DNA of 64,000 nucleotides from positions 52,080,001 to 52,144,000 of the forward strand of contig OZ024742.1 in NCBI GenBank assembly GCA_964016885.1. Reading direction: 5' to 3'. The notes beneath the pieces were generated by a model that was not told where the DNA came from, did no database searches, and was given only the letters and a program-made list of their open reading frames with translations. A program made the translations under genes and the position numbers. Of this stretch, positions 1 through 64,000 are shown piece by piece. Within the stretch, counting starts at the first letter, position 1. Each line of letters starts with the position of its first letter. Source of the stretch: Eledone cirrhosa. Taxonomy: Eukaryota.

Positions 1-9
1 ATATAATTT

Positions 10-850
10 CATGATGATGATTAGCAGTAGATGAGGATGATAGTGATGCTGATGATGACGACGTTGATAATGACAATGATGGTGATGATGATGACAACGA
101 TGATGATGATGATGACGATATTAATGATGACGATGATGACGATGATGACGATGATGATGACGATGATGATGACGATAATGGTGATGGTGATGACGATGAC
201 GATGATGATGATGGTGACGATGATGGCGATGATGATGATGATGAAGATATTATTGGAGGTCAGTGATGGAGTTCTGTAGTGTTTCTGAAGACTGTTACAG
301 ATAGAGTAAGGAGTGAAAATTATTTGAAAATAATGATAACCGTGGCAAAAGTGGTACACATTGCATTTTTTAAATTTGCTTCGTCTTAGTCGATGTTGCT
401 GACGATGTTGTTGGCGTTATTTCTGTTGTTTTCTATGTGCCTCTTCTTTATTTTACAATATTCTGAATGTGTTGTAATAATAACTTTGGTGTAAACAAGA
501 TTGCCAGCAAAACAACACAATCCGTAAGGAATATTGCCAATAAATCTGATAATAATGTGGTTGGTGAAGATGATGATGATGATGATGATGATGATGAGAA
601 GAAGAAGAAGAAGAAGAAGAAGAAGAAGAAGAAGAAGAAGAAGAAGAAGAAGAAGAAGAAGAAGAAGAAGAAGAAGAAGAAGAAGAAGAAGAAGAAGAAG
701 AAGAAGAAGAAGAAGAAGAAGAAGAAAAAATACAATAAAGAGTAAAGTATTAAGTGATGTTTTGATGTTGCTGATTATGATAATAATAATAATAATAAAT
801 AAATAATAATAATAATGATAATAATAATAGTGGTGATGATGATGATTATG
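10..850. repeat. Trinucleotide microsatellite cluster: degenerate (GAT/GAC)n, (GAT)n-(GAA)n, (AAT)n
   Basis: Visible triplet runs. They explain the poly-M/D/K/R/F ORFs. Confidence 0.95.
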
Positions 851-1508
851 ATTATGATGTTGAGGAGAGGCGAAAGCGGAAAAACTTTGATCTCAAGTAC
901 CTTTTCAAACCTCATTGAAAATATATTCAAAATCTATAAGAGTTTGTACAAAAATGATAAATAAACTCAAAATGCTGCGTAGAAGATGAATCAAAAGATG
1001 AAAAAGGAAAGAAAATAAATTCATTTGGTACAGCTTTCTAGAAAACAGTGTAGACTTGGCAGTGAACCTTTACTATTTGTATATTTTAAGATTTAACCAA
1101 TTTGGAAACAAACAAATATACAAACCACTATGGGAAAATTGACTTTCAAAATGAAATCTTTCATTTAATATTTATGTATGGGTTAGTTTCTTCTTTTATG
1201 TTTCATTCTTAGCTCTTTCAGCCTTTTCAGATGTATATATTCAAGTATATCGTATGCGTACATTGGAGGACAGAAGTATATATAAACAAAATTAGCCAAG
1301 AGCGGTTAGAAGGAATCTGAAGAGGGTATTTTCGTCGCTCTAGTTCTATATATCTTTTACGTTCTTCAACATTCCCCAGTGATTTATCATTCTTATTTTT
1401 TCATGTCACTTTAAAACTCTATCATTCCCATTCCCTCTTCTCTTATAACTCTCTTTCTCTCTCTCTCCCTCTTCTCTTATAACTCTCTTCCCCCCCCCTC
1501 TCTCTCTG

Positions 1509-1541
<33 letters not shown>

Positions 1542-1761
1542 CTCTCTCTAATTGTTCTTCCGATCATAGGAGGTTATATTTTAACCCAAATCCTAGCTAT
1601 TCACCATAGCAGCTGGTTGTTTCGCTGCTATCTCCATGTTTGAGATTCCTAGAATTTTTTTGAAAATAATTTACACACTTACCGCTTCAATTCATTTCTT
1701 ATCATGTTTACACACACACACACGCCCCCCCCCCCACACACACACGCGCGCACACACCACA

Positions 1762-1846
<85 letters not shown>

Positions 1847-2181
1847 ACGTACCGGTTTTCCTTGTTGATTTTTAACACACACAACCGCAGATGTATGTGT
1901 GAAAAATCAACAGAGCAAACCGATACGAGAAAACGATACAATAAAACGATATTTTATTTTAATGCTAGATACGATAGGAAAAACTTCTTAACGTCTTTTA
2001 TCCGGTGCGCATATATGAATTTTTTATAATTATGGTCGCACGCTTTCCATTTGTTCCCTGTATAGGAGGTCATTGTGTTCATCACGTTAAACAATTTTCG
2101 TAGTATAAAACCCAGAGTTGAAGTGGCATTATTTTCAAAAATTATAATCGATAATGTTTCTAAAAGCAGATTAGACGTCTG

Positions 2182-2857
<676 letters not shown>

Positions 2858-2902
2858 TACATATATATATATATAAATGTAACGTGAGTTTTTCGAATAT
2901 TA

Positions 2903-3090
2903 ATAATTGTTTCTACTTTTGGCACAAGGCCAGCAACTACGCAGTGCATTACTGGTACTTTATTTCATCGACCCCGTGAGGATGAAAGGCAAAGTTAACT
3001 TCGGCGAGATTTGAACTCAGATCATAAAGGGCCGTAACTCTATGCTGCAAAGCATAGTGTCCGATTCTCTACCGATACTGCCAATTCACT
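2903..3090 (-). mobile_element. tRNA-type cephalopod SINE
   Basis: Reverse complement of the copy at 37813-37996 (tctgagttcaaat B-box-like motif, tttgcctttcatcc..ggggtcgat body, agtagaaacaatta tail). Confidence 0.85.
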
Positions 3091-3180
3091 GTTTGCATAA
3101 TTGCAAACAAATCGAATATTATTATTAATATTTTTCAATATTAATAATAATATTCGATTCATTTGCAATTATGCAAACAG
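3089..3180. repeat. Near-perfect palindrome (~44 bp arms)
   Basis: ctgtttgcataattgcaaa..tattaatatt / aatattaata..tttgcaattatgcaaacag. Confidence 0.9.
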
Positions 3181-3320
3181 CCTCTTTTAAACCTTGTCAG
3201 TAGAATGAGCCCCTCATGGCAAACGAATGGAATATTATTATTAATATTCGAAAAACTCAGATTACATTTATTGTATTCAGCCATGTAGAGTGATAACCTT
3301 TTGTTAGTGATATATACATG

Positions 3321-3414
<94 letters not shown>

Positions 3415-4178
3415 TGAGTGTTCTTGTGTGACCCCGTCTGCGTCTGTGTGTGTCTGTATCTGTGTTTGTATCTGTAGCAAACAATCAGGATATCACATGC
3501 ATTAACCTATGGCAAATAAACTATACTTTCTGTATAAAGAATATGTAAGGCCCATTCTCGGCATGGTTTAATTCACATGAATGTAAACTTATAGCTTGAA
3601 TGTAATTTAAGTCATTATATATTGTTGTTGATTTGATGAACTGAAATGTGCGGAAGAACTCAAGAAACGTGATATCTACTTTTACTGTAGATATACAAGT
3701 CACTCACGCGCTTCAACCTCTAGCATAACCAGTGTATCCAATGGGATTTCTCTGTTTCTAACCTATTGCCATCTCACCAACCTCTTCATTGACTAGGATA
3801 CCGGAATGCTCACTAATGTTTACTGTACAGCGTTTCAGCAGCAGTGCCAGTCACAGCACCTACTGCATCACTTTAGGTGGCCACGTGGGTAATGTTCATC
3901 TCAATCCTTAAAACTCATGACCAACAATCAGATAACCTGGACGACTTGGAACCACATGCAAATAATACCGTCCTCCTGTCTGCTAAATAAGGGATTAAAA
4001 CGAACACGAGGCAAATATAACAAACAACCAGGATCAGTGGAAATCCACCACCTCCATCAATAACAGAAAAATAATAATGAAAAAATAGATGTAAAGTGAT
4101 GCCAAGCAAAATGTATAAGGCGAAACGAAACCCTCCTCTAAATCTTCCGTGGGAAATTGGGCCTATATAATAGTTTGT

Positions 4179-5065
4179 ACCCTTGGATATCATTCCTAGT
4201 GACCCAGTATCTAATGGTAATGTTTTACGACGCCACATTTAGCTAATATCTATTTCTAGGCGGTTGTATTTACTGACAACATGCTTTGTAGCACAGAGCT
4301 ACGGCTCTTTACGTTCTGAGTTAAAATCCCGCCGAAGTTAGCTTTGCCTTTTATCGTTACGGGATCTATAAAATAAAACACCGGTAACGCACCACTGCGG
4401 TCGTTCCAATCGACTTCCCCTCCCGCCATCAAAACTGTTGGCCTTGTGCCTAAATCAGAAACCATTTTTATTCTCCATTTTTTTATGTAAGCAGGATAAT
4501 TTACTCGAAGTATGAAAATGTTTCTCACTTAGCTGACTTTACTGTGTTCAAACCACTTCAACATGATAATTAGTCTTTTCTTCAACAAAGCTGAAACTCT
4601 TATCTCGGGCAACGTTTCTCGATATAGTATTTAACACGAATATCAGAGAGTCAATTACAGTTCGAGCCGCTACTTCTCCGAATTGAGAGATCGCAGCTTC
4701 AATATTACGTACATTTTACTGGAACAATCAGCCGGTAGGAAACCCAGGGGTCGCCACGAGCAAATAGTTAAATAACATCCATGAACTCAGCTGGTCTCGC
4801 TTGGGGATCCAGTCGGATCAAATGGAGTATGTTACGTCTGGCAGAACCAATTGGAATGCTTGTTTGAGGAATCGTCCCCCATTATCTCCTAGGAATAAGT
4901 GGGTGACGAAGTAGAAGACTCCGTGTCTTCTATATGTGTGTTGCAAAGGTTAATTTTTTAAATGAGAAATAAAATCCAAGAGTAATTCATTATGGAAATT
5001 TACAAAATATATGTTGTTGATGTATACTGCAGATTCCCTGGAGAAACAGTAATTAAACTCATTTA
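4179..5065 (+). repeat. Left arm of ~0.88 kb diverged inverted duplication (contains a SINE at ~4275-4465)
   Basis: Reverse complement aligns along its length to ~7020-7903 with scattered substitutions. Confidence 0.9.
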
Positions 5066-6339
5066 CCAATATTCCTTGCTGAAGTAGGAGTATTACATAT
5101 ATAAAGAACAAATGATACTATAATAGATATATATAAACAACATAAATTCAATAACAAATTGCAATATATTTTCATTCATTCTCACTTATATATGAATTTG
5201 TGTATCACAATCATAATTGCAAATTAATATACTCGTTGAGAAATCCTTTTTTTTTTTCTGTGTGCAATGAAATAAATATATGGGGGGAAATTCCATGAAA
5301 TTTGGTATTTCACAAATATAAAGTAACATTCAAAAAGAACTATTTATCATCGGTAAACATTACTTAAGGCTATATTTGAAAATTAATGTATTACTTAGCA
5401 TAGGCCTGGGGAATTTTCACTGATATTATCAAGCATAATAACATTTTATATAGTGTTTTTAAACTCAAATAAGCTCAACATTATCACGTAGACAAAATGG
5501 CACTGTACCATCTACACAGTTTGAAAAAGGCTAATAGATAGGCATCTGGCAAATAATAAAACTAACTTTAAAAATCAATATTGGAATCTGTTTATTTAGG
5601 CTGCAAGCAAATAAAACCTCCACACACATTTTATACAGACACTCTTTAGTTGAACCAGAAGTTGTTTTTCCCGGAATATAAGTGGAGAAAGAGTTTTGGG
5701 AAATCACAAAGAAAACATTTTATTTTCAGTCAGAAACTGATTACTATTAAGGGAAATGAAGGAGTTATATATATTTGTTTCCTATAGTCATCTATATGTA
5801 TTATTTGAAATGCCTAAATACAATTGGTTTGCGTTTAAAATAACATGTTCATGTGTAATAAATTGAAACAAAATCACACTAATTCAGATGTTGGAATGTG
5901 AATAGAATATGTTAATACAAACCAACTTTTTGCATTTTCACTCGAACCACTAGGGAACCCAATGAAATGTTTACGATTTTTTTTTTTTTTTTTTTATATT
6001 TCGTTTTTGAAAAAGCAGAAATCCTCTTTAGACTGAATAGTATAGCCCTATATAAACTATGCCTGAAATAGCCATGGAATGGTCATGCCTGTAACATATT
6101 TGATATCTTATTTAGAGAACTGTGACTATCCTGGGGCTAAACATAAACACGTATAATAGCCGTAGTCTACATATCTAACTCCTAATATAGTGCCGCATGA
6201 ACAGTAAAGTTGGCGGGTCTTTATCTGTTAATTCACCCATATCATTATACACGGCAAACAGTAACGTGAGATTTCTGAGAGATTTTGGCAGCTGTTTCTA
6301 GTAGTTCGACTGATCATATATATGCCCTCGTATTAGATC

Positions 6340-8670
6340 GAGCTGAAGGTGGACAGGATAGCATTGTGAGATGTCTTATGGGAGCCCAGTGTTAGAAAGA
6401 GGGTGGAAATTCCTCACTATGCCTGGGATGCTGCTGATATGAAATCAGATTCGTCATATCAAAGTGGAGTTCACATAACTACAGCCGGACCGGATGAAAT
6501 CGCTCCCGGGGTTTGGAAGACTGGAAAGTTTTGTTAGCCTCCTACGACTCTGCCACGCTGTTTAACATCGAGGCTGTATTGATAAATGGACAAAAGGATG
6601 CTTCCTTCCAAAGAAAGCCGACCTGGGTAGCACAAATAATTATAGAAGAATTACTCTTACGGCTATAGCCCCCAAGGTTTGAATACAAGGCAACTCAAAA
6701 GAAAATGTCCTGTAGTCAAAAAGGTATTTAGGAAGAACTTTAATTGCTTTTGCAAGAATATATCTACACCAATCCCAGATTTTGTCAGTTCGGTGTATCC
6801 TAGAATGAGTTCGAAATAGAAATCTCTAAACTGTTTATATTTATCGACCTCACGATGGCTTACGACTCTGTACCCATAAACAAAATGGAAGAAATGCTTT
6901 CTGCATATAGCATACCAAATGAAACTGGGAGCACAATAATGATGCTATACAAAGCTACGATCTCCAGATGGCGACACAGATTATTTCAATATCATCGCTG
7001 GCATTCTGCAGTGCGATAATGAGTTTAATTACTGTTTCTCCGGGAATCTGTTGTATACATCAAGAACATAAATTCTGTAAATTTCCATAATGAATTCTCG
7101 TTGGATTTTAGTTCTCATTTAAAATATTAACCTTTGCAACACACACTTAGAAGACACGGAGTCTTCTACTTCGTCAGCCACTTATTCCTGGGACGGTCAT
7201 AGAGGTAGATTCCTCTAGCAAGCATTCCAGTTAGTTCTGTTAAATTTAACCTACTCCATTGATCCAGCTGGATCCCCAAGTGAGACCAGCCGAGTTCATG
7301 GATGTTATTTAACTCTTTGCTCAGAGTTACCCCTGGGTTTCCTGTCGGCTGATTGTTCCTGTAAAATCTGTCCAGAGATTCTTTCCAGAGACATGCTAAC
7401 AGCATTTATGTAATATTGAAGCTGTGATCTCTCAATTCGGAGAAGTAGCGGCTCGAACAGTAATTGACTCACTGATATTCGTGTTAGATACTATATCGAG
7501 AAACGTTGCCCGAGATAAGACATTCCGCTTTGTTGAGGAAAAGAATAACTATCATGTTGAAGTGGTTTGAACACAGTAAAGTCAGCTAACTGGGAAACAT
7601 TTTCATACTTCGAGCAAATTATCCTGCTTACATAACAAAATGGAGAATAATAATGGTTTCTGATTTAGGCACAATGCCAACAATTTTGGGGTGTAGAGGA
7701 AGTTGATTGAATCGACCCCACTGCGTTACTGGTGCTTTATTTTATCGACCCTCTTAGGATCAAAGGCAAAGCTAACTTCGGCGTGATTTGAACTCAGAAC
7801 GAAAAGGACCGTAGCTCTATACTGCAAAGTATGTTGTCAGTAAATACAACGTCGCAAAACATTACCAATAGATATTGGGACACTAAGAATGATATCCAAG
7901 GGTCTTTTTATATTCATAATCTGCCTAGATTTCGTACTTCGAAACCAGTGAGAAGCATTCACTATCTGGCCGAGACCATGGCCGACACCGTCTAGGCAGA
8001 TGACCTTGCAATAATATCGGATACACTACACAAATCAGAATCCCGGCTACACAATTTGAAGTAGGAGCATGTAGTATTGGAATCGGTGTAAATGTGGGCA
8101 AAGCTGAATATATATGTTTCAATCAGGACAGCACAATAAACCCAATAGTCAGTAAACCTCTGAAATAATTACCTGTGCATCTACCTTGGAAGCAAGATCA
8201 CGAAACAAGGTTTCACTGAAAGTGACATAAACACAAGCATTGGCAAAGCTTGTGTTATCTTGGATAAGCGGACAACAATTTGGAAATCGAAGATCCCATA
8301 TGCATAAAATCTAAATCATTCTAAGGTGGGAGAAGTAATTAGATGGCACATACAAAAGGCCGCGTTAAACATAGCCTGGAACCAGCATCCTACAAAAAGG
8401 CAATTTTATGGCTACCTACCTGCAATCTCTCATACCAATTGAGATACGAAATTGATACGCGAGATACAGTTAGAGAGCAACAAATTAATTTGTTAGCGAT
8501 GTGCTGGTGTGCACACCAAGTCAATTTACAGTGCGGGACTTCACAGAACCCACATCAAACAGTTATGTGAGGATATTGAGTGCATTCCGGAGGACATACC
8601 ACATGCAATGGATGCGTGAATCAGGTGAAGAATGATATTCAGGGAGATCCGTGCAACCGACACGCCACGA
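6340..8670 (+). mobile_element. Degraded RTE-clade LINE (RT to 3' end), split by an insertion at ~7020-7903
   Basis: Frameshifted motifs AGPDEI, FIDLTMAYDSV, SPDGDTDYFNIIAGILQ before the break, then FIICLDFVLR, ADDLAI, YLGS after it. Confidence 0.8.
7020..7903 (-). repeat. Right arm of ~0.88 kb inverted duplication, interrupting an RTE LINE
   Basis: Reverse complement of 4179-5065. It sits between two colinear halves of an RT. Confidence 0.9.
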
Positions 8671-9426
8671 TGATCGTGGTGTCTTTCCTAGTTTCTAAAC
8701 TTGTTAAAAATAACTAAGGATATCCTGCTTAGGCAAACCTATAACAGATATATCATCAGTGACAAGTTGCATACATATTGCATGGGTCCTTAAATCCGGG
8801 TGAGTTGGGGGCACAGTAGTGTCATAGGTGCGTTTTAGCCATGTTAAACCCGGCATCGACCATCCACTTTGTAATCTGAATACGGCCGATCACTTCGAAA
8901 GAAAAAGATAATGAGTTGTTGCTGACTGATAAAAAGGAAGTAAAAATGATATATAGTGGGAAATCAAAACTAGTAATGCACTGGTATTTGTTATTGACCT
9001 TTAACATTCTCGAGAAGACTCAATATGACACAGTGTGCGCCAGACGCAGTTCATCCGGCAGTTTTCAATTGAGATTCCATCTACTTACATTCAATCACTA
9101 GGAATCGTTCAACCGGAGGTTATGTTAAATGATACTTGTTCAACATAGCATGCAGTGGGATCGAACTCAGGAAATAACTACATGTAAACGGCACGCTGGT
9201 GCAAAATGATTCCCCGTCACATGACAAGGTTATATGTATTGCGTGTCTTGAGCTTATGACAATGACATACAATTCATTGCCTTCGTCAGATACTCCTCTG
9301 GCTGATTTCCCTCCTCTTCAATACTCTCTCTCTCTCTATCTATATTTCTCTCTCTCTTTCTATCCTTCTCTCTCTCCCCTTCTCTCTCCCTCCCTCTCTC
9401 CCTCTCCCTCTCTCTCTCTCTCTTTG

Positions 9427-9466
<40 letters not shown>

Positions 9467-10073
9467 CATATGTATAACTGTCCCTCTCGCTCTGTCTTAT
9501 ACGCACACGCACACACACAGAGGCACACACGCACACTTTCACACATACATTCACACACATACACACACACATACACGCACACACACACAAAAAGAAACAT
9601 ATTACATACTCTTATCAGCCAGTGAGGTAGATCTCACCACAATTGCTCACTATGCTATTAATAGTAGAAATATTTATTTTATATCTTATTATATATCCTT
9701 TAAAAAAACTAAAGGAAACACAGGATACAATGCAGTTCTATATAACCTTCTGACGAATCGAAATGTGTGATGTTCACAGCTGGAATGTCCTCGATTATAG
9801 TTCAGATCGGTTACAGTTGACCTTGAGGCTAAATACGGTTTATGTATATCTTAGGTGTGATATGAATATTTATATGGGAATGTTCTATCTGATATGACAT
9901 TTCGTTATTCGTGTGCGTCTCCTTTTCCACATGTGTATGTATGTGTATGTGTATGTCTGTGTATCTGCATGTATGCATGTGTGTATATATCTGTGTATGT
10001 GCGTATGTGTGTATGTGCATATATGTATATATCTGTGTATGTGCACATGTGTGTATGTGCAAGTATGCATATA

Positions 10074-10174
<101 letters not shown>

Positions 10175-10810
10175 ATTTATTTATGCGTGTCGTTGTTATA
10201 TATATACATATGCGTATATGCGTATGTGTAAGAGAAAGACGGATAGGGCCAAGAGACTTTGTATAAAAGGAATACATAATTTATGAAATCAACGAACAAA
10301 TTACATTATTTAATGGCCGATTGCCAGTGAAAAAATATCACTTCCAACGAGATCATTAGAGTTAAGTAGCATCAGCCTTTGTGACTACTTAGACAGCTGA
10401 ATAGTAGAGAAGTTAATATATCACAGGAAATCGTAGCCACATGATATATAAAATGAAAGACATTCTGCATCAACATCACCGCGTACACAAAATCATTGAA
10501 TGGTAACTGGAAAAACGTTTCTTGACATTTGAAATGTGTCAGAATATCTAGCAAGGAAATTAAAAGAAATCTCATTCTTATCAATTCTCACCTTTTCTAT
10601 CTCTTTTTATCTTTTTATTAATCTGTTCCTCACGTTCACGTCATTTTTTTAGCAACTTGTACATGTATGTATGTATGTATGTATGTATGTATGTATGTAT
10701 GTATGTATGTATGTATGTATGTATGTATGTATGTATGTATGTATGTATTTATGTATGTATGTATGTATGTATTTATGTATATATGTATGTACGCGTGTAT
10801 ATATGCATGT

Positions 10811-10917
<107 letters not shown>

Positions 10918-10948
10918 CATATATATACATATATATACATATATATAC

Positions 10949-11007
<59 letters not shown>

Positions 11008-11197
11008 GTTATATGTGTGTATATATATATATAATCATATATATATATATATCATATATATACATATTTATATTTATATATATATATATATGTGTATGTG
11101 TGTGTAACTCTCCCTCTATCTTGCTCTCTCATGTGCATATCTATATAGACACACAGACACGCGCCCGCACACACACACACCCACACACACACACGCA

Positions 11198-11234
<37 letters not shown>

Positions 11235-11504
11235 CACACACAAATAATGCATTATAACAACGATACATGGGATAGTGGCGAGAGGAGAGAGAAAAGATGA
11301 AAGGGAGAAAGAAACAGAAAATAAGAGGAAAGCGAGAAAAGAGAATTCAAAGAAAAAGATGGAGACTGGGTCTGAGTTAGCCTGCCATGCCACGGCGAAC
11401 ACATAGAAAAGCGTCTAAAAAAATTCGTTGGGTGGTCAGATCGGGGACTCAGGATGATGTCTGAGGCCCGTGGCGGACATTGCTACCACAAAATTAGTGA
11501 AAAA

Positions 11505-11555
<51 letters not shown>

Positions 11556-11559
<4 letters not shown>

Positions 11560-11705
11560 GTGACAACTAAAATCCAAAGAGGGCTCGATAAGAATAAATA
11601 TATATCAAATATATAAGAACATAGAGCAAATATTTATTAAAATAACCCGTTAAGGGTGAAAGCAGCGATTCTTTGCTTAAACTCTAATCTGTTATTTTAA
11701 TAAAT
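11556..11705. mobile_element. Short fold-back remnant of the CAGAAGA-HHR element family
   Basis: Shares the aaatccaaagagggctcgat tail and cccgttaagggtgaaagcagcg.. with 18207-18829 and 39283-40200. Confidence 0.8.
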
Positions 11706-12435
11706 ATATATATGCTCTGTCCTACTCTGTCCTTCTTCCTAACCCCTCTCACAAACCTTCGTCTATCTCTCTCTAATTTATTTCTTTTCCATCCAATTAT
11801 CTTGCACTCCTTCATAGTTTCCCCTCGCTTTCTCTCTCTTTCTCTCACGACCTCTGTCTCCCTCTGCTACTCGTTATTTTCCCACCCACCACCACTTCTC
11901 CCACTCCATTCCTTAATTCTAAATCGGTGATAATCGAAATCTTTCTCTAAATAATCAAACTAATCGAAAGTTTTTATTCATCTCTACACCGGTTTTCATT
12001 ATGTGGATAGAAATTAACAAATATAAAATACTTGACACGAAGGAAATTCACTGAGACACACACACAAATGGACAGTATAATATGTATGTTAAAATATATA
12101 ACCTGAGTCTTTATTCTCATATTAAATTGTAAAATATGTTATCAATAAAATATTGAAATATAATTAAATGGCAAATATTATGGCAGAATTAGCCATCAAT
12201 TGTGAAGATTAAACATTTAAATTTTGTTTCTATCCTTCAGCTTCTTTGAGTTGCATTATTTATCATACGAGAGAACATTGGTCTAGCCAATAAAATTATT
12301 TATATACCTACAAGCGATGTACTAAATATTATTTCTCCATCGTAGTAAATAATTAAACATACACTTACATACTCTCAATCACACACTCACAGTCACACAC
12401 ACACACACACACACACACGCACGCACACACACACA

Positions 12436-12512
<77 letters not shown>

Positions 12513-12524
12513 CTCTCCCTGTTA

Positions 12525-12585
<61 letters not shown>

Positions 12586-12589
12586 ATAT

Positions 12590-12640
12590 AGATGAGATTC
12601 TACAGGACTAGAACTGTTTCATTCATTAGAAATCATCAGA
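12590..12640 (-). ncRNA. Hammerhead fragment (same family as 42941-42991), truncated just 5' of CTGATGA, in (TA)n
   Basis: Minus strand reads CTGATGA-TTTC-TAAT-GAAT-GAAACAG-TTCTAGTC-CTGTA^GAATCT. The 5' strand of stem I is missing. Confidence 0.8.
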
Positions 12641-13859
12641 TATATATATATATATAAAATAAGTAAGTCAAACATGTTAAATTTGGCTTCGTTTATAGTA
12701 AATTCTCTGCTATATACATTTCAGTGACAGCTATTATTGGCTGTGATCTCATAAGGCAGTATGAATTAATGTAAAATAACAGGTAAACATGTTGTTCAAA
12801 TGTGTTCCACTATGTCAGTTCATCGATATCTCCAGCTCCTGGGTGTGTTGTTAGACCTCCGAGGAACTGGAATCATATGGTATAGAATTTCAGCATCAGA
12901 GAACACGCTCATACCCCATTGGTCAGTTGTCATACCATTCCCCAGCCGAAATCTATAGAAATTATCCAGAGACAGGCCAGCTTGTTATATTTCTTTTTAT
13001 CAGAATATTTAAGTCCAGCTGACCTCCCTTACTGTGGTGTAAGTGGGAGTGACGTGAAGAGGTAAGCCAGCAGGTCAACCTTAGTAGGCTGCTGCTATGA
13101 TCGGAAGAATTTATGCATGTAGACTGGCATCTATCCTGCCACCACTTAACGTGGCGGGGGATGCCAAACAAAAAATGCGTGTGCGTTACAACCAATAAAG
13201 ATAAAAAATAAAAAAAATTTAGAAAAATATAAAATGAAATAAAAAACCTGTGTGTCATAATCCAGAAGTGTAAAGAATTACAATTCTTATTTTAGGATAG
13301 AGTACATACGTGTAATTGTCCGTCAACGCACACCATTGCACGTGCTCACGTATAAACACAGGTTCGGGTGCATTTACCTATTTACGGGCACACAGTCCAC
13401 AAAAGATGGGTGCGTTTTAAAACAAATGAAGTAAAAGTGGAGTAAAAAATAAATAAAAAAAAACCTGTCAAAATCCAGAAGTGTAAAGGATTACAATTCT
13501 TATTTCAGCATAAAGTACATATGCGTATATGTTCGCTAACGCTCACCGCTGCACGTACACACGTACAAACACAGGCTCAGGTGCATTCCCATATTACGTC
13601 CACACAGTCACACACACGCATACGTGCACGTATACACATAATTCCATATACGCCCACATGTGCATATACCCACACGGACACAGGATCAAAGTCGCCTTGA
13701 GTGGTGGGGAAAGGGCTAAGTAGTAGTAATAGGCGCGTCCTATTTACTTGCGGTATTTAACACTGACTCAGGCGTGCGAAGGGGATCGGGTTCGAGGCAG
13801 GATATCCTCCGATCACAAGCCGAGGTTGGGCGTTGAGGCCCGCTGGTTGGAAACTTAGG

Positions 13860-15290
13860 GTGCCTGTTTGCACACAGGATTGGACTCCGCCAATGTACCT
13901 CGTCTCTTTATATCATCTCGTGTCAGCTAACTTGAGTTCTGGTTAAGGAAGTGAGAGAGAGGGGTTGACCACAGTAGAGTGAGGCATGGTTTTAGCTGCT
14001 AGGTAGGTGTGTTGCTATAGGTGCTAATCGAGGCGCGAGTTAAGGTGGGGATAGATGTGGATGTAGGGGGTAGTTTTGGTGTACGTTGGGCTCGATGTGA
14101 CGGGGCTGCTGCCCCTATAGCTTGAGGGAAGTTCCCATGTTAATGGGTTGTTATCCAGGGTCCTGTCCAGCTTGAGCTTCCAGATCAGTTCGGAAAGAGC
14201 CGTACTTTTTCATTTGCCCTCCCTATTAAAGGAATTGCGATGGTTATACCATCTGTCTTTGAAGCTCGTTGATGTTGGTCCTTTATAAAGCTACTCTGAG
14301 TTGGGGGTTTTTACTCTACATCCGTATACTAACTTCTTCGTTAAGCATTCATTACGAAGGGGGCATAATATGGGGGTTCTATAATTGCAGGAGGTAATCG
14401 ACCCCTGAATGCCTATTGTTCCCGTTGCATAGTATGGGCTCGTCTGCCCCTGGGCCAGGTGGAGGGTCCCTGGGTGTGTTTGGGTTCCCAGGGTGGGTTC
14501 CGCGTCTACCATTCCTACCCTCCAGATGGCTCTGCGGGGTGCCTATAGTGTCAGCTGCTGGCTATGTGTAGTTTCTAAGTCTACTCCTATTGATGCTAGC
14601 TATCTGCTGGGTTACGTTGCGCGTGGTAGAATACGAGAGCTTCTCCATATGTCTGTTGAAGATCTTGTGGTATCAGTGGTTCCTCCGGAAGCATTTATTT
14701 AGTGCCCTAAAGAATGACCGGGCCAGGTTGGTCTTCAGGCCGGCTGATCAGGGTGGGGTGTATCACGTAATTTTTCTTAGTCTATTCCTATGTTGGTGGG
14801 TTGAGCGTGCTGTGGGTCATTGGGGTGTGTTGGAGTGCTACTGGTTTCCGAGTTGTTGCTGCTCCTTTGGCCGCTATGGGTTTTGCTAGGTTCTTGGTCC
14901 GTACCTGTGGGATGGTGTGTGCCCACGCCGGGAGTTCTACACTGGGAAGATCCCCATCAGTCCCGGTTCGTGTCTTGCGTTTGGGGGCGTCGGGCCCGGG
15001 GTGGTTAATATCACTCCTGAGACCGCCTCCCGTATTGGTTTTCCTCCCATGGCTAGGCGTACGCGTCCTTTTCGCTAATGTGGTAGTGCCGCGTTCATGG
15101 GGTTTAGGGGCTTCCACTCTACCTTCACTGTTAGGGTTTGCTCCCTCCCGGATACCGTGGGTCGAGAGACCCGATGGGTTATCTCTATCATGGTGCCTCG
15201 CGTTCTAAAATATAGTTTGGCCATAGGCCGCCTTATTTAGAGCTGCATTATAATATTCTGCGTTGCTATCGAAGATCTCCTTATTAGCGG
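13860..15290 (-). pseudogene. PLE RT-thumb/linker/GIY-YIG ORF remnant
   Basis: SANKEIFDSNAEYYNAALNK, RNRLRKIT*YTPP, SCNYRTPILCPLRNECL..VYGC and TSTSFKDRWYNHRNSF are colinear with the 52660-54558 protein. Confidence 0.88.
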
Positions 15291-15934
15291 ATCTTTTGTG
15301 GACTGTGCACGTAAATAGGTAAATGCACCCGAGCCTGTGTTTATACGTGAGCACGCGCAATGGTGTGCGCTGACGGGCAGTTACACGTATGTACGCTATG
15401 CTAAAATAAGAATTGTAATTCTTTACACTTCTGGATTATTAAACACAGGTTTATTATTTCATTTTATATTTTTCTAAATTTTTTATTTTTTTATTTTTAT
15501 TGGTTGTAACACACACGCATTTTTTGTTTGGCATCCCCCACCACGTTAAGTGGTGGCAGGATAGATGCCAGTCTACATGCATAAATTCTTCCGATCATAG
15601 CAGCAGCCTACTAAGGTTGACCTGCTGGCTTACCTCTTAATATCACTACCACTAACACCACAGTAAAGGAGATCAGTTGGACTTCAAAATTCTGATAAAA
15701 ACAACTATAATAGGCTGACCTTTCTCTGAAGAATTTCTATTGACTTTCGGCTGGGGAGTGGTATGACAACTGACCAATGGGTACGAGCGAGTCCTCTGAC
15801 GTTGAAATTCGTTCGTTCTAGACCATATGATTCCAGTTCCTCTGAGGACTAACAACACACCCAGGAGCTGGACATATCGATTAATTGACAGTGGAACACA
15901 TTTCAACAAAATGTTTACCTGTTCTTTCTACATT

Positions 15935-16001
15935 AATTCGTACTGCCTGATGAGAACAAGGCCAATAATAGCTGTCATTGAAATATATATAGCAGAGAAT
16001 T
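15935..16001 (+). ncRNA. Type-I hammerhead in the inverted pseudo-LTR arm
   Basis: CTGC-CTGATGA-(imperfect stem II)-GAAAT-ATAT-ATA^-GCAG, with distal aattc/gaatt pairing. The partner at ~12695-12770 (minus) has CTTATGA. Confidence 0.72.
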
Positions 16002-16163
16002 TATAATAAACGAAGCCAAATTTAACATGTTTGACGTACTTATTTTACATTACCCGGAGTAAACAAACCGACCTGCGTACTTCGTCGAGTGCTACAATCT
16101 GCATACTGACGTGTCGGTAAACAACCAACACATACACAACAAAAATAAATATATATATACATG

Positions 16164-16234
<71 letters not shown>

Positions 16235-16254
16235 CCAAAGTACTGCCAACCACA

Positions 16255-16678
16255 ACAACGAAACCCACAGTAAAAAAAATGCGATAGAACCAACTGTGGC
16301 ATATGCATCAACCTAATAGAGGGTTCGGAATTCTATTTCAAAGAAGGACAACGTTTTATAGTAAAACACAATTTCACATGCGCATCAGAAAATCTAATAT
16401 ATGTATTAACTTGCTCAGGTTGTCGAGAACAATACATAGGCCAGACCAAAATCAGCCTTCGCCAACGCATGACTGTCCATAGATCCCAAATTAAAATACA
16501 GGAATACAGAAAAATACCACTGAGTGAACACATTGATACCTGTGCCGCCCAAAATCCTCCCAACTTTAGAATCTTTCCCCTCTACACATTTAAAGATAAT
16601 GCCACCCACACCCAGCGCATCAGCAAGGAATCTCACTTTATTAACAAATACGGACTCCGTCTAAACACTTCTCCCTAA
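16255..16678 (+). pseudogene. PLE C-terminal zinc-finger linker + GIY-YIG endonuclease fragment (Neptune-like)
   Basis: [61 protein letters not shown]. Confidence 0.85.
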
Positions 16679-17314
16679 GACGAACCAACAACATACACAC
16701 GTCAATATACATACATACATCAGCATACATCCTACATACATTTCTTTCCACATATAAACACAATGACATACGTAAACACACATGTTCTATGGTGCAACAC
16801 AAATATACACAAATTTGCATACCTTTTGATGTCTCCGGATATAAACGTGCCGACACCCACACATACATATACGCACACATGCATTGCACACTGATGGGCA
16901 CATACATATTTGGACACAAGCATTCCCATACGGCAGGGCCTAATGGATTCCCCTTGCAGTACGTACAATCTGGACACTCACACACACCTTGGTGTTATGA
17001 CAATACTATACATCATTTCACCCCTTTTATTATTAATGTTTTTGATGTTCTTTTGTGAGAATCGTTTTTGCAAATTACAGAAAATATCGAATAATGTACA
17101 CCATTTTTACCAGTATCACAAAAATACTGGTCCATCCACACACACCCACATACACACATATACATACACACACATATACACACACACATACACACACACA
17201 CACTTCTCCGTATAAGACAAGAGTTGAAAAATAAGTTTCAACATGTTAAAATATCCCCCACACAGGTACAGACACGTTCCTACTGACCGAATCCCTCTAC
17301 CACGAACCATTCTG

Positions 17315-17430
<116 letters not shown>

Positions 17431-17524
17431 TTGACTTAATAGGCACCTGAACTGTTGCCTTTCAACATGACTGCAATTCACACACACATCCCTACTGACC
17501 ATTATCACAACAATGAACCTCTTT

Positions 17525-17564
<40 letters not shown>

Positions 17565-18050
17565 ACACACATATTTGTCTTAAAAGACTTATTTTTCAGT
17601 GACTTCTCAATCTGGCGAAAAAGTACACTCTTTGACAAACCTACATTTGGCGCAAAATCAATTTTTAACATTCACGTGACCTCTACCGACCAATCAAAAT
17701 TGTTTGGACTACAAGAATTTTTGCAACACGAATTGGCGCGAAACTTATAGTACTCATTCACGTGACATTCAACAACCAACCAAAGCTTAATACCTCTGGA
17801 GCCACTTTTTTCACATAAAACAGGTAGAATTTCAAAAACTGATCAGATTAGAGCAAACATCACGGGCGCTCTATCTCAAAATTATTTTTGAAAAGCATTA
17901 GAAATGCGCAATCGGTAAAAACTTAAAACTAAAACTGAATATTAACCAATACTTATTACTAATTTTTAATTATTCCTAATTAAACTATTTTTCACTGGGA
18001 AAAATTTGTCACCATTTTCTTTTCCTTTTACTAACATATATATATATATA

Positions 18051-18095
18051 TTTCATCTGAATGAAACAGTACTAGTCCTGTAGAAGCTCCTTCTA
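18051..18095 (+). ncRNA. 3' half of a hammerhead (stem II to cleavage site) isolated in (TA)n
   Basis: TTTC-ATCT-GAAT-GAAACAG-TACTAGTC-CTGTA^GAAG, homologous to 42941-42991. Confidence 0.7.
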
Positions 18096-18128
18096 TAAAA
18101 TATATCTATATATATATATATATATATG

Positions 18129-19028
<900 letters not shown>

Positions 19029-21312
19029 TATATGTGCATATATGTATATATGTATATATATATTATATTATATTATATTATATAAGATTATTTTATATTA
19101 TTATTTCATATTATATATATATATTTAATATTATATTATATGCCTTATGTTCATACACGGAACAAAAGCGCTAGCTAAGATTCCATAGCCAAATATTGAC
19201 CATATATTCAGAATAGGGGGCAGAATATTAGGTCCCAACTTTGATCCATCTTACAATCTAAAGATATGTTCAATATTGGCCTTGACACATTAGGTAGTAC
19301 GCTTGTTCCCCGTATGAACATAAATAAATATATATACATCTCTAGATATAACTGTATATGCATAAATGGGTATATAACCGATAACTGCATAAATCGGTAT
19401 ATAAATTTACCCATATTTAATATATATATACGTTGCCCTTTCGTTAAAGGGATGTATATCATTTAGACAAAACTGAGGTTGTATTCCCTGAATTATTGTA
19501 GCGTTCCTCGTGTCCATGCTAGAGTGTTTGTGTGTGCATGCCCGAGTGTGCTTGGATATGTTCAAATATCTATGGATATGAAATACTCGTCAAGTATTCC
19601 ATAGCATGTATAAATGAGCTTTTGCTTCTAATATAAACCGTGTATTGAAACAGAATTACTTAAAATCTATAGTCACGAGGTTATAGGAAATATATTCGCT
19701 ATAATCCCGATTGCTCACATTACTCACTCAATGAAATATAGTTTGAATGTATAATCAAGCGAATATGTCTCAGAGTGCAAAGAATATGTATAAATGTAAT
19801 GATGCTGTCGTACTTGGTTATCTCGCGCTTTGAGGACTCTTCTAATGCAGACTGCTTCGAAAATGCAATATGCAATTTGCCAAATACAGTGGTGTCATTG
19901 TGCAAATATGCAAATATGCATTCTGCATTTCTTCTTCAGTGGATATAACTAATTATAGCAAGGCAATGCGAAGCCATCTATCTAGCTAGGCTGTCAAGAT
20001 CTTACTGCTATAATGGCTAAGGTAGTCGGCAGAAAATAGTGGCGTAACACGCAGCACAATGACCTGTCGTTCGCTAAGGGATTTTCCTAATAGCTGCAAA
20101 TTCAAAATAAAATATATCTTGAATTTAAAGCGAATTTAGATCTCAACCAGTTGGAAAAAGAAATACAAAATTGCAAAGAAATACAGTGGCAATAAAATGA
20201 TGAAAATACTATTTACTAACATTTCTGGCATCTCCTGAACTAAGTTTGCAACCCAAGATTTTCCCGATTACAGTTGCTTCACTTCATGCTCCCATAAGTC
20301 TAATCTTCTAATTCAACACTTCATATACCATCAATAAGATCGATCAATCATGTGATTAACTGTACATCTAACAAGCATATACATTCACACATTAACCATT
20401 ATCTATTATATTAATATATGGTGTAAACAATCTGTATTTTTAACATATTTTACCTGCTAATATCTGAAATATTTATGAAGCATATTAGCTAAGGTTTAAC
20501 TGTTTATTAGGCTTGATAATGATCCACCTCCAGCATAGATATTATATAGGGATATATTTGAATATTCAATTCGTTGAAGAATTTCCTATTGAAAATAATT
20601 TGTCAGATTCAGGGGGTTCAGTATACATTTTTCAAAATATTAATTTTATCATCACAAACCTTGTATTTTATTATAACATTTCCAATGAGTATTTCTCTCA
20701 CAGTATATATCTTGCACTCAATACGAGTATCTAATTTAAAAGCATCTAATTTAAATGTATGAATATTTAATTCACACTTTCATATAAATTATAAACAATT
20801 TTAAATTATTTAATCATCAAGGATTTACAGTTTTCACAAAATGTTAAAACAATAATTCAATTTCTCTTCTCACGTTGCCTCACGTTGCTGATTATACGGT
20901 GTCTGCAAATATATGCACACCGAATGACATGATGTATTTAATTAATGAAGTGTTTTATTTCCTTTTGTTCATTAGAAACATTATCTGTTATCATATTTTC
21001 ATTAATATTGAAGTAAAAATAGAATAGTTAAAATATTGTAGTAGAACTTTTAAGACATTATTTCATTTGTCTGTTCTTAAATCAGTAATTCTGCAGTCTC
21101 AACTTGCTAAATCAGTGCAAGAGAAATTAAAAAGGTGATTTCGGGTTAATTTGGTTTCATAACCCTATGACATACAAACATTGAATTTCACGGGAATTAT
21201 AATTTTAAACGTGTTATTGAGAAAATGATATTCAAATACACAGACACACTCCACGTCAGTATACATTTTTGCCGGTTTCTGAAAAGCATACACTTTATTA
21301 ACGTGTCTCTAA

Positions 21313-21460
<148 letters not shown>

Positions 21461-21556
21461 TCAGTTGAAGAAAGATGGTTGAATGAAAATTTGCCGACAT
21501 TTTCTTAACAGATGTAAAGTACTCCACGGTGTTTGTTATCCAGAGTTTTATTATAA

Positions 21557-21970
21557 TAATTGTTTCTACTTTTGGCACAAGGCCAGTAGTTACCCAGTGC
21601 ATTACTGGTACTTTTATTTTATCGACCCCGTAAGGATGAAAGGCAAACTTAACCTCGGCGGGATTTGAACTCAGAATGGCAAGGTCCGTAACTATATGCG
21701 TCAAAGCAGGGCGTCCGACCATCTACCGATACTGCCAATCCACCGCCCTTTTATTATAATAATGATTTCTAGTATAGGCACAAGGCCAGTCATTTTGGGG
21801 AAGGGGAAAGTCGATTAAATCGACTTCAGTACATTACTGGTCCTTTATTTTATCTATCCTGTAAGCAAAGTTAACCTCGGTGGGATTAGAACTCATAACG
21901 TAAAGGGCCATCACTCTATGCTGAAAAGCATGGTGTCCGGCTATTTACCGATACTGCCAATCCACCGCCC
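21557..21970 (-). mobile_element. Two tandem cephalopod SINE copies
   Basis: Each ends (plus strand) in ccgatactgccaatccaccgccc, which is the SINE 5' head read on the minus strand. Confidence 0.85.
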
Positions 21971-22326
21971 TTGAGTTTTATTATAATAATAAACATGCCT
22001 CACTAGGAATCTAGGGATCAATCTGGTAACATGATACCCTAGCCGGTTCACAAGAACAACAATTGCAATATCTATCTCCCACACATAAGAACTGACACTT
22101 GAAAATTTCGGACATATTTCGGACATATGCTTACTGGTCGGCGAAGGGAATAACTCGAATGACCGGTAACATATCAATGGCTATTTACATCTATTTCGGA
22201 TTTTTGTCTGAAGAGAACACGTAGTGCAACTGGTGTACAACTGCCACACGTCTTTGAAATACGTATAACAAAATAAATGGGGCTGGACAAATGAAACCGT
22301 TGTTCCTGTTTATTATATATATATAT

Positions 22327-22415
<89 letters not shown>

Positions 22416-23244
22416 TGTGTTTGTGCCTACGTGAGTGTCTGTGTGCCTGCATATAAACTGCATCAGTATGATATATATCTGGAGAATTCGTAAAGATATT
22501 TAATAAATTTACATTTAGCCTCACGGTGAAAACTACTGAACAGGCAGAATACCTAATATTCAACATATATTCTGGTAAAAGTATTAATTATAACGCATTC
22601 AGACATACATTCAGATATGCACGCACTTACACACTTACACACACATACACACACACACATATATATATATACACACACACAAACCAAATCAGACACGTAT
22701 ATATGTATATATATATATGTGTGTGTGTGTGCGTGTGTGTTTTTGTGTGTTCTGGGTGTGTTTGTGTGTTCGTGTATGTGTGTGTGTATGTGTGTGTGTG
22801 TGTCTTATGACACACATCATCCAATGCAAATATATTTAAAATATTGCGTGCCCGATATAGGAAAAAATGTGTGTATTGAAATTATTCAATTAAATACATA
22901 ATATTGCATATGCCTGCAAGTATTTTATACAGAAATGATATCAACAATGTATATTCGTATTAGAGGGAAAAGCGCTAACCCTCAACATAGCTCAGTTGAC
23001 AAATAAAATTGAATATAAATATTATATTAAGGATGTTGTAGCTATATGCTTCATACATCACTTCTACAGAAAGGGAAATCGACTAATTAGTAGGAAATAA
23101 CTTCCAACTTTTTTTTTTCATGTTTGTACTGTCCTATTTGTGTTTCTCTTCTGCACAGACGATAATTAACACTGCTCATTTCAGACATCTCTCTCTCTCT
23201 CTATATATATATATATTTATATATATATGTATATATATATATAA

Positions 23245-24179
23245 TCTATATATATAAAACTGTGGTTGTCTGTCTGTCTATCGATTTTTGGCACACATCT
23301 CCTCTTAGAATCTCGCACGGAATTGCACCGAAATTGCTATACTTGTACATTGAGCCCTAGCGAAGACATCGGAAAAAAAAAATTTCAAATTGACCCACCC
23401 TATGTGACGAAATCGAATATAATGTATCGATTTTTGAGCGTAAGTTATCAGTTATTTCCCTTTGTTCTATTTACATTGAGCGTCTTACGTAAAAAATTAC
23501 GCTGGCTTTAACAGTTGTCGAGCCAGCAAAATATTGACCTGCAAAATTCATCAGTTCGAACACTAGGCTTCCGTTTTGCTTCATTTCCATTTAAAAGCAT
23601 TTTAAAACAATATTTTTACTTGAAAACAAGTCTATTTAAAGACTACGTAAAACAAGCAAATATTTCGTCGTTAGGCGTGCAGACAGACAGTCGTGCAGAG
23701 AGGTGATATACGCGTGCAGACAGACAGTCGTGCAGAGAGGTGATATAGGCGTGCAAACAGACAGTCGTGCAGAGAGGTGATATAGGCGTGCAGACAGACA
23801 GTCGTGCAGAGAGGTAATATCGGCGTGCAGACAGACAGTCGTGCAGAGAGGTGATATAGGCGTGCAGACAGACATAACTGATAATTTGGTTTAGCTAATG
23901 TTTTTCTCTGCGTTGCACTGTTTACATTTTCGATCTTTGTTAATAAATAACCAGTGCAGTTTTTATCCCCAGCATCCTCTTTTGTTATAACATTCGGGTT
24001 ATCGTTATGTTTTCTTAACTTCATAAGGCATATTGTTGGTTGAGGGAATATTAATCAAAAACACCACATGCAAGTCTGCACAGTAGACACTACAGTTTTT
24101 AAGCCAAAAAAGAAACTTAAGATTGTAACTTTAACACAGCTACTGAGCGACCCCGAGCAACGCCGGGCTTTACTGCTAG
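23245..24179 (+). mobile_element. Non-autonomous Helitron
   Basis: 5' end TCTATATATATAAAA followed by (GTCT)n. 3' hairpin cccgagcaacgccggg then CTAG. Inserted between A and T in (TA)n, with an internal minisatellite. Confidence 0.85.
23674..23873. repeat. 37-bp minisatellite (~5.4 copies) inside the Helitron
   Basis: Unit ggcgtgcagacagacagtcgtgcagagaggtgatata. Confidence 0.95.
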
Positions 24180-24228
24180 TATATATATATATATATACAT
24201 ATATATAATATATATATATATATATACA

Positions 24229-24295
<67 letters not shown>

Positions 24296-24455
24296 TCTCT
24301 CTCTCTCTCCCTCTTACTTTCTCCCCTACTTAATCACTGATCTCCCTTCCTCCTTAACAACCAATCTCTGTTTTGTTTCTCTCTAGCATTAATACTTTCA
24401 GCTGATAACATTGCATAACCATGTTGTATTTTCGCGTGCAATGCATTCCCTAATA

Positions 24456-24533
24456 TTTCTAACTGATGAGTTATTGACAGGCTGGTTATACAACATAATT
24501 GGCTGAAAATAATGAAACACGTGTAGATAATGC
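24456..24533 (+). ncRNA. Hammerhead core with enlarged stem II and weak stem I (diverged relative at ~27310-27385)
   Basis: CTGATGA-GTTATT..AATAAT-GAAACACGTGTA, with palindromic ACACGTGT in stem III. Confidence 0.6.
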
Positions 24534-24646
24534 ATATCTAGACACAGGAAAATGCTTACACACGGAGTTAGATAGTAATATTGTTTTACATGCACACATG
24601 GCTAGAGATTTTAATGGGTGAGAAGAGTACATTATTTTAATCAGCA

Positions 24647-24836
24647 AGGGTGGTAGATTGGCAGAATCGGTAGAGCGTCGGACACCATGCTTTACAACAT
24701 AGAGTTACGGCCCCTTTACGGTCCGATTTCAAATCCACCTAGGTTAGCTTTGCCTTTCATACTTACGTGGTCGATAAAATAAAGTACGAGTAATGCACTG
24801 GAATAGTTGCTGGCCTTGAGCCAAAAGTAGAAACAA
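24647..24836 (+). mobile_element. Full-length cephalopod SINE with 16-bp TSD
   Basis: Flanked by attattttaatcagca / attattttaaccagca. Confidence 0.9.
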
Positions 24837-25359
24837 TTATTTTAACCAGCATATTTTGAATTGTAATTATTTTATCTATACCGCATCATCCTACTCCAAC
24901 AAGGTTGCTTCCACTCATATATAAGGGTGCTTAACTGAGACTGTCACATAAGATTACAACACCTTACATTTATTTTCCTACTCCTCCCTACTTCTTTGAA
25001 TCTTCGTCTTTCATTTCTCTGTTGCCTTATTTCTCTGTCCCACTGATTCTCAGTTTCTTTCAGTTGCAATTAACTGTCAATCTGCAGTCTTTGTATATAG
25101 ATTGATTTAACTTTCACTTAATCCTTTGATCTTTTATATTACGCATAAATCAATCTTTAATGTGTCGTTGAACAATTAAATTATGAAACCTATTATTCAT
25201 ACTGTGTGCGAATATGTAGCGCGACGCATTAGACTATGAAATGCTATATAACCGTTTAAAATAATACTCTAAAGTTAAATCCAAAAGATTCTATGACACC
25301 GAATAGTCTTATATTAAGAATAGTAGGCTCTTACGTTGTTCTCCCCGGAACGCTCCATG

Positions 25360-25436
<77 letters not shown>

Positions 25437-25470
25437 CCTCTACACACCCTTGGAACTCTCTTCCCACACA

Positions 25471-25510
25471 AATTTCGCCTGAAGAAGGGCTTACGCCCGA
25501 AACGTCGTTC
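25471..25510 (+). ncRNA. Ultra-minimal PLE-type hammerhead motif in a solo pseudo-LTR end (25437-25600)
   Basis: CTGAAGA-A-GGGC-TTAC-GCCC-GAAAC-GTC, followed by AATAAA and a pyrimidine-rich tail, in (TA)n. Stem I is weak. Confidence 0.65.
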
Positions 25511-25594
25511 CCCATCACCACCCCCACTCTCAAGAGCGTGAAACTAATAAACCTTTGTTCGTACTGCCCCTCTGTTTTGTTCCCGTTCTATTTT

Positions 25595-25696
<102 letters not shown>

Positions 25697-26782
25697 ATTT
25701 CATATGTTAAGTTACAAACTCGCACTACTCCCATATAATCAAATTAGCTCAAGGAAAAGATTCCGAGCCCTTTATAACAGTGTTATATATTTTTCTCTCT
25801 CATTCTGTATGTATGTATTTTTTTTTGTTCATGTGATAGACGAAGATATTAACTAATTGTTTGTTTAATTATTACGTTGTATACTGTAAATTTATCTTCT
25901 ATACGGTACTATCATTCAATATATGGATAACATGATCTGTAATATCCAATATTGATCCCCTTTTCATAATTTTTAACTATAATTTATACTTCTTCCCATC
26001 CATAGGTTTTTTTATTAACCTCAATCAAGATTTTAACTTTTACTTTCTAATTTTATTACCAATTTTATTACCATAATATCTAGACCCAAGAATTAAATTT
26101 ATATTCTCTTCGCAGGTGATGGTCAATTCTATTGTCCAAGCATAAATTAGGGGATGTATAGAAACTTATTCAAACTTATACTCTACCATTACCACAGATA
26201 TTTGGTAGGCTGCTGCTGGTCTTGAGACTAGCAGTAAACTCTAACTTAGTGACTGGCACGAGCCCTGTGACCGTGTCTCCTTATCTGCCATGATGGGGGA
26301 GATTGACTGGTTGCGTGGGGCCTGCCTACGCTACTTTCGATGTGTTTTGGGTAGTACTAATTTTCCTGGATACCCGCAGAAGAGCACATGAATTCTAGCT
26401 TTCACTTAATAATTCTTGCGGAACAGATTCATGTCTGTCCGGGTATCATATTGTTATTTTTATTGATTTATTATGTTTAATCGAGACAGGCAAACCATAT
26501 TATTTTAAATTAGTATTTTTCAACCTAGCTAACTTGGTCATTTGCAATTCGAACACATGTACACTTGTATCGGTGTTCGTCCCTCTCATATATCCAATTA
26601 TATTACACGGCTCGGAAAGATTCCCTTCTTTGAGCTATTTAATTGTAAAAGACTATTTTGAGTTATTAACACAATCAATGATATATATATATATATATAT
26701 ATATAACGAAGGAAATGTGGTAAGGAACCAGGTGGACCATAACGCACCAAAGTACTCAATACTTGAGGTAGTAGAGTGGGTA

Positions 26783-26906
26783 ATAGGAACCAGTAAGACC
26801 CCGACAGCTGAGCTCAAGCCGTTTCGACGGCTAATTCATGAATTAATTCATGAATTAGCCGTCGAAACGGCTTGAGCTCAGCTGTCGGGGTCTTACTGGT
26901 TCCTAT
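26783..26906. repeat. Perfect 124-bp palindrome (62-bp arms, no spacer) containing a hammerhead 3' half
   Basis: The arms are exact reverse complements and each carries GTC-GAAACGG-CTTGAGCTCAG-CTGTC^GGGG. Confidence 0.95.
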
Positions 26907-26943
26907 ATATATATATATATATATATGCATATATACATATATA

Positions 26944-27002
<59 letters not shown>

Positions 27003-28808
27003 TATATATATATATATCTTGAATATATATATATATATTAAATTTATATATATATATTAAATAAACATATGTATGGGTATATATATATAGGTGTGTGTGC
27101 GCGGGTGTGTGTGTGTGTATGTGTGTGTGAGTGAATGTGTTTTGATCAGAATATTCATGTGCAGAAACAAAAGCTCGAGCTATGAGAATTGTTGTAATGT
27201 GCATTTTATTTTTTAGCACAGGATAGATATCTACTACTCGTATTTCATTACTTTCAGCTAATGATGTTGCATAACCAACTATATTTGTAGGTAAAATCCA
27301 TTTTCTAATATGGCGAACTGATGATTTATTCACAAGGCTATTCTATAATGTAGTTTGGTGAAAATAATGAATCGAGTATAGTTAATGTCTATATTCTGAT
27401 AGGAAAATACTCATAAACTCCTCCTTTCTGTGAAATGAAACAATTTTATTACAAATAAAGAAATCAGGAAAGGATTAGGTCAGAAGCCTGTATTGTTAGA
27501 GATTTTGAAAAGGTGCCTTATTTCGCTTGGACATCTTTTCAGGCGGCCATAAAAATGAGCCCGGCTCTAAACTTTGCACTAGCTTGCGGGACGTAAAGGA
27601 AAGAGGGGGGGACCTAAACTGAATTGACATCAGTACACTGTGCAAGATCTACCTACTACTGGTAAACAAGGAATGTAAAGATGTATCTGCCCTGGACGGG
27701 AATGGAAAAGACTGGATTGCTCTGACTCTTAAATTCGCCCCACTCACTGAAATCCTTCACAATCAGCCTGCTTTTTTGCTTTTCCAGAAAACTGCAGAAC
27801 ATTGGGAACCTATAAAGGGATACTGTACATAATATAATTTCAATATTCTTATATAAGACTCTCTCGAAATGTTCCCAATTCAAATATATCATCTGTCTCT
27901 TTACACAAAGAACAATCGAAACTACATATCACCAAAGCTTGCACTAACCTTTATGACTGCTGGGTGCCCTGTAAAATATCTGCTTCTATACATATTCTGC
28001 TACGTTGTAGCAATTAAAAGGAATATTGTTCTACACTATCAATTATTCACACAAAACTCGTCAAATACATTACATATGATGGGAAATAGCTTTCGCTTTC
28101 TTGCCTGCACCAACCAAAGTCTTAAATATATAATTGCCTGCTCATCTTGCTCGCAGTGAATCTCGATTTCAAAGTAAAATGTTAACCTAAAATAAATTAA
28201 CTGATCTAATTAATCTCCAATTACTGATTTGGATTATTACATTGGCCCTGTCCATATTCATTCATTTACCTGTAACTCATTTCCCTAATTTACTTCCACT
28301 TACGGCAATAATACATCTGAATCTCAATATTATCAATAGCTACATATTACACTTAATTAGATCCCTAATTAACACAACATGCCTCCCACTTCCAGCAAAG
28401 CCTCTTTATAATACATTCATTCAGCTTTTAACCAATGATATCATTACCATTACTGGCTTGAAATATATATTTAACATCAGACTGGATTCTTATCTTAGCT
28501 TCTCCTATTAATTTCATTATGCACACCATATCAATTTCCTGCTTACCACACATGTGGATTTCCTGAACTATAATTTTTCTCAAAATTTCTAATGTATTCA
28601 AAATCCAGAGCTTTAATTTATTTTTAAACAGATGTACAAAATTATTAATAAATTTACAAATAATATCTTTCTATTTTTTTTTTTTGTTTTCTATCACTTA
28701 TTTTAATTTCAAATGAAGGACCATCTCCGAAAGGTTAAACCTCATATATCATCATTGTACTCTATTTTATTGAGTGTTTTGATTTCCATACTGATGTACA
28801 TGAGGGGC

Positions 28809-28872
<64 letters not shown>

Positions 28873-29042
28873 ATACTTGGGGAGAGTCATATTGTTGTAA
28901 TAATATTGCCAGAAATAATAACAGAACACACTCACTGTTTCGTTGATTTTCTCTTCTGTATCTTTTATATCTCCATAGTTAATTTAGTTCGCAATCAAAG
29001 TTTATCATTGACTGACCAACGGTTAAAAATACAGAAATAAAT

Positions 29043-29117
<75 letters not shown>

Positions 29118-29123
<6 letters not shown>

Positions 29124-29872
29124 ATACTTTGGGAGGGTCATGTTGCCAATATGTTCTTTCGTCACACATTCTGTGAGCTCATCAGTGGTGACCGGGGATT
29201 ATTTTCTTTGTTTTGTGCCACTCCGTTGTTCTGTCTTACGCCATCTTGTTTTTGTGTGTGTTGTGTGCTTAGTTTGCGCATGTGTTACATCCGCGTGTCC
29301 GTGTGTGTTTTTTTCATTTGTTTATTTATTTGTTTATTTACATGTTACTAGTTGGTTGTTTGCTCTATGTGTGTGTGTTTTCATTTGTCCTTAATTGTAA
29401 GTTGTGATGTTGCTATTCCATTCATGTTTTCTATTTAATTTTGGTTGGAGTTCATTTATGTTTATTGCCTCTGGGATTTGTCTATACATTGCGTCTTTTC
29501 TGTGTGTAGATTTTATTTTTATTTCTATGTTCTCTAATTTGCCCTTATGTTCTATTTTAGCATGTTGGTGGAGTAATGATGAGTCTTTTCTATCTTGAAG
29601 CTCTCGCCAGTGTTCATTTAATCGTCCTCCTATACTACGAGCTGTCTCACCTATGTACATTAAATTCTTATATTTATGAGGTCACAGAATATGTGACGAA
29701 ATAACTTTGACAATATATGAACAACCGTCTGGTTGTGAAACCAACTAACCAACCGGAAATTTATAAATTTTTTAATGTTTTAAATTTATAATTTAATTTA
29801 TAATAAATTGGAGTGAAAGCTACTGGTGCGTGTGTTTCTTATTGGTAACATGACCTTCCCACAGTATAACAA
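29118..29872 (-). mobile_element. Small PLE remnant: GIY-YIG C-terminus with inverted pseudo-LTR pieces
   Basis: Inverted ends tgttatact..gtcatgtt / aacatgac..agtataaca. Partial HHR CTGATGA-(stem II)-GAAA at 29157-29185 (minus) and a degenerate inverted copy at ~29673-29700. Confidence 0.8.
29391..29660 (-). pseudogene. PLE GIY-YIG endonuclease fragment
   Basis: YIGETARS..RLNEH..SSLLHQH..H..RQIPEAI.I....PKLNRKHEW. Confidence 0.9.
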
Positions 29873-32800
29873 TATCGGTTTCAACACACGTTTTCAGATA
29901 AATAATCTTGCTAACCAAATTCAGAAACGATATATATATATAGTCTGACAAATTTCATCAGTGGAACTATTATCCTGTTCCCTCCTATTGTATTGTATTG
30001 TAATGTATTGTAATGTTCACAAAAAATACATTGTAGGGTTATTATTCCTTTACCTGCTTAGGCATGAATCTTAATTCAATTCATAACTCTTGCTACTGGT
30101 GTTCATTCATTTCCTTATTCTGCAGTGAAATATTTTGATATTTCATAGAATAATGATCCTAGTCATAGGTACTCTGACGTAGACAGATTTGAATTATATT
30201 TACATATATCTATTTCACAATACATTATATCGTATATAATGTATTGTAAGATATTATAGAAGATATATAGCACTTTTACATTTTATCGAACTTTCTTTGT
30301 TGCTAATTTAATTTTGTTCCTTATAAAAGTTAAACAAACTTTTATGATACACTGTAAAATGTATTCCATTCTTCTCTCATATTCTATGTAAATATTAATA
30401 TTACGCTAATATTACATATAATAATATATGCGGATATTAAGATTTGTAGAATATATTTAAAACAGATTTTCAGTTTGCTGTATTCATTACATGTATGTAA
30501 TTTGATTGTCACATTATATTTGGCATGTTTCATTTCAAACATTTCCGTTTGAATTTAAAAGAAGAGAAATGTCTAATGCTAACACACAATGTTTATATAT
30601 TCGAAATGTATAAGCATTGGCACTCTTTTGTTGTGAGAAATATGTTAAATGCAGTTATGTTTTATGTTTCAGTCTACAGATTACGTCACCAGTTAGGCAA
30701 ACTGAAAATGTAATCATAATAAATACACAATGTTAGAGAAATTATAATTTATTAGGTCGCTAGTGATTTGCGCTTTTATAACATAACTATAGTAATCTAT
30801 TTGATTGGAGTCTTTCTATACTCAAAGCATTCTTTGTATATATGTATTAATATATAAATAATATACGTATTCTGCATTTTAATTTACATTGTATTGGTGT
30901 GTCTGTATAAAAGTGTAAGCTAGCGAAAATAAACATTACATACATAAATATTTATTCAGGTAGTAATGTTCACACACTTATCTTATATCTTACCCGCATT
31001 CGACTTCGATTGAAATCATTTTTAAAATCAGCATTTTCTTCTTTGTCACGGGTTCCATTTGGCATGAAGTATATTTTCACGAATTAAATTAGCATGCTCT
31101 GTTAAGAAAGCAAAATGCTTTCTTTATTATGCCATTTATATATGAGTTGGTGTAAGTAGAGTTGGTGACTTCTTATAAAAAAACAAAAAAAAACAAGGAG
31201 TGGCAAAATTATTGGGATGATCAGAAAAAAGAAAAAAAACATTACAAAGTGTGCCGTGCTAAATGCGTTCTGTCTTGAACTCAAATTCCATTATAGTTGA
31301 CTTAATTCTCGCTTAAGAACTGTACTCTGTCAAATTCTATGGCCAGAGTACATATGAGCAAATATCGCCCTGAGAATGATAAGCATTTTTGCGCAGCGAC
31401 TGCACAGATTATTATATCTTTAATCTACTGGAATTAACTCCGTTTGTTGCTGATGAAAATGAACCAATACAAATGTCCTTATGAACCCAAAATATAGTGT
31501 ATATAAAGGAAGACAATGCTGAGCTTGTTCTGCTGTGGATATCAGCCTGTATCACGAGACACTCTAATTGTTGTTAATGGTTTTAGAGACACCAGCTAAA
31601 TTTTCAGCAAATCACATTCTTCCGTCTTAATAACTAGAAGGATACTTTAGATTATGTAACACTAGATGCAATATATCTAAAATATGATATAGTCACAGCG
31701 GGACTATCGTTCGCCGTATACCTACTCGATCAAATTTCACATAATACAGAGTAACAACCGTATTACTGTTATATTTCAAGCTCGCCCAAATACAAAATAC
31801 TAACATCAAAACTAAAATAGGTTTATAATTCGGGTTTCTATTATTAGATAGATTTCTTTCCGTCATATAATCTGAATAATCATTACAACAAAAATACAAG
31901 AAATATATCAACCATCCTAAAAATTATTAAATAAAAGCAGTGTTCCATTAAAAGTCACTTTACTCGAAAATGCAAGCCGTTTTCCATGAGGAATTATTTC
32001 ATCTTTTTATAAACGTCAATGTTACTTGATTGGACGTTCGTAAATTCGGAGAATATTTTAGAGGAATATTTTACAAAAATATGCAAGCAAACATTCACTT
32101 CCTATCACATTGCGGCTGCAATATTTTATTTTGTATGGTCGTTTATTTGATCAACTTTACTAACATTGCAGTTTACTCATTCATAGATGTTATTGGGCAC
32201 ATTTGACCGCATATATGTTGATTGATTCCCTGAACAAGAAGATTTTGAGTAGTAATTCGAAGATCAATCATGCACGTATTTTCTATTATTCCCTAACATT
32301 TCCATGCATTTCATCTATTTCATATGACATTTACATAGTGAGAAGTTACATACCACAATCCAATAATTGAGAGCAAACTTCCACCAAGTTAATTTAGTTT
32401 TTATTTGATCAATCTTACAAGCAAGTGCTGCATCGCGATATCAACAGGCAGGCATATTATTTTGTGATCCTTTAATTCCGACATTCTTGTATGATGAATG
32501 ATTCGCAAATTCGTTCACTTTTCCTTTTCATGAGCAATTATTTCCTTTGAAGTTTTTCATCTAACATGTATTATATGTCTTGTCCGATTCATGATTGGAG
32601 CTTTCGCTTTCTGATACATCAAGCCGCATCAAATCATACTTTGGATTTCTGTTGTCATTTGTTCTCGTACTAAGATTATTCCAATACAGAAAGACCAATG
32701 TTAATTCGTGTAGATACAGCTCTTAATATATACATTTCAGTTTCTTGTAATGTGAGAATTAGATTTAATTTTAAAAGTAATATAAATATGTTTGCGATCT

Positions 32801-32981
32801 AATTGTCACTCGGTATGCGATGATAGATATATTATTTAAATTTAAATATGTAACTTTGTATGGATGCAAACGTAACTCCTAGAGACGGTCTTCATTATTT
32901 GGACCTGTTGGGGCTCATACCTCAACGGATCTGAACATATCCGATTTCTTCCAGTGAGCGAGAGAAAGAGAAGAGAGAGAG

Positions 32982-33029
<48 letters not shown>

Positions 33030-33164
33030 GAGAGTGAGTGAGAGAGAGAGAGAGAATGAGAGAGAGAGAGAGAAATAGAGAGAGAGAGAGGGAGAGGGAG
33101 AGGCAGAGAGCGAGAAAAAGAGTGAAAGAGAAACTGAAAGAAAGAAAGAAAAATCGACTTCAGT

Positions 33165-33295
33165 ATTGGATTACTTACCGTACTCAAAATGATAAAAGGC
33201 AATGTTGACATCGCTGGAATTCGAACTCTGAGCGCTGGAACAAATAATGCAGTATATTTAATTCGACACTTAATAAATCGCCAATTCGCTGCCAT
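33165..33295 (-). mobile_element. Degraded cephalopod SINE
   Basis: gataaaaggcaatgttgacatcgctggaattcgaactctga..cgccaattcgctgcc. Confidence 0.6.
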
Positions 33296-33671
33296 CATGA
33301 ATTCTACTACAAGACAATATAATCGACTTATACAACTACTAGTTACCTTGCCTTCCGAATGTCCCGCAATCAATCTATACTAATAGTGCTTTGCTAGTTT
33401 GAAAAGCATTAGTAATATACCAATGTTTACTGCTCCGAATGCGTAATATCATTTAGAGTATATGCCATCAATCAACTTATTTAAACTATAAAAGGTAAGA
33501 AAGTGTTTTTTAGTAAAATACAAATTTATTAATATTACATTAAGCAAAACGATGCAATTGTCAAACTCAATTAATATTATTACAACATAAATGTAAAATA
33601 CGTAGTATACTGTATGTCATGAGATATAAGACAGTGTAGTATTCGATATTCTGACATTCATTCCTTGGCAG

Positions 33672-33705
<34 letters not shown>

Positions 33706-34239
33706 TTCACACATACGCACGCACGCGCATGTATATACAGACGTTGTTATACGTATAACACATTTATATAATTGTTTGAAGATGAAATCTTAGAGGAACT
33801 GATATTTTAAAGATAATTTTTTCAAATTAAATATATTAAATTTAGATGATATTTATCATCTAACTTTCTTGAAATAGGATTGCGAATCATTTTAAATGCT
33901 TTCTGAGATATGATAATTCTTGTTGCTATTGAAGTTTTCCAAATTGTTGAAATGCATATCAAATTAAATTTAAAATGTACTTTTATGTTTGGCTATTTGA
34001 AATGCATGTAATACATCATCATCATCATGATCAGCATCACCATATTTTCTTCTTCTTCTTCTTCTTCTTCTTCTTCTTCTTCTTCTTCTTCTTCTTCTTC
34101 TTCTTCTTCTCCTCCTCCTCCTCCACCTCCTTTTTCTTCTTTTTCATCTCCTTCTTCTTCTTCTCCTCCTCATCCTCTTTCTTCTTCTTCTTTTTCTTCT
34201 TTTTCATCTGCTTATTCTACGGAGAAGTAACGGCTCTAC

Positions 34240-34745
34240 CTGGAGCGACTCTCTAATCTCCGAGCTATCCACTTTATCGAGTAACGTTAATGAAAAGGCT
34301 CTTCGGAGGAACCCCATTTCGGCCGCTTGTATTCGCGATACCTTTAGACAATACCCATGATTCATGACCATAGGTTGGTACGAATACCGAGTTGACGATA
34401 ACGAATTTGGCTTTTACGCCATCCCCTTCTTCTGATGATCGATGCATGTCGGAAATCACTTTCTGGCGAGTCACATGTTACCAACTCATCTGCAATTTCC
34501 AGTCGATTGAACTTACACTCACCAATCTCGATACAAGTCGATACCGGCTATGCATGTCAATTTTGTCCATGGATATTATGAGCAAGAGCGATGCAAGTAA
34601 GCACCCTTGGCAGAGTTGAGCTACACCTACCAGTTTTGGGGCACACTCTTGGCTTTAGGTAGTCTCGTATTGCAAATAGCTAGCTGGTGATGAGTTGACA
34701 ACTCTGTTCCTCTCTTTACACGAATATCCAGCACGGAATCGAAGA
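34240..34745 (-). mobile_element. RTE-clade LINE RT fragment
   Basis: QGCLLASLLLIISMDK, SVFVPTYGHESWVL, AAEMGFLRR. Confidence 0.8.
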
Positions 34746-35266
34746 CATTAGAAACAATAACAAAATCAATTATTTACCTCTGTCCCCAATTCCTTTCTAC
34801 CCTGTTTATTTATGGATGCTATTGTGCTGGGAAAAGATGTTCATAATAAAGAACACGTTGCTGAACAGAAATTTAAGGCCTCTACATTCGTAGTTACATC
34901 GAGATCACCGTTCATTCCAATCACTCCTTTCTATGTATAGTAGTCAGAGCCAACATATGCATTGATGTCTCATAGAAATATGACTACAGATTATTTCATC
35001 GAGTAAGCATCTGTATTCAGTCTCTCTGTTTAGTGTATAAACATTAAGAAGCAAATCTCCCCTCCGAATGGGATCCAGTCCATAACATATTCTGAAAGCA
35101 CGAGTATTGTGAGTATCCCCACTCCCTCTGGTGCAGTGTTGTCTAGCGCCACACTTGAACAGTGGATCTCCATATAATCTCCAGCTCATAGATATCATGT
35201 GTAATGTCACGGGTTTTAACGGTGCATCCACAAAAAGCGTCTTATTTCTCCTTACTTTCTATCCCA

Positions 35267-35348
<82 letters not shown>

Positions 35349-36211
35349 TTCTCTCTCTCTCTATTGCTTTTTCTCTCTCCTCCAAGCTCGTAATTCTGCT
35401 ACCGCTGGTTTCGATTAGGCTTCATTAATGACATTTTTACTATCATTTCTAAGGTTTCAGACATGATTTTAGGTATGTGATGTTCCATTTCTTAATTGAT
35501 ATTCTACATAAAATTGTCAACCACTAGAAATATGGAAATGTTTTTAAGGATGTTTCCATGATCATAGTTATCGAAATATGCTCCAATTATGAATGGTGAA
35601 AAATGTCCTTTCAACATCACTAAACTCGAATAAAATTAATATCGTGTATACTATCCTTGCTACTCACGAATAATACATAACTCAACTTCGCTACCAACTA
35701 CTTGCCTTGTTGACTTCACATAGAGTGATTTGAATTTCTGCTTTTCCTACTTCAGCACTACGATCCCGCTGTGTTGAGTGATCCACTGCTCAGTAGACTG
35801 AATGTGTAACGGGTCGGTAGGAATCTACTGAAGGCTTTCGGCATACATAGTATGGGAACAGATTTATTTCGCTCCCACTGATTTCTTAAAAAATTGCATA
35901 CATATTTTCTCTCTCGGCCGAGAGTAATATTTCCTGAAGTCATGGAGAGGCTTCTGAGAAAATGTACAAAGTTTGTTGAAAGGTAAGAGAACGCTCTCAA
36001 GTTATTTGCTGATCACTATTGTTGTTGTATAGGCAGTGTAAATTGCCAGAGTCAATGGAAAGTCAGATAGAATATTTTGCGATATTTGTTCAGGCCCTCT
36101 GTGCTCTGAGTTCGAATCCGGCCAAGATAAATTTCACTTTTCATCATTTTGAGTTTGTTAAAAAAAGTACCGCTCCAGTCCACGCTTCCATTATTCCTCT
36201 ATATAACACTT

Positions 36212-36243
<32 letters not shown>

Positions 36244-37812
36244 CTCTCTCTCTCTCTCTCTCCATATCTCTCTCTCTCTTTCTATCTCTCTCTCTTTCTA
36301 TCTATCTATCTCTCCAAGAAACTGAATTTGTTCAGTCCAGGATATGGATGGACTCCATTAGGTTTAAGTGCCTAAGAAATGCCGTATGTGACTACTGCTT
36401 CCCCTACAATACCATCAAGTGTTGTATGCCCGTGTATACATTGTGGTGCTAAAAAATTAAAAAGACTAATTAGGAAAATATAAAATGGTGTAAACACTTT
36501 GAGGTAAACATAAAGCGAAGGGATCATGGTTAACACAATTAAAACGACGGATCTACTTATCATTCAAATAAGATTATTCATCCTCAAGACTAGAAAATCT
36601 TCAACTCTCGTGATGCAAGGGAAACTAATTTACCTGCCAACACAATGTTACAGTTCGTGTACTTCATTATAATTGATTTCACTATGTTCTTATGATTTGG
36701 TAATCCTAGGATTTACTAATAAACATACACACGCAAATATATAAAAAGACCCTTCGACGTCACAACATATTTTACCAGCAAGTGAATTCAGCTAAACTTT
36801 CTATCCGGCGTTCCAATAACTCTGCTACCCTACCGCTTTGGTTAAAATTACATTAAATAAAACAACAAAATACGGGAATTAACTCTGAATAAAATGCAAA
36901 ACACTAAAAAGATTACTGATTCCTATTCAGTGAATTGCAATAAATACTAAAATAAACATGTTTTAGACATTTACAGAATAACATTGATTAAATAATATAG
37001 ACAGGTTTCACTAAGAAAAAAGAAGAACAATCACAATAACAAATAAATAAATATTATAACATAATTTGTACATATAATTTAATTTAACTCAAATTTCTTT
37101 GAACTTTGTTTCGTAACAAAGTTATATTTTTAGTTTATTGAGTAATAATGGTTTCTGCGTCAGATTGAATGATTTGCGCTATTCGTTCCGGCACTCTACG
37201 CTCTCTAAGTTCAAATTCCACCGAAATCCTCATTGCCTTTTATATTTTTGATGTAAATAAATCCATTAATGTGATCAGATCTTCCTCTCTATCTCTTTTT
37301 CACTCACTCTCTCCCGTCTTTCTCTTTCTCTCGTTCAATGGTAGAAATCAGATGCCGTCATACATAGGTGCTGTTTTGATGTTATATATATGAGTTACAG
37401 GTCCATACATGAGAAATTGTATCTAATTTAATCACAAGGGCAACCATTTTGTGGGGAAGGAGAAAATCGATGATAACCTCAGTACTTTAATATTACTTTA
37501 TTTTATCAATCTCAAAAAATAAAAGGCAGAATTCATCTCAGAACATAGACAGCTGTAACAAAACACTGCAACGATTCTACCAATCCACCGCACCATATTA
37601 TTCTTTCATATGAATTTGAAATAGTAATAAATAATTATAGTATAATTTCTCATAAGCAGAAAATTAAGCAGGTAGTATATATCTTTAAAGCACAATGATA
37701 TTTCCTACTAAGAATTTAAATTACTTAATGTATAGAGAGTTGAAATGAATCAAATTAATGTAACAATACGCATGAAGACTATTTGGTATGCATTAATATT
37801 TAGAGATACTTA

Positions 37813-37996
37813 GGGCGGTGAATTGGCAGTATCGGTAGAGGGTCGGACGCCATGCTTTCCAGCATAGTTACGTCCCTTTACGATCTGAGTTCAAATCCCG
37901 CCGAGGTTGACTTTGCCTTTCATCCTTACGGGGTCGATAAAATAAGTACCAGTAATGCACTGGATAATTGCTGGCCTTGTGCCTAAAGTAGAAACA
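37813..37996 (+). mobile_element. Full-length cephalopod SINE with perfect 21-bp TSD
   Basis: attaatatttagagatactta at 37792-37812 and 37997-38017. A/B-box-like tggcagtatcggta and gagttcaaatccc. Confidence 0.92.
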
Positions 37997-38013
37997 ATTA
38001 ATATTTAGAGATA

Positions 38014-38059
<46 letters not shown>

Positions 38060-38062
<3 letters not shown>

Positions 38063-38207
38063 GTGGAACACTGGAAGGTAATATCCGTAGTGGTAGAGCA
38101 CTCAGTCCAATGAACGAGTTAGGTAGAAGTGGTTACACAACAGTTAGTTCACCATACAGAGAACAATTGTTTCACCTTCGCGGATCTTCAGCTGTTGTGT
38201 AACCACT

Positions 38208-38208
<1 letters not shown>
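38060..38208 (-). mobile_element. Solo PLE pseudo-LTR end with hammerhead (38155-38194) and 17-bp fold-back
   Basis: Minus strand reads CTGAAGA-T-CC-GCGAA-GG-T-GAAAC-AATT-GTT^CTC. Nearly identical to 52231-52434. (TA)n flanks. Confidence 0.82.
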
Positions 38209-38242
<34 letters not shown>

Positions 38243-38366
38243 ATATGGAGAGAGAGAGAGAGAGAGGGAAAGAGAGAGAGAGAGAGAGTGTGTGTGTGTG
38301 TGTGAGGGTGAGAAAGAGAGAGAGAATTAAAATTTAGCTCCGATATGGCCCTATACATACAGGTAT

Positions 38367-38661
38367 GTGAATTTGTATATTTAAAGATAAACGGTATGTT
38401 TAATAAATAAACATTTGGAAAGACTAGCTATGAATATTGGAAGACTGACAGCTAGCGACGTCAAGCGGATTCTGGGAGAAGCAACGTGTAACAATTGTTT
38501 ATACGTATTTCAAGCTCTGACAATTATCAGAATAGTGCTTTCCCTGCTCTCTGTTGGAACATGAAACAGGTGAAAATATATAGGTTTTGAATATTCATAG
38601 GTAGACTTTCAAAATGTTTATTTATTAAATATACTGTATATCTTTAGTCAAACGAAATTCA
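38367..38661. repeat. MITE-like / fold-back element with ~70 bp imperfect inverted ends
   Basis: aaagataaacggtatgtttaataaataaacattt..atgaatatt versus aatattcat..aaatgtttatttattaaatatactgtatatcttt. Confidence 0.75.
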
Positions 38662-38763
38662 CATTCATATATATATATATATATATAAATATATATTAGA
38701 AAGTGAGGTTTTTTTTACAAAATGAAAAATAACCGAGGTGTCCTACACGAGTGGAAGTATAAA

Positions 38764-39015
<252 letters not shown>

Positions 39016-39131
39016 ATAATAATAAATGTGAAGATTAAATTCTAAAGAGGGCTCGATAAGAATAAGTATATATCAAATAAATAAGAACTCTAGAGCAAAT
39101 ATTTATCTAGAGCAAATATGTATAGAATCGA

Positions 39132-39226
39132 GACGTATCTGACGACCGTGTTGATTTCAGTGTCAGGTGTGATCACCATATCGATCGTGCCTCGAGCTGG
39201 TCGGCCGAGAAACATTTGTAAAAGTC
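39132..39226 (+). ncRNA. Degenerate hammerhead with ~60 nt stem II region in a solo pseudo-LTR end
   Basis: CTGACGA..GAAACA-TT-TGTA^AAAGTC, then AATAAA and a tail into (TA)n. Stem I is only partly paired. Confidence 0.55.
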
Positions 39227-39282
39227 CAATAAATTCCTTTCGTCGCAACACTGATTCTCTTTTTTCTGTGATATATATATAT

Positions 39283-40192
39283 AGTAATAATAATAAATAT
39301 GAAGATTAAATTCCAAAGAGGGCTCGATAAGGTGAAATATATATCAAATATATAAGAAGCGTAGACAAATAATTATTAAAATAACAGATTAAATGATAAG
39401 CAAAGAATCGCTGCTTTCACCCTTAACGAGATCTTTTGAAACTAAAAAAGTCAATTTGTGAACCGGAGGAAGACAGGAAGACGATACTTTGGTTCGTGGA
39501 AACGTTCCCTGGCAAAGAACGGGAAAAAAACGAAGATAATACGTCATTATGTGGAACGTCGAGAACAATTGCACGCAAAGACAAAACCACGTAAATGGTA
39601 TAACTGAAGTCCTAGACTAAAATTCTAACTAGGAAACCGAATGATTCTCGGTTTCAGAGTTAAGAATAAAATACAGACGTAATTGAAATTAAATAAATAC
39701 ATACACGCATCCATATACGTACATACACAAGCATACGCGAAAACACTCGCCATAGGTATACAAATACAAGCACGTACACAAAAAAACCCGCACGCAAATA
39801 CAGAACCCACGCAACGCCTGTACCCGCACACATACGAATGTATACACCAAATACACATAAAAATATATATAAAAATAGATATATACATATATATGTGTGT
39901 CTGTGTGCTTGTATACATATAATTAAATAAACGTATATAAATAAATAAATACGTATATAACGCGCGCGCACACATACCGACATGTAAATACACATATGTT
40001 CGCAGACGTACGTCGACCAAAACACAAAGTGCACATATAAACACACCCTACATAAGTACGAACCCGCATACCCACACAGCCGCACCGTGTTTTGAAAGAT
40101 TTACTTCTGCGTTCACAGATTGATTTTTTTAGTTTCAGAAGATCCTGTTAAAGGTGAAAGCAGCGATTCTTTGCTTAAACTGTAATCTGTTA

Positions 40193-40200
<8 letters not shown>
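39283..40200. mobile_element. Longer non-coding member of the CAGAAGA-HHR fold-back family
   Basis: Inverted HHR-bearing arms at ~39375-39460 (degenerate) and ~40115-40200. The interior has no coding remnant I can recognise. Confidence 0.8.
40115..40190 (+). ncRNA. Hammerhead-like motif with CAGAAGA core
   Basis: AGTTT-CAGAAGA-T-CCT-GTTAA-AGG-T-GAAAGCA..TGCTT^AAACT. Stem II covaries relative to the 18741 copy (CCC/GGG versus CCT/AGG). Confidence 0.72.
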
Positions 40201-40252
<52 letters not shown>

Positions 40253-40589
40253 GGTATCCACAGTAAGTCTATTCTGAATGAAGAACTCGATGTAATCCAT
40301 ATGTTGAAAATGTTGTAGGTTAAGATAAATCTCGGAAAACAATAAAACATTAAAAGGAAAACAGAGTCATGATATAAGTTAAAACAATGAAATAAAAAAT
40401 CAAGTCATTAGAGATATACTTCACTGCTTTACGATCGTTTGTAGATGATGATAATACATTGTAGCTAAACTCCGTTATTGATCTATGTAAGGGTAGTTAC
40501 AAAATATCAGATAAAGAGAATATTTACATACATGCATATCACCAGCTGTTTTCAAAAGCAATAATAATTTTATTCAATAATAATTTTAT

Positions 40590-42540
40590 TCCACTATGGG
40601 ATAACACTTTCCAAGTTATTGAATGGTTCACTAGCATTGGGAATAAAAACTCAGCTTCATTCATTCAATTCGACATCGATTCTTACTATTCTTCGATTTC
40701 TCCAATTCTTTTAAACAAAGCACTGATCTTTGCCAGAAATAGATCGGATTTATCAACATCATATCTCACGCTAGAAAAACCTTACTAAACTTCCAAGAAG
40801 AATACTGGACAAGAAACGCATATAACAACTTATTCGATATTACGATGGGATCCATGGACTCTGCTCAAGTTACAGAGCTCGTTGACTATTTCTCCTCTAT
40901 TACATTTATGACTATTTTCCCCACCTCAAAGGTGGTCTTTATCGGGATGATTGTCTACTGTTATCTAACAATCTTAGCAATTCCAATATAGAGAAAAACA
41001 AAAAACAAATTAGAAAATTCCTCAAGCACGATTAGAGCCTTAGCATCACTTTGAAAACACTTCAAAAGTAGCTAATTATGTTGACGTTACTTTAGACCTC
41101 TCTACGAATACTTATCAACCTTACTACAAACCTAACCAGAATCTACATTATGTACATTCACGATCTAACTACCCTGGCTCTATACTCAAGAACTTAGTAT
41201 ATAACATATCTCTTAGACTTTCTAAATTATCTTCCAATGAAGATATATTTTATAATAATGCACTCTTCTACAACGAGGCCTTAACTAGAAGTGGATATAA
41301 AGAAAAAATATCATATATCCCCAACACTACTATGCACCAAAACATAAAACCTAGCAAAAACTACAAACACCAAAAAATACCATTGAAACAAATACCTAAA
41401 GTGGGTATTCCTATTACACCAAACAACCGAAAAACCACAACAACTATTACTACACGATCTATGACCAATGTTATCCACCCACATATGAATACCAAGCACT
41501 CAAAATCTCATAATCTACCTAAAAATAACACCAAACACAACCACGGTAATTTACCAAATTCCACTAATAAGGGTACTAACCATAGGAATTCTTCTAGAAC
41601 ACAACACAATAATATAAGTGGTAATAAGAACTTAACTAAAAACCGCAAAAGAAACATAACATGGTACAACGCAGCCTTCAACCTGCAAACTATTGGACAA
41701 ATCCCCAAAATATTCTTTGAAATTGTACATAAACATTTTCCACCAAACCACAGATACCACCAAATATTTAACAAATATACTGTTAAATTCTCATACTCTA
41801 CATCAAGCAATCTCCAGCAAAAAATAAGCAACTACAACATTTATAAACTTAAAAATAATATGACTACATCACCACAACATAATTTAAATAGAACTGCACC
41901 TTTTAAAAAGGCAAATAATACAATCCTTCAACCTAGAAAACACAACCACCCAAATCACCAACACAAAAACAACAGAACACAAAATCACAATACAACCCTA
42001 GCACCAACCACCCACAAAGCAACCTTCATTCTCCTGCTATCATTAATTACAATAGGAATAGCTCAAGGATTAATGAGAATAGTATAGGCACCCCCAACAA
42101 CCATCTTACGTATGGCAGTAATTGCATAAATAGAACCATTTGCCCCTTAATTGGCAACTGTTTGATTAATAATGTAATATATAAATGCACTGTGTCTACT
42201 ACAGACTCCAACAAAACATATATAGGATCTACATCAAACACATTTAGGAAAATATTTTATGCACACTCTAGTAGTTTCAACAATACTAAACTAGCTAACA
42301 CCACATCTTTAGCTGAAGCGGTAAATAATTATAAAAAGAAAAAATAGATTTCAAGTTATCGTGGAACACCATTCTACAAAGAACACCATATCTTGGGAAC
42401 AGGAGGGAATGCAGATTATGTTCAGGGGAGATCTTGGAAATTACTAAATCTCGGACGATTAATTAAATAAAAGGCAGGAACTGATCATAGTTTGTAATCA
42501 CCGTATACGAAGAACTTTTCAATATTATAAACCTAATTAA
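40590..42540 (+). pseudogene. Frameshifted PLE RT + GIY-YIG ORF
   Basis: FDIDSYYSSISP, LFDITMGS, GGLYRDDCLL, RKRNITWYNAAFN, NCINRTICPL and YIGSTSNTF. Close paralogue of 52660-54558. Confidence 0.92.
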
Positions 42541-42871
42541 ATACTATAAACCTAATTAATATTCTAAATAGCAACTCACTATAATTATATATAGAGTAAC
42601 ATTTATTAGTACCCCTTTCCCCTAATTATATGCATTCATGCTTATTTTGTTACCTTTTAATGTTTTAGCTTCCTTAGGTTTATGCGTTAATGACTAAAGG
42701 CAACAAGGTACACAACCATCCATAATTGCATGAGTAAATATATATGTATGTATGATATGGAAATATATTTATGTATGTGTATATATATATATATATATAT
42801 ATTTATGTATGTCTAAATATGTATGTATATATATATATATATGTATATATATGTGTGTCTGTGCATGTGTG

Positions 42872-42928
<57 letters not shown>

Positions 42929-42940
42929 TTAATATAGATG

Positions 42941-42991
42941 AGATTCTACAGGACTAGAACTGTTTCATTCTTTAGAAATCATCAGGAATCT
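42941..42991 (-). ncRNA. Complete type-I hammerhead (sense-arm copy at 48129-48179 has CTAATGA)
   Basis: AGATTC-CTGATGA-TTTC-TAAA-GAAT-GAAACAG-TTCTAGTC-CTGTA^-GAATCT. Confidence 0.87.
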
Positions 42992-43581
42992 GGGTATCAA
43001 AAAATAAGTATGGTATTTATAGGTCTCTACAAGTGGTAGGAGAGGGTGGGGAGTGGGATGGGTGTAGGTCATTGGTTGATAGAAAAGGGAATTCATTAAA
43101 AGCTAATTCTACAAAGCAAGTTTATTTTTATTTTTATTTATATTTATTTTTGTTTTTAGAGTAACAAGGGCAGACAGAATTCTATAAACAGGTTCCGGAT
43201 GGCATACCATTCCTTGTCATTAAGTTTCTCTTAAGCTAACAGATGTCTATAAAATCAGTGGGGGTCAGTCATGGTAGATAGATTTAAAGGAAAGGGAGAT
43301 TCTTTAAAAGCTAAAATCATTAAGGTTCTACTAAGTAACAAAGGTTTAGAGAATTATGTAGACAAATTCAAAATATTGAGTGCATATCTTACAATTATCC
43401 TCAAATTTCTCTTAAACTATTCAACTATATGCCAGAAATCAACAGACACATTCACAAAACACACTCACTCACACACTCACGCGCAACCATAAACACACAT
43501 ACACATACACATATACACACATAAAAACACACACACACATATAAATATATTTATATATATATATATATATACACATGTGTA

Positions 43582-43649
<68 letters not shown>

Positions 43650-43698
43650 TACATACACACATATATAAATACACATGTGTATATATATATATATACAC

Positions 43699-43739
<41 letters not shown>

Positions 43740-43802
43740 CATACATACACACATACATATACACACGTGTATATATACATATATATATATATATACACAT
43801 AT

Positions 43803-43835
<33 letters not shown>

Positions 43836-43878
43836 AACATACACATACATACACACACATACACACACACATACATAC

Positions 43879-43909
<31 letters not shown>

Positions 43910-44079
43910 TATATACACATATATAAGGAAAAATTGAACGGGAACAAAACAGAACATATATATATACACACACATACACCATACATACATATATTTATAT
44001 ATATATATATAGAGATACACCATTCATACATATATTCATATATATAAATATACACATATGCATATACATACATATATAC

Positions 44080-44110
<31 letters not shown>

Positions 44111-44205
44111 CACACACACATACACAGACACACACACACACACATATACGTACACACATATATATATATATACAAACACACACATATATATACATACACA
44201 TACAC

Positions 44206-44266
<61 letters not shown>

Positions 44267-44267
44267 T

Positions 44268-44310
<43 letters not shown>

Positions 44311-44405
44311 TATACATACATACACACATATACATACATATATACATACACACATACATACACACATACATACATATATACATATATATACACACTCACA
44401 ACACA

Positions 44406-44444
<39 letters not shown>

Positions 44445-44889
44445 GCACACACACACATGTATATACACACACACACACGCATATACATATATATATACAT
44501 ATATACATACATATATATATAGAGATATGTACATATATATACACATATATATACATATACATATATATACATATACATATATATACAAATATATACACAT
44601 ACATACACACACATATACATACATACATATACATACATATACACACACACACACATATACACACATATACATATATATACACACATACACATACATACAC
44701 ACACATACATATATATATATATACACATATACACACATATATATACATACACATACATATACACACATACACACAAATATATACACATACAAATAAATAA
44801 GTACTCAATAAATATACGCATATACGCAGGCACATAAAAACACCTCTACAGGCAGAAAATGTAGATAGGTAAGAGGTACTCATTCTTCT

Positions 44890-45910
44890 CTAATCTAGGA
44901 TTTAGTATAACTATAGAATCTAATTTGACTAGGGCCAACTTCTTAGATGTCACTCTCGACCTAGATACTTCCCTCTATTACCCGTACCACAAACCTAACG
45001 AGTCCCTTAAATATATTAATGTTAATTCAAACCACCCCCAAAACATCACTGATAACCTAGTAAAAAGCGTCTCTATTAGAATATCTGGCCTCTCCGCCAA
45101 CAAAGATATTTTTTACACATCTGCCTCCTACTACAATGACGCCCTCGCCCGTAGCGGATTTAAAGAAAAGATAACATACCTAGAAACCACCGCAAGAATG
45201 CAGAGGAGGAATAGACATAGGCAGATTAGCAGGTACAACCCTCCCTTCAATAGAGAGGTCTCTACTCCGATAGCTAGGATTTTCTTCACTTTGCTGAAAT
45301 TACACTTCCCCATACAACATAGGTACCACACCATCTTTAATAAGAACACCATAAAACTCTCCTACTCCACCACACTTAACCTAGCTAGGAATATAGCCAA
45401 CCATAATTCTAACAAATTAAATAAGCCAACCACCTCCGAACCCAATCCCCGGACTGGGGCTCTGTGTAATTGCCTAAATAAGGAAGCATGCCCACTTGAA
45501 AACAAATGCCTCACAAATGATATCGTATACAAATGCGATGTCATCTGAGGCACCGATGATTGCAAAAAAACTTACATCGGCATGACCTCCAACAACTTTA
45601 AGACCCGTTGGTATGCCCATACCCACTCCTTCAGATGACCGGACAAATCAAACCAGACAACACCCGCCTCCTACGTTTGGGACCTCAAAAGGAACTCCAC
45701 CCCCTTCACGCTTAAATGGAAAATACTCCAGAAGCGCGCTCTTACAGCGGAGGACACAAGGGCTGCGACCTTTGTATTTCAGAGAGCTACGAAATTTTAT
45801 TCGCCAAGGGCCCGCTACTGAACAAACTCTCTAAACACTGCCCGAACTGCATGCACAAGAACTTTGCAACTTTCAAACACTTTAAGCCAGTGTTAAAGCC
45901 CGATGGCTAA
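44890..45910 (+). pseudogene. 5'-truncated PLE RT C-terminus + GIY-YIG
   Basis: NFLDVTLDL, NSNHP, RNRHRQISRYNPPFN, CNCLNKEACPL, TYIGMTSNNFKTRW and CDLCISE, with stops and frameshifts in the 3' part. Confidence 0.92.
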
Positions 45911-46235
45911 AAACGACCTCCTCCTATTGGCCCCTATACCTCATTCCCACCCTACCCCCACCCCTCCTCAACCTGAGATACGGCCACTATGGTTATGTGA
46001 GTACCTCTTAACTATCTACATTTTCTGCCTGTAGAGGTGTTTTTATGTGCCTGCGTATATGCGTATATTTATTGAGTACTTATTTATTTGTATGTGTATA
46101 TATTTGTGTGTATGTGTGTATATGTATGTGTATGTATATATATGTGTGTATATGTGTTTATTTATGTGTGTATATATATATATATATGTGTATGTGTGTG
46201 TATGTATGTGTATGTGTGTATATATATGTATATGT

Positions 46236-46297
<62 letters not shown>

Positions 46298-46427
46298 ATG
46301 TATGTATGTATATGTGTGTGTGTGTATGTATGTGTATATATTTGTATATATATGTATATGTATATATATGTATATGTATATATATGTGTATATATATGTA
46401 CATATGTATATATATATATATATATAT

Positions 46428-46585
46428 CTAAGGCGGGTAAGATTCCCGAGATCCATGGACGAGTTCTCTCCAGCGGTCTCTGTCCCTCATTATCGCTGCC
46501 ATATCCTGCATCTCCAACAGAGCAGTGTCTGTCCTTAGGGCATCAACATATGTTAACCTTGGTCTTCCTCTTCTAGTGTGTCCAT
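46428..46585 (-). mobile_element. 3'-terminal fragment of an RTE LINE inserted in one arm only
   Basis: Minus strand encodes [31 protein letters not shown]. Absent from the left arm near 44520. Confidence 0.88.
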
Positions 46586-46651
46586 GTATGTATATATGTA
46601 TATATATATATGTATATGTGTGTGTGTGTGTGTATATATATGTGTGTGTGC

Positions 46652-46708
<57 letters not shown>

Positions 46709-46828
46709 AGTGTGTATATATATGTATATATGTATGTATGTATGTGTGTATGTATGTGTGTATGTATATATGTATGTATATGTGTGTATGTATGTATATA
46801 TATGTATATATATATATATGTATGTGTA

Positions 46829-46896
<68 letters not shown>

Positions 46897-46974
46897 TGTG
46901 TGTACGTATATGTGTGTGTGTCTGTGTATGTGTGTGTGTATATATATATATATGTATATATATGTATGTATATG

Positions 46975-47086
<112 letters not shown>

Positions 47087-47251
47087 TATGTATATGTGTA
47101 TATTTATATATATGAATATATGTATGAATGGTGTATCTCTCTCTCTATATATATATAAATATATCTATGTATGGTGTATGTGTGTGTATATATATATGTT
47201 CTGTTTTGTTCCCGTTCAATTTTTCCTTATATATGTGTATATGTGTGTGTA

Positions 47252-47286
<35 letters not shown>

Positions 47287-47305
47287 GTGTGTATGTATGT
47301 GTATG

Positions 47306-47354
<49 letters not shown>

Positions 47355-48260
47355 ATATATATATGTGTATATATATATATATGTATATATACACGTGTGT
47401 ATATGTATGTGTGTATGTATGTGTGTTTGTGTGTGTGTGTGTGTATGTGTATATATATATATATATATGTGTATATATATATATATATATATACACATGT
47501 GTATAAATATATATGTGTGTGTGTATGTGTGTGTGTGTGTGTATATATGTGTATATATATATATATATATATAAATATATTTATGTGTGTGTGTGTTTTT
47601 ATGTGTGTATATGTGTATGTGTATGTGCGTTTATGGTTGCGCGCGAGTGTGTGAGTGAGTGTGTTTTGTGAATGTGTCTGTTGATTTCTGGCATATAGTT
47701 GAATAGTTTAAGAGAAATTTGAGGATAATTGTAAGATATGCACTCAATATTTTGAATTTGTCTACAGAATTCTCTAAACCTTTGTCACTTAGTAGAACCT
47801 TAATGATTTTAGCTTTTAAAGAATCTCCCTTTCCTTTAAATCTATCTACCATGACTGACCCCCCACTGATCTTATAGACACCTGTTAGCTTAAGATAAAC
47901 TTAATAACAAGGAATGGCATGCCATCCTGAACCTGTTTATAGAGTTCTGTCTGCCTTTGTTACTCTAAAAACAAAAATAAATATAAATAAAAATAAAAAT
48001 AAAAATAAACTTGCGTTGTAGAATTAGCTTTTAATGAATTCCCTTTTCTATCAACCAATGACCTACACCCATCCCACTCCCCACCCTCTCCTACCACTTG
48101 TAGAGACCATACTTATTTTTTGATACCCAGATTCCTAATGATTTCTAAAGAATGAAACAGTTCTAGTCCTGTAGAATCTCATCTATATTAAAACTTTATA
48201 CTCTGCAATGTATTGAGTACCTTAATTACTGTGGTTACCTCCGATTCAACCCGGAATAAC

Positions 48261-48389
<129 letters not shown>

Positions 48390-48488
48390 TGTGTGTGTAT
48401 ATGTGAGTATAGGTGTAAGAGTGTTTATATATGAGTGTATGTACCTGTATGAGGAGTGTACGTACACACACACATATATATATATATA

Positions 48489-48538
<50 letters not shown>

Positions 48539-49407
48539 GATATGTGTGTATATGATTATGTGCACATGTGTAAATGTGTATTTAGGTTTGCATCTATTTG
48601 TGCGTATGTATATTTTTGGTTGGATATCAATATAACTGTACCTCTGTATATATAGTGTGGATATATGCACTTTGTAATCTATGAAATTTATGTGTTTTAA
48701 CTATGCCAACATGTATTCATAAGAGTTTGATTATTTATACAGAAACATACTTGATAGTATTTTAGGGGTATCATATGCTGTATTATACTAAGTGCAATTT
48801 ACCACACCGTACTATATTGTGTTGGTTATGTTGTATATTATCGCATTACTGTATTTCATTATCTTATTATAATTTCAATCTTTTAATATACTATCTTTCC
48901 TACCCATAAACTTAATTTATATTCACCTAAAAACTCAATACAACACTAATCACAATTTATTTTGACATTCCTTTTAAACTTCACTATATCAGATACATTC
49001 AACTATCAGTTTGACAATCCCTTTCCTCCTAATATATTTTTATGCCAATTCTACTATTAACACCATTCAACCATTCCTTTCAAAGGGTCATGTCCTGAAC
49101 TAAAGTATATTACTTTTCATCTTAACACCATATGAAAAAGACAATTTGATTCGTTAGTTCTTCAACTATCTCCAAATAAGGACAGGATACTAACATACTA
49201 CTAATTCCGAATAAAATTATTATTGCTTTTGAAAACACCTTGTGATATGCATGTAAGTAAATATTCTCTTTATCTGATATTTTGTAACTAACCTTACATA
49301 GATCAATAACAGAGTATAACTACAATGTATTATCATCACCTAGAAACGATCGTAAACAAATTGTGTGTATATATGTGTGTATGTGTATGTATATGTCTAT
49401 ATATATG

Positions 49408-50123
<716 letters not shown>

Positions 50124-51089
50124 ATATATATATATGAGGAAAATAAATCAAATATGCAACTGGAGTTTCAATCAGCAGTTTGATAGTTCATTTGCTTTAA
50201 AAAAGTAGAATTGAGATGAAGGGTTTGTGGGTTTTTTTACTCGCATCTGGTTGGTGTTCGAATGTTATTTCAGTTTTGTGTGGAAAAAAGTGGCTCGAAT
50301 TGCTAGTTTTTTTTTTTTTTAATAATTTGGTTGGTTGATGAATTTCGTGCCAGTTCGCGTTACAAAGTTCTTATTGTGTTTCCTTTACAAATGTGGCTCA
50401 AATTGTTGTTTTTTCACATATAAGTGAAATTTGATGATAGCCACGTGCATAAATACATCAATTTTGCCCCATTTCGCGTTTGAGGGTTCTTTATTGCCAT
50501 TTTCACGTTTAAAGGTGACTCAAATTGTTGTTTTTTTATAAATGTAATTTGGTTGGTTGATGACTGTCACGTGAATAAGTACATCATATTTCGCGCCTGT
50601 TCGTATTTCGGAGTTCTTTATTGCCATTTTCACAGTCACATGATTTGTTATAGAGAGTTTTCTGCAAAACAAAAGATAATGGTCAAGAACAGGGAGGGGA
50701 AGAAATCGTTCTGGTTCAGTGAGTATGGCTGATATTCAAAATCCAGACTTTCTATTGAAATATATTGAATGTTTGTATCGATAGTGGTGGTGATGGAGAC
50801 GGTAGAAAATAGAAATATATTTTTTTTATGTGAGGATGTGTGAGTGTGAGTGTGTGTGTAGGAAAATGATTCCATTACCAAACACGGAGAAGGGTTTTAT
50901 GTGTGTGTATATGTGTGTGTGTGTATGGTTAGTAAGACTACTATTGCATTCAAATTCAGAGAACTCCCTGAGCAAACTGAGGACTTTGAGACAAATTGGA
51001 GGTTGTTCAATTAGCAGTTTTTACTTCAGCTGTTTAATTCTGCGGGCGAAAGAGGCTTGGAGTGGCGCCTGATGGCTGGAGAACCCTTT

Positions 51090-51990
51090 GGTTCAATCAA
51101 TGAAATATGTCATCCGACAAAGAGGGAGGCCTACAAAGTTTGGCTTGAAATTATGTCCCTCTTCTTGCACTTGCAGTAAAAGCAGGCACCAAGAATCGCT
51201 GCAGAGAAGTATACGTGTCCAAAGATAAGATATTTGAGCACTTTGCGGTTAGGCAGGAATATGACTTCAAATAAAATGTTTTGGCAGACCGTCCACCGAC
51301 TTCAAAATAAGAAGTTTTCTTCCATACATGCTATCAAGAGCGCGCCTGGGGTACTCCTTTCTTCAGAGAGTTCCTGTTCGCGAGGTCGATAGAATAATTT
51401 AGTGATCTCCTAAACCCTATGACAACAACATTTGATGTACACGAAATGCATCTGGGAGCGGTTACTAATATCTCAGAGTCATAAGAGGTCACAGGAGCAG
51501 TTGAAAATCTCAAATGTGGCAAGGCCGCTGGGGAAGATGCAATTCGGCCTGAGATGTTAAAAGACTCTGGCTGATTTGTGTGTGCCATGTGGCATGGATC
51601 TTTGAAAATGCACCTAAGCAATGGCAGTCGGGAGTGATAATCCCAATATTTTCAAAAACCTAAACAAAGCAGATTATTCCAATTACAGAGGAACCTCCTT
51701 GTTAAGCCAACCCCCATCCGGTGAAATCTATTCTAAGTGACTGACAAAGCGATGCAGGGAGATTGTCGAGTCCGAGCTAGCTGATGAACAGTGCGGTTTT
51801 CACCTAGGACACTGGACAACCAACCAAATATTCACACTGCGGCAGGTCTTCGAGAAAACGGAGTATTGCAAAGATATATATTATTGTTTTGTCAACAAGG
51901 TAAAAGCATATGTCTGCGTAGCTCGCGAAATGGTGGAATAGAAGGTTGTGCAGTGGTATGGGATAGACATCCCTATACGAATGCTCAAGT
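51090..51990 (+). mobile_element. Degraded RTE-like LINE RT fragment
   Basis: EVTGAVENLKCGKAAGEDAIRPEMLK, WQSGVIIPIF, SNYRGTSLLS, DEQCGF, QIFTLRQVFEK. Confidence 0.85.
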
Positions 51991-52012
51991 ATTCTCTCTC
52001 TCTCTCTCTCTA

Positions 52013-52107
<95 letters not shown>

Positions 52108-52183
52108 CTATCTATCTATCAATCTATCCATCTATTTATCTATCTATCCATCTCTATCTATCTCTATCTCTCTTTCTATCTCT

Positions 52184-52582
<399 letters not shown>

Positions 52583-52627
52583 TAAACAAATAATGAACAA
52601 ACAATTCCTTATATTAAACAAAAAAAG

Positions 52628-52782
52628 TTCACTATTTAACGATCGTTTCTAGGGTATATATGTGTTATAATTGGTATGCATATTTAACAGATCTATGTAC
52701 AAAATTATACAAAATTATACAAATTATCAAGATTAAATATACATACCTAACTCATATATACGCCGTCTTCAGAAATAATGAA
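52628..52782 (-). ncRNA. Long-stem-II hammerhead (antisense arm)
   Basis: Reverse complement of 57809-57963. Confidence 0.8.
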
Positions 52783-54558
52783 GTATATTTATTGATAATA
52801 ACAACAATTCAGGTAATTAATTGGTTTAAAAATATTAGGTGTAAATCTTCTGCTTCTTTCCTACAGTTTGATATAGATAATTATTATTCTTCTATATCAC
52901 CCATACTCCTGAACAAAACATTAATATTTGCTAAAAATAGATCTAATTTAACTTCGGATGACATTAACATTATTACACATGCTAGACAAACACTTATTGA
53001 ATTTCAGAATGAATACTGGACCAGAAACACTTATAGTAATCTTTTTGATATTACTATGGGTTCAAGCGATTCTGCCCAAATTACTGATCTTGTGGGCCTC
53101 TTTCTCCTTTTCAACATAAATGCCTCTTTTCCCCACCTCAAAGGTGGTTTATATCGTGATGACTGTCTTCTTCTTTCTAACAACCTTAGCCTTTCAGAAA
53201 TCGAAAAAAACAAAAAGCATATTAGAACTTTCCTTAAAGACTATTATAATCTTAATATTACTTTTGAAAAAACAAGTAAAGTAGTAAATTTCCTAGATAT
53301 AACTTTAGATTTAGCTACGGGTATATACCAACCTTACCATAAACCTAACCAAAACTTACATTACATACACTCACAATCTAATCACCCTAAATCTATCCTT
53401 AAAAACCTTGCATATAATATATCACTTAGAATTTCTAACCTTTCTTCTAACCAAGATGTATTTGATAAAAATGCGACCTTTTATAATGAAGCTCTAGATA
53501 GAAGTGGCCACAAAAATAGATTAGAGTATATACCTTCTACTAAAAATACTGAAAGCATACAGCATAATATTACCAACAAACACCAAATGAAAAGTACACA
53601 CCTAAATGCCACCCACAGTATACCCCAAAATACTAAATCTTCTAATATAAAGTATAGTAACCCTCAAAAAACTACTCATCATAAGACTATAATAAATATT
53701 AATAATAAAACTCCTAATAAAAAAGATAAAACACCTAAATCTACAAATATAACTAAAAATAGTTGTGGTGAGATCATTAACATTATTCCTCCTAGTAAAA
53801 ATCATGATACAACATATAAAAATAATAAAAATAATAAACAACATAGAAACCGTAATAGACGAGTTACTTGGTATAATGCTCCTTTTAATTTACAAGTTAA
53901 GGATAACATTGCTAAAAAATTTTTTTATATCCTTGAGAAAAACTTCCCGCCAAACCACAAATACCATCAAATCTTAAATAGGTCTACAGTTAAATTCTCA
54001 TATTCTACAACAAATAACATAAAACAAAATATAAGTGCATATAATGCATATAAATGTAAGAAAACTATAAGTATACCACCAGTACATCAAATTAACAATA
54101 ATATCTCCTCAAATACAGAATTAACGAAAGGATGTAACTGTAGAAACAAAACAAACTGCCCATTAAAAGGGAATTGTCTTGTTAACAACATAGTCTATAA
54201 ATGTAATGTTAAAACTAAAGATTCTATTTGCTCATATATAGGAGCTACCTCTAACAATTTTAAGACAAGATATAATACCCACAAACATAGCTTTAAAAAT
54301 GCCGCACTGGCTAATACAACATCTCTAGCAGAAAAAATCAATAGTTATAAAAATAAAAATATAAAATATGATTTGACCTGGAGTGTGCTCAAAAGAGCCA
54401 CCCCTTATCAAAATAATAGAAAGGAATGTAGATTATGTTCCCAAGAACTATTTGAAATAATGAAGTCTAGGGATATCTTATTAAATAAAAGACAGGAATT
54501 AATTATATCGTGTAATCATAAACTAAAAAAAACATTTAAATATTATAAACCTAATTAA
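52660..54558 (+). CDS. PLE reverse transcriptase + C-terminal GIY-YIG endonuclease, 5'-truncated (genuine PLE sequence begins ~52812)
   Basis: FDIDNYYSSIS, LFDITMGS, GLYRDD, NFLDITLDL, SNHP, CNCRNKTNCPL, IVY..YIG, RYNTH and CRLC..E..LLNKR. The first ~51 codons come from the inverted arm. Confidence 0.93.
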   Translation: MCYNWYAYLTDLCTKLYKIIQIIKIKYTYLTHIYAVFRNNEVYLLIITTIQVINWFKNIRCKSSASFLQFDIDNYYSSISPILLNKTLIFAKNRSNLTSDDINIITHARQTLIEFQNEYWTRNTYSNLFDITMGSSDSAQITDLVGLFLLFNINASFPHLKGGLYRDDCLLLSNNLSLSEIEKNKKHIRTFLKDYYNLNITFEKTSKVVNFLDITLDLATGIYQPYHKPNQNLHYIHSQSNHPKSILKNLAYNISLRISNLSSNQDVFDKNATFYNEALDRSGHKNRLEYIPSTKNTESIQHNITNKHQMKSTHLNATHSIPQNTKSSNIKYSNPQKTTHHKTIININNKTPNKKDKTPKSTNITKNSCGEIINIIPPSKNHDTTYKNNKNNKQHRNRNRRVTWYNAPFNLQVKDNIAKKFFYILEKNFPPNHKYHQILNRSTVKFSYSTTNNIKQNISAYNAYKCKKTISIPPVHQINNNISSNTELTKGCNCRNKTNCPLKGNCLVNNIVYKCNVKTKDSICSYIGATSNNFKTRYNTHKHSFKNAALANTTSLAEKINSYKNKNIKYDLTWSVLKRATPYQNNRKECRLCSQELFEIMKSRDILLNKRQELIISCNHKLKKTFKYYKPN

Positions 54559-56341
54559 TAACATTATTCTAGAATTTAATTTAATTTAAATGTTTGTTAA
54601 CCTATAAATTTAATTTTATTAATATTTTATTACAGATGAGAAAATATTATGTAATCATTAATTTTGAAAAACCTTTAAATATTACTAATATATATTCAGT
54701 AATTTAATTTATAGATTAATTTTAACTTATTTTAACCTTTTATTATAATTTTTTAATTTAGTTTAACCTTTTATTATAAATTTTTTTTATTATAATTCTT
54801 TTACAGATAAAATATAACAAAATAATATCATGTATCCTATGACGGAGAAAGAATTTTTAGTATTATTGACCTAATTAATATACATTTTGGAAATATATTT
54901 ATTATTTGGTTTTAGCTTTAATCAACCTAAAACTTTAATTTTAACTTTAATTTGCTTAAAATTAGTATCCTTGTACAGACGAATTGCAGAATGTCATGTA
55001 ATCATAGAATGGGAGGTGTTTTTGGATATATACCTAGTTAATATATTCTGTGCAAATTTTTTGAAAAAGATATGTATATCTATATGTATATGTATATGTG
55101 TGTGTTGTATGTGTATCTGTATGTATATTTATGTGACTATATATGTATGTATGTGTATATATATGTATATATATATATATATATGTGTATGTATATGTAT
55201 ATGTATGTGTATGTGTATGTATATGTATATGTATGCGTATTAATTTTGATTTTTATTTGCATATAATTATATTATGCTATTGATGAAATACAATATCTGC
55301 TTTATGTATTGTATACCTAATTAACATATACTAATTAACATATACTATTGAAATAAATATATAATTTTTAACTTAGTTAACATATAATTTATATGCTACT
55401 ACCGATGTAATACTTTATTTTATTTTTATTTGGGTTTTTTTTCCCTATTACTAAATTCATCTCCTAATATTGATACCATAACGTTATTAACTTTAATTTA
55501 GTTATAATGTAATTAATAATCTACTACTGTTTGACTTCATAATTCTGCTTCAAATATTATAAACCTAACTAATTTACACCTTGGAAATCAATATGTTGAC
55601 TATCTTTGGTTTAGTTGACATATGATTAATAGTATACTTTTTTATTTTGTGATGCATAGATTTCGTATTTCCTAGCACTGAAAATATGTAGGAACATACA
55701 TTGAATTAAGATATGGAAAATATTATATGTTTCTTGAAACATATATTTACTTTGATCCCCTTCTCCAAACCCCCCCTTTCCCCCATACTATTATCATCTG
55801 TTTTTGTAAGTGTATATGTATGAATATATGTGTAGATGGGTGTCTATATAGTTTTTTTTTGGTATTTATTTCTAAATATAAAAATACATATATGAGCATG
55901 TAAATATGAATGTAAGATTGAGTGTGTATATATGATTGTACATACATATATATGTATATATATGTATATATATGTATTATATATGTACGTGTATGTGAAT
56001 GCGTGGTATGTATATGTGTATGTATATGTATATATGTGTGTGTATGTGTATGCTTGTATATAGGAATATATATGTGTGTATATATGTATATATATGTATA
56101 TGCGTGTTTGTATGTATGTGTATATGGGTTCTGTATATATTTGTATGTCTCTCTATTTATATGTTTATCTTCGTATCTATGTGATATATGTGTGTGTGTG
56201 TGCACGTATGCATATGTATGTGTTTGTGTGTGTTTGTATGTGTGTGTGTATATATATATATGTATTTGCGCACACTCACATACACATTTATATATATATA
56301 TATATATATGTGAGTGTGTATGTGTGTCTGTATGTGTGTGC

Positions 56342-56379
<38 letters not shown>

Positions 56380-56409
56380 GTGTATGTATGTATATGTGTG
56401 TGTATATAG

Positions 56410-56443
<34 letters not shown>

Positions 56444-56586
56444 GTGTATATAGGTGTCTATGTGTGAATATATGTCTTTATTCGTATGTGTGTATTTATA
56501 TATGTTTATATTTAGGTGTATGTATGTATGTGTATGTATGTATGTATGTGTATGTATATGTATGTATATGTGTATATGTGTGTATA

Positions 56587-56623
<37 letters not shown>

Positions 56624-56834
56624 CTTTATTATTATTGTAATATAACTTATGTGTATATGTGTATAAGTGAGGTTGTGTATGTATATATACTATGTGTATA
56701 TATAAGAGTAATGAAATATATATATATATATATATATGTGCATGTCTGTATTTTATGTGTGTGTGTGTATATATATATGTGTATGTGTGTATATATGTAT
56801 GTATATATACATATGTGTGTACGTGTGTGTATGT

Positions 56835-56881
<47 letters not shown>

Positions 56882-56992
56882 TGGATGTTTGTATGTGTTT
56901 TTATGGTGGTATGAGTGTGGGATATATATGTTTGTGTATAAATGTATGTATGTGTATGTATATATATATGAGTCTACGTGTGTGTGTGTATA

Positions 56993-57039
<47 letters not shown>

Positions 57040-57808
57040 ATGTATGTATGTGTTGCGCGTGTGTGTGTCCGTATTTATATCTTTTTATATGTGTATGTGT
57101 ATGTTCGTGTAAATGTATGTGTGTGTATGACAGTATAGGTATGTGTGTATGTATGTATGTATAGATATCTCTATGTGCGCGTACATGTATGTATGTGTAT
57201 GTATATCTGTATGCGTATGTACATTATATTATATGTATTATATTTTATTGTTTTTATTTTTTTATTTTTCATAATTTATAGATACATTTATATTAAGGTT
57301 GTCTGGTCTGACAGTCTAATACTGACCCCTCCCCCCCCCTCCCACCTAATTTCTGTATCTTGATCTTGAAATGTGTGTACCAGTGTGTTTATGTGAGTGA
57401 CTTAATTTCTATTTGCTTATGATTTTATATCCACATATATAAATGTGAGTGGGGGAGTGTGTGTGTTTGTGTGTTCGTGGTTATGTGTATATTTATATAT
57501 ATACGAACATGTATGTGTGATTATACTGATATGTGTGAGTATGAAAAAAATATATTTATATGCTTGACTCCATAAGTATCATTGCGTATCTTATCAGCGC
57601 ATTAAGCTTACAGAGATATTAACCTTGAAATTTTTTATTTGCATCCATCTTTTTAGTATGCACATACAGATTATACACACATTATTGTAAAATGTGTGTA
57701 GGGTTTTACATGTATATACACACACCAAACTGCTTTTTAACCCTTTGTGTTTTCATTGGTCAATTTTGAACTGATATTTTGAATTGTTGTTATTATCAAT
57801 AAATATAC

Positions 57809-57963
57809 TTCATTATTTCTGAAGACGGCGTATATATGAGTTAGGTATGTATATTTAATCTTGATAATTTGTATAATTTTGTATAATTTTGTACATAGAT
57901 CTGTTAAATATGCATACCAATTATAACACATATATACCCTAGAAACGATCGTTAAATAGTGAA
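57809..57963 (+). ncRNA. Type-I hammerhead with 116-nt stem II insertion
   Basis: TTCATTATTT-CTGAAGA-[116 nt hairpin]-GAAAC-GATC-GTT^-AAATAGTGAA. Confidence 0.82.
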
Positions 57964-58354
57964 CTTTTTTTGTTTAATATAAGGAATTGTTTGTTCATTA
58001 TTTGTTTAATATTTTATCTTGACTCTGTATACCGTTTATCTTTCACCGAAATTGGATTTTCATTACATCTCTTCTTTCCATGATATCCGGAATACATTGA
58101 GTTCTTCATACGGATTGGACACTACCGTAAACTCTTGGTAGATTTATCTACATATATATATATATATATATAATAGGATATGTGTTCCTACACGCACAAA
58201 GCACTAAGGGACACATGTATTGTCCAATCATATGCCAATGTGGTTCAATGGCAGGTTAATAAATTAACGAGCCAGAACATATATAATCAGGTTTAGCAAA
58301 TAATGAAAAAGTTTCAAAATATATTTTAGAAAATTTACTTTACTTACTATAGTT

Positions 58355-58438
58355 ACCTTTACCGAATCGGTTTCGAATCTCAAAAATAAACGGAGACCAT
58401 ACGGCCTTCGTTGCAAAGAAAGATTCTCGTCAGAAGGT
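58355..58438 (-). ncRNA. Complete type-I hammerhead with large stem II loop, in a solo pseudo-LTR (~58171-58635)
   Basis: ACCTT-CTGACGA-GAATCT..AGATTC-GAAACCG-ATT-CGGTA^-AAGGT. Confidence 0.87.
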
Positions 58439-60559
58439 TCTTTTCATTCGAAGAATATAAAATTCTTGAATTTAAATTACGAACTAGCGCTATCCAAAAC
58501 TGTTCCCGAGATGAGAGTAAATGAAGTGGAATCAATTTTTTCAAGGGCCGAAAGTAAAGATAGAGGCAGAGGGAGGTAGGTCAAACGGCCACCACTACAA
58601 CTAGCAGCAGTCGGAACGACCAAATTTTTTCAATATATATATATATAGTAATATTTATATTTATATTTATATATGTTTGATATAACTATAAATATGTACG
58701 GTAGTACTAAGTACTAGCCGGTTACCGGTATTACAAAAGGCTCAATGCAAATTTTCAAGTGTTTTACAGAGCCGAGATAGAAAGTGTTAAAACGATCAAA
58801 TTTTAGTTTAGAACATTTAGGGTACATAATTGTTATTAGTGTCAAAGGCATCATGTGAAGAGTCAGGAGTTAAAAAGATGTTCTGCTTGAAAGAACACAA
58901 TTACAGGCAGCACTGGTTGGAAGTGTAATAGGTATAAGTAAAAAGCACAAGCAAAAAAATCACAAAATGTTATAAGCAAGGACAATTGGTGTACAATGCA
59001 GGAGTCAAAACAGTCAATAATGCATGTATGAGGAAAGAATTATAATGCAGTTGAAATAAACGTATTTTGTGTGGGGTGTTATAATTGTTATAAATGTTTA
59101 AGATAGTGTCAATTTGTTAGAGTGGCATGTGGTGATAATGTAGGTATTTGTTATGTAAGGTGTAATACAAAGCACTTGATAGAGTTGGGTATGTGATTTT
59201 CATTTAAGTGTTTTAGAGTTGTAGTTCGATTGCACGTGTATGTGTTGTTTGTTACTCACAGCTATTAACCATGCGATTATTTTAAAATAATCTTTTCTCT
59301 CTCACTCTCTAACGTTCCATCTCTATTTTTCTGTGCAAGAAATCGGCTATATTCAGACCGGGGGAGGAATGGCTTCTCTAGATATGCCCAAGATATGTTA
59401 AACAATTTGGGGAGTGTGAAAAGAAACACATATGCTTTTCTTGGTGTTACATGTTTGCAAGAAATGTAAAGATTTTCGAATAAATCCTTACTATATTGCT
59501 GGATCTGTCTCTTAACTGATAGTCAAGGGTAGAAGGCAATGTTTTTATCCCTTTTCAGGGTTTTCAACGGATCAATAAAGAAGCTATCCTCAAACCTGAC
59601 ACATGTTTCAAATGCTTACCACGGAGTGAAATTCTATAAGAATCCAAGTTATCATGTTAAACGAGCAGCCGATTAAGTCAAACAGACAAGAATTCCAGTG
59701 CTAGATTTGATCTTGAATACCAAAGCAACTAGCACAGGTCCTTCCACCCGATACGCTAAAGAATCTGCCAGATCAAAGGCATTGACTATTACTTTACTAA
59801 GAGGAATTAACAATAAACTGGAGTGATTTGAATTCAGTTTACAAGACGGAATATATACCGGAAAGCATTTCCTTCGACACCCTAGCAACCTATTCGCTGT
59901 CTATAAATTCCGTTCATCATTTAAAAGTAGCGATATTTCTTATGGAGTAATCTGTCAATTTCATTTCCCAACGATTATCACAAGTTCCTATCTTACAAAA
60001 CTGAACAACGATTAAGAAATATATTTCAATAATGATACACAAAGTAGCAAATTTACGCAATTAATCTCGCGTATGAAAGGAAATTGAAAAACTTTTAATA
60101 AATATCAGAAAACAAACCTAAAGACAATTTCTATATTTATGAGAGGAAATATACATGGAATTTAAATATTTTATATTTGCAAACACATTTATTTAGTTTG
60201 CATGATTAGAAATTGCTGCCAAACTGAAGGCATGTGTTCACAAAGACTATTAATTCATTTGTTTTGTTACGTAATCCAGGGTGTAAAAGAAAACTTGCAT
60301 AATAATGTCTCCAGCTGCATAATTGAATATGTATTGTTCATGTACCATATGTATCCTGCTAGAAATGAAGCTAATGTGTAGCCTTAATATGATTAAACCA
60401 AACATTTTTCTTTTATATACGACTGTGTGCGTTTGTTTGCATTTATGTATATATACAGGATATACACACAAATACACACGTCCATATGTGTGTGTGTGTA
60501 TGTTTCTGTGTGTATATCCTGTTTATAAATATACATAGATAAATGCAAACACACTTATG

Positions 60560-60714
<155 letters not shown>

Positions 60715-61389
60715 GCATAGTACTCATCAAATACGATGGAGTTTAGAAAAAAAAATATTTTATAAAATAATAGATTACGACATTCTATGTACAGACGATA
60801 GAATCCTTAATTATCCTAGTGTCTAGGACCTAGACCATATTCTTCTTGTCACTCTGGTCATCACTATATTTCATTTTACATTGATTAAGTCAATTACAAT
60901 AAATTTCCTCTATATATATTCTTTAATCGTTATCCAACATATTCGTTCCAAACTACAATGATTTTGCTCTAACTTTGTAGCCTCTTTTTCGGTTGTTTAC
61001 CTGTCTGCCTGGAAGTCTATCTCTATATCTGTTTGCCTCTCTCTCTCACCATCTATCTACCTATCTATCTATCCTTCTATCCATCTATCCGTCTGTCTAC
61101 CTATCTCTCTCTCTATCTATCTATACATATATATATTAGAAAACGAAACGAGGGAGTTTCGGTTACATGTATATGATATTTATTCCGTATCGACCTGTTA
61201 CGCGCGTTTTGCAGAGGATTGGCTCAACTTCACCCATAGGAGTTATGGATCCGACTCCACTATCGATCTATTCCTCAGTCTGTTGACAAAAAAATATGTG
61301 ATTTTGTAATATATACACTATGCCTGTTTATGCATTCTTGCTTTGGTACAAGCATCAGTGATTCACTGAATCACCAACACACACACACA

Positions 61390-61427
<38 letters not shown>

Positions 61428-61470
61428 AATGAAATAAAAACAAAGAACAAGTTCCTTATATTAAAAAAAT

Positions 61471-61600
61471 TCATCATTTTACGACCGTTTCTAGGATGTG
61501 TGTTGGCATGTATATCATATAGATCTATGTAAAAATATTACAAATTATCAGAAGAAATATACATACCTTCACATATACATGCTGTCCTCAGAAATGATGA
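61471..61600 (-). ncRNA. Type-I hammerhead with 93-nt stem II insertion, in a rearranged solo pLTR (61424-61774)
   Basis: TCATCATTT-CTGAGGA-[93 nt]-GAAAC-GGTC-GTA^-AAATGATGA. The adjacent tail catacggattggacacta..gatttatctaca matches 58107-58154. Confidence 0.82.
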
Positions 61601-61771
61601 GATTTTTTTATTGAAAAAAAAAAAAAAGATTTTATAGATTTGACTCTGTTTTCCTCTGATTTTCCTCGAAAATTTTTGAATGCACCTTCTATTTTCATGA
61701 TATTTGGATTACATTGATTTCTTCATACGGATTGGACACTACATTGGACACTATATTTTGGTAGATTTATC

Positions 61772-61818
<47 letters not shown>

Positions 61819-61926
61819 AATTTGTATATCTACCAACATATATATACAGATGTATACCTATGCTAGCAAATATATAGGTTTTGTCTTAGTAACTTTGTGG
61901 TGCAATGCAAGGGGATGCAGAACAAT

Positions 61927-62022
61927 TATATGAAAGACGTAAAATAAGAAAATTATAAAAATTTACTTACTTACTTTTAGTAAGTAAGTAAATTTTTATA
62001 ATTTTCTTATTTTACGTCTTTC

Positions 62023-62027
<5 letters not shown>
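61927..62027. repeat. Perfect hairpin, 49-bp arms with TTT loop
   Basis: tatatgaaagacgtaaaataag..acttacttact and its reverse complement. Confidence 0.95.
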
Positions 62028-62107
<80 letters not shown>

Positions 62108-62669
62108 TGTCTATCTATCTAACTATCGACGGACTGCTTTTAGGATTCGTGCTTTGTTGTTGTTCTTGTTCTTGTCTGATGATAGATACAATGGTTACTA
62201 TACATAAACAGATAATTATAGATTGACAGAAAGGCAGATAGATAGCTAGTAAGGAGGTATGTAAATAGATAAATACACAAATAAGAAGGCATGTTTATGT
62301 GTGTATGTGGTTCTATTGCTATGTTTTTCATGTGCCTCTGTCATTTATCGCATTTATCGCTGATTTCAAATTGGTTATTGTTCGAGAAATATCGCTGATC
62401 AGTGAATGTGTGACAATTCCATCATTAATGCGATGTCTTATCACAGTCGTTACTGATTGTGTACTATCAGATATATCATCTGGAACCAAAATAATAATAT
62501 ATTATACAAATTTTGTCATTACTCAGCTGTTGTAAAAAGATCTATCATTAATAATGCATTGTTGAAGCGATTTCACGAATCACGTTGGTAAGGAGGTCTG
62601 AAAACAGCCAATTTCCTGATGGGAAACAGAGAATGAGAGAAATACAAATGCATAATCGATCTCAGTTTT

Positions 62670-63510
62670 GCGTTAGTGCATTATTTATCGACCGCGAAAC
62701 GTAAAATAAATATATCACCTCGGCAGGATTTAAACTCAGAGAGCTGTGAGCAGGAACAAATACTGAGGTATTTAATTCGACGCTTATAACGACTTATTCA
62801 TTTGCTTTATCATACATTTAGGGATACATCCATATTAGTACACTATCTAGATGGACATTTGATGAATATATTGGTGTGTTTGTTATGTAAACAATAATTA
62901 CGAAGTTACCAGACAACCGAACCTCATCAACGACGACAACTACAACACATATATCAGGTAGAAGCATAACTAAAGATAGGTAAGGAACTTTTTTTGTGAT
63001 TGTATTGAATTATGCGTGGTATTCAAAATAATATGTAGAAAATAGGTTTAATAAGATATTACATATTGCCTTTTCTGTCGATAAAATAAAGTACCAGTCA
63101 AGTACTTCGGTCGATTTGATCAACTTTTAAACTCTCCTCAATTTACCAGCTTCGTGACATGTAGGTTGATGATTGGAAGTATCTTTACAACGTTAGACAT
63201 AATGCTGTTGTTTTTCCTTTATTATGCCGGTTCTTTGCATTCATCTTTCCTGTGCCGATAATATAAAGTACCAGTCAAATACTGATGCTTAAATAACCCA
63301 CATTCCCATTCCCAAACCGTGCAGGCCGTGTGCCAAGTTAGATATCATGGTGTTTTTGTTTGGTTGATTGGCAGAATTGGTAGAGCTCCGGATATATGCC
63401 AACCCGTTATTTGTTCTTGCTCTTTACATTTTGAGTTGAAACTCCACCACGGTCAACTTTGTTTTTCATCTTTCTAATACTGGTGTCGATATAATTGACC
63501 TCCCCATTCT
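62670..63510. mobile_element. Cluster of old, degraded SINE fragments
   Basis: Repeated tcgataaaataaagtaccagtc, gattggcagaattggtagag and tgagttgaaactcc motifs. Confidence 0.6.
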
Positions 63511-64000
63511 GGAAATTGAACTCAGAATCCAATGGTTTGGAAGAGATATAACAAAGCGTCTAGTCCAAGATTCTAAAAATTCTACCAAACCATAGTCTGG
63601 TATCGTATTTATCGACATTGAATCTAGTGTGCAGAAAGACGAAGCAAATACTAGAAGGAAGCCTGTCCAACTTTCTAACATAGCAGCATATTCGCTGTTT
63701 CATATTAAATGAACACTTTATCTAAGTGTATTGAGAGATATGCATATTTCCTATTTTTGGGACGTATAGCTACATGGTTCTAACAAGTTGTTTTGTTTCC
63801 GAGATTCTGTGCATAGTATTGTTGAATTGATACGAGGTGACTACACTCACATATAGACAGTTATATGTGGATTTCTAATATGATTTTGACCTAAGACAAA
63901 CATTGATGAAGCAAGCCCTAAACGTGACTAAGTGCAAAAGCCAAACCAGATACATTTTACGATTTCCACTGGATATTCATTTTCCATAAAATGAATTAAG

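Follow-up and report, generated by a model that had tools for sequence, protein, structure and literature searches.

In Hydra-clade Penelope-like elements (PLEs), hammerhead ribozymes are of type I, lie in sense orientation at the 3′ end, have a short stem III and frequently an unpaired pair at the foot of stem II, and carry stem II arms of ~11 to 25 nt; the elements, which include Hydra-1_oBim and are under 3 kb, insert into (TA)n and occur with tandem and inverted pseudo-LTRs (pLTRs) (PMC8557442). The longest entry in File S2 of that paper, at ~52 nt, is flagged there as deviating and belongs to a non-Hydra element, PLE-X1_sMoe, and the paper treats the role of PLE hammerheads as an open question. 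The minimal, dimer-type PLE hammerheads of PMC4209133 have a palindromic 15.2-16.2/loop 3 segment with its dimer logic, a longer-than-canonical helix II of 6 to 8 bp in which G10.1-C11.1 is conserved, an additional nucleotide at the foot of stem II, and a U3-A8 variant that is known as a compensatory covariation of the core. For the PAc element (Poseidon), the hammerhead cut only with PLE protein present, the main template was the uncut RNA, two RT start sites gave a "tail" at an AT-rich target, and protein binding was located within the initial 172 nt of the ORF, which overlap the hammerhead, and not on a long arm (PMC11167929). A weak stem III is tolerated in the natural variants of PMC3088659 and in axolotl HHR_Amex2 (PMC7229834), as is U.U at 10.1/11.1; the ribozymes described there have a short stem II, and neither a C.A mismatch nor a long arm nor editing is mentioned in their descriptions.

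The hammerhead analyzed here, from a 64,000-nt window (the whole stretch of DNA that was analyzed), shares with the Hydra-clade ribozymes the type, orientation, 3′ position, short stem III, stem II irregularity, target and pLTR arrangement, and with the dimer-type ones the palindrome, the lengthened helix II, the extra base and the U3-A8 variant. It differs from both in stem II, a rod of ~30 to 40 bp (60 to 116 nt) that contains a conserved internal loop; compared with the PMC4209133 hammerheads it also lacks the 10.1-11.1 pair and has a longer stem I, of 9 to 10 bp. The family A unit, at 6.06 kb, exceeds the Hydra elements of PMC8557442. Like PAc it has two ends next to an AT-rich target and, by inference, an uncut RNA template, but the PAc hammerhead overlaps the start codon (PMC11167929), whereas this one lies ~340 nt upstream of it, with the two ends 137 nt apart, and protein-assisted cutting, demonstrated for PAc, is here a proposal. 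Among the papers listed by our literature searches, none describes a PLE stem II of 60 to 120 nt, which favors the suggestion of the earlier note that the architecture may be undescribed, although the supplementary figures of PMC4209133 and the Terminon paper could hold some. The copy in the window is a 5′-truncated element (52810-58154), and its 5′ end carries a piece of pLTR in inverted orientation:

52574-52811, minus strand: inverted fragment of a pLTR that holds an identical hammerhead (52628-52782) and stops at the +64 site
52810-54558, plus strand: 5′-truncated RT and GIY-YIG ORF, from about amino acid 232 of 813
54559-57808, plus strand: microsatellite-rich 3′ region of the element, ~3.2 kb
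57809-57963, plus strand: type I hammerhead of family A, in the 3′ pLTR, sense to the ORF
57954-58154, plus strand: pLTR tail; copies end at +64 (58017) or +201 (58154)

The open frame extends from 52618 to 54558, its first 65 codons deriving from the inverted pLTR. In the genome, family A units, some of them in tandem at ~6.06 kb, encode an intact 813-aa protein; of 716 candidate matches 40 were scored, and all 40 show 100% identity across 196 nt. The protein carries RWR at aa 37 and DKT at aa 115 (an RWK-type motif), CNCRNKTNC at 673 (the CxCX5C linker), YIG at 707, CRLC at 771 (CxxC) and CNH at 799 (CxH); a pattern search for the CCHH endonuclease motif found no close His pair after aa 500. 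Together with the pLTRs, the tandem and inverted copies and the insertion into (TA)n, these hallmarks match the definition of the Hydra clade in section 11 of PMC8557442 and agree with the previously proposed location in a Hydra-like pseudo-LTR. Pfam returned no family for P0001 and a single sub-threshold match for P0002. We also observe a low-complexity stretch rich in Asn, Lys, Thr and His between the RT and the linker (~aa 470 to 585; window ~53520-53870), which makes the family A protein ~110 aa longer than most relatives (~700 aa).

Most family A copies terminate at a (TA)n run, either +64 or +201 from the predicted cut. Among the copies examined, none breaks or starts exactly at this cut, and the sequence continues through it. 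By analogy with PAc, the two ends may mark where RT starts on RNA that is uncut or has been religated. The tail itself (57954-58154) is predicted to fold into stems, with a terminal GGTAGA/TCTAC hairpin that is common to family B.

The main copy is built as follows:

57819-57825, plus strand: 5′ strand of the core, CUGAAGA (C3 to A9)
57826-57941, plus strand: stem II rod of 116 nt, with a basal C10.1.A11.1 mismatch and a C.C mismatch at 10.4
57942-57953, plus strand: GAAA, then a stem III of 2 bp capped by a palindromic loop; the cut is predicted 3′ of U57953

Stem I of family A pairs TTCATTATTT with AAATAGTGAA over 10 bp, including one G.U, the GAAA begins at 57942, 116 nt beyond the core CTGAAGA, and stem III reads AC-GATC-GT, with H17 at 57953. 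The segment AACGAUCGUU, with the palindromic stem III loop, is self-complementary (computed duplex energy, -13.8 kcal/mol). The NUH triplet is GUU in family A and GUA in families B and C, and A15.1-U16.1 is present. All coordinates of the layout given in the earlier note (10-bp stem I, CTGAAGA, 116-nt insert, GAAAC-GATC-GTT) agree, and the insert does form the long rod described there, both named arms pairing in a stem II fold of -42.9 kcal/mol (z -5.69) that none of 200 shuffles equals; the hammerhead fold, when forced on the main copy, costs +1.2 kcal/mol. At 10.1/11.1 the main copy has a C.A mismatch, not a pair.

With respect to class, we find a core with the 3-8 pair, the NUH triplet, a covarying open stem I and a palindromic stem III, as in type I hammerheads of the PLE dimer type, whereas the Watson-Crick 10.1-11.1 pair of the canonical consensus is absent, with C.A in 14/16 representatives of families A, B and C (ABC) and mostly U.U or A.A in families D and E (DE), where 4/20 are paired. 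Rfam models gave no match at the gathering score in six loci of these hammerheads and, over the window, no hammerhead among 150 of 220 rows, only microsatellite-driven miRNA matches. Without that pair and without an Rfam score, the predicted ribozyme at 57809-57963, which belongs to type I by its core and its stems I and III, is a variant outside the canonical consensus. Since the arm hides such ribozymes from Rfam models, genomic hammerhead counts are probably too low in genomes of this kind.

The fold shows the covariation that had been proposed as a check on it. Among 16 representatives of ABC subfamilies, 95.8% of 528 cells in stems I and II are paired, 11/33 pairs change on both sides, and 0/500 shuffles reach the score, compared with 23 to 57% paired in slid-register controls; these counts are of sequences rather than events and are inflated by kinship, the 16 rows representing ~5 lineages. 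Many pair changes are one-sided wobble changes. RNAalifold recovered just 7 pairs from the DE alignment because of misalignment, and pairs in DE were therefore counted from anchored positions instead. In family C, C3-G8 is replaced by U3-A8 in 535 pattern matches (control, 0), with A, C or T at N7; GAAAC is invariant and stem III is palindromic. Given the family C swap, the core is, judged by its sequences, under selection. The predicted dimer has an energy of -100.6 kcal/mol versus -85.8 kcal/mol for two monomers.

The arm also contains a conserved internal loop, which in the main copy consists of two strands:

57865-57868, plus strand: 5′ strand of the loop, UAAU (U-A, A.G, N.A, U.U)
57896-57899, plus strand: 3′ strand of the loop, UAGA, whose AG doubles as the acceptor-like site of the intron alternative below

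This 3x3 internal loop (A.G, N.A, and U.U or U.G), closed by a Watson-Crick pair, is common to four arm types of dissimilar sequence, namely ABC, DE, F and G. The A.G is found in 16/16 ABC and 18/20 DE representatives and the U.U in 16/16 and 20/20, and the GC-rich family F has A.G in 8/8, G.A in 8/8 and U.G in 7/8; as the loop was defined on ABC and DE and relaxed for F, G is the sole fresh test. The minimum-energy fold accommodates the loop in 9/12 family representatives, including G, while skeleton-preserving shuffles do so in 0 to 4 of 150. Two long-arm families are without it (I has none, and in J it would cost +12.8 kcal/mol), and the D2 representative pays 1.7 kcal/mol. DE arms appear, by eye, to hold two such loops. 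Across ORFs that are only 30 to 41% alike, the unpaired loop bases are better conserved than the flanking stems. These results bear out the idea that stem II carries an extra conserved element; of the shared apical motif that had been proposed, the internal loop stands as common to the long-arm families, while the longer motif is mostly lineage-specific sequence.

The distance from loop to core varies from 13 nt (F) through 15 to 22 nt (DE) to 37 to 42 nt (ABC); such variation speaks for a protein site rather than for a fixed tertiary contact. The loop is thus likely a docking site for a protein, and its partner would most likely be the RT-endonuclease of the element itself. A K-turn or SECIS core, for which the consensus is a 3-nt bulge, a canonical stem and tandem sheared G.A pairs, was also considered and rejected: by eye, ABC has no canonical stem in that register, and the proximal DE loop has no GA/GA register.

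Long arms are abundant in this genome. A pattern of the form CTGANGA-N-GAAACNATYGT, which leaves stem I unscored, was compared with its reversed form as a control and gave 15,781 matches for arms of 91 to 120 nt (control, 46), 6,859 for 60 to 90 nt (control, 59) and 8,689 for 8 to 37 nt (control, 59). Among 100 listed matches of the 91- to 120-nt pattern, 83 belong by eye to the ABC superfamily and 98 are long-arm hammerheads. The count for 38 to 59 nt (13,802; control, 1,002) was discarded, since 34/100 listed matches are one repeat resembling RT-coding DNA, so that the reversed pattern is no guard against repeats; this abundant repeat fits the loose hammerhead pattern fortuitously. We excluded family H (65 nt), which by eye is a short hammerhead preceded by another CTGANGA.

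As an outgroup we used metagenome contigs with related ORFs, in which a scan reaching arms of up to ~140 nt called a hammerhead in 51/77 loci, all with arms of 10 to 25 nt, and made no call in 26. This is in line with the published Hydra list and with the earlier statement that PLE hammerheads are normally short-armed. In a FastTree analysis, the ORFs of this genome form one clade (support 1.0), within which those of long-arm ABC, D and G group together (SH-like support 0.974), apart from a short-arm family and long-arm J; the tree includes 29/77 outgroup loci, all metagenome relatives, leaves out families E, F and I, and has D2 at 233/670 columns. The EN regions of the D and G ORFs are only ~30 to 41% identical to that of A. 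Short arms are themselves abundant here (the 8,689 matches above) and one precedes a Hydra ORF in locus L225, indicating that the long arm is not needed by all such elements.

Family I (L176, L179, L192, L196, L154 and L233), whose link to an ORF is weak, has a stem II of 93 to 97 nt that is predicted to form a three-way junction with two hairpins. Family F (L098-L121, L123) has a GC-rich arm of 60 to 63 nt, and many of its copies form inverted pairs spaced by a few hundred bases. No closely linked ORF was found for it in the loci checked; it is possibly non-autonomous.

Within the window, the long-armed relatives previously reported at 61.5, 40.4 and 49.2 kb do exist, but as worn copies:

61471-61600, minus strand: family B copy with a 93-nt arm, worn (loop 3 GGTC), at the inverted end of a short insertion
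40421-40564, minus strand: family C copy with a 107-nt arm, U3-A8 core and G12>C, at the inverted 5′ end of a broken element
49220-49356, plus strand: family C copy with a 107-nt arm, U3-A8 core and a damaged 3′ strand of stem I
40606-42556, plus strand: frameshifted pieces of a family C ORF, 43 to 73% identical to family A

Compared with its commonest relatives, the family B copy is shorter by 6 nt. The core of both family C copies reads TTGAAAA (U3-A8) rather than CTGANGA, and the copy at 49.2 kb lacks the AAGCAGT strand of stem I and keeps just 2 bp beside the core. The earlier list missed the identical minus-strand copy at 52628-52782. The window is dense in hammerhead motifs: a further type I hammerhead, with a core start at 58433 (-), a 52-nt stem II and a 4-bp stem III, has close copies in L103 and L232, and hammerheads or hammerhead-like motifs with arms of ~11 to 41 nt occur at 22208 (+), 2548 (-), ~25480 (+), ~38190 (-) and ~52360 (-).

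Six sequencing runs contain the stretch, none of them recorded as RNA, and we compared four (X1, X4, X5 and X6), of which X5 and X6 are too shallow. X4 comprises 88 million letters, is of unrecorded type and comes from a different sample than X1. We observe 13 A>G sites in X4 versus 5 in X1, with other change types equal in number and no T>C. Seven of the eight extra X4 sites lie inside the hammerhead (7/55 A inside versus 1/88 outside; Fisher P = 0.005, the sites not being independent), unlike read depth, which peaks outside it. Two of the three strongest sites fall on the core and the base of the rod:

57941-57945, plus strand: A11.1 (57941) and A15.1 (57945), A>G in 297/1042 and 349/1184 of X4 contig depth, 0 in X1

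The strongest are 57858 (35%), A15.1 (30%) and A11.1 (29%), all 0 in X1, where these fractions are contig depths pooled over subfamilies, from one run, one family and unmatched samples. A11.1 lies in a UAG context, opposite C. Inosine at 15.1 probably lowers hammerhead cutting. We consider it likely that the X4 pattern reflects sense-strand A-to-I editing on a local hairpin. Hairpins formed by repeats are frequently edited by ADAR, and octopus ranks as the most hyper-edited species in Table 1 of PMC5625713, so the editing may be incidental. In the DNA-like run X1 the edited bases stand at 0, which gives no visible sign that edited RNA serves as template.

The reading that we prefer, and to which we give about an even chance, is that of a hammerhead gated by dimer formation and assisted by protein, in which the docking loop is presented by the long arm and editing is a side effect of the host. 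Tandem element units would be transcribed, and the 2-bp palindromic stem III would permit cutting only upon pairing of two hammerheads, with a protein at the loop gating the predicted cut. RNA left uncut, or religated, at the 3′ hammerhead would serve target-primed reverse transcription at (TA)n, whereas cut RNA would become monomers or circles. The long duplex would be edited by ADAR at A11.1 and A15.1, as one run suggests; editing of A15.1 would probably lower cutting, and editing of A11.1 would close the C10.1.A11.1 mismatch.

Of the alternatives, the one that survives best, though we hold it unlikely, supposes that stem II hides a spliceosomal donor by pairing, the site in the main copy being:

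57845-57850, plus strand: donor-like hexamer GTATGT, paired inside the arm

The intron could be a 42- to 54-nt one nested in stem II and ending at the loop TAG, or a longer 5′-UTR intron reaching from the arm towards the ATG and removing the cut site, or the donor-like site could only recruit U1; folding would then toggle between spliced mRNA and intron-retaining template. A hexamer GTA-GT (GTATGT, GTAAGT or GTAGGT, with only +4 varying) does occur 17 to 19 nt into the arm in 16/16 ABC representatives, followed 42 to 54 nt further on by YATAG, and it is kept in family C despite imperfect pairing there. DE families likewise have GTAWT...TAG at near-constant spacing, with 39 nt between the motif halves in 19/20. 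Yet the upstream donor is not retained in D2 or E, GTATGT is frequent in the GT/AT-rich DNA of this region, and the loop motif accounts for the TAG, which is GAG in family F. An intron of 42 nt would also be very short for an animal. Exact removal of the segment is seen in 0/24 short genomic derivatives, and no 57844>57899 joint is listed in the contigs of X4 (depth ~200 to 800), X1, X5 or X6, although contigs drop rare forms, the run types are unrecorded and the read comparison reaches acceptors up to 58150. The PLE literature offers a precedent, in that pLTRs contain retained introns and a D. virilis intron end overlaps the hammerhead (PMC4209133).

The editing data admit a second alternative, in which the hammerhead is under host control: the arm would recruit ADAR, and possibly U1, editing at A11.1 and A15.1 would switch cutting, and the loop would dock the telomerase-like RT. 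We regard this combination as doubtful. Our literature search found no paper tying ADAR editing to ribozyme control or reporting editing of PLE hammerheads. If true, it would amount to an editing-regulated ribozyme in more than 10,000 genomic copies.

It is also conceivable, if improbable, that the long arm is a tolerated expansion, stem II having grown by slippage in AT-rich DNA, with pairing that merely spares the core from misfolding and a loop that is inherited and functionless. Arm length does vary widely across families (11 to 116 nt), a short tandem duplication has arisen in the apical loop of family A, long arms without the conserved loop exist in families I and J, and the one-sided wobble changes noted above fit as well. 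Shortened ABC arms, for their part, give only 24 genome matches, with scattered breakpoints. Against slippage stands the persistence of the unpaired loop bases beyond that of their flanking stems, between ORFs as divergent as those compared here, together with the seemingly doubled loop of DE arms and the presence of the loop in GC-rich F.

Rather improbable, in our judgment, is a selected ADAR switch, in which the arm exists to recruit ADAR, editing of A15.1 disables the cut and editing of A11.1 closes the C.A as C-I. It would explain why A11.1 and A15.1 rank among the three sites with the largest X4-only change, the latter part of a pair described as usually essential (PMC3088659), and why C10.1.A11.1 is kept in 14/16 ABC representatives. 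However, the editing is seen in a single run of unrecorded type, in such hosts any long repeat hairpin gets edited, DE families mostly have U.U or A.A at 10.1/11.1, and the switch leaves the conserved loop unexplained. A motif that has ceased to cut and acts solely as a handle of folded RNA is very improbable: genomic copies read through the predicted cut, 10.1/11.1 is mismatched, and insertion of PAc in vitro did not require cutting (PMC11167929), but the U3-A8 swap with a free N7, the invariant GAAAC and the palindromic stem III are what selection on an active fold would be expected to leave.

To the question of what PLE hammerheads do, this clade brings a conserved, separable module, carried by a young element of which intact tandem copies exist. 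A conserved loop that binds RT would be relevant to the sister group of telomerases, and if editing at A15.1 and A11.1 holds, it would link ADAR to ribozyme control.

We further observe a different Hydra-type family at 44865-45889 (+), 41 to 50% identical to A and lying within the 3′ region of family C elements. The same family occurs in L225 (5203-7737) with an 844-codon open frame and a hammerhead with a 20-nt arm ~200 nt upstream. In three families, a CCCA...GTTGAGC stretch lies 25 to 55 nt upstream of the ATG (L032, ~745-770; L227, ~6415-6390, minus strand; L225, ~5183-5200), and in two of the three it has, by eye, the potential to form a GCTC/GAGC hairpin.
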